A stretch of DNA of 64,000 nt from a virus. The notes beneath the pieces are model-generated. The model saw nothing but the letters and a program-made list of their open reading frames with translations. It searched no databases and had not been told where the DNA came from. The stretch lies in IMG/VR virus record IMGVR_UViG_3300025009_000004, positions 1 to 64,000 of that record; one strand, 5' to 3'. How positions within the stretch are numbered: the stretch's first letter is position 1; each line of letters starts with the position of its first letter. Below are positions 1-64,000 of the stretch, piece after piece. Position numbers and translations under genes: made by a program.

Positions 1-6
1 CTTCTT

Positions 7-35
7 ATTTTAGCATACATCAAAATGAATGTCAA
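7..35 (-). promoter_or_regulatory. sigma70/sigmaA-type promoter firing leftwards out of the window
   Basis: Minus strand reads TTGACA-N17-TAAAAT with TG extended -10. Confidence 0.75.
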
Positions 36-59
36 GAACTTTTTTAGAATAATTAAAAT

Positions 60-215
60 AATTTTCCTATACACATGATAAGATTAAATTATTATCATAA
101 TAACTTTAATCTATTATCTATCTTATATACAGAGATATACAGAGTAAGATAAAATGATAGAGGTAGAGAGGGGGATACTTTCATTATTATTGTTGGGTTT
201 TTTAAAACAGGCCAC
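60..215. other. Origin-like AT-rich intergenic tract between divergent promoters
   Basis: TATACAGAG tandem; 176-196 is the exact reverse complement of 30941-30961 inside the rep-like gene. Confidence 0.45.
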
Positions 216-313
216 CATAGCCATTCTTCATTTCAAGTATTTTACAAATAACTTGCCTAAACCCTCTACGCTTTTAATTCATAATAAATTATAAAATAAT
301 TTAAAAATAGTTC

Positions 314-342
314 TTGACATTTGTTAGTTGATGTAGTAAAAT
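314..342 (+). promoter_or_regulatory. sigma70/sigmaA-type promoter of the DIP1984-like/ncRNA/tRNA operon
   Basis: TTGACA(314-319)-N17-TAAAAT(337-342); 301-321 is identical to 2250-2270. Confidence 0.8.
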
Positions 343-390
343 AAGAATATAGGAAGGCAAGATAACATTAAAGTTAAAGGAGCAACAAAT

Positions 391-1011
391 ATGGAAAAGA
401 TTTCGGTGACTCGCGGGCTGTCTGAATTAAAAACCATAACCAAACGAATACAGGGAGCAATCACGGGGACTCCATTTTTGGCGATAGCAAGACAAGACGG
501 AGAAAAGACATACGACAACCAGAATAAAAATGAATTTGCATCTAATGTTAAATCATCGTTCGACAGTATATATTCATTAATTGAAAGATGGCATAAAATA
601 AAAATAGCAATTATAAAATCTAATGCCGAAACAATAGTCGATTTTAATGGAGAAAAAATATCTGTATCTGCATGTATCGAAAGAAAGAAAAGCGTTGAAA
701 GCAAGAAACTCCTAAAAAGCACTTTGGTAAGCCAATTGGTAAGTATTGATAAATGTGTTAAAGATGCAAATAAAAAAGTTGAAGAATCTTTGGAAAGAGT
801 ATTACAAGCACAGAGCGTTGGCGCTGATAAAAAATCCACAAGTCTCGATGAGTTTATTGGTCTTTATCGTAAAATGAATTGTTTTGATATTTTCGATCCG
901 ATGGGTATCAAAACTAAAGTAAAAGAGATAGAAGAAGAAATTACAAAATTTGAATCAGAAATAGATTTTATTTTATCAGAAAGCAACGCCAAGACGTTCA
1001 TTGAAATTTAA
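391..1011 (+). CDS. DIP1984/septicolysin-like coiled-coil protein
   Basis: 206 aa, AAGGAG RBS; motifs SVTRGLSELK..KRI, IKIAIIKSNAET.V, SVSACIERK and C-terminal EIDFILSESNAKTFIEI resemble this helical family. Confidence 0.6.
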   Translation: MEKISVTRGLSELKTITKRIQGAITGTPFLAIARQDGEKTYDNQNKNEFASNVKSSFDSIYSLIERWHKIKIAIIKSNAETIVDFNGEKISVSACIERKKSVESKKLLKSTLVSQLVSIDKCVKDANKKVEESLERVLQAQSVGADKKSTSLDEFIGLYRKMNCFDIFDPMGIKTKVKEIEEEITKFESEIDFILSESNAKTFIEI

Positions 1012-1015
1012 ATAA

Positions 1016-1275
1016 TATAAAATATTACATATACGAGAACGGCAACACTTATCCGCCTGGGCCAGCGCATGTCCCAATGCATTCCGTTGAGCAACGGCAA
1101 AATGCTCGTTAAAGGTTAAAGATAAATGCTTAAAGATAAAGTTTTAAAGTTTAAGTTTTGTTAGTTAAAGATTAAAAATAAGAGATTAAATTTAGTTAAA
1201 ATCCTTGAAAAAACTTTATCCTATTGATAAGTCTGAGGCGCTATTCATACAGGGCTGTATATGTAATATTTTATA
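1016..1275 (+). ncRNA. Candidate structured ncRNA with internal TTAAAG-like tandem repeats
   Basis: Perfect 19-bp terminal inverted repeat (1016-1034/1257-1275), GC-rich 5' hairpins, about 12-13 degenerate WTAAAG units at 1109-1200, 3' stem CCTTG/CAGGG. Confidence 0.7.
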
Positions 1276-1283
1276 ATATATGA

Positions 1284-1355
1284 AGGCGTGTAGCCAAACG
1301 GTAAGGCAACGGGTTTTGGTCCCGTCATGTAGAGGTTCAAATCCTTTCACGCTTA
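1284..1355 (+). tRNA. tRNA-Gln(TTG)
   Basis: Cloverleaf; anticodon arm ACGGG-TT TTG GT-CCCGT; T arm AGAGG-TTCAAAT-CCTTT. Confidence 0.9.
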
Positions 1356-1361
1356 TTTCAT

Positions 1362-1446
1362 GGAGAGCTGTGCGAGTGGCTGATGCAGATTGTCCTGAAA
1401 ACAATTTAACAGAAATGTTACTGGGGTTCAAATCCCTAGCTCTCCT
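1362..1446 (+). tRNA. tRNA-Ser(TGA), atypical C33
   Basis: Acceptor GGAGAGC/GCTCTCC; anticodon arm ATTGT-CC TGA AA-ACAAT; long variable arm. Confidence 0.8.
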
Positions 1447-1448
1447 TT

Positions 1449-1532
1449 GGAAGAATGTTGGAACTGGTATTCATCACGGACTTAAAATCCGTGGCCCGCA
1501 AGGGATTGAGGGTTCGACTCCCTCTTCTTCCA
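1449..1532 (+). tRNA. tRNA-Leu(TAA)
   Basis: Acceptor GGAAGAA/TTCTTCC; ACGGA-CT TAA AA-TCCGT; long variable arm; A73. Confidence 0.92.
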
Positions 1533-1537
1533 TACTT

Positions 1538-1611
1538 GGGTAAATGGTGCAACTGGCAGACACGCTTGTCTCAAAAACAAGATATTAACGGTTCAAATCC
1601 GTTTTTACCCA
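1538..1611 (+). tRNA. tRNA-Leu(CAA) with short variable loop
   Basis: Acceptor GGGTAAA/TTTACCC; CTTGT-CT CAA AA-ACAAG; 5-nt variable loop. Confidence 0.85.
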
Positions 1612-1614
1612 TGC

Positions 1615-1698
1615 GGAGAGCTGTTGGAACTAGCAGACATCATAGTCTTAGAAACTATGGGGCGAAAGCTCGTGAGAGTGCAAATCTCTCGCTCTCTA
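1615..1698 (+). tRNA. tRNA-Leu(TAG)
   Basis: ATAGT-CT TAG AA-ACTAT; long variable arm; T loop TGCAAAT. Confidence 0.85.
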
Positions 1699-1716
1699 TT
1701 TTAATAAAAATAACTT

Positions 1717-1798
1717 GGATATCTCGCCTAATGGTATGGCACAACATTGGAAATGTTGCGACCGCAAGGTTGTATAGGTTCAAATCCTGCGATATCCG
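1717..1798 (+). tRNA. tRNA-Ser(GGA)
   Basis: Acceptor GGATATC/GATATCC; CAACA-TT GGA AA-TGTTG; long variable arm; G73. Confidence 0.9.
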
Positions 1799-1802
1799 TA
1801 CT

Positions 1803-1887
1803 GGGGGAATCGCCTAATGGTATGGCACATGACTCGAAATCATGCGGCAGAAATGCTGTAAGTGTTCGACCCACTTTTCCTCCGCCA
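1803..1887 (+). tRNA. tRNA-Ser(CGA)
   Basis: CATGA-CT CGA AA-TCATG; long variable arm; G73 and encoded CCA. Confidence 0.9.
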
Positions 1888-1888
1888 A

Positions 1889-1970
1889 GGAAGGTTAGAC
1901 TAATGGCAAGTCACAGGTTTGCTAAACCTGCGTCAGAAATGGCTTGAGTGTTCAAATCACTCACCTTCCG
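1889..1970 (+). tRNA. tRNA-Ser(GCT)
   Basis: Acceptor GGAAGGT/ACCTTCC; CAGGT-TT GCT AA-ACCTG; long variable arm; G73. Confidence 0.92.
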
Positions 1971-1997
1971 TTAATTAAAATAAACTAAAAGGTAGGT

Positions 1998-2183
1998 GTG
2001 ACAATGAATCATAAGATCGATCCTTTACTTAAAATAGACAAACAGTTCTCAACTAAACTTAAGAATGAGGACTATGTTGTATTTGAAAAGATATCCGATG
2101 ATATGGGCGTTGGCGTGGGAACGCTAACCCGTATGCTCATCATGGAATATCTTCACAAGAAAGCTAAAGAAAATAAAGAATAA
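1998..2183 (+). CDS. Small ribbon-helix-helix-like DNA-binding protein
   Basis: Strand FSTKL followed by two helices (G...GTLTRMLIMEYL). Confidence 0.45.
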   Translation: MTMNHKIDPLLKIDKQFSTKLKNEDYVVFEKISDDMGVGVGTLTRMLIMEYLHKKAKENKE

Positions 2184-2208
2184 TTATCATTATCTATTTT
2201 TTATTATT

Positions 2209-2240
2209 ATAAGCCTATTCCCGTAGGCTTATTTTATTTT
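2209..2240 (+). terminator. Intrinsic terminator
   Basis: ATAAGCCTA/TAGGCTTAT stem followed by T-rich tract. Confidence 0.7.
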
Positions 2241-2262
2241 ATAGGAAAGTTAAAAATAGTTC

Positions 2263-2291
2263 TTGACATTCCGATTGTGATATGTTAAAAT
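2263..2291 (+). promoter_or_regulatory. sigma70/sigmaA-type promoter
   Basis: TTGACA-N17-TAAAAT with TG extension. Confidence 0.8.
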
Positions 2292-2318
2292 GAGATTAAG
2301 AAGAGTTAAGGAGCGATT

Positions 2319-2786
2319 ATGAAGAAAGAAACCACACCGGATAGCGTTATTGATTTCCTGGGCGGCAGTGAAATGGAAATGCCAGATTATATGCAACTAG
2401 CAGAAGTTATGTTCAACGATTACGTTGACAATGCAGCAAAGTATATAAGCGATCACAAAGATTATAACTTCATTAAAATCTATAATGATATTACCGCTGT
2501 ATCTGATTTATGCGTTGCCACTAAAGCATACGAGATGTTTTCCTTACACCGTGTCAAATTAGTTAAAGATTTAGAGAATGTTCATCTGCTTTCAATCGCA
2601 GTTATGGATAGACCAATGGCAGTATTTAGTATATGTATTGAAGCTGTTGCTAATTTAGAGAATCCTATCGAGCAAGCAGCATCAATTGTACTATGGTTCC
2701 CTATCATAAAGCATTTTGCTAATAAATCCAAGATATTTTACGACCAGACACATAAAGAGGAAGTGGCTAATGAAGAAAATAAATAA
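2319..2786 (+). CDS. Hypothetical protein
   Basis: 155-aa ORF with AAGGAG RBS downstream of a promoter. Confidence 0.7.
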   Translation: MKKETTPDSVIDFLGGSEMEMPDYMQLAEVMFNDYVDNAAKYISDHKDYNFIKIYNDITAVSDLCVATKAYEMFSLHRVKLVKDLENVHLLSIAVMDRPMAVFSICIEAVANLENPIEQAASIVLWFPIIKHFANKSKIFYDQTHKEEVANEENK

Positions 2787-2982
2787 TTACTTAGGCAAGG
2801 CTAAACTTGGCTACATAGACACAACATGTTCTCATTGTCTATGTAAGTTTAAGATCGTCATTAAAAGCAACCCACATACAATTGAAAAGCACTTCTGGGA
2901 AGATTATGAATGCCCTGAGTGCAAGATGGCCGGATTATCTATTTATGCAACAATAGACCCTATCGTGGCGGTGATAAAATGA
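2770..2982 (+). CDS. Zinc-ribbon protein
   Basis: CSHC...CPEC; ATG at 2770 overlaps the upstream gene. Confidence 0.55.
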   Translation: MKKINNYLGKAKLGYIDTTCSHCLCKFKIVIKSNPHTIEKHFWEDYECPECKMAGLSIYATIDPIVAVIK

Positions 2983-3197
2983 ACACATATGCCGTTTATT
3001 TTGATGGACAAGAGGAAACAGCAGTAGAATTAGTTTATGTCGTTTTTCGGTCTCATGCGCACTGGACCACTAGAGCACCACTTGAGTTTGAGAATATTTT
3101 CAAAACAAAAGACGCAGCGAATAAATATGTCAAGAGAAGACAAGAGAATAACCCAGAACTATTTTTTATAGTAGAGCGAAAAGAGGTATTAAAATGA
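2979..3197 (+). CDS. Small phage protein (paralogous family)
   Basis: ATGA-coupled start; MNTYAVY...IFKTKDAA...EVLK. Confidence 0.6.
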   Translation: MNTYAVYFDGQEETAVELVYVVFRSHAHWTTRAPLEFENIFKTKDAANKYVKRRQENNPELFFIVERKEVLK

Positions 3198-3352
3198 AAG
3201 TGCATGTAGTAGAATATTATGACAACGAAGATAGATATATAGAAAGTATCCATGAGACCGAAGAATCAGCGCGAAAATCAATCAACGATATGCCAATTAG
3301 AGACATATATAAATCTGATTATAGTATCGCAGAACATGAGGTATTAAAATGA
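3194..3352 (+). CDS. 52-aa phage protein (paralogous family, not in ORF track)
   Basis: MKVHVVEYYDNEDRYIESIHETEESARK...; GAGG RBS; ATGA coupling. Confidence 0.65.
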   Translation: MKVHVVEYYDNEDRYIESIHETEESARKSINDMPIRDIYKSDYSIAEHEVLK

Positions 3353-3525
3353 AAGTGTATCTCGTGTTTACAAGTTTTTTGGACCATGATTTATATGGAG
3401 TATATGCAAATGAAGAATCGGCAAATAGAGTATTAGCAGAATTGTCACAACCCAGCGAAGTCCCAACTGAACCATCAATAGAAGAGTGGGAAATACAAGA
3501 CCTAATTAGCAAGGAGGCTCAATGA
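3349..3525 (+). CDS. 58-aa phage protein (paralogous family, not in ORF track)
   Basis: MKVYLVFTSFLDHDLYGVYANEESA...; GAGG RBS; ATGA coupling. Confidence 0.65.
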   Translation: MKVYLVFTSFLDHDLYGVYANEESANRVLAELSQPSEVPTEPSIEEWEIQDLISKEAQ

Positions 3526-3893
3526 TACTCTTAACCTTACAAAATGTTCCATATGCCGTCTTTAACAACCAAATAGAATGTAATAAATGGATTAAAGATA
3601 ACGATAATCGTATTGTATCATTTGATACATTTGAGATACAACATATCGATACAATGGATGCCACAGTTGATTATTGGATTGATAAACTTGTCAAACTATA
3701 CGACTTTAAATGGTCAACCAAATATGATATTGACTCCAACCAATACTTCATCAACAACGAAATTAAAATGAAAAGAGATAGCATACAACATCGGCGCTTA
3801 CTTAAATTCTGGTTAGAAAACGTATACAAAGTTCCTGCATCTATTTGCATAATATTTCATACGGAGGACGATGACAATGAGCAAACAAATTAA
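3522..3893 (+). CDS. Hypothetical protein
   Basis: AGGAGG RBS; coupled ORF. Confidence 0.65.
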   Translation: MILLTLQNVPYAVFNNQIECNKWIKDNDNRIVSFDTFEIQHIDTMDATVDYWIDKLVKLYDFKWSTKYDIDSNQYFINNEIKMKRDSIQHRRLLKFWLENVYKVPASICIIFHTEDDDNEQTN

Positions 3894-4158
3894 AGCTGAT
3901 CTGGAAATACCCGTTATAAGAGTTGGTCAAATCTACAAGCACTACAAAGGTTCATGTTATGAAGTAATGGCGTTCGCTACACATTCAGAAACAAACGAAC
4001 CTGTTGTTATTTATCGTCGCGCTGATATGTCAGAACCTAGATTATGGTGCCGGCCACAAAGCATGTGGTTTGAAACCGTTAATGTAGATGGCAAAACTAA
4101 ATTTAGATTTACTTTGGCTACAATACCAGAAATGGAGAGTTTAAATGCCAATATTTGA
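3871..4158 (+). CDS. DUF1653-domain protein
   Basis: GQIYKHYKG..YEV..FATHSET.EP.VIYR....LWCRP..MWFE. Confidence 0.85.
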   Translation: MTMSKQIKADLEIPVIRVGQIYKHYKGSCYEVMAFATHSETNEPVVIYRRADMSEPRLWCRPQSMWFETVNVDGKTKFRFTLATIPEMESLNANI

Positions 4159-4342
4159 ATACACTTGCCCCATCTGTAAATCAAAGAAAGAAAAACTTGT
4201 TCAATCTAAGTCAGAGCATATCTTCTGTGATAAATGTATATCATCCGAAATGACCAGAGAAGAAGTTTATATAGTCAATGATGTTATACATGGATATTGC
4301 TACAAAAATGAAAACATGAAGAATAGAGTTAGAAAGGATTAG
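4145..4342 (+). CDS. FmdB-like zinc-ribbon protein
   Basis: MPIFEYTCPIC...CDKC. Confidence 0.75.
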   Translation: MPIFEYTCPICKSKKEKLVQSKSEHIFCDKCISSEMTREEVYIVNDVIHGYCYKNENMKNRVRKD

Positions 4343-4343
4343 C

Positions 4344-4862
4344 ATGAAAGAAGATCACATGTCGCCTAATCACCAGATATACCTTAAGCGCATGTCAAAG
4401 CGTCAAAAGATGTCAGAAGCCATTACGGTGTTCTTCGCCCTCTCTATCGCACTCCTAATGAGTTATATGATAATCAAACATGTAGAAAGAATAAATGCCA
4501 AACAAGTTGAAGTTAAAGCAATGATACAACTGTTAGAATTTGAACATCGTATTGTAAATAGCAGTGGAATGATTAGAATCAAAGGCATTAAAGAAACAGT
4601 TTGGCATGTATTCTCCGATGAAGCAAAAGATGCAGTTAACATCAACGTCCAACATCTTGAAGGCAATAAATATGTTTTGACCTATTCAACTGGATTTGTA
4701 GCAACGTACCATACGATGATATTGACCGTGATAAACTCTGCAATAACATTCAGCCCAGAAGAAGTATTTATAGCAACAAATTATATTGATCTAACCAAAG
4801 ATGATGCTGGCAAATATATTGTTCAAATGGAGACGAAAGAAGCGTTGCTTCATAGAGAATAA
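4344..4862 (+). CDS. Hypothetical membrane-anchored protein
   Basis: One hydrophobic helix (AITVFFALSIALLMSYMII). Confidence 0.6.
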   Translation: MKEDHMSPNHQIYLKRMSKRQKMSEAITVFFALSIALLMSYMIIKHVERINAKQVEVKAMIQLLEFEHRIVNSSGMIRIKGIKETVWHVFSDEAKDAVNINVQHLEGNKYVLTYSTGFVATYHTMILTVINSAITFSPEEVFIATNYIDLTKDDAGKYIVQMETKEALLHRE

Positions 4863-4985
4863 GCAAGTATTTATAAAGAAGATTGAAGTAACATTGCCTT
4901 TAGTCGATTATGCAATACCAATTACAGCAGAAGATACATTAATTGATTTTGCCCAGGTAGAGATAGAAATATATGAGGAGAATGT

Positions 4986-5432
4986 ATGATACATAAAATA
5001 GAATATATAAAAGGTTCAATCTTTGACGCCATTCATGCCGATTATAAGGTATGTCCAGTAAATAAGGTTGGAGTTATGGGCGCTGGATTGGCCAAAGAGT
5101 TTAAAAAAAGAATGCCACAATGTGAACTTTTATACTTAATATACCTATCGTTGTTAAAAGAAACTGGATTCATTCTCGGAGATCTAAAAGACGGAGTTAT
5201 TCATCTGGCCACAAAAGACCATTGGAAACAAGATTCAGAAATCGATTTTATCCAGAATAATTTAAAAAATCTAGTAGAAACTCTAAATCTATCTTTTAAT
5301 GATAAAATAAGAATTGCATTTCCAAAACTTGGGTGTGGTTGTGGAAAAATTAAATGGGAAGATATTAAGCCAACAATGGAAAAAGAGCTTTACAAGTTAA
5401 ATGATAATTTTATAATAGAAATATATTTATAA
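4986..5432 (+). CDS. Macro domain (ADP-ribose processing, DarG-like) protein
   Basis: KGSIF, PVN..GVMGAGLAKEFK, TKDHW, IAFPKLGCGCG. Confidence 0.88.
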   Translation: MIHKIEYIKGSIFDAIHADYKVCPVNKVGVMGAGLAKEFKKRMPQCELLYLIYLSLLKETGFILGDLKDGVIHLATKDHWKQDSEIDFIQNNLKNLVETLNLSFNDKIRIAFPKLGCGCGKIKWEDIKPTMEKELYKLNDNFIIEIYL

Positions 5433-5441
5433 GGAGCAAAT

Positions 5442-6017
5442 ATGAACCAAATTATAACTGAATACGAAACTAATGGTGGGATAATCCCACCTCCGCCAAT
5501 AGTGAAACAAGAAATAATAAAAGAATACCAAGACCTATACAAATGCAAATACTTTATTGAAACAGGCACATGGCACGGTGATATGGTATTAGCTCAGAAA
5601 GATAACTTTAAAACCATCATATCAATAGAACTTAGCGAAGTATTAGCAGAAAGAGCTAGGCTACTCTTTCGCCCTTATGGGCATATTCATATTTTAGAAG
5701 GCGATAGTGGCAGATTATTATCGCAAGCCATTAATGCCATTAATGGTCAAGCAATATTTTGGCTTGATGGTCATTTCTCTGGCGGCGACACTGCCAAGGG
5801 TGATAAAGAATGCCCCATACTCGAAGAAATAGACGCTATCTTTGCCAATAACAAGAAACATATCCTTTTGATAGATGATGCCCGATGTTTCACCGGAAAG
5901 AACTCATACCCTTTCTTATCTGACTTAATTGATTACATAAAAAGCAAAGATGCCAAGTATCAAATCGAAGTTAAACATGACATAATAAGATGTGTTAAAG
6001 AAAGCACAAAAGCATAA
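5442..6017 (+). CDS. Class I SAM-dependent methyltransferase-like protein
   Basis: FIETGT..G, SIELS, GDS, FWLDGH, LIDDAR motifs. Confidence 0.7.
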   Translation: MNQIITEYETNGGIIPPPPIVKQEIIKEYQDLYKCKYFIETGTWHGDMVLAQKDNFKTIISIELSEVLAERARLLFRPYGHIHILEGDSGRLLSQAINAINGQAIFWLDGHFSGGDTAKGDKECPILEEIDAIFANNKKHILLIDDARCFTGKNSYPFLSDLIDYIKSKDAKYQIEVKHDIIRCVKESTKA

Positions 6018-6023
6018 CATAAT

Positions 6024-6058
6024 AAAAGAAGCGCCGATCTCTCGGCGCTCTTTTTATT
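6024..6058. terminator. Bidirectional intrinsic terminator between convergent operons
   Basis: AGCGCCGA-TCTC-TCGGCGCT flanked by A and T tracts. Confidence 0.8.
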
Positions 6059-6063
6059 TATCC

Positions 6064-6465
6064 TTAACTAAAATCCCCTTCACTTATACTATATCCGTCA
6101 TCGTCTAAATAATCTCTTGAACTTGGACATTCTATTGCATGCTTAAGATTCTTCTTGACCTTATAGCTCGATTCAACCAACTTAATGAAATCTTTTACTG
6201 TAACTTCTCTGTCCTCTCCGTCTTTGATTATCCATGATTTAGGCATATTCTTTAAAATATTTTTCCATGTTTCCCATTCGGTTATTGAGTAATAATTAAG
6301 GATATGTTCTATAAAATCATTTGCTGCTTTCCCGAATAAATCTAAATATTTAAACCCTTGCACCGAAAAGGCCCAACCCCAAGATTTCTTCCCTAAATGT
6401 ACTCTTGCATCTTCTTTTTTGCAATGTGGACAAATATCGATATATAAATAGTAGTTAGTTCCCAT
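6064..6465 (-). CDS. Conserved-type phage hypothetical protein
   Basis: MGTNYY...CPHC...HLGKKSWGWAF...EGDFS; AAGGAG RBS. Confidence 0.7.
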   Translation of the reverse strand: MGTNYYLYIDICPHCKKEDARVHLGKKSWGWAFSVQGFKYLDLFGKAANDFIEHILNYYSITEWETWKNILKNMPKSWIIKDGEDREVTVKDFIKLVESSYKVKKNLKHAIECPSSRDYLDDDGYSISEGDFS

Positions 6466-6645
6466 TTAAAGGCTCCTTTAAATCCATAATTTTTGTATAT
6501 GTTCTATTGAGTGCATTTTTAATTTAGCATATTGAGCAAAATCTGTTATAGGCGTGAAGAACCCATTGTTATTAAGATATTTAAACATCATGTACATTAT
6601 TATCGCCAACAAACATTTTAATATTTTATGGGGTGGTTTCATTCA

Positions 6646-6801
6646 TTACTCCTCCCGTTCTGTTTCCTGTTCGCTTACCCATTGTTGTGGATAGTCTAGC
6701 TTAGATAACCTTTTATATGCTGATTCTTTTGTTTCATGTAAACTATCGATAAATACGCCTTCATTATCTAAATCTGAATGTAAGACAAGATATATTTTCA
6801 C
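6646..6801 (-). CDS. 51-aa paralogue of the 3194-3352 protein (not in ORF track)
   Basis: GTG start; KIYLVLHSDLDNEGVFIDSLHETKESA. Confidence 0.6.
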   Translation of the reverse strand: MKIYLVLHSDLDNEGVFIDSLHETKESAYKRLSKLDYPQQWVSEQETEREE

Positions 6802-9800
6802 TTCTTGATCTCCTTATTTAGTCTGGCAATTTCTTCTTTATACTCAACCATTCTTTTTCCTTTTCTAAGAAGGGCATCTGTTGCTTTATTGTTTTGTTCC
6901 TTTAGTCTATCGAGTTCTTTCAATAATGCATCAACTTCAAATCTTTTAGCACGAATAAAGTCATCGTTAATTGATAATTCGTCTCGAAGTCTATCGATTT
7001 CCTTGTCTTTTTCTTTATAAAGATTGGCGTTATACTCCTTGTCTTCTTCTACTTTTGCTAAATCTTTCACTAATCCTTGGTTGATTATTGCCATTCTTAT
7101 CGCCGCAGCAATAACTTCATCCCACTTCTCTGGTACAAATAAAAGATAGAAGTCTCCATCTTCCTTGTCCCATATCTCTTTAGGTTCATTTGCTATTATT
7201 ATATCAAGGTCTTGGTTATGTAATTGAACTTGTTTCCTTCTGATTTCTGATTTCATATTCACTCCGCTCTGCAATCTCTGCATTCTTGTTTAAGTTCTTC
7301 TAATTCATCGCTTAGTCTTTTGTTTTCTGCCATTAATCTGCTTAGTTCATCTTCATATGCTTTATTGTATTGTGGGTTTTCTCGCTGCTTTTTTAGATAC
7401 TCATCAAAATCAAATACTTTCTGTGGTTCTTTTTTTTTCTTTTTCATTTTTGCTCCTCATCTCGCCCTCTAACGATTACAATAGGATTGATGTTTCCAAT
7501 AGATTCAACGACCGGAATGCCAAAGAAAAATACACGCTGATTATTAAAGTCATCAATCTCACTACGGTCAAACACTGCTATTCTTTCTGCTTCTTTTTTA
7601 AATACTTCCATGGTCTCGCTATTAAGTTCTATTCTTTTTATCTTGGCGCCTGTGCAATCGCCGTTAACGATGATTTCGTGTAGCTTTTGCAAAACATCTA
7701 TCATCATTTTAATACCATCCCATTTTTGTTTTTATCATTTCCCATATAACTATAAGAACCAGCAATCCCATAATAAATAAAAAAGGAACAAACAAATATG
7801 TGTTCATAAACAAATTAAATCGCGCCTGGACATCTGCATCGCGTTGTTGTTCCATTGCTAAAACTTTAGAGTCTTTAATTATAACCGTTTCAGATGTTGT
7901 AAAGTTATTACCATACTCTTTTTGTATTCTTTTAATGATACCTTTTTTGATTATTATTGCCTCATCTGTTGTCATGCCAGAAAGAATAACGAATGATTTA
8001 TCAGTAGTGATTATAGGATTAAGCAAGAGATCATCCCCCATCTCATTGTCTTGTTTTTCTCTTTCTTTTCGAGCATGCTCTGTCGCGTTGTTTACTACGA
8101 TCATAATTTAATCACATCTCTTTCTGAAACACGGCTTACAATAAAATTTGCCGGCGTCGATCTCTGCGCCACAATCACAGCAATGATGGCCCCTTATGCG
8201 CTGTGTTCTTGCTAATTTATTATACTGCTCATCTAAAACATTGTATGCTTGCTTTAACTCAACTAACTCATTTGCCAGCTTGTTATTTTTTCTTTCGGCT
8301 TGCTTAAGCTCATCCTTTAAATCATCATTTCTCATTGAAAGATGGAAGGCTCTTGTATTAAGAGAAGTATCTGTTGACAAGTGTTCTTTTATGGCGTTTA
8401 ATTCTTTATCTAAAACCTTATTGCTCTGCATCAATAATGACACTTTAATCGTTAAATCTTTATTCTCTTTTTCTAACTTCTCATTTCTTTCCAGCCTATC
8501 ATTTTCGGCATTCATTGCTTGATTCATTTGATAAGTAGATTCTCTTAAGGCTTTAATTGCATTCTCTAAATTATGATTCTCTTTGATAAGATTATTGTAC
8601 TTAAAGTCTATAATATTATACTTTTTATAAATATCGTTTAGCTCCATATTTCTGGCGAGCAAACAGCCTGCGTGGCTTTGTACCATTTTTAGGTCTCTTT
8701 CAAGTTCCTCGATACGCTCTTCTGCATGTTTAATATGTGCGTTACCTAAATCCATCTGTGTTAAAAAATATGCTAACCTTTCATTCATTCTTTTGATTTC
8801 TGGTCTCATTTGATTACTCCTTCTTCAACTTGGTCATTACTTCCTTTTGCTATTTTTCATTAACGCTTTCTTGTAACCTATCGTCTCTCATCTGTGAATG
8901 AGCCTCTTTTGCTTCATTTAAAGTCAGTGGTCTTCCGCATCTTCGTGACATCGCATCTATAAAAAATAAATCAAGCGCCGTTTCTTTATCTATGTTGAAT
9001 GTAATCATTTCTGCTCCTTTGTTTCATCTCTACTTCCGCACTTATATGATACGATAATGCGATTGCCACCAGTGCATAAAAATTCATAATACCCAGAATA
9101 TATTATTTCAATTGTATCTTTTTGACACTCGAAATTTTTACAATATTTACAATCTTTATCATTACATTTAACTGTAGTCATGTTTGCTCCTTACGTTATC
9201 CAACTTTGCTTGTGTCTCCCGTTTCGCAATTACCATCTTCATCGAGGCTAATCTCATATGGATACCCGCACTCTTCTCCACAATTCCAAGAGCAATGATA
9301 ATTTTTGCATCTCATAATATCGCTCCTTACATTAATTTTAATATTGCCTTTTCTGCCTTCTCAACGATCTTAAAGAATTTATCTGCAATGGCCCCTTCAC
9401 AACCATTATACCAAACCAAGGCTTCGTATTTTATATCGTAGAGCATATAAATATCTTGGTTAAAATCTTTTATCTGACTAAATAGTGATTCAAGTTTATA
9501 TTTATTTGCTTCTCTAATTGTTTTCTTTTCTAACTTAACATCGGGAAAAGGTAACTCTCTTTTTGATTTCATTTCTGCTCCTTCTTTGTTACTGTCATAA
9601 ATACTGCTATTGAAATGCAACCTATAAACATTTCGGGACCACCATTAAGAAATTTATTAGCAGCCATTCCATAAGAAAGTAAGCATAACATCTGCTCCCA
9701 ATTACTTAACTTCATTTTGGCTCCTTTCTATATTTTAATTCCCATAATCTTTTCGAATGACTCTTTAAGCATTTTATTATTTGCTTCCAGTTTATTTAAG

Positions 9801-10633
9801 TTTTCTAATATTTCATCGCGTGATATTGACTTACTTAATATTCTATTTTCTAAAAACCTAATATTATCATTCATCTTTTGTGCTATTTCATAAATTTTAT
9901 TAATGCCGTAGTCTGCATCCATTCTTTCATTTCTTATTTCATCAATTATCTCTTCGATATTCCCTAAAAAATCCTCGCCCATTTTAAATCTCCTTTTCTC
10001 TTTTTTTAAATAACTTTGATAAATCCAAACTCTTTACTTTAATCTTATTCTTAGATAATTCATATTCGCCCAGAAGAAACGCATGGCCGGCCATCATAAG
10101 GTTATAATAAAAATCATACTGGCATTCTCTGGAAATATCTATGCTCTGCGTTCTTTTCTTTTTGGCCATTTATTCGCCCCTTAAATCAATTGTTTTCTTT
10201 GTTGATATTATTTGAAGGTCTATGTCATTTCTTTTTGGCTCAAGGCTGGATAAATAAGACTCTATACTCATATGAGAGTTCACGCATCCAGAGTTTGTTA
10301 TCCATGGAGGAAGGGATAATAATCGATATTCTATCATTTCATTATTGACCTTGCCCCACATTTCATTCTGATCCATTATCATTTCTCCTCTACCCATCCC
10401 CCGGTTATTTTCCAAATCTCTTCACCATCATCCTCAAATGCCATTGGTTGTATTTCTTGGATTATAATCTCTGGTCTAACGATCTTTAAATATTGCTGGT
10501 TACTTACAAAATAATTAGCTAAGATAGAATTTACCGCTGCCGCCATTGACGTTCCGTCCACAAGCGCCTTATACTTAATCGCCTTAAATAAATGCTCCTC
10601 AATATGCGCCCTTAAAAATTTCTTCTCATTCAT
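6798..10633 (-). other. Minus-strand operon of more than ten small hypothetical genes (coiled-coil and membrane proteins; RHH-like regulator at 10379-10633)
   Basis: Tightly packed minus-strand ORFs with GGAG RBSs (e.g. 7444-7707, 7709-8104, 8108-8809, 9728-9982, 9984-10169). Confidence 0.7.
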
Positions 10634-10651
10634 CGCTCCCTCCTATTTTTA

Positions 10652-10680
10652 ATTTTATCATATGCTAAATTGAATGTCAA
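10652..10680 (-). promoter_or_regulatory. sigma70/sigmaA-type promoter of the minus-strand operon
   Basis: TTGACA-N17-TAAAAT with TG extension on the minus strand. Confidence 0.8.
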
Positions 10681-10699
10681 GAACTTTTTAAATTATTTT

Positions 10700-11060
10700 T
10701 TACCTGAGTGCTCTTGTGCTCATGCTTAGAGCATTTGTGCTCATGCCGTGAGCACTATTTTTTAAATTTGCTATAGATACGCGCGCGTGATATATCTACT
10801 AATATTACAGAGTATTATGAGTATTAAATACAGAGTATTACAGATATTATAAATAATATTAATAAATACATATAGCTTATAAAATAAAAAGAAAGAGAGT
10901 ATTAATTAACTCTATAATATTATTAAACTAAAACATAAACATAGTATAAGAGCATATCATAACTCTACTCATACTTTAGTGTTACTCTACTATTCTCTTG
11001 TATTTATTCTAACTCTATCTCTTTATCTTTTCTATTAATATTTAAATACCGCTCATAACG
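10700..11060. repeat. Iteron-like direct repeats and AT-rich tract (possible origin)
   Basis: TTGTGCTCATGC x2, TACAGAGTATTA x2, long non-coding AT-rich tract. Confidence 0.45.
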
Positions 11061-11383
11061 CTCAGAGAGGTATCTAAAAACGATTTAGTATTTTTAAGGA
11101 TTCATTTATCGGGGCTTAACTCGATGACCTATTACTTCGCAAGGAAATGATTATTTTAAGGCATAGGTTTGTAATAAATCTTTCATGTTAGCATTCCGCT
11201 CTTTTATTAGCACATCCTTGGTTTAAATATAAAAATAGTTAATAATTTAACTTGACATTTATTTAATCTTATGACCAATTAGCGTTTATAATAGTTTTGA
11301 AGAAGAGAGCAGCATGTTGCTACGCCTATTGGGGAGCGGTTTGTTTTAAGACCTGTCACCAATTAATTTATTTAAGAATTTCC

Positions 11384-11412
11384 TTGACATTCTTTTTAAT
11401 GTGTGGTAAGAT
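11384..11412 (+). promoter_or_regulatory. sigma70/sigmaA-type promoter
   Basis: TTGACA-N17-TAAGAT with TG extension. Confidence 0.7.
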
Positions 11413-11827
11413 TATATTTAAGGAGTGTGATTTATATGAGTAAAGTTTATTTGTGTATTGCTTGCGGAATTGGGCATGTTGATAAAGGAGAAAAATTTTG
11501 TGTCCAGCACAAAATGGGATTATCGCCAGAAGAGAAAGAAGAAATTATTAACAAGTATAATACTGATGAAAAGTTTAGAGAAGTGCATGCTGCCTTTGAA
11601 CGGGAAGAAGAATTGAGGATTAAAGAAGGCTGGATGGGATTTAAGGACTTAAGGTGATTTATGAAATCGTTTATTAAGAAGTTAGTTTACCTTCCTTTTG
11701 CATATGCTGTTTGTTTTTTAGGAGCAATATGTGCATCTACGTTGCTTATGTTTACCATTCTTATCTGTATTCCAATAGCAGTATTTAAATCTAATGGGGA
11801 CGATTTAACCATAGGAAGGCTATAACA

Positions 11828-12691
11828 ATGAGGCATAATTTATGGTTAAACGAAAAAGCAGTAGTAAAAGATTTATCCGAATGCAACAAGCAATATAAAT
11901 CTATTCGTAAAAAGATCGATAGAATACGCACTGAAATAGTCAAGCTACACGATTATATTATTGGAGAGCATTTTGATAAACTATCAGCAATTCAAGCATA
12001 TAATTTAGGCATGATTGGATGTAAGTTTATAAGCAGAGATTTCCCTGGAGATTTTTTGTATAGAGATACTCGCAGAGTGCTACAAAGATATTGTACAAAT
12101 AAAAAAAGAATTGGAAGGGAAAAAGAAATGAGTTTTGATGACAGAGAAGAGTTAATCAAAATATATGGCAGTTTAGATAATGTTCCTCACCAAAAACTTA
12201 TTTTCCTTGATGTTGATGGAGTCCTAAACAACGATATCGATGAAATGGCATGGGAATCTGCTACTCCCATATCTCAGATTAATGTATCAGCGCTTAACGA
12301 GATTATAGATAAACTTACAGAAGAAATAGGAAGCATATCTTTAGTCTTATCATCGACCTGGCGTCTAAGATATTTTAACAAAGAAAACCCTATTGAACAG
12401 ATAAACAAAGATTTTAGCAGCTATGGCATTAAGGCGCCGTTTATAGGCTATACTTCTAGATTTATTGATTGCACGGGTAATAGCTATTATCGTGGCTATG
12501 AAATAGACCATTGGATTAAAAAGAATTGCAATAATTCTTTTGTTTCCTTTGTAATAATAGATGATGATAGTGATATGGCTTCACTGAAGAATCAACATTT
12601 TCGAACAATGCCAGACCTTGGCTTACAGACATACCACTATGATTCGATACTACTAAGAATGAGAGATAAGTTTCCTATTTGTATAAAATAA
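11828..12691 (+). CDS. HAD-superfamily phosphatase (HAD_SAK_2-like), possible internal start at 12128
   Basis: IFLDVDGVLN, VLSSTWR, RGYEI..W, FVIIDDDSDM. Confidence 0.8.
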   Translation: MRHNLWLNEKAVVKDLSECNKQYKSIRKKIDRIRTEIVKLHDYIIGEHFDKLSAIQAYNLGMIGCKFISRDFPGDFLYRDTRRVLQRYCTNKKRIGREKEMSFDDREELIKIYGSLDNVPHQKLIFLDVDGVLNNDIDEMAWESATPISQINVSALNEIIDKLTEEIGSISLVLSSTWRLRYFNKENPIEQINKDFSSYGIKAPFIGYTSRFIDCTGNSYYRGYEIDHWIKKNCNNSFVSFVIIDDDSDMASLKNQHFRTMPDLGLQTYHYDSILLRMRDKFPICIK

Positions 12692-12720
12692 AAATATTTC
12701 ATTTTATTTTCTATTTATTC

Positions 12721-12869
12721 TTGACATCATCATATTTATTTGTTAGGATTATATTGATGACTGATCTCCATTTGTTTATTCCGGTCACTGAATCTAATTC
12801 TTGGATTTCATTGATGTACACGGCCTCCTAAGCAGAAAAGCCTTACTTCGCTCCTTGTAAGGCTTTTTT
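12721..12869 (+). ncRNA. Candidate ~110-nt small RNA (promoter to terminator)
   Basis: TTGACA-N17-TAGGAT at 12721-12749; terminator AAAAGCCTTAC/GTAAGGCTTTT at 12836-12869; no RBS-led ORF between them. Confidence 0.5.
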
Positions 12870-13844
12870 GTTATTTATACCACTTATTATCATTATCTCT
12901 TTTTCCTATACACCTACTATACGCTACCTATCATTATCCTTTTAAATAAGGCCATTTAAGAGCATTACGCTATCAGATTCATCTATTTCCCTTACACTAC
13001 CTATGCACTACCCTATACACCGTGTATAGCGTTTTATGAGTGTTATTACGAGCATATCGCTATGTATTGACCCCAATTATCGTTAACCATCCCTTCGCAT
13101 TAATACGCTTCGCTTTATTAATGCTTCGGCATAATTAACGATAATTACCCCATGCATGTTATGAGAGTTTAGATTGTTTAGAAGAAATAGGTGTCGGTTT
13201 CACCCAACACTTATTTTTTAAAAGTGTTGGGTTGAGCATACATACTATATAAGTAACAGTTACATTATGTAACGCTCTATATCTTGAGCAGAATTTATAG
13301 ATACAACCCTGCCCTATTTACAACAGTTTTAATGTAACGGAATGTCGATGACTTACGGTTACATAGATATGTAATATGTTATTGTAACACTTAAGAGATA
13401 TGCGGAATAATATTACGAAAAGCGTTATGGCCGTAGGGTGGACTAAGAAAGTGGTCCACTTATATATGTGTACTGTTAAGCCCTCATGCCCCTCCAAAAA
13501 ATTCACCTATTACAAACTTCCCTGCTGATATCCCTTTATGCACAGTGTTTTTCAGAACATCGAAATATTCAAACATACTAATAATGCAGCATTTAAGCCA
13601 TGTTTCAATGATATACGATGATAACACTTGATATCATTGGCCTCTCTCGTTATGATATAAATATTCTCAAATTGATACAAATATGGTCAAGCGGTCTTAA
13701 CGTAAAATTACTACCATTATATATTGATTGTATATTATATATATACATTATATAATATACTAATATTCTGATAATACTATATTTAATCTATATTCTGAGA
13801 TTAATCTATAAATTATAAATATTCTATTTAATTTAAAAAATAAC

Positions 13845-13873
13845 TTGATATATGCTATCTTGTGTGGTATAAT
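13845..13873 (+). promoter_or_regulatory. Strong sigma70/sigmaA-type promoter
   Basis: TTGATA-N17-TATAAT, TG extension, AT-rich UP element. Confidence 0.8.
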
Positions 13874-13916
13874 TAAATTAGTTAAGGGTTAATAAATAAG
13901 AAAGGTGGTAAAAAAA

Positions 13917-14111
13917 ATGGTCACTAAAATATCTAAAATGATTGATAGGGATATGATGAGTAATAGCAATAATTCAAAAAACAATCCATTTAACAAATTC
14001 AATCATAATCAATCTAGTAATAACAATCAGTCTAACAACTCTAAAAATCATAATCAATCTAAAAAATCATTTAAAGATATTTTACAAGAAAAAATTAATC
14101 AATTAAAATAG
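13917..14111 (+). CDS. Asn/Ser-rich microprotein
   Basis: AAAGGTGG RBS; C-terminal helix SFKDILQEKINQLK. Confidence 0.6.
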   Translation: MVTKISKMIDRDMMSNSNNSKNNPFNKFNHNQSSNNNQSNNSKNHNQSKKSFKDILQEKINQLK

Positions 14112-14151
14112 TTTATAGGTATCTATAAAAACCTAAAATTTACATTGGAGT

Positions 14152-14718
14152 GTGGATATTATGAAATTAAACTATCAAGAGAAAAAATCAGTAGCGGTTA
14201 ACGAATCGGTCGAAGTAAATTTAACGGCGGGTTTATTAAAGGAAATTATGTCAAAAGTAGATTTACGAATCAAGTCAATTAACGAGGACAAAAATTTAAC
14301 AGTAGAGGAAAAAACAAAGCGAATTGAATCGGTAACGGTCGAATCGTTTACAAAACGATTGATACAAGACATACACAATGCTATTATATCGACCGTACTA
14401 TTAAGCGATAAATCACTCGAAATTAACGGTAAATTGATTAATACCGATAAAAAGCGGATCAATGGCAAGTCAATAATATCGGATATAATAGCATTTACTC
14501 CTGAAATTAACGAATATTTATTAACGGGGCGTGTTACCATAGACGGTAAAAAATTAATGATTCGCAACACACAATACATAATCAGGATCGAAGAGAAAAG
14601 CACTATATGTCATGAATTTATTGATATTAAATCGTTTAATTCGCTTAATAAAGCCGATAAGTTATCAATCGGAAAATCAAAATTTTTTAAGTTTAAAGGT
14701 TATATAATCAATCAGTAG
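14152..14718 (+). CDS. Hypothetical protein
   Basis: 188-aa ORF, GGAG RBS, followed by a terminator. Confidence 0.7.
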   Translation: MDIMKLNYQEKKSVAVNESVEVNLTAGLLKEIMSKVDLRIKSINEDKNLTVEEKTKRIESVTVESFTKRLIQDIHNAIISTVLLSDKSLEINGKLINTDKKRINGKSIISDIIAFTPEINEYLLTGRVTIDGKKLMIRNTQYIIRIEEKSTICHEFIDIKSFNSLNKADKLSIGKSKFFKFKGYIINQ

Positions 14719-14729
14719 TTACTATACCC

Positions 14730-14769
14730 GCCGGCGAATCAATGAAAAACGATTCGACCGGCTTTTATT
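14730..14769 (+). terminator. Intrinsic terminator
   Basis: GCCGGCGAATC/GATTCG-A-CCGGC stem followed by TTTT. Confidence 0.65.
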
Positions 14770-15189
14770 CAATCCATTCTATTTTTGATCTTTAAAAACA
14801 TTTTAATAATACTTTTTATACTCCGATTCAAGGTTAATTTAATTGATTCGTTATTCAGCGAATCAGGCAAAATTAAATTAACTAAAAAATAGTATATATT
14901 CATATATTAAGCGAATCATTTAACTTTATAGGTATTATTATTAATAAGCCGATTCTATACCGTTATTAAACGATATAGCGGTAAAATTGATTGATTATAA
15001 CTATATGGCAGTAAATCAATATTGACTTAATAAGATTTACAATTAAAAAGTATAATCAATAAAAGATTATAAGATTCGTTATAATACCATTAAAAAGCGA
15101 ATCAATCAAAAATATAATCATAAAACAATTATTGAATCGGATTAAATGTAATAAATAAGCAATTCAAAAAGCAGCAAAAACCAGGTTTT

Positions 15190-15820
15190 TGTAGCAGATT
15201 GACTATGCTTAAAAAGTATAGTAAAAATTGCAAGTAAATCGAAATAACCACGATAAGAGTTATTGCTTGTAAGTGGACGATCTAAAGTAGATGAGCGAAA
15301 TAAACCATATATCAAATATGCTAGACTGACCTGCGTTATTTGACTAATGATATATGGTTTATGTTGTGTTATCGAGCACAAACGATCCTCTGGACGGCTG
15401 AGTGAATCCGCCTGGACGATACGGATGCGGCATATCAGTGGAAGACTGATAGACGATGTATTTATCAATGCACTTCAATGAAGCCAGTAGATAACATAAT
15501 TGATAGACGGTGATATTTATATCACTTGATATGTCTATCATAGTGAAGACCGCGATATATGCGGCATTGGTTGGATATGTCGACCATAATAATGGCAACA
15601 CCTGACGGTGACCATAAGAATGGACATAGATGATAGCGGGCATACCAATCCGGTCAAGCTCAGACCGTAACATGTGAGCAATATTCCACATATAGACCGC
15701 ATTGACAATGTGGCTATGTGTGCTGCATAAGACCCAATCGTTAGGATTATGCAGATAAGATAAAATAACGACGGAGACCCGACCGTCATTACAGAAATGT
15801 AGTGGCGGTCGTTTTATTTA
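15190..15820 (+). ncRNA. Candidate large multi-hairpin ncRNA or structured leader
   Basis: At least ten consecutive hairpins including a perfect 15-bp stem (15300-15314/15348-15362); G-U pairs favour the + strand; ends in a GAAA-loop terminator-like hairpin (15780-15819). Confidence 0.6.
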
Positions 15821-16035
15821 GACCAATAAATATAATGGAGGTTTATTATGATTATAGTAAATGGGATTGCTGTATTTCTTACTCTTCATGATTCCATATC
15901 ATTGGTAACACTTAACAACTATAATAATTTCATCGAAGACTGCCCTGACGATCCTGCGATATATGGCGTCCTAGTCTGTGGCGTTGTTGAAACAATTAGA
16001 TCAAACAACACTCTTGTATCTGAGTTACAGATCGC

Positions 16036-16176
16036 ATGGTAAAACCAATTCATCAGATCGTAAGACTAATCGACCAGCCTTATAGACCTATTAAGCAAAT
16101 AGACAAGGTCAAGACGGCCACTCAACCGTCTAATTTTGAGGAACATCTTCAGAGAGCCATCGCTAAATTAAAGTAG
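16036..16176 (+). CDS. 46-aa microprotein resembling the 13917-14111 protein (not in ORF track)
   Basis: MVKPIHQIVRL...SNFEEHLQRAIAKLK. Confidence 0.5.
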   Translation: MVKPIHQIVRLIDQPYRPIKQIDKVKTATQPSNFEEHLQRAIAKLK

Positions 16177-18301
16177 CGGTGGCTTTTAATTTAAAGGAGG
16201 AATAGTTATGTTAAATCTTAGATCAAGTAAAGTCATTGAGGTAACAGACATTAATACAGGCGAAATTTTTCAAATGTCAAATTCAGTAGATGCTCGCACA
16301 ATAATCCTTCGCGCATTTGAACAAGGTCATGAAATATATATCACAAGAAAGGAGGCATAATTATGACAAAATTAGAGGCCATTAAGATATTTAAGAAATA
16401 TGGGATTCTTAACGACATCTTAATGGAGCCACACCACTCCTCCGACTTGGCAGATAGCGCAAAGACAATTATAAAAAAAGCAAACGCGAAGGAGGCGTAA
16501 TCATGAATAAATATATGGCATACGTTTTGAGACATAATCCCGTCTATAAGTACAGACAGGCGATGGCACAGGCAATGTACAACAGAGACTAGGAGGCATT
16601 TATATGTTCACATACTGCCCATTTTGCGGCGAACATAACTGTATCAAAACAAGTAACGAAGACTATCGCATTCTCTATGAGTGCAGACATTGCGATGCCG
16701 CCTGGTATCGCGTTATTAAGGAGAAGTAATATGGAAGCAATATGGCTAAACAAATCCGAATTATATGACAAACTTAAAGAATTAACCGGCTATTCAGGAA
16801 CTAAAATCAGAGTATCAGTCTCTGATGTCCCGCGCACATTACGCTCCTATTGGGATAACGGCTCAAGAACAGGCTTCTCATGCTACGACATGGAAGGCGA
16901 GTTAATCGCTATCGATGTCCAGACAGCACCTGAGCCTTTTGGTAAATCAGTGCCTCCATATATTCCTTCGCCTGATAAGTTTCTTGTCGAGCATGTCACA
17001 TATAACGGCAAAGATTTAGGTCTGCACATTTATCTACACCCACAGCATTTTTTGGTCAAGATGTTACCTATCGAAAAACCTGAAATCAGTAAAAACGAGT
17101 TATTCGTTCTCGTAACGATATGTTCTCTTAAGTCGTTTGCAAGGGCAGACGAGTATCGTGAGGCAGGATTTAAGACTGCCGAAATCGATAAAATTAAAGA
17201 GATTCTATTTCAGCGTGGCTTTATAAATAAGGCCGGCGCTATTACACCGTCAGGCCGTAATGTTGTCGCAACTGCGTTTGATTCGCATTGCGACAGACAG
17301 TCATGGAAGTGGAATTTTAAGAAAGAAAGCGTTATAGATATCACAAAGGAGGCATAATGTTAGCGTTAATTGTTGGACTTATGTTCATAGTGTTAGGTTT
17401 ACTTTACGTTTCATTAGAGGCAACATTCAGATAGGAGAAGAATATGATTAAAATTATAAACCCCAACCAATCACATCCAGAGATAAAACATCTTGAGTCT
17501 GGCGCTACATTCCAGTTGCCACATGGCTCTGGTATCGACACCAACTGGACATGGGTAGATGAAGAAGGAGGTTGCTTGTCGTTTCATAACGAATGGCATG
17601 CGCTCGATAATAATGGCTGCTATTGCGGCTGGATTCCTTTTGAAGTTATCGTCAGATATGACCCAGACAAACAGCGTTTCGACTATAGCGTCACCGTTGA
17701 TGATGGCCAAATCCAATCAATCGTTGAAGGCTATGAAGAAACTGTTGACGACAATGGAGATATCGAAACAAATGCGCCTTATCTCGATGATTTAGCAGAT
17801 GTTATCCATTCTGCTATCGAGGGTTGGAACTGGTATCTTCCGACATTTAAAAGGCATAGGCAAATAGCGAAAAATATTAAACAGATAGAATCTTTATTAG
17901 TTGAAACAGCAGTTAATATGTCCCTTGTCAATAAAGAAATGACCATCCAAAAACTTATAGACACCGTTGAAGTATCTGTAAGTAAATCTACGAATGTTGT
18001 CGTTAAAGATGTCATTTGCAATGCATTGTGGCCTATGCTTACAACAATAGCACAGAATAATAAGGAGGAGTAATTATGTTATCAAGAGCAAACCCTTCTC
18101 ATCAGGCGAGAATGATGTTATACGCAAAATTCATAGACACAGCATGTAAAGCGGCAAATGTAACCAACATGATGGACTTACCACAGTCAATCCGTGACAA
18201 ATGCTGGGTAGACGCAGTATTTGAAACCAGCAAATTTGCCACGAATATGCATGCCGGCATACAAATTAGAAACAAATAAAAAATAAATAAAGGAGATTAA
18301 T

Positions 18302-19126
18302 ATGTTAGAAATAAAAAATTGGAATGAAATTAAAAGACTAAGCATCGAGGTTATATCATTTGAATATGACGAAATCATATATACCCGCCATACGAATCCA
18401 GATGGTTCTATTGGTGGTTATGTTGCGGCAACAGCTACGGTTGAAGAAACTGTTTTCGTATATGACAATGCCCGTGTATGTGGCAATGCCCGTGTATGTG
18501 GCAATGCCCGTGTATATGACAATGCCCGTGTATGTGGCAATGCCCGTGTATGTGGCAATGCCCGTGTATATGACAATGCCCGTGTATATGGCAATGCTTA
18601 TGTATATGACAATGCTTATGTATATGGCAATGCTTATGTATCTGGCAATGCTTATGTATATGGCAATGCTTATGTATATGGCAATGCTTGTGTATATGGC
18701 AATGCCCGTGTATGTGGCAATGCCCGTGTATGTGGCAATGCCCGTGTATATGACAATGCCCGTGTATATGGCAATGCCCGTGTATATGGCAATGCCCGTG
18801 TATGTGACAATGCCCGTGTATATGGCAATGCCCACGTATATGACAATGCTTATGTATATGGCAATGCCCGCGTATATGACAATGCCCGTGTATATGGCAA
18901 TGCTTATGTATATGATGGCAAAATTAAAACCATGATAAAAACAATACAAATTTTCAGATATTGCGTTTCGATTACAGAAGAATTTGTATTTATCGGTTGC
19001 CAAAGATTCAAGATAGAGGATATAAAATTGATTACGTATAAGGAGACAAAAGCAATACAGCACGGCATCACGCAAGCACAATTTAGCATATTAAAGAAAA
19101 TGGTCTTGTTAGCAATTAAGTATTAA
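18302..19126 (+). CDS. Hexapeptide-repeat (left-handed beta-helix) phage protein
   Basis: H.NPDGS.GGYVA, 25 NA[RY]V[YC][GD] repeats, C-terminal IGCQ. Confidence 0.85.
   Translation: MLEIKNWNEIKRLSIEVISFEYDEIIYTRHTNPDGSIGGYVAATATVEETVFVYDNARVCGNARVCGNARVYDNARVCGNARVCGNARVYDNARVYGNAYVYDNAYVYGNAYVSGNAYVYGNAYVYGNACVYGNARVCGNARVCGNARVYDNARVYGNARVYGNARVCDNARVYGNAHVYDNAYVYGNARVYDNARVYGNAYVYDGKIKTMIKTIQIFRYCVSITEEFVFIGCQRFKIEDIKLITYKETKAIQHGITQAQFSILKKMVLLAIKY
18467..18916 (+). repeat. 25 x 18-bp coding tandem repeat
   Basis: Unit AATGCCCGTGTATATGGC with variants. Confidence 0.95.
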
Positions 19127-22100
19127 ACAGGAGGAACACATGACTAAAAAAGAAGCACATCAATTATTATTAGACTCTGACCATATACAATATCGCAAAG
19201 GTCGTTACTGTAAATCTGGCATATATACATTATATCATGGCGAATATGAACGCCCAGACTATCAGATTCGCAAAGTTAGAGGCAAAGATGATTGCGAAAT
19301 ATATTGCCGAGTTTATTTCTATTCTGGCACCTTCAACAATGATGTTAATCATGTCCTTAGCAATGATGATATCGCCGCCCTGCGGATATCTGCCATGTAT
19401 ATAAAGGAGAATTACAAATGAACAATAACAACCCGATATGCTCTTATTGTGGTCAAGATTACCATGGAGACACCCGTATCTTTTGTGAAGTATGTCAGAT
19501 GCAAGTATGTATTATGGCATTGAATGGAGGATTACGAAATGAAAAGTGTATTATTAGATATGCGCTTAGACAAATCATCAGATGATTTCATCGAAATATT
19601 GCGTATTACTCAAAACGATCTGGCAAACAAAAGCACGCAGAAACTTGCCCAAATTTATTTAGATTTGATAGATGTATACGATAACGAGCCGGCGCCGTTT
19701 AGCAATAACCAGATGCGTGTTATTAATGCTATTAAAGACCTTGGCTCTGATATATGGTCAACACTTGCACTACGCAAATATAACATGGCCAATTTAGTCG
19801 ATTACGTTGGCGATATCCAAATATTACATGACCATATTATGCAGCATATATCAGATGGCCAAGATGTTAGCGCAATCCTTCGTCGAACGGGACTAACAAC
19901 GGTTCCAGATGACATTGGCTCATTGTTTATTTCAGAATCAGATGACGGCGATATTATTCACCTATTCTCTATATTTGAAACTGTAGCGTATATGAGTGAA
20001 TCGCTAACTGCGCTCGTTATCAATGGAGAATGCACAGATAACTATGACTTTTATTTCCAAGAACAGTCTGAAAACAGACAGAAAGTAATCGAAGATACAT
20101 TTGAAAGGAGCAATGAATATTATGAGCAGTAGAAAAAACAGCGAATCGTATGACCCTGGTTGTCAATCAATCACGATGAGACAGGCCATCAATCGTATCA
20201 AGAAACTATTTCCTAACGATAAGGTTGAAATGGAAGTCAATTATCACGACATATCTGGCTTCGTAACACTACAAGACGGCAGAATACTATACATTAGCGC
20301 ATCTGACGAAAGATATTTCAACGATGTATATTCAAATATGCTCGTTAGGACAGCAAAACATACTAAAGACTGGACTGGCGGGCATAATAACTGGTTCAAC
20401 TTGTTTAAACATAATAGAGAACAGATAATCTCTATGTGCTATTGGAGGGAGGCCAATGTTTGACCGCAAAGATGCCGTATATAAATGCGATTTCTGCCAA
20501 AAAGAATTAATCTACATTCACTATATTTATTCCGAATACAATATGAGATTCCCAAACGAGTTATGTCGTACTTGTTTATCTCGCAGAATACATTTAACAA
20601 CGATAAAAAATAAGAAAAGATTTTGGAGGTCATATGATAACTAATGAAAACTTTGAATTAAAACTTAGAATACTCGCCCAACATCTCGAAACAGAGACAG
20701 ACAGCATATCTACGAATATGGCAGATGACTATCTCGTCTGCACTGATAAAGAAGCAGATGAAGCAGTTAAAGAAGCGGTACTTGATTCATTGTGGGCATT
20801 TAGACCATCGTTCATAGTATCACATATGGCATACAAACCCGAAAATTATCGTGAAAGAGATAGCACTGAAAAAGTACTCGAACATATGCAATTTCATCTT
20901 TGCGAGAGCGCCAACTGTATCGTTAAAAGCATGATAAAAGACATCGACCATTTTGTTGACGATGCGGTATCATCTGATGGTCGGGGCCATTTCTTAGCGC
21001 AATACGATGGAGACGAACATGAAGTGACCGTTGATGGCACTATGTATTTGGTTTATAGGCAAAATTAAAGGGGGTAATATGTCATTAGAAATCAGGCACA
21101 TAGAAGAATGTCCTATCATCCATGGTTTTGAACTAACTCCAGATGAAAAGAAAGATTTCGATTATTGGAAGCCAGATGAACTCGACGAACAGATGTTCGT
21201 TAAATATCGTGGCAATATCTACGATATATCACAATTTATGCGGCTACCCTATGGCATGACAGCAGAGCGCATAAAAGATGGCGCCTTTCATCCTTTCGGC
21301 AGGGAATGGGATTATGGCGGATATCATTCTGATTCATTCTATAGTGGCGTTCTGTGTTTAATGATAGATGATGAAACCGTTAAAATGGCAACATACATGA
21401 GTTAAAGGAGCACCACAATGATTGTATACCTCATAATAAATAAGTCAACAGGCATAATAATAGAGGCACACTTAAATGAGGATAGGTGCAAAGAAAGAAC
21501 ACGAGAATTTAACAAACAAGATAAATTATACTTTTACTTCTATATACACGTAATAGAATAAGGAGGAGTACATATGAGCATAAGAGGCATAATCGAGCGT
21601 AAAGGCAATGGCGATGTGGTAGTTTATAGACATGATCGCATTATCTATCCTAACGGCAATGAAGTTAAAATTAATAACGATCTCTTATTAGCTATCGAAG
21701 AGTTTCGAGCAGATGGCACGACATTTGTTGTAATGTATAAATAAGGAGTAATATGAATTTAAAAACAGAATTAGCAATTAAAGGAATCCTTGCATGTCGG
21801 TGCAAGGATTTAGATTATTCTGGCAAAAGATTTGAGGCAATTGTCCAATTACGCAGATTACATAAAAAACATCAACGTATATGCACAGATCAATGCAATG
21901 GCAAATTCAAATCACAAGAATCATATAACAAAGCAATAAGAAAAGTAGAAGATAAAATGCAACAGATCATAATGGCAGACGTTAGTTTGTCCAGATTATC
22001 AATCGAACATCAATATGACCCAAGGGGCATAACAACACATCTATTTTATAATAATAAATATGAACGCGATGGCCACACAGAAGATTGCAAATACAATATA

Positions 22101-24190
22101 ACAGATGCTTTATTTATATAGGAGGCAATATGAAAATAAAAATTAGCACACATCCTTATGAGGTAGACCATTTACAACGCCATACCCCTTGCCGTCATTG
22201 CAAATACGAATCACGGGGGTTATATTTCTTTAGCTATGTAATGAATCATGGCGATACAATCTGCCCTAAATGCAGAAAGCCAATTACATCTTTCTCAGGG
22301 AATGGGCTGCAATGTTATATCGACTTACAGAAACAATTCTTTGCTGACCTTAAAAAAGCAAAGAAGTCAACAATGTACTTCTATAAGAAGGTGGCTAAAT
22401 GAAAATAGTAGAATTAATTCTTGATAGTTGCGCCCAATGCCCCTTTATCAGAGGGAATAACCCATATTTTTGCCAATTAGTAGAAAGCTGTATAGGCGTC
22501 TTGCAGCCAGTGTTACAAGGCCATCAAGCATTTAGAAAGGATTGTCCTTTAAGAAGCATTCGTATGAACGAGCTTACCGATTTAATGGTTTCACTGTCAG
22601 TAATAAAGAGAGGCAAGAAGTAATGGCATTAATGAATCAAAAGAAATATTTTATCCATTGCATTAGAACAAGCAACATAGTTGCACAGTGTAATGAATGG
22701 AACATTAAACAAGAAAAGAACAAGTTGCCCATTGGCAAGTATATTGTAATGGGCCAAAACGTAGATTATACATTTGAAATAAAAGGAGAATGTTATGGAA
22801 TCGAATGAAAAGAAAACAATAAAAACGCCTAAATGCCCCTATTGTGAATCAAAAGCCTATACATACGAAATGAACTATATTGAAAATGAATCCTGTATAG
22901 TATTGGCGACATGTTCTAACTGTGACAAGGGATTTGATTTAACATTTGAATGCACAGCAATAACAAAAATGGAGGAATAATATGAATTTTGCAGAATTAG
23001 TTGCAGATGGCAGATGCCCAAACAAAAATTGTGATTTAGGTGGAGATATTGAAGAAAAAGCAACACATTATGATGGGAATGGCCATGTAATCATCAGTTG
23101 GGAATGCAATTGTGGAACATGTTGGGATATCGAGTATAAGCCCATTCAAGTTAAAGTAACAGATAAACCTAAAAATTATATACAAATCGAGGAGGAGTAA
23201 TTATGGGAACAAGAGGGCTTTATGGATTTTATAAGAATGGCGAAACCAAAACAGTTTATAATCAATATGATACTTATCCTGACGGACTAGGTGCTGTAAT
23301 GCTAAAGTTTATCAAACATTTACAATCATTCGATGGGCTAAGAAAACTCTTTGACAGGCTAAAAATAGTTAAGGAAGGGAAGAAACCTGGCAAGAAGCAA
23401 TTAGAACATGCACTGTCAATAATGAAACCTGATTTAAACGTATCAAGTCGGAGCATGAATGATTGGTATTGTATACTACGAGAAGCACAGAATAATCCAA
23501 TGGTTTATTCTAACGGACTTAAACTAATTCTTGATTCAACGGATTTTATTAAAGATAGTTTATTCTGCGAATGGGCATATATAATTAATTTAGATAACGA
23601 TACGCTTGAAGTATATGCTGGCGTCAACAAAGAGCATCAAGAAGATAATCGATATATGACTGACACGCCAGATGAAAGCGGCTATTATGCTTGCAAGTTA
23701 ATATCAACATATAATTTAGATATATTGTTATATATTGACGAAGAAACATTTATAAAAGAAGTCAACACCGCAGCCGGCAATGAGGAGGAAGAATAATTAT
23801 GGAGTGCGATATCTGTAGAAATCATGAATGGGTAAGACATTGTAGAACATGTGGTGGCGACTTTTATGATATGTGCATGGAAGGCAACATGGAGCATGAT
23901 GTTTATAGGTGCATGAATGGATGTATGCCCCCAACAATGGAATTATATATGGAAACTATACCAGATGAGGAGGAATAATTGAATATCTACGGCTTATATC
24001 AATATCAAGAACCTATCATACTTAATGGCAAGTTACATTATAAACTAACAATCAAGGGCAAAGATAAAATGTACAAGATTAATGCTAGACCGTCTGGCAC
24101 TCTTGATAAATTAAACAGAAACGATTATATCATGGCCGTCATCGATGATAGCATAGTTAAATCAATAATGGTATTAAAATAGGAGGAGCT

Positions 24191-24932
24191 ATGAACACTT
24201 TATATCAAGAAATCAACAACATATTTAAACAAGGAAGAACACCCAATATGATGAGATTCGATGGCAAGCAGACCGTAATTCTCAGAGAAGATGACTGTTT
24301 CACTGTCAAAATGTGGACAACAAATATCATTCAAGCGCATAAAGATGGCACAGTAATTCTCGATAGCGGCGGATGGTGGAGCGCTCCGACCACAAGAGAT
24401 CGGTTTAATCGTTTTATAAATAAAATAGGCTTTAATTTATTTAAACGAAAAAATCAACCAATACTGTTCGACAATATCATCGGCGCCGAATATCCTTTCT
24501 CTGATGGTCTTATATTAAAAAGAGTTGGTGGGGGGTTATGTCCCTAAAGGACCTGTTTCTACGGCAGATGTTAAGAAAAAAGATAAATTAATTAAATCAA
24601 TTAAAACATATATCAAAGGCTTTTATGAAGCATTTATAGCTAGAAAAATTTCTGCTCCAAGCGGAGGAGATTGCTGGTGCTGTATGGGCATTCCCGATTC
24701 ACAGCACTCTCATCTTTTAGCACATATTAAAGAAAAATATTATGTTCCTTCTCTTTTAAGTAACGCTGCTATTGAACATCGAAGTTCACTCTCTATTTAT
24801 GCTGAACATATTATGGCAACATGGGTAAACGGAAAGTTAGAAGCAGAAAACAATGAGTCAATAATTAAAAATCAGATATTTAAATGCCTAGATAAATATT
24901 TAATGGATAGACTTGTTTATAATAAAAAATAG
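24191..24932 (+). pseudogene. Single gene apparently split by a frameshift at a G6 run (24530-24535)
   Basis: Removing one G fuses ORFs 24191-24547 and 24525-24932 in frame; the second ORF lacks a convincing RBS. Confidence 0.55.
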
Positions 24933-25787
24933 GAGGAATTATGAAAATAGAAAGATATTATACATGCTTTGGAAGAAAGGTTATCGACGCTGGAGGACTT
25001 GGGCTTATTGAGAGCTTAGATAGATTATTAGTTAATATATGGACCTATGCAAATAAAAAGAAATGCGATGGCGTATTGTCACTTAAGTTCAGCAGTTTGC
25101 GATACTATCTAACTGTTGGAGAGATGGAGGCGCCTATGGACATTAAAGAGCGAATGGTTAATAATTTAATGGATTTAGACCAAGAAGAATATCAGTCGCT
25201 CTTTATCGAATTAATCCGTGCAAGTAAAGCAATATATTCAAGAATGAATGTTAGAGAAACATTCGAAATTAACCTTGAACCAACAAGGCAAATGAACGAA
25301 GAAGAATTGCATCGCTTGAACGACTATTATTGCATAACACCAGATTGTCTTAGCACCGATGTAGTATGCCTTAATACAAATGTAGACAATGGCGAAGAGG
25401 TAAACGAATATATATGCAATGAATGTGGCGCCAAATGGTCTTTATGGAAGCAGACAATATCTGGCATAATATTAAAGGAGGGCAAATAATGTTTTTCTTT
25501 GACTATCGCATCTATCATCGAACTTCACATAAAACAAAAACAATAACTAAATTCTCAGAACGATTGCTTGGGCATTACGAGAACATAGCAGAGGCAACGC
25601 AGCAATTTAATGAGATCGTTAAAGATTTCATGAGAAATAAAAGGCATAAGGTAGGCGATGAGCTTGTGTTGAAAAATAACTCTAAAACGATAGGCTCATT
25701 GAAGGTTGATGTAACGATTTATAATCCTGGCGTTAATATAAATACAAACAATATAGTAATTAAGAATAAAAGAAAAGGAGATTTAAT

Positions 25788-26321
25788 ATGAAATATAAAA
25801 CAATTTATTGTGACCCGCCTTGGCCTGAGTTTGGGGGCGGTAAAATTAAGCGAGGCGCAGATAGACATTATCCACTTATGTCAATAAAACAAATCATCAA
25901 CATGAAAGATTTTATCAGCGAAATATCAGAAGATAATTGTCACTTATATATGTGGACAACAAATAATTATCTACCATCAGCATTACAAGTAATAAAAGAA
26001 TGGGGATTTGAATATAAAACAATTATAACATGGCTTAAAGATAGGTTTGGGCTAGGACAATACTATAGAGGCATTACAGAACATTGCTTGTTTGCCGTTA
26101 AAGGAAATATTCCGTATAAAACAGCAGATGGCAAGCGACAACAAGGCATTACAGGACTTACAGCGCCTAGGCAAGAGCATAGTACCAAGCCAGAGATAAT
26201 GAGAGGCATGATAGAAAAAGTAAGTTATCCGCCATATATTGAACTATTTGCAAGACGAAAAGATAGTCAATTATGGCATTATTGGGGAAATGAAATAAAT
26301 AATGATTTAAAGGAGATTTAA
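25788..26321 (+). CDS. MT-A70 family N6-adenine methyltransferase
   Basis: IYCDPPW, HYPLMS, LYMWTTN, WGFEYKT..TWLK, EHCLFA, HSTKP, IELFAR. Confidence 0.92.
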   Translation: MKYKTIYCDPPWPEFGGGKIKRGADRHYPLMSIKQIINMKDFISEISEDNCHLYMWTTNNYLPSALQVIKEWGFEYKTIITWLKDRFGLGQYYRGITEHCLFAVKGNIPYKTADGKRQQGITGLTAPRQEHSTKPEIMRGMIEKVSYPPYIELFARRKDSQLWHYWGNEINNDLKEI

Positions 26322-27025
26322 CATGATAAATTTAACTCAATACTCTAATGAAATAATTTTAGTATGTAATTTAATAATATTCTTTTTAGGGACAAGAATG
26401 CTTTTTATGTTACATAAATTAAAATAATAAAGGAGATTTAATATGATAGATTATTTAGACATCGAATCAGCGCCTTGGGGAGTAGACTGTGTTCAAGTCA
26501 ATCCAAGCATTGATTACATGCCGGAAATGAAAGCAGAAACCATTAAATTTAAAGAAATGCTTGAGAAACGATTTGCTAAACTAATTGATAAAACAGACAT
26601 ATACTTTGTGATAGTAAAGAATCCTCATGATTTTGGAACTTATCTGTCAATTAGAGTTTATTTTCATGATGAGAATAAGAAACAAAGCGATGCAGCATAT
26701 TTTGTTGAAAGTAATTGTCCTGAAACATGGGAGGATGATACAGTATTTGATTGGCCGGTTAAAAAGATATTGGAGAAGGAGAAATAAGCATGGAGAATCA
26801 ACAAGCATACGACCTTTTACATCAGCACATACAAGATATATTAAATACAATTATAGATGTCAGAAAAGCGTATTCTGGAGGAGGGATGAATGTTAAAAAA
26901 GAAAATTATATAACCTTTCGCAATGACAGCGGAGACATAATAGATAAAATAGATGAAATAAAAGAAAAAGCTCAAGAATCGTTACATCTTATGTTTCTGA
27001 TTGACAACAGGGAGGAAAGTAAATA

Positions 27026-27151
27026 ATGAAAGTAAAAATATCAATCGGTAATACTAAAATGGGCAAGATACCAAGCGTATCATTGCCACCTATCAAATCA
27101 TGTGGCAATTGCAAAGATTGTGCGTCTAAATGCTATGCGAATCGAGCATAA
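27026..27151 (+). pseudogene. Truncated Gp88-like (Cys-cluster) phage gene remnant
   Basis: MKVKISIGNTKMGKIPSVSLPPIKSCGNCKDCASKCYANRA then stop. Confidence 0.5.
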
Positions 27152-27344
27152 TGAAATCGAAAACGATATCAAAGGAGAAATAAAATGAAAAAGAAAGAAT
27201 TTATTTCAGGATTCGCCATAGAGAAAATGGTCGCCAAACATTTAGATATTGAGGAAGAATGGATAGTAAGTATAGACATTAGTTTAAACGGGATTCGAGT
27301 TACGTATGATTCTCCAAGCGACGATAACGACTAAAATAAAACAC

Positions 27345-27373
27345 TTGACATATTTATAAAAGTATGATATAAT
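27345..27373 (+). promoter_or_regulatory. Consensus sigma70/sigmaA promoter
   Basis: TTGACA-N17-TATAAT with TG extension. Confidence 0.85.
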
Positions 27374-27401
27374 ATCTCTTAGCCTGTCAATTCAATTTAA
27401 A

Positions 27402-27971
27402 GTGAGGTATTTAATTTTGAAGAAAGTAGTTATTATTGCAGTAGCACTTTTTATTAGCACGTTTTGTAGCACATTTTCTTATGCATCAAATGAGATTAAG
27501 TTAAGGGCAACGGGATATTATATCGATATAAATTCTCAATCAGATATATCGGCACAAGAATTAGACGCCTTTTTGTCAAAAAGCGGATTGGCTGGTCTTG
27601 GCAAATGCTTCAAAGAAGTCGAATCTTTATATAATATTAACGCTGAGGCATTATCCGCGATTGCAATAGAGGAAAGTGGCTGGGGAAAGAAATGCGCCAA
27701 TACGAATAATCTTGTTGGATTTGAGGCAAGGCATAAATCTAAAAATAGATATGCTGCTTTTAAAAGCAAAGAAGAGTGTTTACATATTGTCGCAAAACAT
27801 TTAGCGAATAATTACGTCAAGCCTGGGCAAAAATATTTTTATAAATCTGCTATGCTAAAAGATATTAACCATTTTTATTGCGAACTTCCAACATGGAAAA
27901 ATAATGTGGGCAATATAGTCAAAAAAATTCAAAAATATAAAAATAATATACGAAAACATATTGATTTGTAA
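27402..27971 (+). CDS. Secreted glucosaminidase-domain (GH73-like) peptidoglycan hydrolase
   Basis: Signal peptide; AIAIEESGWG, NNLVG, FKSKEEC. Confidence 0.8.
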   Translation: MRYLILKKVVIIAVALFISTFCSTFSYASNEIKLRATGYYIDINSQSDISAQELDAFLSKSGLAGLGKCFKEVESLYNINAEALSAIAIEESGWGKKCANTNNLVGFEARHKSKNRYAAFKSKEECLHIVAKHLANNYVKPGQKYFYKSAMLKDINHFYCELPTWKNNVGNIVKKIQKYKNNIRKHIDL

Positions 27972-27998
27972 TTAAACATATGCTATTATAGAAAGGAG

Positions 27999-28196
27999 GT
28001 GATAAAAATGATACTAAAGCCAAAAGATGTAGCTAAAATTTTAAATGTTACTGTCAACACGCTACAGAGATGGGATAAAGAAAAAAAACTCATTGCTTTT
28101 AGAAATCCAAAAACCAATCGAAGATATTATACCAATGAATTAATAAGCGATTTTCTCCCACCGCTTCATGTCTTTATCGATGAGGATGTGAAATAA
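27999..28196 (+). CDS. MerR-like HTH protein resembling the IS607 TnpA DNA-binding domain
   Basis: LKPKDVAKILNVTVNTLQRWD.....AFR....RRYYT; own promoter at 27961-27989. Confidence 0.8.
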   Translation: MIKMILKPKDVAKILNVTVNTLQRWDKEKKLIAFRNPKTNRRYYTNELISDFLPPLHVFIDEDVK

Positions 28197-28197
28197 T

Positions 28198-29019
28198 ATG
28201 AGATATTTATACAAAATAACTAATTTAATTAATGGCAAGTCTTACATTGGACAAACAAAAAATTTTAAAAAAAGGATATGCCAACACAAAACATGTAAAT
28301 CAAAAACAGCAATACACTTAGCAATAATTCAGTATGGTTCTCAGAACTTTTCATACGATATCATAGGAACTTACGGACTAGATCAAATTGATGAAATTGA
28401 AAGAGAGTTTATTACTAAATTTAATACAATATGGCCCAACGGTTATAATTTAACACCAGGAGGTATATTCTTTAAAAATCAACACGAAGAAACAAAAAGA
28501 AAAATTAGTATAAAAAATAAAGGTAAAAAAGACCCTCCCTTTACAGAGGAACATAGAAGAAAAATATCAGAATCGCAAAAAGGGAAAAAACTATCCCCCG
28601 AGCACATTCAGATGATTAGAGAAAGAAGCATAGGAAGAAAATTATCAGACGAGACAAAAAAGAAAATATCCAGTGCGCATATGGGGAAAAAGTTAAGCCA
28701 AGAGACCATTGACAAAATGATAGGCCGGCCCTGCTCTCCAGAAACAAGAGCAAAAATGAGCCAGTCTCAAAAAGGAAGAACACACTCAGAAAAAACGAAA
28801 GAGAAGCTTAGAAAAATTAATTTAGGAAAAACGCCTTCGCTAGAAACAAGAACAAAAATATCTAAGTCTCTCACTGGGCGCCCATCCCCTAAAAAAGGCA
28901 CAAAAATGACAGACGAGCAAAAGAGAAAGTTATCAATTGCACATATGGGAATTAGACAAACGCAACAATCGATAAATAAAAGATTAGAAACAATGCGAAA
29001 GAAAGGGCTTATAAAATAA
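28198..29019 (+). CDS. GIY-YIG homing endonuclease with NUMOD3 repeats
   Basis: YLYKITNLINGKSYIGQT, NGYN, repeated SEET+.KIS..+.GK motifs. Confidence 0.92.
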   Translation: MRYLYKITNLINGKSYIGQTKNFKKRICQHKTCKSKTAIHLAIIQYGSQNFSYDIIGTYGLDQIDEIEREFITKFNTIWPNGYNLTPGGIFFKNQHEETKRKISIKNKGKKDPPFTEEHRRKISESQKGKKLSPEHIQMIRERSIGRKLSDETKKKISSAHMGKKLSQETIDKMIGRPCSPETRAKMSQSQKGRTHSEKTKEKLRKINLGKTPSLETRTKISKSLTGRPSPKKGTKMTDEQKRKLSIAHMGIRQTQQSINKRLETMRKKGLIK

Positions 29020-29535
29020 GCAACAGACATATGAATTACCAAAGTATGTCCATGCAGAGAAGATAGCATACATACATAACATTAGACAATATCCTAATTA
29101 TGGATTCGGAGAAAATATGGCAAGGAGATAATATGCAAGGCAATAGAATCATAGATTTAAAAAACGAAATAGATTATCTTAGAGGTTTAATTGAACAAAG
29201 AGATAATATGATATACGAGTTAAACGAAATGATTTCTGATTTAAAATCAGAATTGAGAGATATAAGAAATGATTAAGGAGATAAAACATGAGAATGTTTA
29301 AAGATTGGGATGAAGGCCCAGATGAAGATGGCGTCATGTGGCGAAATAAATATATCGAAAAACCGCTTAGATCAATAGATGTAATGCCAAAAGATACATT
29401 ATTCATATATAAGGATAACTTACATAAAATCTTAAATCAGTCCTTAGTACAAGAAGGATACGACATAGAGATAGACCATATTGAAATATCAGACGAAGGA
29501 CATTTATGTATCTTTAGAAAATATAAGGAGAGAAT

Positions 29536-30156
29536 ATGAGAATTTTGGTGGCATGCGAAGAAAGCCAGGCGGTGACCTTAGAATTAAGAGCGCTTGGGCA
29601 TGAAGCATATTCATGCGACCTATTGCCATGCTCAGGCAGTCATCCAGAATGGCATCTGCAACAAGATGTTATTCCGCTATTAGAACAAGAATGGGACATG
29701 ATAATAGCGTTCCCGCCTTGCATTGACCTATGCTCAAGCGGGGCGGCACATTTTGCACAGAAACGCGCTGATGGCCGACAACAAAAATCAATTGATTTCT
29801 TCATGGCTTTTGTTAATGCTAAATGCAAACATATCGCGATAGAGAATCCAATCGGCATCATGTCTTCAATGTATCGAAAACCAGACCAGATAATACAACC
29901 ATGGATGTTTGGCCACATGGAATGTAAATCTACATGTTTATGGCTAAAAGGATTGCCCAAATTAAAAGAAACAGATAATGTTAAAGACGAAATGATGAAA
30001 CTTCCTAAAAACAAGAGAGAAAGAATCCACTATCTTCCTCCAAGTAAAAATAGGTCAGTTCTTAGGTCAAAGACATTCGCTGGCATAGCAAAAGCAATGG
30101 CAATCCAGTGGAGCGAGTATATAAAATCTCTTGACATTAACTCTAAAATATGCTAA
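29536..30156 (+). CDS. Phage DNA cytosine methyltransferase-like protein
   Basis: ILVACEES, SCDL, AFPPC, IENP, RSKTF.GIA.AMA.QW. Confidence 0.8.
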   Translation: MRILVACEESQAVTLELRALGHEAYSCDLLPCSGSHPEWHLQQDVIPLLEQEWDMIIAFPPCIDLCSSGAAHFAQKRADGRQQKSIDFFMAFVNAKCKHIAIENPIGIMSSMYRKPDQIIQPWMFGHMECKSTCLWLKGLPKLKETDNVKDEMMKLPKNKRERIHYLPPSKNRSVLRSKTFAGIAKAMAIQWSEYIKSLDINSKIC

Positions 30157-30159
30157 AAT
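30131..30159 (+). promoter_or_regulatory. Promoter of the rep-like gene
   Basis: TTGACA-N17-TAAAAT with TG extension. Confidence 0.8.
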
Positions 30160-30194
30160 AAATTTATGATGTTTTAAAATTTTAAGAGAAAGGA

Positions 30195-30284
30195 AAAGAA
30201 AAACGCCCTAAAGATTTACGGTCTTTAGAGCGCCATAGGTTGCTACACAATGACTATCTTAACACAAATCCCATTGCATGTCAA
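30195..30284 (-). ncRNA. Candidate antisense (countertranscript) RNA with its promoter and terminator
   Basis: Minus-strand TTGACA(30284-30279)-N17-TAAGAT(30261-30256); 12-bp hairpin 30203-30233 followed by a U tract. Confidence 0.6.
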
Positions 30285-32055
30285 TAGGGAATCAATAAAA
30301 AACTTCATAAATAAAATAAATTTATCCGAATCCCGGATTCAGTTTCAGCATGGAATTGGCTCAAACATCACTGGCGCTTGGGCTGAACCGCTATCTGATT
30401 CTCTTTTCCTTCGCATGGATAAAGCTCAATCGAATGGCGAGGGCGTTTATCTTATTCCTAACAAAACAACATCACGCAAACAAAACGATGTCTTAGATTA
30501 TTCTAATCTATTCTTCGATATCGATCTTAAAGATAATCCAACATACAAATCAGGCGCCGATATATCCAATGTGCTTATTAAATATGCATCTTCTAATTCA
30601 TGTCCGATCAGATTAAACTGTATAGCTAATTCGGTTGGCGGCCCGCATGGATATATTCAAGTTACAGACCTATCTAAAACTTCATACAAGGACGTTTGGA
30701 GTGCCGTTGCCAATATAATCCGATTCGACACCGGCTTAATTTTAGATAGGGCTGTATCAACGCCTAATCACCCAATACGTTTGCCTGGATCTTTCCATAA
30801 CAAGGACATTAACAATCCAGTTGAAGTTACATTGGTTAACTTTAATAACCAACCGATGGTTAAAGATGAAATATTTGAATCTTTAACTTCCAGATTTATC
30901 CAATCTGAAAATAGCAGCAAAAATGCACCTTTAAAAAAAACCAACAATAATAATGAAAGTAATACCCCTTTCTCCCCATCTCCTGTATCTATATCTACAT
31001 ATATATCTTATATACAAGATAATATAATAGAAGACATAGAATATAATAAGATAAGAGATAAGTATATGTTTAAGAGTAATCAAGATTTATTTTTATATAT
31101 TAATAGTCTTGATATGAATGATATGTTTGACTTGGGCGCGTCTAAGTCGGTTAAGTGCATCTTCCATGAAGATAGAAAAGAAAGCGCAGTTGTTTATCGC
31201 GGAGCTGATGATAATAGTTGGCTTTATTATTGTCATAGCAGTAATTGCGCTGTGCATGGTAGAGCCTTAAATAATATACAGATGATTTGCAAGTTATGTA
31301 ATGTGGGCGTATCTGATTTCGTTAAACAGCTATGCTCTGCGGTTAAAATATTTACAGGTAATGAAGAATACTATCGTGAGATTAATAAACTTATAGGCAA
31401 CCAGAATACATGGTTTGATTTAAACGGTGCTGATTATCCTGCTATTAATAAATTACTGAGAAAGAATAGAAGTTCGATACATGATTTGATTAAATATCAA
31501 CTCGATAAATCACAGCCAGTTGAGTTATATTATAAGGGCAAAGCGCTTACATTCTTGTCGAATAGATATTTCGGTTCGATTATAGGCAAAGATAAAGGCA
31601 CAGCGAATAGATTGTTTAATCTGCTTGGCCAACTTGGATTAATTCAGAAGGTATTTATTGAGAATGTACCTACATCTTTCGCTGAAACATCAAAAGAATT
31701 AGCGCAGCAGTTTATAGGACATAACGAGATCAGTTACTATGTTATGCCAGAATATAACGAACAAACACTTAAACAAGCAGAGGCAATAGCGCGTAAACTA
31801 ATAAATTGCACAGTAACAGTATCGACGTTATCGTGCAAATCTATTGTTAATAACCTTGGAATCGAAGCTGCAAAGAGAACATATGTAATTGATGATGATG
31901 TCAAATGTATGTTCTATAATCAAGATACAGGCGAAGAGTTCTTCTTTATAACACAAGGTAAGGCAATGTTTCCTGTGGTATTTGATAATTTTAAGGTAAA
32001 GGAGTTGAATGAAGAGTTTGATAAAGAAAGATATTTAAGAGCGGGGCCTGAATAA
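30250..32055 (+). CDS. RepB-primase-like replication protein with CHC2 zinc finger and HTH-like C-terminus
   Basis: GVYLIPN, FFDID, SVGGPHGY, RLPGSFH.KD; CIFHED...CHSSNC; FLSNRYF..IIG.DKGTANR. Confidence 0.75.
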   Translation: MTILTQIPLHVNRESIKNFINKINLSESRIQFQHGIGSNITGAWAEPLSDSLFLRMDKAQSNGEGVYLIPNKTTSRKQNDVLDYSNLFFDIDLKDNPTYKSGADISNVLIKYASSNSCPIRLNCIANSVGGPHGYIQVTDLSKTSYKDVWSAVANIIRFDTGLILDRAVSTPNHPIRLPGSFHNKDINNPVEVTLVNFNNQPMVKDEIFESLTSRFIQSENSSKNAPLKKTNNNNESNTPFSPSPVSISTYISYIQDNIIEDIEYNKIRDKYMFKSNQDLFLYINSLDMNDMFDLGASKSVKCIFHEDRKESAVVYRGADDNSWLYYCHSSNCAVHGRALNNIQMICKLCNVGVSDFVKQLCSAVKIFTGNEEYYREINKLIGNQNTWFDLNGADYPAINKLLRKNRSSIHDLIKYQLDKSQPVELYYKGKALTFLSNRYFGSIIGKDKGTANRLFNLLGQLGLIQKVFIENVPTSFAETSKELAQQFIGHNEISYYVMPEYNEQTLKQAEAIARKLINCTVTVSTLSCKSIVNNLGIEAAKRTYVIDDDVKCMFYNQDTGEEFFFITQGKAMFPVVFDNFKVKELNEEFDKERYLRAGPE

Positions 32056-33037
32056 AATAACAAGGAGAAGCAATATGAAACATAAATTAATATTAACCAA
32101 CGCGATATTAGAACAGGCAAATGCTTGTTTTGATGGCATAATATGGGTCAGAGCATTAATGAAAAAATATCGTAAATCATGGTTGTCATTTTATGCAACG
32201 TATAAGAAAGCACCAGATCATTATAAAGCATGGGCGTTACACAAAATTTCACCAAAATATACAGAATGGATATTATCACATGAAACACCAAACAGAATAG
32301 CGGAGTTATTAACAACTAAACTTGTTCCATCATCGGATAATTCTGGGAAAGCATTAAATAATATTATGTGTCCCCACAACTCTGAAGAACAAATCACAAA
32401 GATTATAAAGGATTATATTGTCAAACAAGGATGGTAATCACCTATATTCCTAATTATGGATACAATTTAAAAGTAGATAAGGAGTAATCATGGGAATAAT
32501 TAAAGATATCAAAAAAATAATAACAGAATATAGAGAAAACGAATCATTCGATAAGATTGATCTATGCAATTGGCTACAAGATTATATTGATAAGTATGCA
32601 AAACAGCGAGTCAAATATGCCACTGATTATCAAAAAGACAATGTCGAATCAACTCGCGAGTATTCAGCCAAATGGAAGAAAGATAACCCAGAAGAATATA
32701 AAACACAACAGAGAGAATATAAAAGAAAGGTTAATGGATATTATGAAAAACATAGCAAGGAAATACTTAGCAAAGCAGATGATAGTCTTAAAGATAATAG
32801 AGACGCTGAAATTATTGAAGTTGGAATAAAAGATGAAAAGGAGTCAAATGATGAATAAGAATGATATGCCTTTATTTCCATTAATTAGCGCATTGGCGGG
32901 ATATAGATTAATAGTTATTGACCCCAAGCAAATGCCTGGATTAAAGGAGGCTGATATAATGATTTCAAGAGGATTATATAATAAGATGAGAGATTTATGC
33001 CCTGCCGCATTTCCAGATAAAGAGGAGAAAAATAAAG

Positions 33038-34009
33038 ATGAAGTTAAAAAATAAATCATGGCAGGTTGATACGCATATTGTTCTAATGCCTGTATGCAAT
33101 GGAACGATACGCAAGATACTAAACGATAGGGTTAATAATAGGTTCACAGATATATATGTTCTGGATGTTGGGCCAGATTTCCATGACCCACAAGCAACAT
33201 ATGGCATAATTGAAAAGTATATGCGCTCTAATCAGAATATATTATGGGTTGACCATCATTTCGAGAATTGGAGCGAAGAAGCTAGATATAAATATAATGC
33301 TTCAAAGAATTTGATATTAGCTAACACAAGAAGTTGTGCAGAGATAGTTAAGAACATGAAGTTTGAAAAGTTATCTCGCAATCTTGTATGCTTCGGTACA
33401 GACGCAGATGGAATTATATCAGCAGCGTTATTATGTGCCGGCGACTTTCTTAACGATAGGCAGAAAGATAGATTAACTGATATAGCTATCAAATGCGATA
33501 CTGCGTCATTCTATAGCGACCAGTTAGCAACTAACTTTCATAAGGCAGTATATATAACAAGACTTAATGGCACATCAATACAGTTACTTGAACTTATGGT
33601 TAATTTAGCTAAGGCTAATTTTGCTAAAGGCAAGATTTACAAAGAACTCATGGCAACAGTAGATAAGTATGATGAAGTAATAGCGCCGGCCAATAGAAAG
33701 ATAACAAGCGGTCAGGATGTATTACTTATCAGCGACGTTAACAATACCAACGTTATTGTTTTTAACTCTGATAATGTATGTAATGCTGATCTAACATATA
33801 TATTTAGTAGATGTTATAACTATGGATATAAAATTGCTATCGTCGAGAACTCAACATTTATAAGAGTAGCAAGTAATACTTATGATTTGAAAGCTTTATT
33901 TAAATTAGATCATGGAATGAAATATAAAATACAGCTACCGAAAAAAGAATGGAAACTAAAAGATGTTTATGAAATATGTAAAAGGAGAGTAAACTATTAT
34001 GAATTATAA
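33038..34009 (+). CDS. DHH-family phosphoesterase with permuted motif order
   Basis: YVLDVG, WVDHH, then TDADGIISA. Confidence 0.6.
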   Translation: MKLKNKSWQVDTHIVLMPVCNGTIRKILNDRVNNRFTDIYVLDVGPDFHDPQATYGIIEKYMRSNQNILWVDHHFENWSEEARYKYNASKNLILANTRSCAEIVKNMKFEKLSRNLVCFGTDADGIISAALLCAGDFLNDRQKDRLTDIAIKCDTASFYSDQLATNFHKAVYITRLNGTSIQLLELMVNLAKANFAKGKIYKELMATVDKYDEVIAPANRKITSGQDVLLISDVNNTNVIVFNSDNVCNADLTYIFSRCYNYGYKIAIVENSTFIRVASNTYDLKALFKLDHGMKYKIQLPKKEWKLKDVYEICKRRVNYYEL

Positions 34010-36129
34010 AGTAAAATGTCCAGATTGTGAATGTGGACTTAGCCTTCAAGAGATTGTTGATGATAATAAATCTGATATATTAGACATGCTTGATAGCGAG
34101 ATTGAAGACGAAGCCACAGAAATGTTTAAAGAGTGGAGAAAAGAGGAAAAGATTGAACAGTTAGAATTTATAAAAGATAGCATTAAAGATTTGATAGACA
34201 AAGAGAAATATTTTACTAATGGCGATAAGATTGATTACAAAGAGGCACTTGTAAAAATAATGAAGGATAGTGAAGAATATGAAAAATGAAAACCTTGAGA
34301 TAATAAAAGACAAGATAAATGAATTAATAAAAGGATACCCAGGGCCGAGTAAACCATTAATTATAAAACACTTTCAGCCTGCATTTGATGCGTCCGAGCG
34401 CATGGCTGCGGAGATTGAAAATTTAAAAACTATTATTAAATCATGTGAAATTGGTGAGAAAGGAATGCGCGAAGAAATAGCAGACTATCGGGGTAAAATT
34501 GCCCGCCTCAAGGCAGAGCTTGAATCCTACCAAAAAATAATTAATCTTTGTGATTATTGTATAAAAGAATATCCTGAATGTGATGCGCCTAAAGAGATAG
34601 AGTTTTCTGGTGCCGATGGTATAATAAAATGTTCTGCTTTTAAAGATGGGCGTAACTTATGGAAAACAATACGCGATCTCAAGGCCGAGCTGGAACAGAG
34701 GCCGGGGATTATATATTGTAAGGAATGTTACAAACGAGGTTTGGTGCAGTGCCCTATGTGGGATTATAGTATCAACAAAACTTTTGACGAAAGAGTTAGT
34801 CAAACCGATGATGATTTTTATTGTGCCAACGGCGTAAAGAAAGAAAGCGAGGGAAAACGATGACAACCATTCTTCTAATAATGTTTTTATTAAGTTTTCC
34901 AGTGCATACGAATGACCAATCTGAGTATATAACCGTTAAATCAATCAATAAGCATATAGCTCTGATATCTTATCCAGATGGAAAATAAATAAAAATAATC
35001 ATTTCCAAAGAAGGAAGAATAATAAAAAGCGAGGGAGAGAGATGATAACAACACTTAAAGCGCATAATAAATGGTTATTAAAAAAACTAAATATGATTAG
35101 AGCCGAATATGGTGAGCCTTATGATATTTGTGGTGGACTAGAAATAAAAAACCCATTCTGGAGACTTATTGCTTTTGATAGCCAAAAAGTTAAATATAAA
35201 ATAATTATGGAAATATTATAATATTTTTATGATTATGGATTTGCTGGGAAACATGGGGAGCGATGCTCTTTCGAAAATGACACGAAAGCTAATACTATTT
35301 TTCTCGAATGTGGAGTTAAGGGTATATAAAGAAAGCGAGGATGAGAGATGAAAATGGTTTTTATAAGCATCACAGTAGTCGATGATGAAAAGAAAAAAGA
35401 ATGGTCATCTGTTAAAAAGATACCATATCATGCTGGTGATGTAAATCAAGTAAACTTTGCAAGGTTTGACAGGATAAATCAAGTGCTTTACTGTTCGCAA
35501 GAAGCATTTAGAGAAATCGTAGAAAAGGTTGAGAGCGAGGATGAGAAATGAAATATAGCATACGAAAATTGCATTGTAATATGACGCTCGACCAATGGCA
35601 CGATATAGAAAAATTTTATAACTCTATAACAAAAACATACGATATGTCTGTTGATGAGTGTTTGAAGACCGTTGGCCTTATTAGTATGAACGCGATAATA
35701 GTTGATGGCAAGCAAAGTCCATTAAACGAACAAGAGAAAGAATTTATAACTAATTTGTATGATGCCTATCGGAGGCGAAGAAAATAAATGAATAGATGTA
35801 TTGATTGCCAACGTCAATTAATTAAAGACCATCAAGAAACACATGCAGATAATTATAATCTATGCAATAAATGCTATAAGAAAAGATTTGGCATTGAGCG
35901 CAGATATATTTATCAAAAAGAATCTAAGCAAAAATATTATCGATGTGCTATATGCAATCAAACATTTCCAACAAATGGGACTAAGATAGGGAATGAATGT
36001 AGCGCATGTAAATCTAAGAAAAATCATAGAATAAACAAAGGAAAGATGAAGGAGGTTGAAGCAGCTAATAATAAACTTATAAAAAATTTATGAAACTTAT
36101 TGACAAAGATAAAATAAGGAGGTGCAAGC

Positions 36130-37305
36130 ATGCGAAAGGTAGTTCATGGCGGAGTTTATTTTAAACAAGAAACTAAAAACAGAATATTTGAATTAATGAA
36201 AGCCCAATGCTCCGCAATTCATTCTGCATTCCAAGCTATACATAAGTATGAACAGACGGGGAACGCAGTCAAGAAGTATGTTAAAATAAACTTTATGAAA
36301 TATCTAAATCAACGCTATGTTTCAGATGCTTGCACCGTTGCCTCTAGCATTATATCAGAACATGTACTGTTTGGCGGAAAGAGAACATGGGAAGAACTCC
36401 AAACGGGCAGAATTACTAAAGAACAATGGCTTCAAAAGCGAAACAGTCAGTTATTTTCACAAGGTGATGCAGCCAAGGATGGAAATCCTAACATCAGAAT
36501 TAAGGGAAACAAAATATATGTAAACGACCCTGCCATAAGAGGCAAGTGGCTAGAAGGCTCTGTGTTTATTCCTATTAAGTTTAAAGGATGGATTTCACAG
36601 TGCTATAATGCTCGTCTTATCTATAAAAATAATAAATTTAAGATAGTGATTTCATTTGAGGTCGAAACCCCCGAATTAATAATCACTTCTAAAAAGCAAG
36701 GCGTTATCGGGATAGACACTAACCCAGATCAGCTTGCAGTTTCTGAAACCAACAAAGATGGCAACCTTATCAATCATTATTCCTCCAAACTCCAAAGGAT
36801 TCAATTTGCTCGAAAGGAAAAGCGGGACTATGACGTTCAAGTAGCGGCCAAGAACATAGTAAATAGCGCCATTGATAAAGGAAAACCTATAGTTATAGAA
36901 AAATTAAACTTTAAAAAAGATAATAAAGGAACAAAGAAATTTAAGAGAATGAAACATAATTTCCTTTATCGTAAATTAACAGAAGCAATTAAGACTCAAG
37001 CCGCTAAACATGGCGTATTAGTAGAAGAAGTTAATCCAGCGTTTACAAGTATATTAGGTCAACTCAAATACCGAGGAATGCTCTCGTTGAGTTCTCATGA
37101 ATCTGCTGCGTTAGTGATAGCGCGTAGGGGAATGGGTTTTAGAGAACGGCAAACTTTTAATATAACTAAAGACCCCAAGAAATCGGGATATTGGAACCTT
37201 GAAGGAAGAAAATATTCGAAGAGTATTGGAACAAAAGCTTTAGATTATTTGAAAGATTGTTTCCTCAAGCCTCCGCTCACTGCGGTTGATTTGGTCCCGT
37301 TGTAA
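36130..37305 (+). CDS. tnpB: TnpB-related RuvC protein (divergent, no zinc finger)
   Basis: GIDTNP, VIEKL, VNPAFTS, HESAALVIARR. Confidence 0.8.
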   Translation: MRKVVHGGVYFKQETKNRIFELMKAQCSAIHSAFQAIHKYEQTGNAVKKYVKINFMKYLNQRYVSDACTVASSIISEHVLFGGKRTWEELQTGRITKEQWLQKRNSQLFSQGDAAKDGNPNIRIKGNKIYVNDPAIRGKWLEGSVFIPIKFKGWISQCYNARLIYKNNKFKIVISFEVETPELIITSKKQGVIGIDTNPDQLAVSETNKDGNLINHYSSKLQRIQFARKEKRDYDVQVAAKNIVNSAIDKGKPIVIEKLNFKKDNKGTKKFKRMKHNFLYRKLTEAIKTQAAKHGVLVEEVNPAFTSILGQLKYRGMLSLSSHESAALVIARRGMGFRERQTFNITKDPKKSGYWNLEGRKYSKSIGTKALDYLKDCFLKPPLTAVDLVPL

Positions 37306-37493
37306 TTGACGGCATATAATCATAATCCGGTGTCGCAAAGCCGGAGGGTAGTCGTGGATGAGAATTGGTCGTCCGTGCGGTGGAATCTGATCTATAGCAA
37401 TAAAGGTATAACAGAATGGGCTCCACGTCAGGAGAAAGAAAGGTCTCCTTCCAAATGTATAAGATTAAGTTTTTATATGTTTGGTAAACCAGG
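37270..37493 (+). ncRNA. Candidate omegaRNA/reRNA scaffold
   Basis: GC-rich hairpins (CCGG..CCGG, GGAGA..TCTCC) overlapping the tnpB 3' end up to the element boundary. Confidence 0.5.
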
Positions 37494-37688
37494 TATGGAA
37501 ATGGATATATTATAAACTTGAAGACAATAATAGATCGGCATTATATAGTCTCAAAGAGGATATAACCGATATATTATTAAACTTTACTGAGTAGGAGGCG
37601 AATGTGATTGGAATATTACTATTAGCTATAGTAGTTATTATGGACAGTCTATTTGGAAGGAGAAGTTAAAAAAATAATAAGAAAGTTC

Positions 37689-37717
37689 TTGACGTTTAGA
37701 AACATCTATGGTAAAAT
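37689..37717 (+). promoter_or_regulatory. sigma70/sigmaA-type promoter upstream of the replication operon
   Basis: TTGACG-N17-TAAAAT with TG extension. Confidence 0.75.
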
Positions 37718-37757
37718 ATGATTAATGGAGGCAAATCAATGACAGGAGGAAAGCAAA

Positions 37758-37946
37758 GTGCAAGTAAATATTAAGATACCGGAAGACGATAACACAAGCA
37801 ATGCGGTATGTTTAAGGTTTGACGTAATTGCGAAAGCAATGCAGTTAAGCAAACAACAGGCAGTCATTCAGGCGCTTAATGAGTTTAATATAACTCACGC
37901 CAATGTATTAAACGACATGGCTTATCAGATACCAGAAACAAAATAA
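37758..37946 (+). CDS. Small RHH-like protein
   Basis: Strand QVNIKI, helices ...LSKQQAVIQALNEF; AGGAGG RBS. Confidence 0.45.
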   Translation: MQVNIKIPEDDNTSNAVCLRFDVIAKAMQLSKQQAVIQALNEFNITHANVLNDMAYQIPETK

Positions 37947-37955
37947 CTAAATATC

Positions 37956-39098
37956 ATGAAAAGTTATAAAACAGAAATAAAATTAAATAATGAACAAAAA
38001 GAACAATTTCTAAAAACTATAGGAACTTGTCGATTTGTATATAATCTTTTTATTGATATCAATAAAGAGCGTTATGAATATGGCCAGCCTTTTATGTCTG
38101 GGATGTCTTTTTCAAAATGGCTAAACAGTCAATACATTCCAAATAGTCCAGACAAACAATGGATTAAAGAAGTTTCGAGTAAATCTGTAAAACAAAGCAT
38201 AGTGAATGCAGAGAAAGCATATAAAGCATTCTTAAAAACAAAGAAAGGATTTCCGAGATTTAAAAGTCGTAAAAGCAGCATGAATATGTATTTTGTTAAA
38301 ACAGATAACAAACAACCAATAATTTGTAAGCGACATAAAATAAAAATTCCAACTTTGGGATGGGTTCGACTAAAAGAATATGGATATATCCCTGTTTCCG
38401 AAGATATAACAAGTGGCAATATTTCAATGAAAGCAGGGAGGTTTTATGTTGCCGTTGTAACTCATGAAGAACATAAAATACAGAATAATAATACTAATAC
38501 TGGAATAGGAATTGATCTAGGCATAAAAGAATTAGCCGTACTATCGAATGGCAAGACTTTTAAAAACATTAACAAAACAATAGCCATTAAGAAACTTAAT
38601 AAGAAATTAAAAAGAGAACAGCGCAAACTTTCAAAGAAATATGAAAACAAGAAAAAGGGAGCAACTTTAGGAAGCAACTTTAATAAACAGTTATTAAGGA
38701 TTCGAATAATTTATAAAACTATAACAAACATAAAGCAAGACTATCAGTATAAAGTTGTGAATGAGATAGTGAGAACCAAGCCATCTTATATTACAATTGA
38801 AAATCTTAACATTAAAGGCATGATGAAGAATCGGCATTTATCAAGGGCTATTTCGCAACAAGGGCTTTACGGATTTATTCAAAAATTAAAATTTAAAGCC
38901 TATCTCAACGGAATAGAAATAAGACAGGTTGACAGATTTTACCCATCTTCTAAATTGTGCAGTAATTGTGGCAAAATAAAGAAAGATTTAAATCTTTCAG
39001 ATAGGATTTACAAATGTGAATGTGGGTTAATTATTGACCGTGATTTGAACGCGGCGATTAATTTACAACAAGCAACCGATTATAAGATTGCATGTTAA
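37956..39098 (+). CDS. tnpB: RNA-guided endonuclease TnpB (IS607/IS200-IS605 type)
   Basis: N-terminal GTCRFVYN, RuvC GIDLG / IENL / DRDLNAAINL, zinc finger CSNC..CEC. Confidence 0.95.
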   Translation: MKSYKTEIKLNNEQKEQFLKTIGTCRFVYNLFIDINKERYEYGQPFMSGMSFSKWLNSQYIPNSPDKQWIKEVSSKSVKQSIVNAEKAYKAFLKTKKGFPRFKSRKSSMNMYFVKTDNKQPIICKRHKIKIPTLGWVRLKEYGYIPVSEDITSGNISMKAGRFYVAVVTHEEHKIQNNNTNTGIGIDLGIKELAVLSNGKTFKNINKTIAIKKLNKKLKREQRKLSKKYENKKKGATLGSNFNKQLLRIRIIYKTITNIKQDYQYKVVNEIVRTKPSYITIENLNIKGMMKNRHLSRAISQQGLYGFIQKLKFKAYLNGIEIRQVDRFYPSSKLCSNCGKIKKDLNLSDRIYKCECGLIIDRDLNAAINLQQATDYKIAC

Positions 39099-39099
39099 A

Positions 39100-39232
39100 G
39101 AAATCTTATAATCAAGTACCGATGGCTTGTCGGGAATTTACGCCTTTGGACTGTTATATCAAACTGTAGTAGCGATGCGAGGCAGGACAGGTTGAAGAAG
39201 GAATTATCTAAAAGTTAGCAAAGCTAACTTCA
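39100..39232 (+). ncRNA. Candidate omegaRNA scaffold of the second TnpB
   Basis: GTACCGATGGCTTGTCGGGAATTTACGCC...; paired CCTTT/GAAGG, CTGT/ACAG; terminal AAGTTAGC/GCTAACTT hairpin. Confidence 0.6.
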
Positions 39233-39249
39233 AAGGAGCAGCGAACTAA

Positions 39250-40371
39250 ATGAATTTCCAAATTAGAAAAGCGGAAAGAACTCAGGTATGTCCTAAAATA
39301 GCAATATCTGGCCCATCGGGTTCAGGTAAAACATTATCAGCACTAATGATAGCTTATGGCATTACAAAAGACTGGTCAAAGATACTCGTCATCGATACAG
39401 AAAATAGCTCATCAGAATTATATTCAAACGCAGACATCAAGGGCTTATCAAAAAAGATAGGTCAGTTCGATGTTATTCCTTTCGGTCCTCCGTATGCACC
39501 AGAAAGATATGTACAGGCGATTCAGTGCGCCGAACAGGGAAACTATCAGGTTGTAATACTTGATAGCCTTTCTCACTCATGGAATGGCACTGGTGGCGCT
39601 CTCGATAAAGTCAACAATTCGAACTCAAGTAACTCATATGCGGCATGGAAACAGGTAACGCCGATATTCCAGAGAATGATTGATGCGATACTTCAGTCAA
39701 AATGCACGATAATCTGCACCATGAGGGCAAAACAGGATTATGTTATGGAAACGAATGAAAAGGGCAAACAAGTTCCTCGTAAGGTTGGTATGGCCCCGAT
39801 TATCCGCGATGGCATTGAATATGAGTTTACTACTGTATTTGATATTAATCTTGACCATTACGGCTTTACTTCTAAAGATAGAACTGGCATGTTTGGCGGT
39901 CAGCTTATTATGGATGAAAGCATCGGCACAGCATTCGAACAGTGGAGAGTATCTGGCGCTCCCGTAAGAGCGGTCGAACAGACTCCAGTTCAGTATGCAC
40001 AGAACACATTCCAACAGCAGCCATATCAACAGCCGACTTATCAGCCACAGCCTCAGCAGTATGCACAGCCCGTTCAACCACAGTATGTTCAGCCCCCTGT
40101 AATTCAACAGCCTGTCGCTACTATGGCGCCTTTGCCAACCAATGTATCATCAGAAAGGTCATCGGCTATTAGCGAGTTAATGTCGTTGTTCGGACAGATC
40201 GGCGTATCTGATAACCAAGAAGCACAGAAATCTTTAATATCACAGGCAACTGGCATAACTGAAGTAATATTTAAAAAACTTGGTGTTGAGCGTATAAGAG
40301 CAACATCAGATTTTATAAAACGTCAGAATGCACAGCCTGTAAACAATAGTGATCCTAAAGTATTATTTTAA
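39250..40371 (+). CDS. AAA_24 / Sak4-like ATPase (single-strand annealing)
   Basis: GPSGSGKT, VIDTEN, ILDSLSH, EYEFT; Q/P-rich linker. Confidence 0.85.
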   Translation: MNFQIRKAERTQVCPKIAISGPSGSGKTLSALMIAYGITKDWSKILVIDTENSSSELYSNADIKGLSKKIGQFDVIPFGPPYAPERYVQAIQCAEQGNYQVVILDSLSHSWNGTGGALDKVNNSNSSNSYAAWKQVTPIFQRMIDAILQSKCTIICTMRAKQDYVMETNEKGKQVPRKVGMAPIIRDGIEYEFTTVFDINLDHYGFTSKDRTGMFGGQLIMDESIGTAFEQWRVSGAPVRAVEQTPVQYAQNTFQQQPYQQPTYQPQPQQYAQPVQPQYVQPPVIQQPVATMAPLPTNVSSERSSAISELMSLFGQIGVSDNQEAQKSLISQATGITEVIFKKLGVERIRATSDFIKRQNAQPVNNSDPKVLF

Positions 40372-40380
40372 GGGGAACAA

Positions 40381-41802
40381 ATGCCAGATATAGTAGATAT
40401 AAATTCTCAGATCGCTGATTGTCCTATCGACTTATCTGGCGACCCCGTAATACAGAGTGAAGTTGACTTACTGTGCTTAATATCAGATTATCCTACATCA
40501 ATAGAATCAATAGCGCCAAATATACCGGATGAAATGATAAGCAATAGCGCAGTTGGAAAGTTAATTAAGGCTGTATTAAGAGGGCAACAGCAAATTACGC
40601 ATTCGATAGTAGAAGAGACTGTTAATAATCCGATTTACAATGTTAAACGTAGCGTGTTTAAAATCTCAGATGTTCCTAAAATAATAGAGGCACTGCTATC
40701 GCATTATAAGCATAGATTCTTTACAAAGAAGCTGCCACAATCGTTATTAGCATGCAAATCACTATCGGATGCTGTAAGTAATATTAATGACGCTTATACA
40801 ATCGCCTTAACGGGGTTAGCCAAATACGAAGTTAAAGACAATAGCCTTTATGCCGGCGATTTCATGTCATATATCAACCGTAAGGAAGATATATATAAAA
40901 CAGGAATTAGAGTAATTGATAATTTAATAACAGCTCGTGGCATTGCATTATCTCAACTTATAACACTTGCAGCCGATACAGGCGTTGGTAAAACACTAAT
41001 CGCCGTGCAAATTCTTGAATATATCGCACAAATGTATAATGTGCCGTGCTGCATGTTTTCACTTGAAATGCCAATTGAGCAAATGCTATCTCGCAGAATA
41101 GTTCATTACCTCAACGGATGCATAACAGCAGATCAGCTTATACGAAAAGAAATACCAGATGAGAGATTCCTTGAGATAGAGCAATCAGCAATACAAATGG
41201 CTAAAACACCAATATTCATAAGAGATGATTTATATAACTATTCCGATATAACAAACGCAATACGAGCAATGGTTCCTAAGGGTTTTAAATTCTTTGTAAT
41301 CGATTTATTACAGTTAATCAAGATGCCTGGCTCTAAGTTATCAGAGCGCGAACGCATAGATTGGATTACATCAGAACTTAAAATATTAGCAAATAAATAT
41401 AAAGTAACAATATTCTTGGTTAGTCATCTACATCGTAAAGATGATATCAAAATGAGAACAGATGGCTCAATAGTTCAAAGAGAACCTGGCTTGGCAGATT
41501 TAAAAGGAGCCTCTGGTATTGAGCAGAATAGCGATAAAGTTATGATGCTCTGGTCTCCAGAGGTAGTAAATCCGAAGACAGATAATCCGAATATGTATCG
41601 TTATCTTAAGTTTGGATTGAAGAAGGATAGGTTCGGCAGAGAGTTTAGCATATGGCTGAAACACAATACAATGAGTGGAGTAATTGAAGAATGTATTCAG
41701 CAAGATATAATCTATATCGAGTCTATGATTAATTTACAGAACTCTAAACAAAAACAAAATAATTTCAAAACGTATCAAAAACAATTTAATGAAGGAGAGT
41801 AA
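40381..41802 (+). CDS. dnaB: DnaB-like replicative helicase
   Basis: AADTGVGKT, FSLEM, VIDLLQL, DLKGASGIEQNSD, K.RFG. Confidence 0.9.
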   Translation: MPDIVDINSQIADCPIDLSGDPVIQSEVDLLCLISDYPTSIESIAPNIPDEMISNSAVGKLIKAVLRGQQQITHSIVEETVNNPIYNVKRSVFKISDVPKIIEALLSHYKHRFFTKKLPQSLLACKSLSDAVSNINDAYTIALTGLAKYEVKDNSLYAGDFMSYINRKEDIYKTGIRVIDNLITARGIALSQLITLAADTGVGKTLIAVQILEYIAQMYNVPCCMFSLEMPIEQMLSRRIVHYLNGCITADQLIRKEIPDERFLEIEQSAIQMAKTPIFIRDDLYNYSDITNAIRAMVPKGFKFFVIDLLQLIKMPGSKLSERERIDWITSELKILANKYKVTIFLVSHLHRKDDIKMRTDGSIVQREPGLADLKGASGIEQNSDKVMMLWSPEVVNPKTDNPNMYRYLKFGLKKDRFGREFSIWLKHNTMSGVIEECIQQDIIYIESMINLQNSKQKQNNFKTYQKQFNEGE

Positions 41803-41804
41803 CA

Positions 41805-42326
41805 ATGAACAACCAGATGAAACCCCAGTTAATCCTTACCGCTTGCAATTTCGAGGTTAAACAGACACAGGCTGGCACCAAAATTAATGTAATGATGCTT
41901 TTCAACGACCTTATATATCTTAAAGGCGAATTGAAAACCAAAAAAGATGGTGGCATATGGCTTGAGATCGCTAATGCACCGTGGAAAACAACCGAAGGCA
42001 AATGGAACAACAACTATCGTGGTGGCGTAGCAAATGAAGATTTCAAAAAGAATCTTGAGGCTCAGGTAATCGCTAATTATCAGAGTGGTCAGGTTTCTAT
42101 TATAATGCCGAATATGAGAACTAATTATGATGCCGCGACTTATCTGCATCCTAGAGTTCCCGCACAGCCTCCCGTTCAGGGTCAGCAGCAGTTTAATCCT
42201 CAGCAGTATCAGCAGCCTCAGCCGCAGCAGTATGCTCCGCAGAATCAGTATCAGCAACAGGCACTTCCTCCGGCCCAGCCGCCCGTATATCCGCAGGGCA
42301 ATAATAATCAGCATTGGGGCGTATAG
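41805..42326 (+). CDS. Putative ssDNA-binding protein (SpoVG/SSB-like) with Q/P-rich tail
   Basis: Small beta-rich N-domain plus disordered tail, next to the helicase. Confidence 0.4.
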   Translation: MNNQMKPQLILTACNFEVKQTQAGTKINVMMLFNDLIYLKGELKTKKDGGIWLEIANAPWKTTEGKWNNNYRGGVANEDFKKNLEAQVIANYQSGQVSIIMPNMRTNYDAATYLHPRVPAQPPVQGQQQFNPQQYQQPQPQQYAPQNQYQQQALPPAQPPVYPQGNNNQHWGV

Positions 42327-42349
42327 TCAATCTAATAACCAAATAAGAG

Positions 42350-42384
42350 ATAGAGGCGAGAGCGATCTCGCTTCTATTTTATTT
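42350..42384 (+). terminator. Hairpin/terminator
   Basis: ATAGAGGCGAGA-GCGA-TCTCGCTTCTAT then T tract. Confidence 0.6.
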
Positions 42385-42393
42385 AAGGAGCAA

Positions 42394-42687
42394 ATGATGT
42401 TAGAAAAAAATATAGTTCTATGCCCTAAGTGCAAACAAAATACATGGCAGGACTCAGTCGAGTCTGGTATAGTAAGTGCAATAATGTTTCCAGATTTATC
42501 AGAGGTAAATGTCTGTGTGTATTGCAGGAGATGTAATAAAATATTTAACGTATGCTATGACGAGCCGGCCATACTTGAAATGACGAAGATACAATATGTA
42601 ATATGGAAGAAAACACAGCAACCGGAAGTTGTTAAGATATCGAGGAAGAAAGAAAAAGTAATAGAAGAAAAGCCGTCATTGTTTTAA
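42394..42687 (+). CDS. Zinc-finger protein
   Basis: AAGGAG RBS; CPKC...CRRC. Confidence 0.6.
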   Translation: MMLEKNIVLCPKCKQNTWQDSVESGIVSAIMFPDLSEVNVCVYCRRCNKIFNVCYDEPAILEMTKIQYVIWKKTQQPEVVKISRKKEKVIEEKPSLF

Positions 42688-42697
42688 AGGAGCAAGC

Positions 42698-45600
42698 ATG
42701 ATACATTCTCATATTCACACATGCTTTTCCGCTAAGGACTCTCTTGTTCGTATTAAAGACTTAGTTAAATCGGCTAAGGATCGCGGATATAAAGCATTGG
42801 CAATTACAGACCATGGTTCAATAGGAGGCTCTCTTGATTTTTACGATGAATGTATCGCTAACGATATTAAGCCTCTTATTGGATGCGAGTTCTACTTAAA
42901 ATCAGAAACTAAACTAACCACAAATTCACAAGAACGCATGCATATTATTGTGATATGCAAGAATAAAGCAGGTTGGAATAATTTACTCAAACTATTTAAA
43001 CTATCACATATTAACTCGCATTATGTTCCTTTAACTTCATTCGATGACTTGGCAAACCATAGAGAAGGATTGATCTGTACGACAGCATGCTTTGCAGGGC
43101 CGTTAGCAACGCCCATCATGAACTCACGACCTGACTTAGCCATTGAGAATTTAGGGCGCCTTAAATCAATCTTTAAAGATGATTTGTATTTAGAATTACA
43201 GCCCAACTCACTACCATCGCAGCAAACAATAAACAATAATATTTATAAATTAGCGATTGAACACGAATTGCCTTATATTATTGGCATAGACACACATTAT
43301 ATGAACTTATCCGAGGCGAAGGCACAAGAAACATTACTTGGAATTAACATGAGAGCCACGATACTTGACCCCAAGAAAAATGCAGAGGCAGAAAATAAAG
43401 AAGAAGATGGAACCGGAGCAAAGAAAAAATATCGATTCGCGTTCGATAGTCATGACTTCTGGTTTATGACCGAGGAAGAGTTATATAAGCTATGGGATGA
43501 GAACCATAAGGAAATAGGCAAAGGCGTCGAAGAAGGAGATGCACCACATATAATAGCATTAATAAAAGCATTAGATAACGGGCAAGCAATGGCAGATAAA
43601 GTTGAAACATTCTCTATTTATCCGGATAGGTCAAAACTGAATATGACCTATGATATGACGGCAATAAGCGATAGAGAATTTAATCACTTCTTAGAAATAG
43701 ATACAGAACATAAAACACAGCCATTATCGTTAAAATTCTTAAGATATTTGTGTCATGTTGGTATTAAAGAAAAGGGAATCCTCGATAAGCCTAATGCTCA
43801 AGAATATATCGATAGAGTTAGACACGAATTAAAGGATATTGAAGAGGCAAATATCTATGATTACTTATTAATTGTGTGGGATTTAATGAAGTGGTGCCGT
43901 GAAAACTCAATAGGTACAGGGGTGGCCAGGGGTTCTTCGGCGGGGAGCCTTTGCACATATCTTATGGATATTCATGGCGTTGATCCAGTTCAATATGGAT
44001 TATTATGGGAGAGATTCTATAATGCAGGGAGAAAAGGCAGTCTCGCAGACATCGACATCGATTTCAGCTCTTTGCTTAGAGCAAATGTTATAGAATATCT
44101 TGTAACTAAATATGGTATAGATAAAACATCAATGATATGTAATTTCTCTTTCTTTCGCCCCAAATCAACATTTAAATCAGTATGTAAATTTTATGGCGTT
44201 ACATATGAACAAGTTAATGAAGCATTAAAAGATGGCCGCCATATTGAAGAAGAGGAAGAAGATGTTATAGAACAATCTGAAATTAACTTATCTGTTGTTA
44301 AAAAAGAAATGCAAGAACTATTTACTATTAAAGCAGTCAATGAACTATTAGATTCTAATCCATATACCGAGGATATCAAACGAGATTGTATGGCAATTGT
44401 TGGATGCATATCTAATAAATCAGTTCATGCCTCTGGTATCGTTATAGCGTCTGATAGTTTAGAAAATTTATGCCCCACGATGACAAATAAATCTAAGAAT
44501 GAAGCAATGTCAGCAATACAGCAAACCACAGAATGGGACATGAAGATGTTAGATCGTGCTGGCTTTATGAAATTAGATATATTGGCACTTAAAACAGTTG
44601 ATATAATAAATGATACAATCAAGAGCATTAACAAACCAGAACATACGATGCACTCATGGAAGATGTTGGATAAGACTGACCCAGAGGTTCTCAATCTATT
44701 CACAACCGGACAAACGTCTGGTGTATTTCAATTTGATTATGGCAAAGAGTTACAGAGATTATGTCTTGAGTTTAAACCTAAATCATTTGCAGATATATGC
44801 GCTCTTACTGCACTTGGACGCCCTGGTGCCAAAATGTTCCTTGAGCAATACATGAGAAACAGAACAAAAGCAGAACATGAAATAGTTTTAGAAGACCCCT
44901 TGCTTAAACCAATACTTCACGAGACTAATTATGTGTTGGCGTATCAAGAGCAACAGATGGCAATAGCAAAAGACTTGTGTGGCTTTAATCTTAAGGAAGC
45001 AGATGATTTACGAAAGATTATTGCTAAGAAACAGGAAAGCAAAATACCAACAATGAGGCAGAAGTTTATTGATGGATATGTTAAGCGTACTGGCAAAGGG
45101 GATATAGCGATAAAAATATGGGACGCTTACTTCTCTAATTGCGAATATCTATTTAATAAATCTCATGCCGTAGCATATTCATTCAATTCATATGCAACCG
45201 CGTATTACAAACGATATTATCCTATTGAATTTATGGCCGCTGTTATAGATGCTAACAATGATGGAAAGCGTGAAGCAGTTGTTCCTTATATTCATGAATG
45301 TATGAGGATGAAGATACCGATTCATACGCCGAACATAAGGTTCTCGCCGGCAATAACATATGGAGATAAAGAGAATAAATCAATCTATCTTGGCTTAAAT
45401 ACAATAATGGATATGTCAAATCAAATGGCAGCTAAATCGACTAAGATGGAAAGTGATAACGATTTAATTGATTTATTGTTTAATATGCCTAAGTCTCAGT
45501 ATGAAGCGATGATATTATCTGGCGCCTGTGATACATTAATTAAAGGAATTAATCGTCGCTCGTTACTTGAAACGGTTAGCAGTTATCATAAACTTAAAGC

Positions 45601-46165
45601 AGAATGGTCAGAGTATAGCAAAAAGATGCGCGAGTATAAATCTAAAATAGAAATAGCAACAGCTAAAGGAAAGAAAACATCTGCTAAAGAGCCTAAGCGC
45701 CCTGTTTTAGATATGTGTCATGCCCATGAGTTTCCAATAATGGACATGAGTGATTTTACAGACCGTGAAAAAATAGCGCATGAAATTGAGTATCTTGGAT
45801 ATAGTCCAAGTGACCCTGACTTTAAATATATGCCTTATATCCTTGGGACAACGATACATAGCTATCGACAGAAAGATGCACTAAAGGATAACGATATAGT
45901 ATTTATGTATGGTGAAGTAACAGATGTAAAGGAAAAGAAAACAGCGAATGGCAACAACATGTATTCATTGCGAGTACAGCCTAAAACAATGACATATGGC
46001 TTTTATGCTACATGTTGGGATAATAAGTTTAATGCAGATAAATTAACAATAGGGAGTAAATTTATATTCCAGATGAAAGTAAACGAGTATATCGGAAGAG
46101 ATAAAACATTGGTTAAAGGGTTTAATATAATGGATTATAAGGAGGCCAAAGAAATATGGAAGTAG
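42698..46165 (+). CDS. dnaE: DNA polymerase III alpha subunit
   Basis: PHP domain HIHT/TDHG, RGSSAGSL, DIDIDF, HASG, KLDIL, FNKSHAVAY, C-terminal OB fold. Confidence 0.97.
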   Translation: MIHSHIHTCFSAKDSLVRIKDLVKSAKDRGYKALAITDHGSIGGSLDFYDECIANDIKPLIGCEFYLKSETKLTTNSQERMHIIVICKNKAGWNNLLKLFKLSHINSHYVPLTSFDDLANHREGLICTTACFAGPLATPIMNSRPDLAIENLGRLKSIFKDDLYLELQPNSLPSQQTINNNIYKLAIEHELPYIIGIDTHYMNLSEAKAQETLLGINMRATILDPKKNAEAENKEEDGTGAKKKYRFAFDSHDFWFMTEEELYKLWDENHKEIGKGVEEGDAPHIIALIKALDNGQAMADKVETFSIYPDRSKLNMTYDMTAISDREFNHFLEIDTEHKTQPLSLKFLRYLCHVGIKEKGILDKPNAQEYIDRVRHELKDIEEANIYDYLLIVWDLMKWCRENSIGTGVARGSSAGSLCTYLMDIHGVDPVQYGLLWERFYNAGRKGSLADIDIDFSSLLRANVIEYLVTKYGIDKTSMICNFSFFRPKSTFKSVCKFYGVTYEQVNEALKDGRHIEEEEEDVIEQSEINLSVVKKEMQELFTIKAVNELLDSNPYTEDIKRDCMAIVGCISNKSVHASGIVIASDSLENLCPTMTNKSKNEAMSAIQQTTEWDMKMLDRAGFMKLDILALKTVDIINDTIKSINKPEHTMHSWKMLDKTDPEVLNLFTTGQTSGVFQFDYGKELQRLCLEFKPKSFADICALTALGRPGAKMFLEQYMRNRTKAEHEIVLEDPLLKPILHETNYVLAYQEQQMAIAKDLCGFNLKEADDLRKIIAKKQESKIPTMRQKFIDGYVKRTGKGDIAIKIWDAYFSNCEYLFNKSHAVAYSFNSYATAYYKRYYPIEFMAAVIDANNDGKREAVVPYIHECMRMKIPIHTPNIRFSPAITYGDKENKSIYLGLNTIMDMSNQMAAKSTKMESDNDLIDLLFNMPKSQYEAMILSGACDTLIKGINRRSLLETVSSYHKLKAEWSEYSKKMREYKSKIEIATAKGKKTSAKEPKRPVLDMCHAHEFPIMDMSDFTDREKIAHEIEYLGYSPSDPDFKYMPYILGTTIHSYRQKDALKDNDIVFMYGEVTDVKEKKTANGNNMYSLRVQPKTMTYGFYATCWDNKFNADKLTIGSKFIFQMKVNEYIGRDKTLVKGFNIMDYKEAKEIWK

Positions 46166-46884
46166 TTATCAAGAGTATAACAACAGATAATTTAACTAAA
46201 TACATCGCTGAATTTGCGAGAGTGTGTTATCGCCGTGATGAAAAAGAATCAACAGCCGACCAGGATTTAAATAGATGTATTAGTTTATGGAAAATGGGGC
46301 ATGGCACTCCATTTGAATCAATTAATATCGACTTCCTTGTCAAAAATGTAAGTAGAAATTTATTGGCACAGATAACGCGATATAGGCATACATCCCCAAA
46401 TGTTGAGAGCCAGCGATATGTTACCTATCGGGATGATATAGACTTTATTATTCCAGAGTCAGTAGAAAAATCATGCGCTTTAGCGAATGGAGAGTTTAAT
46501 GTTCATTCTTTTTTTGCTTATGCTCAAGACATGTATGTCGCTCTATTAGATGACGATATTAAGCCGGAAGACGCCCGTTGCGTATTGCCTGGCGCAACCC
46601 CAACAAGGTTTAGAATGGTAATGAATCTAAAAGAGTTTTTTCATATATATAAACAGAGGTCAAGCCCAGAGGCCCAGAAAGAAATAAGAGATTTAGTCGA
46701 GTTAATGCTCAACCGCTTGCATGAGAGCGTTGATAATAACTCTCAAAAACTGTTGACCTTTGTGCAGAAAAATGTTAAACTATCAATCAAAAGCCTTATT
46801 AAAGACATAGAAAATTTGTGTCTTGAAGACTATTATGTGCAAGAACTTTGGAAACTTTTAGATGAGTATAAGGAGCTGACATAA
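46156..46884 (+). CDS. thyX: FAD-dependent thymidylate synthase
   Basis: GHGTPFE, SR....QITRYR, ESQRY, EDAR.VLP, AQKEIR. Confidence 0.93.
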   Translation: MEVVIKSITTDNLTKYIAEFARVCYRRDEKESTADQDLNRCISLWKMGHGTPFESINIDFLVKNVSRNLLAQITRYRHTSPNVESQRYVTYRDDIDFIIPESVEKSCALANGEFNVHSFFAYAQDMYVALLDDDIKPEDARCVLPGATPTRFRMVMNLKEFFHIYKQRSSPEAQKEIRDLVELMLNRLHESVDNNSQKLLTFVQKNVKLSIKSLIKDIENLCLEDYYVQELWKLLDEYKELT

Positions 46885-47154
46885 TGGAATGCAAATCATC
46901 TTATTTCTTTTTTTCATGTGAAGACATACAGTACCTTAGCAAATATAACTTCGATAAGATAAGAGTGGATACAGTCGATAATTTTGGTAGATTCCAGGGA
47001 TATGAAGTTACAATATATGGCAATATCAATGCGATGATAGGCAATGGATGTAAATTAAAGGGATTTAAAGTGGATAAAGACGGTATGTCTGCCAAGCGAA
47101 TGTTTAAAGCGCAGGGCATGCCGGCGGATTTTATGAAAGATTAAGGAGAGTGTT

Positions 47155-48228
47155 ATGGGAGACCGTGATTTTACAAAAATAATAATGCCTAAGAAGGAAG
47201 AATGGTACAAAAATGGAATGGAGCATGTAAGCAATTCTAAAGTAGAATGTTATAGCATGTGTTCACTTAAATGGGCGCTCAAATATATTCTTAAAGAAAA
47301 AGAGCCTTGGAGCGATAACCTTGCGTTTGGTCAGGTTCATCATACGATCTGTGAAAAGATATTACTTGATGCTTATAATGATAAGAATTTCTATAAAACA
47401 GTTAATCAAGAGTATATCGATAAAGTATTAATACCAGAATGGCACAAGGCATTCGCTAAAGAGTTTGAGAATCATAATCTTGACAGTAAAGAGTACGAAG
47501 ACATTAAGAAGATGAGCTTTGGCTCCATTACAGTTGCGCTTAAATGGCTTGTTGAACAGGAATTTGAATTACTTTCTATCAAAGGCAACGATGGCAATAT
47601 GATACCGGCACAAGAATTTGGCGTTGGTGTTCCTATTGAAGACCCATCAACACGCAAATATCTCGATAGCCATTATTTGCAAGTATGGCCTGATGCAGTG
47701 GTTCGGGACAAGAATGGCGATATAATAATACTTGACCATAAAACAGCAGGGCGCAGATACACCGAAGATAAAATTAAAACGGCTATGCAGTTACCTTTAT
47801 ATGCCTATGCACTTAAAGATATACTAAAAGATAGTGGCTACGATTATAAGTTTAAAGTAGCATATGCGGTATTACTTAAACAGAAAAATATAGTAGTCGA
47901 GTATTATGAAAAAGACATTGATGGAGAAGATATCAACGCGGCGTTATACAAAATATGTATGGCTGTTGATGGTATCGAGAAGAAAGCCATAAGTGCCACT
48001 CCATTAGAAATGGCGCATTCATTCTGCGGCTTTAAGCGAAAATGTATGAAAGAAGATGGCGAATGCGTCAACTATAGATTAATAATGGAAATAACTAAAG
48101 GTGAATATGAACCGCCTAAAAAAGAAATAAAGATGGCAGAAGAAGTGGTAGCAAATGAAGAAGTTCAGGGAAATAGCAAGGAAAGCGATAGCACTTCCGT
48201 TAACGATAAAAACGAAGGATGGTGGTAA
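47155..48228 (+). CDS. PD-(D/E)XK exonuclease (RecB/Cas4-like)
   Basis: SNSK...Y..C, FGQVHH, PD, DHKT, QLPLYA. Confidence 0.85.
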   Translation: MGDRDFTKIIMPKKEEWYKNGMEHVSNSKVECYSMCSLKWALKYILKEKEPWSDNLAFGQVHHTICEKILLDAYNDKNFYKTVNQEYIDKVLIPEWHKAFAKEFENHNLDSKEYEDIKKMSFGSITVALKWLVEQEFELLSIKGNDGNMIPAQEFGVGVPIEDPSTRKYLDSHYLQVWPDAVVRDKNGDIIILDHKTAGRRYTEDKIKTAMQLPLYAYALKDILKDSGYDYKFKVAYAVLLKQKNIVVEYYEKDIDGEDINAALYKICMAVDGIEKKAISATPLEMAHSFCGFKRKCMKEDGECVNYRLIMEITKGEYEPPKKEIKMAEEVVANEEVQGNSKESDSTSVNDKNEGWW

Positions 48229-48422
48229 AACAGTGATTAACAAGGACATTAACAAACTGGCTCCGTATCCTAAATCAAAGGCACAGAAAGAATGTAAGCA
48301 CGAGCATTATCGTTTCTTAAACAGGAATGAACGTCGTAAGAAAGAGTTTGAGAAGATAGGCGCAGAAGCAGGGTGCTTAGATTGCGGGTGTTTATTCGTA
48401 AACATAAAAGATGAGGTGACCT

Positions 48423-48926
48423 TTGGAGATAAAAAATAGTTCTTGTCTTAACGATGCTTGCTGTGATATCTTCCAGAAGTTCGGAATTAATGGCAATACA
48501 ACATTCAAGGTATTAGAGTTTAAAATCGATGGTAGACCATTAATACTTAAGAACAATAAACAGATATTTGTTAACCCAGAAACAAATAGGCCAATAGTTC
48601 TTAAGAATAAAAACTACGAGGCAAATATTAAAGATGTTCACAAGGCTCTTGAAATACAGAGAATGAAGTATCGTAATGATATTGAATTTCCTATCAAAGT
48701 ATGCTTTGTAGCATATGAATTTCATTATGGCAATAAGATTATGGGCGATATCACTAACTTATATGAGGCGCCGAATGATGCCATGCAATATGTTGGCATA
48801 TTAGAAGATGATAAACTGATCGCTACTACATTGCCTTCATGTAGGATTATCGATAAGAAATGGGAAGGCTCAATAATAAGAATATATGTTCCAGATAAAC
48901 TATCTCATGTAGTAGAGGAGAAATAA
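48423..48926 (+). CDS. RusA-like Holliday junction resolvase
   Basis: G.P..LKN, DITNL....DAM...GILEDD. Confidence 0.7.
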   Translation: MEIKNSSCLNDACCDIFQKFGINGNTTFKVLEFKIDGRPLILKNNKQIFVNPETNRPIVLKNKNYEANIKDVHKALEIQRMKYRNDIEFPIKVCFVAYEFHYGNKIMGDITNLYEAPNDAMQYVGILEDDKLIATTLPSCRIIDKKWEGSIIRIYVPDKLSHVVEEK

Positions 48927-49381
48927 TGACTTGTTGTTCACAAAAACCAGTAACTATGAAGTTTAAGAAATTAAATCCTAATGCTCAGATTCCAATTAAA
49001 GCATTTTCTACTGATGCCGGCGCTGATTTAAAATCAGTTGCTAACCTAACAATCGAGGCTGGCAAGAATGCAATTGTGCCTACGGGCCTTGCAGTTGAAA
49101 TGCCAGAAGGTTGGGAGGCACAAGTAAGAAGTAGAAGCGGATTAGCCGCTAAGTCGCAAGTATCTGTCCAAAATGCGCCAGGGACTGTTGATTCAAGCTA
49201 TCGTGGCGAAATTGGCGTTATATTACAGAACTGTGGCAGTAAGCCATTCGTCATTAATATAGGCGATAGAATAGCACAGATTGTCTTTAAACAAGTTCCT
49301 ATGGTTGAATTTGTTGAATCGAATGATTTATCTGAAACAGATCGAAATTCTGGCGGATTTGGCCACTCAGGAGTAAGATAA
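48926..49381 (+). CDS. dut: Trimeric dUTPase
   Basis: AGADL, RSG, GTVDSSYRGE, RIAQ, GGFGHSG. Confidence 0.97.
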   Translation: MTCCSQKPVTMKFKKLNPNAQIPIKAFSTDAGADLKSVANLTIEAGKNAIVPTGLAVEMPEGWEAQVRSRSGLAAKSQVSVQNAPGTVDSSYRGEIGVILQNCGSKPFVINIGDRIAQIVFKQVPMVEFVESNDLSETDRNSGGFGHSGVR

Positions 49382-49944
49382 TGATAAAATTAACTAAAGA
49401 AGAAAAACTTCAAAAAAGACGAGAGTATCGAAAAAAAAATTTGGAAAGATTCAGGCAAAATGACAAGGATTTTTATCAAAGGCATAAAGAACGCCTTAGA
49501 GAATATAAGAAACAAAAAACAAAAGAATATAGCGAAGTGATGAAAAAATGGAAAAAAGAAACATCAGATAGAAATAAATCTATTTTATATTTAGGCATAT
49601 GTGAAGAGTGTGGATATAAGGGGACCACGCATCTACATCATATTGATAAATCAACTAAATCTTTTACTATTGGCCCTAAAGTTAATAGTAACACTAATAT
49701 TGATATTTTAATGGAAGAACGAAAAAAGTGCATCGAGTTATGTTGTTCATGCCATAGAAAACGACATCCAGAGATAATGAATAAGTGTAGGAAGAAAGTA
49801 AAAAATATTAGTTTAAACATGGAATTTAAATCTATAGCAGAAGCTGCGAGATATTTTAATATTAAATATCCGCATAAAATTAGTTTATGTTGTAAAAATA
49901 AAGAAATGACATGCGGAGGATTTAAGTGGGAATATATAAATTAA
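49381..49944 (+). CDS. HNH endonuclease with NUMOD1-like C-terminus
   Basis: CEECG...HHID...LCCSCH; FKSIAEAA, GGFKWEY. Confidence 0.85.
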   Translation: MIKLTKEEKLQKRREYRKKNLERFRQNDKDFYQRHKERLREYKKQKTKEYSEVMKKWKKETSDRNKSILYLGICEECGYKGTTHLHHIDKSTKSFTIGPKVNSNTNIDILMEERKKCIELCCSCHRKRHPEIMNKCRKKVKNISLNMEFKSIAEAARYFNIKYPHKISLCCKNKEMTCGGFKWEYIN

Positions 49945-49999
49945 ATAAATAGCCAAACATAGCGGGGGCTTCGGCCCCTGCTTAACATAAGGAGCGACC

Positions 50000-51667
50000 A
50001 TGATAAAAAATATATCACTGAAATCAATAGGTAAATTTAAAGATGTTTCGTTTGACTTGTCGGATAAAGTTAATATAATCACTGGTCCTAATAGGGCGGG
50101 AAAATCTACACTAAAGAACGCGATACAGTTTTCCTTAACTGGTGACTGCTCAGACCGTGATAAGAAAGATTTAATATCAACAATTGAACTTGGCAAAGCA
50201 GAGATATCAGCAGTAATTGATTACAAAGGCGAACACAAAATAGTTCGTAAACTTGAGCCGGCTTCAATAACTTATGATGGCATTAAGAAAGCGGTATCAA
50301 GAAAAAAAGACATTGATGCGTTAGAGGCAGAAGGCTTTAATAAATATGTATTAACAATGCTCTGTGATAACTATAATTTCTTCTTAATGTCACCGGAAGT
50401 TCAAGAGAAGATATTATTTAATTACTTCTCTGGCGATGCGGCTATTGATCTATCATCATATAAACTAAAGCCAGAAGAACTTAATGAGTTCTACGGTATG
50501 ACAAGCTCGACAATACCATTATTCTATAAGAAGTTCTACGATGAGCGCACATCACAGAAACATGTACTATCAACGATTAAAACAACAATACAGAATAATG
50601 AAGCAGCGATTAAAGAGCTTGGTGATAGCGTAGCATCACATGGTGATGTCGTTGCACAGAAAGAAAAACTTGAGAAATTATATACACAGATGTCGCAAGT
50701 TCCTCAGAATTTCTTCGCACAGCTAACGTCAACAAGCGAAATGCTCAAGGATGTAATGAGGCTGGCATATATGTCTGAATTTAAATCTCGTATAGATGCC
50801 ATTAACGCACAGAGGTTGGCGAATAAGAATAGCATAGATAAATGTTCTAGGTTTGCAGGGAAATGTCCGTTATCAGAAAACATTCCATGCTCATCTTCTG
50901 GTGCGATAAATGCCTATATAACGTCATTGGTTGCCGAGAATGCTAAATTAAAAGATGAAATCCAGGCACTGATCGCTTTAGATAAAGAAGCAGAGGATAA
51001 ATTTAAAGCCGAACAACAGGAAAGAATAAGACAGGCAACATTTGCTGTCAGCAATGCACAGAAAGAACTCGATGCCGCTGTTGCAATGAATACAAAGCAA
51101 AACGAATTAGCAGCAGAAAATAATTTAAAACTTAAACTTGAAATAGATAAACTTGACCTTATTCTAATTAACTTCGCTAAAATGGAACAGCTCGATAATG
51201 AGATACAGAAGTTAGAACAAGAAGAAAATAGAATTACAAAGCGCGTCGCTGATTTAGAAAGATATTTAGAGATAACCGGCAAAGGAACTAATGGGATCGT
51301 TGCTTCATCTGTTGGGTCTAATATCGATTCATTCTTTGAAGCAGTTAACGAACAGGCAAAAGAATTTGGTTTTGTTTTTGAAAAGAATCATGGAGTAACA
51401 GAGTTTGGCATTCTTGTTAATTCAAAGACAGTTAATATGTTGAGTTCATCAGAAAAAATAATAGCTTCCGTTGCAATTCAGGTTGCAATAGCAAAGATTT
51501 CAGGGTATAATATCATAATGGTTGATGATGTAGAAGTGATGGAGGCGAAGTACATAATGGACTTAGTAGAGAAATTATCCTACTCCAAAATACAGGCAAT
51601 TATTGTCGGACATAGCCTTCATTCTTCACTCTTTCAGCCTGACATGGTTAATATAATTCAACTTTAG
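50000..51667 (+). CDS. SbcC/Rad50-like ATPase
   Basis: GPNRAGKS, coiled coil with CPL....C hook, LSSSEK signature, IMVDD. Confidence 0.85.
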   Translation: MIKNISLKSIGKFKDVSFDLSDKVNIITGPNRAGKSTLKNAIQFSLTGDCSDRDKKDLISTIELGKAEISAVIDYKGEHKIVRKLEPASITYDGIKKAVSRKKDIDALEAEGFNKYVLTMLCDNYNFFLMSPEVQEKILFNYFSGDAAIDLSSYKLKPEELNEFYGMTSSTIPLFYKKFYDERTSQKHVLSTIKTTIQNNEAAIKELGDSVASHGDVVAQKEKLEKLYTQMSQVPQNFFAQLTSTSEMLKDVMRLAYMSEFKSRIDAINAQRLANKNSIDKCSRFAGKCPLSENIPCSSSGAINAYITSLVAENAKLKDEIQALIALDKEAEDKFKAEQQERIRQATFAVSNAQKELDAAVAMNTKQNELAAENNLKLKLEIDKLDLILINFAKMEQLDNEIQKLEQEENRITKRVADLERYLEITGKGTNGIVASSVGSNIDSFFEAVNEQAKEFGFVFEKNHGVTEFGILVNSKTVNMLSSSEKIIASVAIQVAIAKISGYNIIMVDDVEVMEAKYIMDLVEKLSYSKIQAIIVGHSLHSSLFQPDMVNIIQL

Positions 51668-51694
51668 GCAATTGGTTTTAAATTAATAACTGGG

Positions 51695-51725
51695 AAAGCG
51701 GCTGTGAAATATCAGTCGCTTTTTC
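51695..51725 (+). terminator. Intrinsic terminator
   Basis: AAAGCGGCTG/CAGTCGCTTT followed by TT. Confidence 0.6.
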
Positions 51726-51744
51726 ATACGAAAGAGGGAATGAA

Positions 51745-54105
51745 ATGACTAATCCAGAGATTAAGGTAAAGCGAAGAGGAAGAACAAAAAAAGACAGTAC
51801 CCAGATTCAAATGATGGTTGAATCCAACACGAATGATATTTATGAAATATTTGATAAATCAGTAATTATAAAATCCCTAGTTAAAGGCTGTGATATAAAT
51901 GAAGTCGAAGCTTTAAAGATAGCGGATAATGTAGAGAAAACCCTTATTAAGTCAGAGCTTACTACCATTTCATCTTCTTATATTCGTCAGTTAATAAATG
52001 AAATATTGCGTAGTATGAATTATGAAAAATGGTTGAAATATAATAGCCTGTCGATAGCAGTAGAAGACATAAGGCAGCTTATCGAGGAACAAAATAAAGA
52101 AAACAGTAATACTAGTTTCGGAGCTGAATCGATAAATCTAACCGTTGCCGGCCAGATATTAAAACAATATGCGTTTAGAGAATGCATTGACCCAAAGGTA
52201 ACAGAGGCTCATTTACACGGGGATATCTACGTTCATGACGCCGATTTTTTCGCATTAAGGCCCTACTGCAGCGGCAATTCAATAGAATATATAAAGAAAT
52301 ATGGGTTGCGACTCCCCAATATGATTCATTCTAATCCAGCGCAGCATGCGTTGGTTCTGGTAAATCACTTTCAATGCTTTGCCAGTTATTTGCAAGGATT
52401 GTTCGCAGGCGCGATAGGCGCTGATGCAGTAAATGTTTTCTTCGCCCCATTCTTAGAAGGCATGGAATATAAAGAGATAAAACAAGTGGCACAGCATCTT
52501 ATTTTTAGTTTTGCACAATTAGCCGCTAATCGTGGCGCTCAGGTTGTATTCAGCGATTTTAATTTATTTTTTCATGTTCCTAAGCATTATGAGAATACTC
52601 CGGCTATTGGACTAGGCGGAAAATATACAGGAAAAAACTATAAAGAATATGAAAAAGAGGCCAGATTATTTTTAAAGGCCATATTTGAGGTGGCAATGGA
52701 AGGAGACGCGAATGGCGCAAACTTTCCATTCCCGAAGCTAGATGTTCATGTTGATGATCGATGTTTTAATGCCGATGATGGATTAGTTGACTTAATGTGT
52801 GAATTAAACTCTAAGCGAGGGTCTGCATATGTTATATATGATAGAGGAGACGAGGTAAAGATATCCGAGTGTTGCCGTATGCAATCCTCTTTAACCGATG
52901 AACAAGTAAGAGAGGCATCTTTACATCCAGAGGAAATGCGATTTAGCGCATGGGCCAATTGTAGCATTATATTGCCGCGAATCGCCTATAAATACAAAAA
53001 AATGGATGATATATATAAAGAAATTGACAGACTCATGGATTTAGCTATGGTCGCACATAAAAATAAATATGACCAGATATGCAAATTAATGGCCCTTGGA
53101 GAAAATGGGCCAATGGGATTTCTGGCGAAAGGCATGGACGGAAAACCATATTTAAAGATTGAGGATGCTAAATTTTTAATAGGTATGATCGGCCTTAACG
53201 AAATGGTTCAATGTTTATGTCAAGAGCAGCTTCATGAATCTGAAAGTGCATTGATTTTAGGGCTTAATATCATGGCATATTTATATCAGTCAATGGAACG
53301 GCATGCAAATAAATATAATCTAAAATGCGCAATTGAACAGACGCCAGGAGAAAGCCTCGCCATGCGATCTGCACTGGCTGACGTAAAACATTTCCCTGAG
53401 GCGATACAATATGTCAAAGGCGATATTAAAAGTGGGGACATATATTATACAAATAGTGTTCACCTTCCATATGACGCTAAAGTTGATATATTAACCCGAA
53501 TAGTTAAACAATCTAAGTTTGACCCGTTAATAAAAGCTGGTAGCATTACTCATATTTGGCATTCTGATATAGAACCTGACCCACAGTCGTTAAAGACTTT
53601 ATATAAATATACGTTAGAGAAAACAAATACTGTTCAAACGGCGGATAGCCCTGAGTTCACCATATGTCCTGATTGCCATAAGGCTACTAGAGGATTATTT
53701 GATAAATGTCCATCTTGCGGGTCAACGGCAGCGTATGGCATAGGGAGAATAACAGGATATTACAGCCCAATAAGGTCGTGGAGCAAAGGCAAATCAGCAG
53801 AGCTTAAAGATCGCACAAGGGTCAACTTTGATATGCCCGTTTATAATTCTAAATCAGATAACATTGAAAAGATATTGTTCTTCTCAACGCCTAATTGTTC
53901 CAAATGTGATGATTTAAAACATATACTCGCAGAGAAACAGATACAGTTAGAGGTCATTGATACTCAAACATCAGAGGGATTAGCTTTGGGGTGCTACTAT
54001 GACGTTGTTGAACTTCCATGCCTCGCTAAAGTAAAAGGCGATAAGGTTATATCAAAGATATCTGGCAAAGGTTCATATTTAAAATGGCTTAAAGAGAATA
54101 AATAA
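51745..54105 (+). CDS. nrdD: Anaerobic (class III) ribonucleotide reductase with ATP cone and fused C-terminal redoxin domain
   Basis: HLHGDIYVHD, PYC, FPFPK, SECCR, YYTNS, CPDC..CPSC, RITGYY; C-terminal FSTPNCSKC. Confidence 0.95.
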   Translation: MTNPEIKVKRRGRTKKDSTQIQMMVESNTNDIYEIFDKSVIIKSLVKGCDINEVEALKIADNVEKTLIKSELTTISSSYIRQLINEILRSMNYEKWLKYNSLSIAVEDIRQLIEEQNKENSNTSFGAESINLTVAGQILKQYAFRECIDPKVTEAHLHGDIYVHDADFFALRPYCSGNSIEYIKKYGLRLPNMIHSNPAQHALVLVNHFQCFASYLQGLFAGAIGADAVNVFFAPFLEGMEYKEIKQVAQHLIFSFAQLAANRGAQVVFSDFNLFFHVPKHYENTPAIGLGGKYTGKNYKEYEKEARLFLKAIFEVAMEGDANGANFPFPKLDVHVDDRCFNADDGLVDLMCELNSKRGSAYVIYDRGDEVKISECCRMQSSLTDEQVREASLHPEEMRFSAWANCSIILPRIAYKYKKMDDIYKEIDRLMDLAMVAHKNKYDQICKLMALGENGPMGFLAKGMDGKPYLKIEDAKFLIGMIGLNEMVQCLCQEQLHESESALILGLNIMAYLYQSMERHANKYNLKCAIEQTPGESLAMRSALADVKHFPEAIQYVKGDIKSGDIYYTNSVHLPYDAKVDILTRIVKQSKFDPLIKAGSITHIWHSDIEPDPQSLKTLYKYTLEKTNTVQTADSPEFTICPDCHKATRGLFDKCPSCGSTAAYGIGRITGYYSPIRSWSKGKSAELKDRTRVNFDMPVYNSKSDNIEKILFFSTPNCSKCDDLKHILAEKQIQLEVIDTQTSEGLALGCYYDVVELPCLAKVKGDKVISKISGKGSYLKWLKENK

Positions 54106-54621
54106 AGGAGTTTATTATGCCAGAAAATAACGATAATAATTATCAATTAATAATATCTAAAGACGATATGCCTCACTTTAAAAACATATTATTATCGAGT
54201 TTAAATTCATGTACTTATTTATCAAAACGAGGGAAGCGCATTGCTCAAAAAATATTAAAAGATGAATTTAATATTGACGTAAACATAAGTAGTACGGGTG
54301 GACATAGATAAACAGAGAGGGGCCTTGGCCCCTTTCTTTAAGGAGATATATATGAAAAATATGACAGCATTCGATGTTGATAAATTTGGGTCATTATGCT
54401 TTACCATACAATATCAGAGTGGCGGAAATCTTATTAATCAAGAACTATTAAATTTAAAGGATAATAAAAACGCAACGGTACAGGATTTATTAACGGCTAT
54501 GGGCATAAAGTTAAATGATAAAATAAATTGTCATATAATTGAGAATGTTCAAGAAGATATGCCTTTTTATTGTAACTTAAATGTTGTATGTGAATACGGG
54601 TCAGTTGAATAAGGAGATATA

Positions 54622-55233
54622 ATGGAATACAATCGTGATTTTAAACGCAATATAAAAGCATTTGGTTATCATAGGTCATCATTAGTCGATTATCCTGGAG
54701 AAGTGGCTGGCGTATTGTTTCTTAAGTATTGTAACCTGTCATGTGACTACTGCCATAATGCAAAGAATATGAACTTCCTTGAATCTAAAACTGAAGAGCA
54801 ATTTAATGATATTCTTAATGATATGATATGCAGTCCATCAACCGGATTGGTAATAACAGGGGGGGAACCCCTTTTGTATGGTCGGGACGCTTTGTTAATG
54901 CTTAAACACCTAAGGTCATGTACCAAAAAGAAAATTAAATTAGATACCAATGGAACAATGCCAGAAGTATTAAAGCCCATCATTAAAGACAAACTCGTTG
55001 ATATGATTGCCATGGATGTCAAGGGCCATTTCGATAACTATGAGAAGTTTGGCTATCATGGAGATAAATCATTGCTATATGAAAGCGCCTTTATGATAAG
55101 AACAAGTAATATACCGTATCAATTCAGAACAACAATGTGGTCTGGCCTTGACTCGAATGATTATGGATTTATACTTAAAAACTTCCCAGATATACGATGG
55201 CAGAAGGAAATAAAAGAATTATCTAATATTTAA
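54622..55233 (+). CDS. nrdG: Class III RNR activating radical SAM enzyme
   Basis: SLVDYPG, CNLSCDYCHN, TGGEP, LDTNG, AMDVK. Confidence 0.92.
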   Translation: MEYNRDFKRNIKAFGYHRSSLVDYPGEVAGVLFLKYCNLSCDYCHNAKNMNFLESKTEEQFNDILNDMICSPSTGLVITGGEPLLYGRDALLMLKHLRSCTKKKIKLDTNGTMPEVLKPIIKDKLVDMIAMDVKGHFDNYEKFGYHGDKSLLYESAFMIRTSNIPYQFRTTMWSGLDSNDYGFILKNFPDIRWQKEIKELSNI

Positions 55234-55241
55234 GAATGTTC

Positions 55242-55270
55242 TTGACATTCTATTTAAATTATGATATTAT
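55242..55270 (+). promoter_or_regulatory. sigma70/sigmaA-type promoter
   Basis: TTGACA-N17-TATTAT with TG extension. Confidence 0.75.
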
Positions 55271-55293
55271 AGTAAATATGGAGGAGATAATAT

Positions 55294-55947
55294 ATGGGAG
55301 AACTTCATCTAATAGTTATCAGAGGGCGCAATGGCGTTGGCAAAGATACATTTGCATGGCATATCATGGATATGTGTAAAAACTTTAACATCAGTACAAA
55401 GCTATGTCCTTTTGCCGATGCGGTTCGTAAAGAAGCAGCAGAGGTTTATAATCTTGATTATGATAAATTATGCACTGACTATGTTTATAAAGATTTAAAC
55501 AGGCATTTGTTAATCAAAATAGGCAATAAAAGAAGAGAAGAAGATAATTTATATTGGTTTAATAAGAATTGGGAAAACATACAGAAGTGGTATAAAGAGC
55601 AGACATCCGAATATAGCATAGGCATTATAAACGATTGCAGATATAATAACGAAATGTATGGCGCCGAACTATTACAGCGTGATGAGAAGATAGATAAAGC
55701 ATGGCCTGTTTATATATATGCTAACGATGTATCAATGCTTAAGCGCCTGGGTCACGATCTCAAACGATATGCTAACTGGAAATTACTTGAGAATGATGTA
55801 TCAGAGAGAGATGTAAGAATTGACAATTATCCATACTATATGATTGTAGATAACTCAAACGATAAATCATTTCTTTATATGGATGCAGCCAAGATAATAA
55901 GTCAGATAACTAATATAGGAATGGTTGAACTGATTAACAAGATATAG
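55294..55947 (+). CDS. dNMP kinase-like P-loop kinase
   Basis: GRNGVGKD, FADAVR, INDCRY.NE. Confidence 0.75.
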   Translation: MGELHLIVIRGRNGVGKDTFAWHIMDMCKNFNISTKLCPFADAVRKEAAEVYNLDYDKLCTDYVYKDLNRHLLIKIGNKRREEDNLYWFNKNWENIQKWYKEQTSEYSIGIINDCRYNNEMYGAELLQRDEKIDKAWPVYIYANDVSMLKRLGHDLKRYANWKLLENDVSERDVRIDNYPYYMIVDNSNDKSFLYMDAAKIISQITNIGMVELINKI

Positions 55948-55968
55948 GGATTTGTAAGGAGCGAATAA

Positions 55969-58089
55969 ATGGTTAAAAGAGCGAAGAAAGAGAATATAAC
56001 ATGGGAACCAATCGAAGGGTTAGAGCATAGCGAATCAGTCATGTATTCAAAAACAGAAGATACGGTAACAGAAGGAGATCGCATACCTACATCATCGTTT
56101 AAATATATGAAGTTTAATTATGAATCTTTTAATCCGATGCAGAGCAAAGTAATTCCGCACATAGACAGCGGGGCGAACATATTGGTGTCAAGCCCCACAG
56201 CAAGCGGCAAAACAGTGGTTATCGAAGCATGCGCTGCTTATGCAATATCCAAAGGCAAGAAAGCGATATATATATCTCCACAGAAGTCATTGTCAAACGA
56301 AAAGTTAAGTGAATGGGAAGATTTAGAGCATGATTTCGCTCAGTATAAAATAGGAATACTTACTGGCGATTTCACTAAAACATCGGCAACTATGGCTAAC
56401 TTAAATAACTGCGATTTAATAATACTTACAAATGAAATGTTAAATAGTGTAGCTAGAGTAGCAAGGCCAGATAAAGAAGAATATAGCTGGCTATTCTCTG
56501 TGGGAGCGGTTATCATCGACGAAATTCATTTAGTCGGGGATAGAAATCGAGGGGATAAACTCGAAGTGGCACTTATGTTATGTGCAGAGTTATGCCCAGA
56601 ATCAAGAATCTATATGTTCAGCGCAACCGCCCCTAATATTGAAGATTTACAGAAATGGGTTCAAAAGATTACAAACAGAGAAACATTAATGTTTAAAAGT
56701 AATTATCGCCCATGCACTGTTACTAGGCATTATATAAAAGTGTCTCCAACCACATCAGAAAAACAAGCCAAAGTGGAGTTAACAAAGCATTTAGTAAATC
56801 ACAAGCCTGATGAAATATTCTTGACATTTATTGGAGCAAAGAAATACGGCGCACATGTTATGAACGAATGCATCGAAAGCGGTATTGATACTAAATTTTT
56901 TAAGGCCGATCTGTCTATACAAGAAAGAAACGAACTATACCGAGCCTTTTGTAATAAAGAATTTCGCCATATGGTCGCTAGCACGGCGATTTCAGCCGGA
57001 ATAAATTTGCCCGCCCGCAACGTGATCGTATCTGATATGAATCATGGCGCACAGCAGATTGTGTCTACAACAAACTTAATTCAAGAGATTGGTCGCGCTG
57101 GTCGCCCCAAATATGATAAAGTTGGCGATGCTTATATATTTATTAAAGATGGGAAGAACTTTAAACGCGACTTTGAAAGAGTTCAAAAAGGCGAATCGGT
57201 TATATCACAGCTACAAGATGCCGATACATTAGCGTTTCATGTTCTCGCAGAAGTATATAATAAAAAAATAAAAAATCCAGAAGATTTAATAAAGTGGTAT
57301 GAAAAAACATTAGCATGCTATCAGACACGCGCTATGGAGTTTTATGAAGCGAAAGAGGTATTTAATCGTCTATTAAAGTGCGGCTGTATTATTCTTGATG
57401 TTGATGGAGAAAATTACACGATAACTCAAACTGGCATAATCGGAGTGTGCTTCTATCTTCTCCCAGAGGACTTGTTAGCATGGAAGAAAAACTTTGATAT
57501 ATTCTATAAAGTTAAAGGAGAAAATAGCCTAACATTACATCAGCAGGATTTATTGTTCGCCCAGGCTTTATCACACATCCCCACATGGGAAGTTAAACAG
57601 AAAGCATGGATATCGCAGGAAGAAATATCAATGGCATATGAGTTCTTCAATGTTCCTCTTAAAAAAGGTAGCGATAAAATAGCGTTAGGATATTATCTCA
57701 TACTTAATAGCGATGCATATCAATCAGCAATAGCGCAGGAGTCTAAAGTTAAATTCTTCCATAACACAATTGAACAGATTAAAATGGATAGCGAAAGAAT
57801 AATCAGCGCACTATCTTTACTTGATGTTAGAACCAAAAAATGGCAGCAGGGCGATTTCTGGTCAATGATGGCAACTCGCTTAAAATATGGAGTTCCGCCT
57901 GAAAGATTAGAATTATGTAAGGTAGAAGGCATTGGTGGTGCAAGGTCCAAAATGTTATGGGATAATGGCATTCGTAGCATCAACGATCTAATTAAGAATC
58001 AGCATAAAGTAAAAGAGATAGTTGGAGATAAAGTAGCAGATAAAATAATACCAAGCGCAATGACGTTAGGACAGGAAAGTTGGTGGTAG
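55969..58089 (+). CDS. Ski2/Hel308-like SF2 helicase
   Basis: FNPMQ, PTASGKT, DEIH, SAT, GINLPA, GRAGRP, C-terminal HhH. Confidence 0.92.
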   Translation: MVKRAKKENITWEPIEGLEHSESVMYSKTEDTVTEGDRIPTSSFKYMKFNYESFNPMQSKVIPHIDSGANILVSSPTASGKTVVIEACAAYAISKGKKAIYISPQKSLSNEKLSEWEDLEHDFAQYKIGILTGDFTKTSATMANLNNCDLIILTNEMLNSVARVARPDKEEYSWLFSVGAVIIDEIHLVGDRNRGDKLEVALMLCAELCPESRIYMFSATAPNIEDLQKWVQKITNRETLMFKSNYRPCTVTRHYIKVSPTTSEKQAKVELTKHLVNHKPDEIFLTFIGAKKYGAHVMNECIESGIDTKFFKADLSIQERNELYRAFCNKEFRHMVASTAISAGINLPARNVIVSDMNHGAQQIVSTTNLIQEIGRAGRPKYDKVGDAYIFIKDGKNFKRDFERVQKGESVISQLQDADTLAFHVLAEVYNKKIKNPEDLIKWYEKTLACYQTRAMEFYEAKEVFNRLLKCGCIILDVDGENYTITQTGIIGVCFYLLPEDLLAWKKNFDIFYKVKGENSLTLHQQDLLFAQALSHIPTWEVKQKAWISQEEISMAYEFFNVPLKKGSDKIALGYYLILNSDAYQSAIAQESKVKFFHNTIEQIKMDSERIISALSLLDVRTKKWQQGDFWSMMATRLKYGVPPERLELCKVEGIGGARSKMLWDNGIRSINDLIKNQHKVKEIVGDKVADKIIPSAMTLGQESWW

Positions 58090-59169
58090 CATGTATATTT
58101 TAATGAATGCCAAATGTGAACATTGTGATGGAAATATCGGGATAGTAGTTTATTGGGATGCAAAAAGAAAAGAAGAAGTTATAGATCATGGTCGCTGTAT
58201 TAATTGTTTAAGAAATATTGTTCTTCCATGTGAACCCTTTAGAGATTTTAAAAAATATTGTGTTAATATTGAATCAATAAATTAGGAATGGTGTAGTATG
58301 AACAATAACAATATAACATGCTCAAATTTTTTCTGTCAATTTCAATATAACGCTAACATGTGCAGGGCGGGAATAACGTCTAATATATCAATGGATAAAA
58401 CTGGCAAATTAACATGTAGTAACTTTAGGCATATACGCAAACAATATGGATGTCAACTTGATTCATGTTTATATTTAAAAGATGGCCTATGCACAAAAGA
58501 TTATAAGTGCCAGCATTTAAAGGAGTTATCATGATTAAATTTTGGGAAGTTGAATATGTAGCAGAGTTTAACGCACCTGGATATGAAGACTTAAATAATA
58601 AACCAGTTAAAAGAGCATATTTAATCGAGGCAAACGTAAATAAAGCAGTAGAGGACTGCAAGGTGTGGCTTAACAAGTTGAAAGAGAAGGGTATAGTAGG
58701 AAATATAATAAGAGACCCGTATTCATATGAAGTCTGGTCATATGATAAGGAGATATTTCTATGAAAATACACTGGAAGTTAATAAACCAATATATAGAAA
58801 AAGCAGAGTGTGGATGCGACTGTAGTAGATATAATTGCGATGACAATGGCTGTCTTACTTATGTTAGTTGCGGTCCAAAAAATAGATGCCCTCGTCCTTG
58901 TAAACACTGTTTATATTGGACTGGATATGGCCTTGATTATGAAGATTCATTAGAAGAAAGTGGAGTGATTTTATGAAACTTTCGTTTAAAGTTGGAGATA
59001 AGGTTCGGTTAATAACATCTACGGATAAAGATGAAGGCGTTATAACAAAGGTCGACAAAAAGATGTATAAAAACCTTAACAAAACAATATATACCGTTGA
59101 AAATGATAAGTTTATAGCTGAGTATATTTCAGATGAGGATATGCAGCTTATCGAAAAACGAGGCGCTAA

Positions 59170-60921
59170 ATGATTTTAATAATCGGTGGTTATATCGCTC
59201 ATACTCCTCATAAATACTCTCATCTAATCGACATTGAGGACAAGAAATTAACAGAAGCAATAATAAATAAATATCCTAAAGAGGTCATTCACATTGTATC
59301 TTCGCCTGGATGCTTCAATGATACTTTTAAAGAGAAAGGCGCTCAATATAAATTGGTGTCAGAAGACCAAGATGTAGTACAAAATTGGGTTAAGTCTAAT
59401 TACGGCAAATATGCCACAATTATAGCATTATCCGATGGCTGCATCCCCCCTTCATTGGCCGGATTAAGTCTGAAGAAATTCGTTATGTTTAATACAGATA
59501 TTTTATCTAACGAAGGGGAGTCTGATTGGACATATAAAAATATAATAGCTGCTAACGCTGATTCAATTGATATATTCTATGCTCGTATGTCTATATTTAG
59601 ATTTATACAGGATTCAGAGCAATTCTATGTAACTGATAATCATTTTAGCACTCATTCAATATATGGCATTGAAAACGTCATTGATTATATATCTAAAATA
59701 ACAGCAGCAATCGAATGCGAGGTCGAATTATATCAGCCCAAAAAGTTCCCAGAAGATGAATTGGTTGATATTTATAATTCATATCAAAGTGTCATAAATA
59801 ATTTCAATCTTAATATGTCGCTATTGGTTTATGACCGTAGTAAATTGGCATACATGATGTCAGAAATGAAAGATAATAAAACATTTGCTATGATCTATGA
59901 AGGATATATCGGCACTGAAACAGGCAGAACTAAATCGGCCTATGATATTTCAATGGATTTCTTTAAAATGGCAGTGGCGCTTAAATCAATCTATGGCAAG
60001 ATGAGTTGCTGTGTTCATTGGAATGCTTCATACAACTACATTCTAACACGCTATACTGTGTCGCCTTGCCCTTTCGGATATCTACCGAATAAAGAACTAT
60101 GGAGCGACCAGATACGCAAAGTTGAGCCTATAAAGAATGGCATTGTTGATAGCAATTGGGGTCTTATCTATGAAGAGGGCCATGGTTATTATTTAATAGC
60201 AACATCACCAGAAACATTAAGATATGCTATTAAAGAAATGGCAATGATGAACGCTCCGCTTGGTGATAACGAATATGTTTTGAATAGCACTCAAAATAAG
60301 TTAAATCTTAACTATGATTTAAGTCTGCAAGTATATGATAAGTTGGTTAGGCCGATTGTATCAGAGTATCAAAACGCAAATATATTAGCCATGAATAACA
60401 TCGATGATAATGTTGGCGCTTTAACAGGATTAAGCCGGCATCAATTATTCTTTAGCAATCCATTCGGGAAGATGAAGGCTGCATTTAACGGTCCGATGCA
60501 TCCGCTGATGAAATACGATATTATCTTATTTTATGGCTCTTATGAATATCAACAGTTAAGTTTTTCTGAACAGTTACTCAAATGGAAGAAAATGAAATCA
60601 ATGCTTACAAAAGGCGGGCGCATACTTGTAGTTGGAACATATCAGAAGAAGCATGACAATGAAGCAAGCGATGAAGTTTATATTGACAGATTTAAGGGCA
60701 AAGTAGTATCATACAGATTCTCACCGGCAAGCGTAGCAGAGAACAAAAGGACAATAGCAATTAATTCATCTGATATGGCTTTAACTTTACCATATAGTCC
60801 CTTGGAAAATGATTTACTTAACTTACTCGATAGTGAGTTTGTAATAACAAAAGAAAAATATAAAACGTATGACATTTATTGCTATTGCTTTAAGCCCAGA
60901 ACGAAGGAGAGCGCGGAATGA
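59170..60921 (+). CDS. Large hypothetical protein with methyltransferase-like C-terminus
   Basis: 583 aa; KYDIILF...MLTKGGRILV resembles class I MTase motifs. Confidence 0.45.
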   Translation: MILIIGGYIAHTPHKYSHLIDIEDKKLTEAIINKYPKEVIHIVSSPGCFNDTFKEKGAQYKLVSEDQDVVQNWVKSNYGKYATIIALSDGCIPPSLAGLSLKKFVMFNTDILSNEGESDWTYKNIIAANADSIDIFYARMSIFRFIQDSEQFYVTDNHFSTHSIYGIENVIDYISKITAAIECEVELYQPKKFPEDELVDIYNSYQSVINNFNLNMSLLVYDRSKLAYMMSEMKDNKTFAMIYEGYIGTETGRTKSAYDISMDFFKMAVALKSIYGKMSCCVHWNASYNYILTRYTVSPCPFGYLPNKELWSDQIRKVEPIKNGIVDSNWGLIYEEGHGYYLIATSPETLRYAIKEMAMMNAPLGDNEYVLNSTQNKLNLNYDLSLQVYDKLVRPIVSEYQNANILAMNNIDDNVGALTGLSRHQLFFSNPFGKMKAAFNGPMHPLMKYDIILFYGSYEYQQLSFSEQLLKWKKMKSMLTKGGRILVVGTYQKKHDNEASDEVYIDRFKGKVVSYRFSPASVAENKRTIAINSSDMALTLPYSPLENDLLNLLDSEFVITKEKYKTYDIYCYCFKPRTKESAE

Positions 60922-61204
60922 TGGAGTTCATAATCGTAATAGTATTGATATTAGCGACCTTGCATTTTCTTCATGATGTGATTTATAATAAGCCTATCAT
61001 CAATAATGAAATAAATATTGTTGAGCTTAAAAAATGGATGAACGCACAGGAAGATATAAATAAAGATATGTCGCAAATCATTAAACTAACTGATGTATAC
61101 TTTGACCAAATAAAAGAAAAGCATAATGGCTTAAGTGTTTATACAAGAAAAAGTATGGCCATCTTATTATATGAGTTCGAAAAACTTTATAAGGAGCAAT
61201 ACAG

Positions 61205-62260
61205 ATGCAAAACGCAAAAAATGAGGCAATTCGCTTCTATAAGAAACAACTTCAAGAAAACCAGATCGCGCAACAGTATCTCCTTAATAGGGGTCTCAGT
61301 AGGGAAATAATAGACTTTTTCGATATAGGTTATGCCCCCAAATCTGGAGGGCTCAAGCAACACCTTATATCTCAAGGTGTATCAGAAGAAACTATGTTCG
61401 GCGCCGGCTTATTACGCAAAGCATATGACAATGAATGGGAAGACCAAGATTTCTTTAAGAATAGAATCGTCTTTCCAACCAAGTCTGGTCCGAACGTAGT
61501 ATTCATTTCTGGGCGAGATTTAGGCAATAAGTCTTCAAGAAAGTATCTTAACGTACCTGGGCCTAATGATGCCCTTATAAACGAGGATATACTGTATAAG
61601 AAAATACCCTATGTTATCCTTACCGAAGGGTTCATCGATTGCTATACGCTTATACAGAATAAATTCCCTGCTATTGGCTTGGCCGGCTGCAATCGCAAGA
61701 AGAAATCATTAATGGACAAATTACTTAAAATCAAAAGGGTTTATATCATGTTTGATGTTGACCCTAATGGCGCTGGACTTAAGGGCGCTATGAATACAGC
61801 CTATCAGTTATGCAGAAAAGGGCACATGGATGTTCGCATAGCTAGTCTTCCAAACAATGGAATTGATAAAACAGATATCAATCAACTATATCTTGAAATG
61901 AAGACTGGATTTAAAGATATTATCGCAAACATACTAACACAAAGCACAAGGTCGTTTCATGAAACAGAAGATTATAATAAAATGGAAGCTGATGAACAGT
62001 TTAAACCGATCACATATAACGATATGAACGCACAGGACTCAATAGCAATATATGAAAAGTATTTAGATTTACAAGTAATAAGTGGCAAATATTTAAGGTG
62101 CTGCTGCCCATTTCATGGAGAAACACAACCATCATTTACCGTCTATATATCATCTGGTTTAGGAAGATGTTTTGGCTGCGGTCTTGAATTTGAAAATGGC
62201 AAAGACTTTGAAGAGGCACTAATGGCGAAAAGAATGTTAGAGAAGGTGCAGTACGCATGA
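61205..62260 (+). CDS. dnaG: DnaG-type primase with C-terminal CHC2 zinc finger
   Basis: YLLNRG, FKNRIVFP, GR, KYLN, TEGFID, FDVD; C-terminal CPFHGE..PSF...CFGC. Confidence 0.9.
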   Translation: MQNAKNEAIRFYKKQLQENQIAQQYLLNRGLSREIIDFFDIGYAPKSGGLKQHLISQGVSEETMFGAGLLRKAYDNEWEDQDFFKNRIVFPTKSGPNVVFISGRDLGNKSSRKYLNVPGPNDALINEDILYKKIPYVILTEGFIDCYTLIQNKFPAIGLAGCNRKKKSLMDKLLKIKRVYIMFDVDPNGAGLKGAMNTAYQLCRKGHMDVRIASLPNNGIDKTDINQLYLEMKTGFKDIIANILTQSTRSFHETEDYNKMEADEQFKPITYNDMNAQDSIAIYEKYLDLQVISGKYLRCCCPFHGETQPSFTVYISSGLGRCFGCGLEFENGKDFEEALMAKRMLEKVQYA

Positions 62261-62848
62261 CATCAGATCATATCTTGCAGTTGTTTCAAGCGATTAACAA
62301 AGAGCTTCCACATTGTTTGGCATGTGGGGGAAGCCTAAGTTACAAAAACAAAGAGATATATCGTATGGTTGACAATGGACATTTCAAACGAAATATTTGC
62401 TTTGATAAGATAACTATATCTTGCGAGTGCGGATGGATATCAGAAGTCGCGATGCCTGATAAGCTGTTCTATGACCCAAATATTTTTGCTAAAGATGGAG
62501 TAATTAAATATAACGATGTGATTAACAATATGGATGAAAGCGCTTATATAGTTTTCTTTGCGCCACGCTGTAAATCACATCCTATGGAATGGGCGCTTAA
62601 TCATAGACTAATTGAACAGATAACACAGGCATTGATAAACAATGGAGTTAAAGGAGAATTGGAATGCGAATCATCAAACAAACTAACGACCTCATCGAAA
62701 TGTTTGGAAGAACCATTGACGGAACCGAAGAGACAATTAAAATGAGAAGATTTCAGCCAACACAGAGTTGGATAATTATTAGAAATAATGATATAGAAAA
62801 TCATTTTGAATACAGGAATGATGCAATTGAATGGTTAGACTATAATAT

Positions 62849-63385
62849 TTGGGCAAAGGAGTAAATATAATGGATATCAGAAAAAAAATAGATTGCCTTG
62901 GAACTAAATCAACAGAACACAACGATACTATCTGGGGTAACGAAATGATTCTCAAATTGACTGGTGAATCTAATATAGAAATCAAAATATTAGATAGCAA
63001 AGATGGACCTTTATCAATACAGAGCCATCCAAACAGTTGGGAGATATGGAAGATATTAGACATTGAACCTGGGGCATTTATAATAGGTGGATTAAAAGAA
63101 GAATATACCCGAACTACTAATGAGTTTTACGCTCATCAAAATAAAACTATTGTACCATTTTGCAATATTATCTTTCCTAAAGTTGGAGATACTTATTTAA
63201 TCCCAAAAGGCTTAATTCATGCTTTAGGAAAGGGAATAGTAGCATTAGAAATTAAACCATCTGTTAATAATAAAACAATTCGCATATACGATTGGGATAG
63301 AGCTAGAGAACAACAATCTCTTAAACTTGGGATAAAATGGTATGATGTATGTAATCAAAATGAGAAGATAATTCAGTTAAATTAA
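62849..63385 (+). CDS. Mannose-6-phosphate isomerase-like cupin
   Basis: LSIQSHP, E.W, IPKGLIHALG, T.RIYDWDR. Confidence 0.75.
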   Translation: MGKGVNIMDIRKKIDCLGTKSTEHNDTIWGNEMILKLTGESNIEIKILDSKDGPLSIQSHPNSWEIWKILDIEPGAFIIGGLKEEYTRTTNEFYAHQNKTIVPFCNIIFPKVGDTYLIPKGLIHALGKGIVALEIKPSVNNKTIRIYDWDRAREQQSLKLGIKWYDVCNQNEKIIQLN

Positions 63386-64000
63386 CGAAACTTTTCTACA
63401 TTAATTTCAAAATCATCAGTAGTTCTGTTAAATTTAACATGTATTAGCTTCTGGCCATTTGATAGCGGTTTAAAATATGCCTTCGCGGCGTATCCGCAAT
63501 CAGATGCCAGAGCAGACCAACCGCAAACATAATATTGTATTTTTTGAACTAATTGATATTTTTTATTTAAATAATATATTGGCATTTCAGAATCAGCAAC
63601 ATCATGAGTATGACCAGAGATGATTAAATCCGCGCCTGGACTACGGAAATGCATCGCCTGTAAGCGATTTATTTTGCTGCCCGCCGTCCCGCCGCCCCCC
63701 GCGCCATGCCCAGCATAGCCCTCCATCACATTACCATGTTTACATTGCAGTGCGAAATGATACTCTGGGCCATAGTAATCTACGCCAACATCGCCACAGA
63801 GAACTTCCATTAAGTCAAGCGTAGTAGCCTTCTCAACGCGGTTCGAATGATTGCCAGATAACATAAATAAAGTCTTATCTTTAACGCGACTCAACAATCC
63901 TTTAACTATTTTATATTGGTCGCTCATCATATATTTTTGTTCATGAACAGAGCCTTTACTCCCATAGATCGCGCACTCAAGTAAATCGCCAAGGCCAATA
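63382..64000 (-). CDS. Calcineurin-like metallophosphoesterase (5' end outside the window)
   Basis: Frame open to the window edge: GLGDLLE, SGNH, GHG, SGHTH. Confidence 0.85.
   Translation of the reverse strand, partial: IGLGDLLECAIYGSKGSVHEQKYMMSDQYKIVKGLLSRVKDKTLFMLSGNHSNRVEKATTLDLMEVLCGDVGVDYYGPEYHFALQCKHGNVMEGYAGHGAGGGGTAGSKINRLQAMHFRSPGADLIISGHTHDVADSEMPIYYLNKKYQLVQKIQYYVCGWSALASDCGYAAKAYFKPLSNGQKLIHVKFNRTTDDFEINVEKFR

What the first reader, a model, noticed from the sequence alone, without database searches (positions are those of the whole stretch)
391..1275. DIP1984-like coiled-coil protein paired with a closed, repeat-bearing ncRNA at the head of a tRNA operon
Seen: 4 nt after the stop codon begins a 260-nt segment closed by a perfect 19-bp stem (1016-1034/1257-1275). 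It contains GC-rich 5' hairpins (TGGG/CCCA, CCGTTG/CAACGG), a ~90-nt poorly pairing run of about 12-13 degenerate 6-7-nt units (TTAAAG, ATAAAG, TTTAAG...) at 1109-1200, and a 3' stem domain. It ends 8 nt before tRNA-Gln, so RNase P cleavage would release its 3' end, and I saw no separate promoter. Inference: a two-component ribonucleoprotein in which an oligomeric helical protein binds the periodic repeats (scaffold, ruler, sponge, or RNA antitoxin loosely analogous to type III TA repeats). I know no characterised function for this pairing. Top candidate for an undescribed system.
Basis: partly seen in the sequence, partly recalled or inferred. Interest (0 to 1): 0.85.

Follow-up and report, generated by a model that had tools for sequence, protein, structure and literature searches.

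The report
Widespread phage protein with partner RNA
A small helical phage protein of unknown function is followed, here and in hundreds of other phages including T5, by a conserved folded RNA with AAAG motifs spaced every seven bases, a pairing absent from the RNA family library and the papers searched.

Summary
A perfect 19-bp helix (1016-1034 with 1257-1275) closes a 260-nt segment. It starts 4 nt after the stop codon of ORF 391-1011 and ends 8 nt before tRNA-Gln.

The segment is the window's copy of a conserved structured RNA. A model of its 3' domain hit 83 of 85 sources, once each, on the gene's strand and downstream of a homologue of the protein. The two helices tested on 29 sequences covary: 86.7% of cells paired against 55.8% shuffled, and 17 of 20 pairs changed on both sides. 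AAAG motifs lie 7, 14 or 21 nt apart.

The protein belongs to phrog_1491, as does T5 gene T5.085. It is found in 612 phage records and 3,684 clusters at 50% identity. Its model matches PDB 3kdq alone (Z 11.9), which supports "DIP1984-like" by fold only. A homodimer is modelled (0.59; best control 0.00).

Rfam 15 has no match, and seven paper searches found no description of the pair.

That the protein binds the RNA is inferred, not shown, and the function is unknown. My best reading is an early-made ribonucleoprotein, often encoded beside phage tRNA genes. A type III toxin-antitoxin membership is not supported.

The parts
314..342 (+). Sigma-70-type promoter (TTGACA, 17 nt, TAAAAT) for the whole unit. 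The same promoter box recurs at 2263-2291 (+) and 35-7 (-).
   Evidence: 11 of 12 matches; repeat families D5, I1 and I3.
376..382 (+). Shine-Dalgarno-like AAAGGAG, 8 nt before the ATG.
   Evidence: Read.
391..1011 (+). Gene for a 206-aa helical protein of phrog_1491. Its fold resembles PDB 3kdq and a homodimer is modelled.
   Evidence: E 6.9e-53, residues 1-206; pLDDT 88.4.
1016..1034 (+). P1, 5' strand of the closing helix. It can be extended to 1007-1034 and then overlaps the stop codon.
   Evidence: Two compensatory changes (at 1027 and 1033) and one wobble change against L001. Family-wide covariation.
1035..1040 (+). Conserved junction after P1. It reads GAGAAC here; the family consensus is CGAAAAC.
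   Evidence: Alignment A2.
1058..1076 (+). 5'-domain hairpin, TGGG with CCCA. In the relative L001 it reads AGTG with CACT. Its loop may pair with 1077-1083 as a pseudoknot, which is not shown for this lineage.
   Evidence: A pseudoknot at the matching place is supported in the enterobacterial subgroup.
1084..1097 (+). Second 5' hairpin, CCGTT with AACGG.
   Evidence: Its outer pair is lost in L001.
1109..1200 (+). A-rich tract of about 12 degenerate units of roughly 7 nt built around (T)TAAAG.
   Evidence: Heptad spacing across 46 representatives.
1198..1204 (+). Conserved AAAATCC motif (family consensus TTCAAATCC). Its two C residues open helix P5.
   Evidence: Alignments A2 and A3; invariant columns.
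1203..1254 (+). P5 helix (1203-1207 with 1250-1254). It encloses the hairpin 1214-1220 with 1226-1231.
   Evidence: RNAalifold predicts P5 on its own. Four of 6 pairs changed on both sides.
1253..1257 (+). Conserved GGCTG motif joining P5 to P1.
   Evidence: Alignments A2 and A3.
1257..1275 (+). P1, 3' strand of the closing helix (can be extended to 1284).
1188..1270 (+). Match to covariance model R1 (the RNA's 3' domain). It is the only match in the 64-kb window.
   Evidence: 46.7 bits, E 1.6e-7. The window was a seed of the model.
1284..1970 (+). Eight tRNA genes: Gln, Ser, Leu, Leu, Leu, Ser, Ser, Ser. The first begins 8 nt after P1.
1998..2183 (+). 61-aa ORF at the end of the unit; no family found.
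2209..2232 (+). Intrinsic-terminator-like hairpin followed by a T run; the likely end of the unit.

Best explanation
Positions 1012-1283 are the window's copy of a widespread, structured phage RNA that I could not find described. It is always encoded directly 3' of a roughly 205-aa helical protein of phrog_1491, the family that includes T5 gene T5.085.

Architecture of the RNA:
- A long closing helix, P1.
- A conserved junction (consensus CGAAAAC).
- A 5' hairpin domain, which is pseudoknotted in the enterobacterial subgroup.
- A variable insertion site that in some phages holds a whole tRNA.
- An A-rich tract of 5-12 or more AAAG motifs in 7-nt register.
- A TTCAAATCC motif.
- Helix P5 enclosing a hairpin.
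- A GGCTG motif, then the 3' strand of P1.

Shown: the conservation, the covariation, the strand, the adjacency to the gene and the heptad spacing.

Inferred:
- In this window the gene, the RNA and eight tRNAs are transcribed together from the promoter at 314-342.
- RNase P cutting at the 5' end of tRNA-Gln sets the RNA's 3' end.
- The 19-28-bp P1 helix may also be an RNase III site that frees the RNA from the mRNA.
- The protein, modelled as a homodimer, binds the RNA to form a ribonucleoprotein, most simply with several dimers along the heptad tract.

My rough odds:
- 0.95 that this is a genuine structured RNA family.
- 0.55 that the protein binds it.
- 0.35 that the tract is the binding site.
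- At most 0.2 for any specific cellular role. My best guess is action on host or phage RNA metabolism or translation, linked to tRNAs.
For: Linkage:
- Model R1 of the 3' domain hit 83 of 85 sources, one hit each, all on the gene's strand and 250-900 nt after the gene start region. The misses were L025 and L080; L080 has no downstream DNA.
- 54 of the 56 sources that were not seeds were hit, as were 16 of the 17 non-seed representatives.
- Four annotated phage records carry 400-490 nt without a CDS after the gene.
- Of 29 IMG/VR matches to a 5'-domain pattern, 11 had both the protein and an R1 hit and 18 had neither. None had the RNA alone.

Structure:
- On 29 sequences, P1 plus P5 give 86.7% paired cells, against 55.8% in shuffles and 37-44% when the partners are slid.
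- 17 of 20 pairs changed on both sides, and the covariation score is 0.78 against 0.22, reached by 0 of 500 shuffles.
- RNAalifold finds P5 unaided.
- In the enterobacterial subgroup the hairpin is 100% paired and the pseudoknot 70.5%.
- Against L001 the window shows two compensatory changes and one wobble change in P1, and TGGG/CCCA becomes AGTG/CACT.

Strand:
- By my tally of the pair types, about 67 of 562 cells are G-U pairs, which would be mismatches on the other strand.
- AAAG occurs 359 times against 107 for CTTT in 46 representatives, and AAAG exceeds CTTT in 43 of 46.

Heptads: distances between successive AAAG motifs peak at 7 (40 cases), 14 (19) and 21 (14).

Protein:
- phrog_1491, E 6.9e-53.
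- 612 phage records.
- 3,684 clusters at E 1e-3 or better and 1,650 at 1e-30.
- Structure model with pLDDT 88.4.
- 3kdq at Z 11.9, 151 aligned residues of a 152-residue chain.
- Dimer score 0.59 against a best control of 0.00. That mark was reached by 20 of 30 proteins solved as pairs and 1 of 23 solved as single chains. The runs share at least 93% of contacts and pLDDT is at least 85.

tRNA link:
- The RNA ends 13 nt or less before a tRNA in 12 of 46 representatives, by my comparison.
- Whole tRNAs lie inside the RNA in L013 and L071.
- In the 25 of 46 loci that hold a tRNA gene, every one is on the same strand as the module.
Against: - No experiment or RNA-seq data show that the RNA accumulates or that the protein binds it.
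- The loci were collected through the protein, so RNA copies without the protein would mostly have been missed. The one reverse test covers only one subgroup and one exact pattern.
- P1 boundaries were chosen with a duplex search, which inflates its paired percentage. P5 was not chosen that way.
- The tract is only slightly less paired than its flanks in thermodynamic predictions (0.42 against 0.38 and 0.34), so 'exposed single strand' is not established.
- The dimer pass may reflect likeness to the solved 3kdq crystal, which has four chains.
- tRNA genes are absent from 21 of 46 representative loci, so a tRNA-related role is not required.
- The protein has no recognisable RNA-binding domain.
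Confidence: 0.55

Rival explanations
1. The RNA works alone, as an RNA-only machine or scaffold like other ornate phage RNAs found near tRNA genes. The upstream protein is co-expressed but is not a physical partner.
For: The RNA has elaborate conserved structure. It sits beside tRNAs, as I recall for GOLLD and ROOL RNAs; the abstract of 10.1101/2024.12.08.627333, seen in the listing, reports RNA-only complexes for those RNAs. The protein has no known RNA-binding domain.
Against: The gene and the RNA keep the same order and direct adjacency in 83 of 85 sources, across phages of Gram-negative and Gram-positive hosts. That is hard to explain without functional coupling. No copy without the protein was seen in the limited reverse test.
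Confidence: 0.2
2. It is a cis-acting 3' untranslated element. The closed structure would stabilise the upstream mRNA, or steer RNase III and RNase P processing of the gene-tRNA precursor, and would have no function in trans.
For: P1 starts at or in the stop codon. The RNA abuts a tRNA 5' end in 12 of 46 representatives. There is no promoter or terminator of its own in the window.
Against: A processing signal does not need 260-450 nt with a pseudoknot, conserved single-stranded motifs and a heptad tract. Twenty-one of 46 representative loci hold no tRNA gene, and some relatives' RNAs, such as L002 and L003, are followed by terminator-like hairpins. An embedded tRNA would cut the RNA in two, yet P1 and both domains are kept (L013, L071).
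Confidence: 0.12
3. It is a toxin-antitoxin-like pair in which the repeat RNA neutralises a harmful protein, loosely like type III systems.
For: A protein gene lies next to a repeat-bearing RNA. The number of repeats varies widely, up to 23-28 AAAG motifs in L039 and L068.
Against: There is no match to any Pfam, NCBIfam or PADLOC toxin family. The units are 7 nt, not about 36 nt. They lie inside a scaffold and downstream of the gene. The carriers are large virulent phages such as T5, where addiction modules are not expected. The module is kept in 441 T5-like records.
Confidence: 0.08
4. It is a DNA-level element: an origin with iterons, a protein-binding array, or a small mobile element with terminal inverted repeats.
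For: It has inverted repeats at its ends and short AT-rich repeats inside.
Against: By my tally about 12% of helix cells are G-U pairs, valid only on the + strand. There is strong AAAG over CTTT bias, a single copy per genome window, and a fixed position after one gene family. An interior helix and a pseudoknot also covary.
Confidence: 0.03

Closest known systems
PDB 3kdq, an uncharacterised Corynebacterium diphtheriae protein (by my recollection this is DIP1984), and Pfam DUF6847 (PF20935)
   Same: The overall helical fold matches: Z 11.9, 151 aligned residues of a 152-residue chain; Foldseek probability 1.00. The nearest ESM Atlas clusters that carry a Pfam family carry DUF6847 in 16-25% of members. 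Two of 24 relatives give weak PF20935 hits. Neither family has a known function.
   Different: The phage protein is about 50 residues longer, and sequence identity is about 15%. The window's protein has no Pfam or NCBIfam hit. Whether bacterial DUF6847 genes have a partner RNA was not tested.
Type III toxin-antitoxin systems (ToxIN type); features recalled from established knowledge
   Same: A protein gene lies next to a repeat-bearing non-coding RNA that is thought to bind an oligomeric protein.
   Different: In those systems tandem repeats of about 36 nt precede the toxin gene and are cut by the toxin, which is an endoribonuclease. Here 7-nt motifs sit inside a folded scaffold after the gene, and the protein is an all-helical DUF6847-like fold with no toxin family match.
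Csr/Rsm-type sponge RNAs (CsrB, RsmZ); recalled
   Same: Many copies of a short motif on one RNA, suited to binding several copies of a dimeric protein.
   Different: Those motifs are GGA in hairpin loops, and the partner gene is encoded elsewhere. Here the motif is AAAG in strict 7-nt register within one tract, and the candidate partner gene is adjacent.
Stable RNAs of phage tRNA clusters: T4 species 1 and 2 RNAs (recalled), and T5 'RNAX' (annotated in AY543070)
   Same: Phage-encoded, lying among or beside tRNA genes, probably released by tRNA-processing enzymes, function unknown.
   Different: T5 RNAX (40848-41566) is a different locus, about 1.5 kb from the T5 copy of this RNA, which is unannotated. 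No protein partner is known for those RNAs.
GOLLD and ROOL large ornate RNAs (Rfam families; context recalled)
   Same: Ornate RNAs of unknown function, associated with phages and prophages and often near tRNA genes.
   Different: No Rfam match at E up to 1 or up to 0.1. This RNA is smaller (260-450 nt against about 580-800), has a heptad A-rich tract, and is tied to one protein family.
tmRNA with SmpB, and Y RNA (YrlA) with Ro/Rsr
   Same: The 5' and 3' ends pair to close the RNA. There are pseudoknots or tRNA-like inserts, and a small dedicated protein partner.
   Different: ARAGORN finds no tmRNA. There is no Rfam tmRNA or YrlA match on the RNA; the only YrlA row, in L002, lay on tRNA genes. 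There is no acceptor end or tag reading frame, and the protein is unrelated.

Membership tests
phrog_1491 (PHROGs family, labelled 'tail fiber protein') | Full-length match to the family profile | tested here: met
   E 6.9e-53, residues 1-206 on profile positions 2-209 of 211. I think the 'tail fiber' label is an annotation carried over from elsewhere: the gene lies in early or replication regions, and nothing here supports a tail role.
DIP1984 / DUF6847 (PF20935) | Sequence match above Pfam's curated cut-off (27 bits) | tested here: not met
   The window's protein has no PF20935 hit at E up to 0.1 and no NCBIfam family hit. Two of 24 relatives hit PF20935, best E 1.6e-4. A family search of the Bacillus phage Hobo genome found none.
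DIP1984 / DUF6847 (PF20935) | Same fold as the solved representative (3kdq) | tested here: met
   VIA-align Z 11.9, rmsd 4.8, 151 aligned of a 152-residue chain, next best Z 7.8. Foldseek E 0.013, probability 1.00. That 3kdq is DIP1984 is my recollection; the entry's title says only 'functionally unknown conserved protein from Corynebacterium diphtheriae'.
Type III toxin-antitoxin | Toxin of a ToxN/AbiQ-type endoribonuclease family | tested here: not met
   No such Pfam, NCBIfam or PADLOC match. The modelled fold is all-helical and 3kdq-like.
Type III toxin-antitoxin | Tandem direct repeats of about 34-36 nt upstream of the toxin gene | tested here: not met
   The units are about 7 nt (14-nt period by TRF; heptad spacing), and they lie downstream of the gene inside a closed scaffold.
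Any Rfam 15 family (including tmRNA, 6S, YrlA, GOLLD, ROOL) | Covariance-model match on the RNA | tested here: not met
   No match on the RNA in the window or in L001-L003 at E up to 1, nor in 12 further loci at E up to 0.1. Only tRNAs and chance rows over tRNAs appeared.
tmRNA | tRNA-like acceptor end and a tag reading frame | tested here: not met
   ARAGORN reports tRNAs only.
Csr/Rsm-type sponge RNA | Repeated GGA motifs in hairpin loops | tested here: not met
   The repeated motif is AAAG in a 7-nt register; the sequence was read.
The RNA family proposed here (model R1) | TTCAAATCC motif, P5 helix, GGCTG motif and P1, downstream of a phrog_1491 gene | tested here: met
   The window matches at 1188-1270 with 46.7 bits, though it was a seed. 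The P1 and P5 pairs are present.

The most novel reading that the evidence does not exclude
Large virulent phages of both Gram-negative and Gram-positive bacteria, including the model phage T5, make an undescribed ribonucleoprotein early in infection. A DUF6847/DIP1984-fold dimer would coat or count a heptad AAAG tract displayed by a pseudoknotted, helix-closed scaffold RNA. The scaffold is released by tRNA-processing enzymes and tolerates a tRNA inserted in its middle. Such a particle would be a new class of phage RNP acting on host translation, RNA decay or tRNA-directed immunity. It would also give a first functional lead for the bacterial DIP1984/DUF6847 proteins, as RNA-binding proteins.
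Probability: 0.4. Interest if true: 0.9.

Novelty: categorically new. Interest (0 to 1): 0.82.

Why it matters
The protein family is very large: 3,684 clusters at 50% identity and 612 sequenced phages. It is annotated either as 'hypothetical' or, I think misleadingly, as 'tail fiber protein'.

Three points follow from showing that it always comes with a conserved, intricately folded RNA.
- It turns a common unknown gene into a two-part system that can be tested.
- It adds a new structured RNA class that Rfam 15 lacks.
- It places that class in T5, where genetics and biochemistry are easy.

The strict 7-nt register of the AAAG motifs is unusual. I could not match it to any Rfam family or to any bacterial RNA that I know. 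It suggests a regular protein-RNA assembly.

The frequent position beside phage tRNA genes, and tRNAs inserted into the RNA, link it to the current question of why phages carry tRNAs and how they meet tRNA-targeting defences. If the bacterial DUF6847 relatives also have RNA partners, the finding would reach beyond phages.

Tried and rejected
**Own genome.** No genome is held for this window.

**Expression.** No RNA holder was listed among public runs. The holders are DNA runs labelled groundwater, sediment or soil metagenome. Laying contigs of four of those runs gave pieces identical to the window over the RNA (for example 956-1389 and 925-1328, with no other letters) and so no new variants.

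**Close relatives.**
- IMG/VR and the metagenome collection each gave one close relative (L001 and L088). Their RNA is identical over the aligned stretch, so the window's own lineage offers only one comparison.
- An exact 36-nt stretch of the RNA found nothing in IMG/VR.
- The genome collection gave no relative of the single protein.

**Protein by sequence.**
- A PDB search found nothing significant. 3kdq appears only at E 0.28 with the family profile.
- PADLOC gave only chance-level rows.
- BFVD gave only uncharacterised phage proteins.

**Bacterial DUF6847 relatives.**
- I could not test whether they have a downstream RNA. The exhaustive profile search listed only full-length members of the phage family among its best 150.
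- The PF20935 control search rang in Deinococcus radiodurans but gave no locus.

**Reverse test for the RNA without the protein.** Of 29 pattern matches, 18 were chance matches. The one I read (L091) lies on the reverse strand of what looks like a gene start in an unrelated phage.

**T5 anti-defence island.**
- I read passages of preprint 10.1101/2023.03.15.532788. Rad is a different protein, of 189 aa.
- The module survives in the T5 deletion record AY692264, so I take it to lie outside that island.
- I did not locate the preprint's ORF72 and ORF73.

**Other roles considered.** A Hfq, RNase E or anticodon-loop decoy role for the AAAG tract was considered, as was complementarity to a tRNA anticodon loop. 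None was tested, and none is claimed.

**Papers.**
- Searches that found no description of this pair: DIP1984: one unrelated paper; DUF6847: none; T5.085: none.
- PMC10690425 lists about 10,000 candidate phage RNAs. I read matched passages only, and its supplementary tables could not be opened, so pieces of this RNA may be listed there.
Full report
**1. What is in the window.**

The window looks like part of a large virulent phage. It holds a family-B-like DNA polymerase, a DnaB-like helicase, NrdD and SbcC-like genes, all on the + strand. The DNA occurs in public runs labelled groundwater, sediment or soil metagenome.

At its left end lies one apparent transcription unit:
- A strong sigma-70-type promoter at 314-342 (TTGACA, 17 nt, TAAAAT; 11 of 12 matches).
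- An AAAGGAG ribosome-binding site at 376-382.
- An ORF at 391-1011, 206 aa.
- A 272-nt gap at 1012-1283.
- Eight tRNA genes at 1284-1970: Gln, Ser, Leu, Leu, Leu, Ser, Ser, Ser.
- A 61-aa ORF at 1998-2183.
- A terminator-like hairpin with a T run at 2209-2232.

The next copy of the same promoter box follows at 2263-2291.

**2.

Positions 1016-1034 and 1257-1275 are perfectly complementary over 19 nt. With three mismatches the helix extends to 28 nt (1007-1034 with 1257-1284).

TAAAG occurs six times in 1100-1200 against 0.36 expected, and no 101-nt stretch of the window holds more.

The single-sequence fold is only modestly better than shuffles (z -2.7). The predicted openness of the repeat run is only slightly above its flanks. 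Taken alone, the window would not prove an RNA.

**3. Comparison shows a conserved pair.**

*The protein.*
- It matches phrog_1491 over its whole length (E 6.9e-53).
- tblastn finds it in 612 phage records, 590 of them covering at least 80% of the query.
- These include T5-like phages, rV5-like phages, Pseudomonas KIL- and phiPsa374-type phages, Bacillus Bastille-type phages, a Clostridium botulinum phage, and Xanthomonas and Lactococcus 949-type phages.
- An exhaustive profile search counts 3,684 clusters at 50% identity with E 1e-3 or better, and 1,650 at 1e-30.

*The gap after the gene.*

In four annotated records from different phage groups the gene is followed by a stretch with no CDS:

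| Phage | Locus | Gap |
|---|---|---|
| Hobo | L002 | 488 nt |
| KIL2 | L003 | 466 nt |
| IrisVonRoten | L004 | 442 nt |
| Seu621 | L005 | 401 nt, up to a tRNA |

In T5 itself the gene is T5.085 (43505-44143). The stretch downstream of it carries no RNA annotation.

*The common plan.*

Reading these gaps and 80 IMG/VR loci shows one plan. In order, it is:
1. The 5' strand of P1, directly after the stop codon.
2. A CGAAAAC-like junction.
3. A hairpin whose loop pairs with a downstream segment.
4. A variable region.
5. The tract of AAAG motifs.
6. TTCAAATCC.
7. A short helix, P5, enclosing a hairpin.
8. GGCTG.
9. The 3' strand of P1.

**4. Tests of that plan.**

*Covariation of P1 and P5.*
- On a MAFFT alignment of 29 non-redundant sequences (A2), P1 (14 pairs) plus P5 (6 pairs) give 86.7% paired cells.
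- The controls give 55.8% in shuffles and 37-44% with the partners slid.
- 17 of 20 pairs changed on both sides, in 191 cells.
- The covariation score is 0.78 against 0.22, reached by 0 of 500 shuffles.
- P1 boundaries had been picked with a duplex search, which favours pairing. P5 was not picked that way, and RNAalifold predicts it unaided.

*The pseudoknot.*
- In nine enterobacterial-type sequences the 5' hairpin is 100% paired.
- The pseudoknot is 70.5% paired, with three of its five pairs changed on both sides.
- The three sequences that break it pair in a shifted register, by my reading of the alignment.

*Strand.* By my tally about 67 of 562 helix cells are G-U pairs. AAAG outnumbers CTTT 359 to 107, and AAAG is the more frequent in 43 of 46 representatives. 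Both point to an RNA read from the gene's strand, not a DNA element.

*The window's own lineage.* Against its one close relative (protein 88% identical, L001 and L088), the window shows two compensatory changes and one wobble change in P1. TGGG/CCCA is replaced by AGTG/CACT.

*Linkage.*
- A covariance model of the 3' domain (R1) hits 83 of 85 sources.
- There is one hit per source, always on the gene's strand and downstream of the gene, and none elsewhere in the 64-kb window.
- The misses are L025 and L080, and L080 ends at the gene.
- In a limited reverse test, 29 IMG/VR matches to a 5'-domain pattern split into 11 with both protein and R1 hit and 18 with neither.

**5. The tract.**

Distances between successive AAAG motifs in 46 representatives peak at 7 (40 cases), 14 (19) and 21 (14). 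The motifs therefore keep a 7-nt register. U is favoured two positions after the G (64%) and two before the first A (58%).

Copy number varies. Most RNAs have 5-12 motifs, and L039 and L068 have 23-28.

I did not find conserved pairing within the tract, but I did not test for it exhaustively.

**6. The link to tRNAs.**
- Twenty-five of 46 representative loci hold at least one tRNA gene within about 3.6 kb, and every one is on the module's strand.
- In 12 of 46 a tRNA starts 13 nt or less after the RNA, by my comparison.
- L013 and L071 carry a whole tRNA inside the variable region, and others carry tRNA-like fragments there.
- An embedded tRNA would be cut out by RNase P and RNase Z. The RNA would then survive as two pieces held together by P1, which suggests that P1 is a clamp and the variable region a permissive site. 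This is inference.
- Where no tRNA follows, terminator-like hairpins do, as in L002 and L003.

**7. The protein.**

*Model.* AlphaFold2 with 24 relatives gives a confident model (pLDDT 88.4) of long helices capped by short strands.

*Conserved motifs.* The alignment shows two similar motifs, KSNAET and LSESNAxT. Each lies at the end of a long helix just before a strand, which suggests an internal repeat and a polar conserved pole.

*Fold.*
- The only outstanding PDB match is 3kdq (Z 11.9, 151 aligned residues of a 152-residue chain, next best 7.8; Foldseek probability 1.00).
- It is an uncharacterised Corynebacterium diphtheriae protein, which I recall as DIP1984.

*Sequence.*
- The link to that family by sequence is faint. 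The window's protein has no Pfam or NCBIfam hit, and 2 of 24 relatives reach PF20935 DUF6847 at E 1.6e-4.
- ESM Atlas neighbours include clusters that carry DUF6847.

*Oligomer.*
- A homodimer model scores 0.59 against a best control of 0.00.
- That mark was reached by 20 of 30 proteins solved as pairs and 1 of 23 solved as single chains.
- The runs agree in at least 93% of contacts and pLDDT is at least 85.
- The pass may owe something to the solved 3kdq crystal.

No nuclease, toxin, defence or RNA-binding family matches.

**8. What it most likely is and does.**

Shown: a conserved, structured, strand-specific RNA family tied to one protein family.

Inferred: co-transcription, release by RNase P (and perhaps RNase III in P1), and formation of a ribonucleoprotein in which dimers of the protein bind the heptad tract.

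The function is open. The early-region position in T5, the frequent tRNA neighbourhood and the wide host range point to a universal target in RNA metabolism or translation. I hold any specific role at 0.2 or less.

The rivals, with my odds, are:
- an RNA that works alone (0.2);
- a purely cis-acting processing or stability element (0.12);
- a toxin-antitoxin-like pair (0.08);
- a DNA element (0.03).

**9. Comparison with what is known.**

No Rfam 15 family matches the RNA in the window or in 15 relatives' loci. ARAGORN finds no tmRNA.

Type III toxin-antitoxin membership fails on the toxin family, the repeat length and the gene order. Csr/Rsm-type sponges share only the idea of repeated short motifs. 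T5's annotated 'RNAX' is another locus.

Seven paper searches found no description of the pair. One large catalogue of candidate phage RNAs (PMC10690425) could not be checked because its supplements are closed.

I therefore rate the pair as new in kind, with the caveat that its function is unknown.

**10. Verdict.**

Binding, mechanism and role remain to be shown. T5 offers a direct experimental route.

Noticed in passing
window 298-321, 2247-2270 (+) and 28-54 (-): The same promoter box of about 24 nt (AAAAATAGTTCTTGACATT type) recurs three times. The copies at 35-7 (-) and 314-342 (+) form a divergent pair. This looks like a phage-specific early promoter consensus.
   Followed up: partly
window 1284-1970: The tRNA set is odd. 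Seven of the eight are long-variable-arm (class II) tRNAs, four Ser and three Leu, plus one Gln. No other tRNA gene lies in the 64 kb.
   Followed up: no
window 1998-2183: A 61-aa ORF closes the tRNA unit. It has no Pfam or PHROG match.
   Followed up: no
L086 (T5, AY543070) 40848-41566: T5 carries an annotated misc_RNA 'rnaX, stable RNA with unknown functions' about 1.5 kb from its copy of the RNA described here. It is a separate locus.
   Followed up: no
L039, L068 (also L044, L049), downstream of the gene: In these IMG/VR phages the R1 3' domain lies 600-900 nt after the gene. In L039 and L068 the gap holds long runs of GAAAAG-type 6-nt repeats, with 23-28 AAAG motifs. This looks like an expanded form of the tract.
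   Followed up: partly
L013 (downstream 95-169) and L071 (2238-2311): Complete tRNA genes are embedded inside the RNA, between its 5' domain and the AAAG tract. The one in L013 has an odd anticodon loop by ARAGORN.
   Followed up: partly
Proteins P0154 (409 aa) and P0165 (474 aa): Two library proteins hold two and three matched stretches of the family profile. They are possibly tandem or fused forms.
   Followed up: no
window 36130-37305: An ORF with a transposase-like PHROG match (phrog_506, E 6e-14) lies inside the replication gene block.
   Followed up: no
RefSeq and other phage records, e.g. NC_005859 (T5): The gene is widely labelled 'tail fiber protein' in phage records. Nothing in its position, fold or relatives supports that name.
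   Followed up: partly

Follow-up and report, generated by a model that had tools for sequence, protein, structure and literature searches.

A self-contained, highly folded RNA unit of about 525 nucleotides, probably of a new family, at the head of a phage early gene array

Results

Positions 15294-15819 of the 64,000-nt stretch of viral DNA analyzed here (the window) very probably form a self-contained transcription unit that gives rise to a + strand RNA, extensively folded and about 525 nt long, of an undescribed family (probability roughly 0.85). Its parts are a -10-like box, a hairpin at the 5' end, some twelve helices and, 28 nt ahead of the first early gene, a strong terminator. The unit heads the long array of rightward phage genes (Table 1). 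Its structure, boundaries, conservation and gene layout are demonstrated by the comparisons that follow, and we assign it to a new family of structured RNAs.

Table 1. Features of the RNA unit and its surroundings; bracketed letters are bulged bases
Feature	Position	Strand	Basis
-10-like hexamer TAAAGT, 5 nt ahead of first conserved base	15283-15288	+	Comparison with relatives
RNA unit, ~525 nt, from putative start AGCGAAAU to U-tract	15294-15819	+	X17 extent, L001 homology start, z = -6.42
H1, 15-bp 5' hairpin with variable apical part	15300-15362	+	Fold and L056 covariation
P3, long irregular hairpin, most conserved core	15376-15428	+	RNAalifold consensus
Hairpin AUCAGU/ACUGAU	15434-15450	+	MFE and centroid folds
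Hairpin, stronger in variants than in the window, which has A.C and U.G	15456-15473	+	Variant substitutions
H3, nested hairpin, GAUAGAC/GUCUAUC enclosing GUGAUA/UAUCAC	15502-15539	+	MFE fold
Hc, G[A]CCGC...GCGGC hairpin with bulged A	15548-15565	+	Bulged-hairpin search
Twin hairpins G[A]CCAU-AAUA-AUGGC and UG[A]CCAU-AAGA-AUGG[A]CA	15582-15626	+	Fold and bulged-hairpin search
Pa, 5-bp hairpin, invariant loop start GACCGUAA	15658-15679	+	Stem swaps
Pb, 9-bp stem, bulged A15696, 5-bp stem, loop UUGACAA	15687-15722	+	Fold and variants
Pc, 8-bp hairpin	15723-15754	+	MFE and centroid folds
A-rich single-stranded spacer	15755-15779	+	AGAUAAAAUA(A/C)CGA kept in L056
Intrinsic terminator, 14-bp stem, GAAA loop, U-tract	15780-15819	+	Terminator scan
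AGACC, Shine-Dalgarno GGAGG and ATG of first early gene	15820-15850	+	Read from sequence
Second terminator, related in sequence, downstream of two small genes	16156-16192	+	Read from sequence

Boundaries and gene layout

A reading made from the sequence alone had proposed a multi-hairpin element spanning 15190-15820. The element is real, and its true span is 15294-15819. Positions 15190-15293 fall outside the conserved unit because 15250-15293 are only 41% identical to the relative L001, whose homology to the window begins at about 15283-15296. A metagenomic contig (X17) matches 15294-15816 exactly in extent with 23 differences and one gap, and both flanks of its RNA unit are unlike the window. 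A position at the head of an array of small genes is common to L001, the X17 contig and L056.

The -10-like hexamer has counterparts in these relatives (TAAAAT in L001, TATAAT at the loose end of the X17 contig and TAAAAC in L056), each 5 nt before the sequence AGC. A consensus promoter scan did not list this box, and no convincing -35 element was found for it. We infer the promoter, along with the transcript and any effect of the unit on termination. The distance from the U-tract to the ATG of the first early gene is so short that it leaves no room for a separate promoter. No strong + strand promoter was found between 15820 and 27345, and no strong + strand terminators were found in the downstream 20 kb beyond the two at the array head.

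Seven of the 14 pairs in the first of these terminators are G-C, the hairpin has a predicted energy of -22.0 kcal/mol, and its tail is UUUUAUUU, which together identify it as an intrinsic terminator. Near-identical copies occur in L008 (3847-3887) and L056 (3309-3345), and terminators of a related type are present in L056 (4332), L010 (664) and L009 (1223). Both terminators of the window are directly followed by a ribosome-binding site. A model of the 3' domain of the element built from two sequences (R1) has a weak match in the window at 16046-16195 (E = 0.1). We rejected R1 as proof of homology for the RNAs of L008 and L013 described below, since outside the family it matches only the terminator type.

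Folding and coding potential

The + strand of 15290-15825 folds with an energy of -170.2 kcal/mol (z = -6.42), and none of 100 shuffles folds as well. Over 15190-15825 the two strands differ by 26 kcal/mol in favor of the + strand, which reaches -194.8 kcal/mol (z = -5.09), compared to -168.3 kcal/mol (z = -3.55) for the - strand. A + strand RNA, which had been suggested from G-U pairs, is therefore favored by both energy and z score. All eight hairpins listed in the sequence-only reading are present in the sequence, and all 113 pairs in our helix list are standard pairs in the window.

The proposal that no credible ORF covers the element also agrees with our results. Its four overlapping ORFs have no Pfam match below E = 0.04. 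Thirteen X17 substitutions within a 110-aa minus-strand ORF are spread 5/4/4 over codon positions 1/2/3, and contig X19 has 17 inserted bases within this ORF, which fall between the twin hairpins. We rejected a protein-coding gene on these three grounds. ARAGORN found no tRNA or tmRNA in the element, and neither tandem repeats nor a periodic spacing of GAC were found within it.

Conservation and covariation

The RNA region 15363-15820 is 95.6% identical in L001, and the next three genes are 87.7%, 82.1% and 79.7% identical. L056 contains a diverged homologue of the unit (nhmmer E = 3.1e-23). A check for covariation in relatives had been proposed, and 15 of the 113 pairs prove to be changed on both sides, compared to 5.6 +/- 1.8 in shuffles (0 of 500 reach this number) and to only 2-4 when the pairing partners are slid. 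Compensatory pairs in read-derived variants occur at 15689/15720, 15659/15678 and 15661/15676. One-sided changes that retain a G.U pair on the + strand only are found at 15553, 15592, 15601, 15698 and other positions. Two of the variants, X19 and X20, are short contigs covering part of the element from two wastewater runs that are labelled RNA-Seq cDNA and are probably DNA; they are not read as a sign of expression. Parts of the element that lack coverage in the variant runs do not count as absent, and the close relatives L003, L004, L006 and L011 end short of the element's position and are uninformative on its presence.

In H1, five pairs are changed on both sides in the comparison with L056, nine never vary, and 95.6% of the alignment cells are paired. 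The apical loop of this hairpin is replaced in L001, X19 and X20. P3 has 12 invariant main pairs out of 13, and the remaining one is compensatory (U-A to G.U, 15389/15416). Identity between the window and L001 reaches 97.8% over 15363-15500, and over 15364-15455 the X20 contig is identical to the window, with no listed difference in L001 or X17 either. An anti-Shine-Dalgarno role for UCCUCU at 15387-15392 was rejected, as this sequence is not conserved and L056 has CCGCU. The hairpin at 15434-15450 is not retained in the MAFFT alignment with L056. In the next hairpin, the substitutions 15456 A>G, 15470 G>A and 15473 C>T create G-C or G.U and U-A pairs in L001, X17 and X18.

H3 and 15447-15500 are diverged tandem copies (direct repeat D13, 12 nt, spacing 54 nt); H3 is invariant in L001 and absent from L056. 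The counterpart of Hc in L056 has the stem CCACA/UGUGG with one compensatory pair, and the change C15553>U retains a G.U pair in L001, X17 and X18. Within the twin hairpins, A15592>G retains a U.G pair. The stem of Pa is swapped between relatives, from GCUCA/UGAGC in the window to GGUUA/UAACC in X19, where 15659/15678 and 15661/15676 are each changed on both sides, and to GUGGUUA/UAACCAC in L001. Pa might also form a pseudoknot through 15663-15667 with CGGUC at 15651-15655.

Pb varies from C-G to U-A at 15689/15720 in X17, and one-sided changes at 15698, 15711 and 15718 retain pairing. A GAC triloop had been seen at 15704 in this hairpin. It occurs in the MFE fold, but two variants carry U15702>C, a change better accommodated by a loop of 7 nt. 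An alternative idea, that the element mimics tRNA anticodon loops, was rejected because only one hairpin (15697-15713, loop UUGACAA) has this geometry. Pc is invariant in L001. L056 has a different hairpin at this place, where the alignment is unreliable.

Bulged adenosines and AGAC(C/G)G words

GAC occurs 23 times on the + strand and GTC five times between 15200 and 15823, as the sequence-only reading had counted, and this is the largest trinucleotide strand asymmetry in the interval. None of 2000 dinucleotide-preserving shuffles reaches 23 copies (mean 10.6), and 624-nt frames across the 64-kb window contain at least 21 copies only if they start at 15201-15501.

In several stems the A of GAC had been described as a single-nucleotide bulge that a protein might recognize. 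Four hairpins with such a bulge and stems of at least 4 bp occur in the element, at 15548, 15582, 15695 and in an alternative register of the 15780 terminator. Only 0.29 are expected, and one of 500 shuffles reaches four. A bulged A is visible in the sequence of a terminator at 14756 as well. The example near 15393 is ambiguous, as its stem has just 3 bp and can be drawn equally well with an A.C 1x1 internal loop. The bulged A is not conserved: A15696 is a G in X17, and the counterpart of 15549 is a U in L056. In X17, four of the 22 listed substitutions fall in GAC triplets, where about 2.5 are expected by chance. L008 has one bulged G[A]C hairpin, a number equalled by 181 of 500 shuffles, and L013 has none. 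The case for the bulged A of GAC as the unit of recognition is consequently weakened.

A longer word, AGAC(C/G)G, located at the 5' foot of helices, is what the relatives have in common. AGAC is present nine times in the window RNA against a shuffle mean of 2.1, eight times in L056 (1.7) and ten times in L008 (3.0), and none of 1000 shuffles attains these counts in any of the three. L013 has five copies (mean 2.0; 38 of 1000 shuffles). The full word occurs four times in the window RNA, five times in L056, twice in L008 and three times in L013, with 0.2-0.4 copies expected. For GAC alone there is no enrichment in L056 (70 of 1000 shuffles) or L013 (269 of 1000). The A of GAC is unpaired more often than other A's (0.70 versus 0.53), and the motif is mostly followed by a paired base. 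Although AGAC is enriched fourfold in the window RNA, its sites are not individually conserved. Each of the replaced H1 apical loops brings new GAC(C/G)G words, and L056 has five AGACG words within a stretch of 95 nt, in positions that fail to align with the window.

Searches for known families

The view that the element resembles no recognized RNA class was borne out by Rfam 15, which gives no match in the element at gathering thresholds and only three matches to snoRNA models (E = 3.4-4.2) at E <= 10. Models for GOLLD, ROOL, riboswitches, T-box, 6S, tmRNA, group I/II introns and CsrB/Rsm RNAs do not match, and nothing was found when Rfam 15 was searched with L008, L013, other loci and L056. 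A blastn comparison (distant setting) of 14700-15900 to 50,697 GenBank phage records found no match, and the literature that was searched contained no description of this RNA.

Exact-pattern scans of IMG/VR with three pieces of the element and the twin-hairpin pattern recovered a single contig that was already known. The terminator core found none there, because L001 differs from it by one base, and a scan of genome contigs for element patterns also found none. A pattern of three ATAGACGG copies was rejected after it returned 66 IMG/VR loci that are essentially all tandem repeats, none like L056; in most of them the period is divisible by 3, which suggests repeats within coding sequence.

Possible functions

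The sequence-only reading had proposed two functions, a decoy RNA and an antitermination leader like HK022 put, and we retain both as candidates. The explanation that we favor, tentatively, is that the unit is a cis-acting leader of the antitermination type that controls read-through. The first genes lack their own promoter and begin just past a terminator, so polymerase must transcribe the whole RNA and pass this terminator. To express these genes, RNA polymerase would have to pass the terminator at 15780 and then the related one 340 nt further on. The nascent RNA may act in cis on the polymerase transcribing it and thereby set the level of read-through at both, and terminated transcripts could accumulate as a stable, end-protected RNA. 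The logic of this mechanism would be that of RNA-only processive antitermination elements such as HK022 put and Tn916 canT, and the unit indeed lies between a putative promoter box and two terminators.

HK022 put is much smaller than this unit. Set beside put, canT, EAR of B. subtilis and conAn2 of pLS20 by description, the unit resembles them in being a structured, presumably nascent RNA at the start of a mobile-element transcription unit and upstream of intrinsic terminators. Its size is similar to that of canT, for which one report gives a 452-nt RNA region with an active 341-nt fragment that lets polymerase bypass a terminator (PMC11658703). Unlike these elements, the unit has a strong terminator as its own 3' end, and only two terminators are evident downstream. 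As there are no further strong + strand terminators over the next 20 kb, long-range processive antitermination is not obviously needed. The absence of a convincing -35 element, the failure of the consensus scan to list the -10-like box and the high cost of any anti-terminator fold (described below) also count against the cis-acting model. This model leaves the enrichment of AGAC(C/G)G unexplained, and the cassette-like movement of the unit between different flanks fits a stand-alone RNA gene equally well.

Such a stand-alone gene is the basis of the main rival, which we consider possible and less probable than read-through control. An abundant early RNA would act in trans as a multivalent sponge or scaffold for a host or phage protein that recognizes AGAC(C/G)G at the junctions between single strands and helices, at the feet of hairpins. 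The excess of both words over shuffles in all four RNAs is consistent with this role, as are the preferential exposure of the A, the turnover of word positions at constant density in the replaced loops and in L056, and an apparent promoter box and terminator of its own with hairpins at both ends. AGAC(C) located 7-20 nt ahead of the Shine-Dalgarno sequence of the genes after the terminator, in the window, L008, L013 and L056, would fit regulated targets. CsrB/RsmZ-type RNAs are multi-site protein sponges whose word is GGA. They likewise expose many copies of a short word at hairpins and keep its density while positions turn over. The window RNA differs from them in its word, in its lower density (about nine copies in 525 nt), and in having neither a known partner nor an Rfam match. 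Speaking against a sponge, the partner protein is neither known nor predictable, single sites are no better conserved than the rest of the RNA, bulged A's are replaced, plain GAC is not enriched in two of the relatives, and some copies of the word may be remnants of internal duplication (repeats D10 and D13). AGAC also exceeds GTCT on the sense strand of the whole window (189 versus 110).

Three other explanations appear improbable to different degrees. Several single bulged A's and a GAAA tetraloop that is kept while the terminator stem covaries in L008 (T1) and L013 could make tertiary or quaternary contacts in a self-assembling "ornate" RNA of the GOLLD/ROOL kind, whose hallmark is a homo-oligomeric cage built of RNA only, and a phage-encoded RNA of this length with many helices and no evident protein partner would suit this unlikely reading. 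GOLLD and ROOL are phage or prophage RNAs, 500-800 nt long, highly structured and of no known function, that are held together by A-minor contacts and kissing loops and often adjoin tRNA islands (PMC12286853). The window RNA is likewise phage-encoded, within this size range and highly structured, but its predicted fold is mostly simple hairpins in a row with one possible pseudoknot, it lies at the head of early genes 13 kb from the tRNA array (1284-1970), no Rfam model matches it even at E <= 10, and no loop covariation is available. A riboswitch-like attenuator, in which GAC(C/G)G boxes compete with the terminator arms upon binding of a ligand or factor, is more improbable still. GACGG and GACCG (four and three copies upstream of the terminator) are complementary to CCGUC in its 5' arm and CGGUC in its 3' arm, respectively, yet forcing any copy onto an arm costs +5.4 to +21 kcal/mol, and no near-isoenergetic anti-terminator fold was found. 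The longest candidate (7 nt, 15603-15609) is mutated in X17, 525 nt far exceeds known riboswitch sizes, and no Rfam riboswitch or T-box matches. Least probable of all is an element that functions as DNA, such as initiator iterons or a cluster of primase or packaging sites beside the AT-rich, GAATC-studded upstream region. The adjoining sequence has 22% G+C and repeated motifs, the word asymmetry is confined to one strand, and the L056 copy can be read as CCGTCTAT iterons. Against this idea, compensatory and G.U-preserving changes follow + strand RNA pairing, the words are irregularly spaced at positions that are not conserved, and the unit ends in a terminator.

A possible wider class

To our knowledge, large structured phage RNAs are few and none has a known function. 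The clean boundaries, covariation, recurring word and fixed place before early genes of this RNA therefore make a concrete test of function possible. An RNA-only antiterminator here would mean that large virulent phages of environmental anaerobes also use this mechanism, in addition to lambdoid phages and conjugative elements. A sponge would instead point to an unknown AGAC-binding host factor that phages need to neutralize early.

It is conceivable, although we think it rather unlikely, that the window RNA, its L056 homologue and the structured RNAs of L008 and L013 constitute one new class of large phage RNAs. Its defining features would be a position as the earliest product of the rightward early unit, one common type of GAAA-tipped terminator, and arrays of AGAC(C/G)G at hairpin feet. 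The words might recruit or titrate a host transcription or RNA-binding factor, such that a single RNA licenses read-through and disarms the host factor. L008 and L013 both have structured non-coding RNAs of other sequence at the same array-head position (z = -6.40 and -4.25, respectively). The window RNA shares eight 8-mers with that of L013, which is at chance level (about 4.6 expected), and 16 with that of L008 (about 7 expected), largely accounted for by GAC words and the terminator.

Extent and fold of the predicted RNA

The predicted RNA at 15294-15819 belongs to the large structured phage RNAs and lies outside every Rfam family tested, as the sequence-only reading had supposed in recognizing no known class. 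That reading placed the element at 15190-15820. The conserved unit is shorter, because the match to X17, a 1679-nt contig obtained by comparing four read runs with the window, covers exactly 15294-15816 (23 differences, one gap) and has flanks unlike the window on both sides. Homology to the relative L001 likewise begins at about 15283-15296, and the DNA upstream is unrelated (41% identity in 15250-15293). Five bases ahead of the first base of the unit is TAAAGT, with the counterparts TAAAAT in L001, TATAAT in X17 and TAAAAC in the diverged homologue L056. Since this -10-like box has no clear -35 element, we count the promoter only as putative.

The + strand of 15290-15825 folds with -170.2 kcal/mol (z = -6.42), which none of 100 shuffles equals. 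The predicted preference for a + strand RNA holds over 15190-15825, where the + strand gives -194.8 kcal/mol (z = -5.09) versus -168.3 kcal/mol (z = -3.55) for the - strand, and the individual hairpins listed earlier are present in the sequence. No credible ORF covers the element, and Pfam has no match below E = 0.04; substitutions in one variant fall 5/4/4 across codon positions, and 17 nt are inserted in the ORF region of another. ARAGORN and Tandem Repeats Finder give no match in the element.

Covariation

Covariation in relatives, proposed as a check, is present. The 113 pairs of a helix list drawn from the window were scored after aligning it with L001 and L056 in MAFFT; the comparison as a whole covers three distinct full sequences and partial variant tables. 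In this alignment 89.8% of cells are paired versus 22-41% with partners slid. Pairs changed on both sides number 15, versus 5.6 +/- 1.8 in shuffles (0/500) and 2-4 with partners slid. Both measures favour the list because it comes from an aligned sequence. Helices 10-14 count for little because the 3' half of the L056 alignment is poor.

Best-supported helices of the RNA and the downstream terminator
Feature	Position	Strand	Description
Hairpin H1	15300-15362	+	5 compensatory pairs; solid
Long core hairpin	15383-15423	+	12 invariant pairs, 1 compensatory; solid
Hairpin Hc	15548-15565	+	1 compensatory pair; solid
Terminator	15780-15819	+	Solid helix; 14 bp, GAAA loop, -22 kcal/mol; first small gene 28 nt after
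Second terminator	16156-16192	+	Related sequence; after two genes, RBS directly next

Read-derived variants add further changes. The pair 15689/15720 varies from C-G to U-A in one of them, and the variant contig X19 is changed on both sides at 15659/15678 and 15661/15676, in a stem of which L001 has a third version. On the MFE fold, X17 keeps 9 changed pairs (1 both-sided) and breaks 3, with 9 changes unpaired; X19 keeps 5 (2 both-sided) and breaks 2, with 4 unpaired. In our interpretation, redrawing the structure with local hairpins and a 7-nt loop in place of the long-range MFE pairs would leave the broken positions 15474, 15580 and 15702 unpaired. Several one-sided changes (C-G to U.G) preserve pairing on the + strand only.

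Distribution and relatives

Among 55 loci, the element is carried by L001 (the same IMG/VR contig as L002 and L049) and by the metagenome contig L005, which is identical to L001 across it; L008 has the terminator alone in common. The carriers in the searched collections are one IMG/VR contig, one JGI contig and one MAG contig, with read variants in groundwater, soil and wastewater runs, and the family is rare within these collections. Identity to L001 is 95.6% (438/458) over 15363-15820 and 97.8% over 15363-15500, versus 87.7%, 82.1% and 79.7% for the genes after the element. The H1 stem is kept, and its apical part is swapped in L001, X19 and the wastewater contig X20, which is identical over 15364-15455 and different upstream.

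A search of species-representative genomes for the family of the neighbour protein yielded L056, a contig of 116.5 kb from an uncultured-bacterium MAG; its neighbour protein has 53% amino-acid identity. Its positions 2876-3347 align with the element (nhmmer E = 3.1e-23; blastn aligns one piece at 78%), fold with z = -3.03, and end 3' in the same terminator. Between this homologue and a 103-aa gene with a perfect TTGACA-17-TATAAT promoter (2131-2160) is another non-coding stretch rich in G+C and hairpins, about 340 nt long (2525-2870), which has no Rfam match.

Non-coding RNA-like stretches also occur at L008 2090-2885 (z = -6.40; neighbour protein 63% identical) and L013 3780-4275 (z = -4.25; neighbour protein 44%). 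Both follow a large AT-rich gene-poor region, precede a small-gene array and have GAAA-tipped terminators at their ends. Comparison with the window RNA did not demonstrate homology, and we call them positional analogues. The same terminator type recurs in early regions of relatives (L008 3847, L056 3309 and 4332, L010 664, L009 1223). In these more distant relatives, AT-rich zones of about 2 kb ahead of the structured RNAs are gene-free (L008 160-2090, L013 393-2542), so these phages have in common a gene-poor zone of 2-3 kb where the early genes begin.

A recurrent AGAC(C/G)G word

The GAC asymmetry that drew attention to the element is real: 15200-15823 holds 23 GAC versus 5 GTC, a count of 23 is reached in 0 of 2000 dinucleotide shuffles, and the rest of the window comes nowhere near this density. 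Hairpins that read G(A)C-stem-C, with a bulged A and stems of at least 4 bp, are also in excess (4 versus 0.29 expected; 1 of 500 shuffles does as well). The bulged A is nevertheless not a conserved feature, as A15696 is G in X17 and the equivalent of A15549 is U in L056. The excess of such hairpins is absent in L008 and L013, and 4 of the 22 listed X17 substitutions fall in GAC triplets, about the chance number. What the four RNAs have in common is the longer word AGAC(C/G)G, not the bulged A.

AGAC words in the four RNAs (AGAC(C/G)G expectation 0.2-0.4 in each)
RNA	AGAC	Expected	Shuffles	AGAC(C/G)G
Window	9	2.1	0/1000	4
L056	8	1.7	0/1000	5
L008	10	3.0	0/1000	2
L013	5	2.0	38/1000	3

In the window and L056, AGA tends to be unpaired and the bases after it paired; the word therefore lies at the 5' foot of helices. 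Swapped loops bring new copies. Ranked by AGAC density, the top four 150-nt frames of the window are all inside 15426-16675. Part of the AGAC bias is general, since the sense strand genome-wide has 189 AGAC versus 110 GTCT. Five AGAC/CGAC words occupy about 75 nt at 16043-16130, ahead of the second terminator and inside a 46-aa ORF (16036-16176) whose protein is conserved (L001 78%, L008 64%, L009 61%). At L008 3425-3520, about eight (C)AGACC words run from the last part of a 172-aa gene into its 3' UTR, with a terminator directly after.

Possible function

We tentatively favour (probability about 0.4) a cis-acting leader that would set read-through of the terminators. Its placement is the same in relatives and in the analogues. 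The genes after it lack promoters of their own; the first strong + strand promoters beyond it are those at 27345 and 30131. In how the RNA would work, put/canT-type leaders or sponge RNAs may be the closest known systems; canT is an RNA-only antiterminator of comparable size (452 nt; PMC11658703). Against a cis leader, only two terminators are evident downstream, no alternative fold competing with the terminator appeared among the forced pairings tried, and the AGAC words are left unexplained. The element might instead be a stand-alone, trans-acting multivalent RNA, a reading that also fits, that we rate somewhat less likely and that is not mutually exclusive with a cis leader. The words shift position between relatives at an undiminished density, the unit behaves like a cassette, hairpins protect both ends, and AGAC(C) words stand just ahead of the Shine-Dalgarno in genes after such terminators, but this RNA has no known partner and its sites lack individual conservation.

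Self-assembly in the manner of GOLLD or ROOL is improbable; the likeness extends only to being a large phage RNA of unclear function (PMC12286853). A riboswitch-like attenuator seems less probable still, and we give least credence to an element acting as DNA; the iteron-like DNA words CCGTCTAT in the L056 homologue are AUAGACGG words on the RNA strand.

Genomic setting

The window comes from a large phage. Its products include a DnaE-type DNA polymerase, an NrdD-like reductase, a helicase and a GIY-YIG/NUMOD3 endonuclease, and a tRNA array is present. Near-identical DNA occurs in metagenomes from groundwater, soil and sediment (20 of the 21 listed runs, 10 studies). Nearly every long ORF between about 8.8 kb and 63.4 kb is on the + strand, and the element occupies the right end of a gene-poor stretch (12692-15847) with a single + strand ORF of at least 60 codons (14152-14718). 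Directly upstream, 14203-15138 is AT-rich (22% G+C), with recurring GCGAATCA/GATTCG words and promoter-like sites at 15027 (TTAATA-18-TATAAT) and 15090 (TTAAAA-17-TATAAT); early promoters, an operator array or an origin could be located there. The best two sigma-70-type promoters in the 20 kb downstream, 27345-27373 (12/12) and 30131-30159 (11/12), both have a TG extension and may start later transcription units.

The protein at 11828-12691 contains the HAD domain typical of 'Swiss Army Knife' RNA-repair proteins (E = 6e-20); a Macro domain protein (E = 3e-8) is encoded at 4986-5432. With the tRNA array, these two may point to a way of countering RNA-targeting or ADP-ribosylating defences. One array member (1449-1531) exceeds the Rfam gathering cutoff for tRNA-Sec (50.6 versus 47 bits) and may be no more than a Ser/Leu-type tRNA with a long variable arm. 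A RAGATH-18 RNA (64.5 bits) is at 39143-39203, between ORFs 37956-39098 and 39250-40371.
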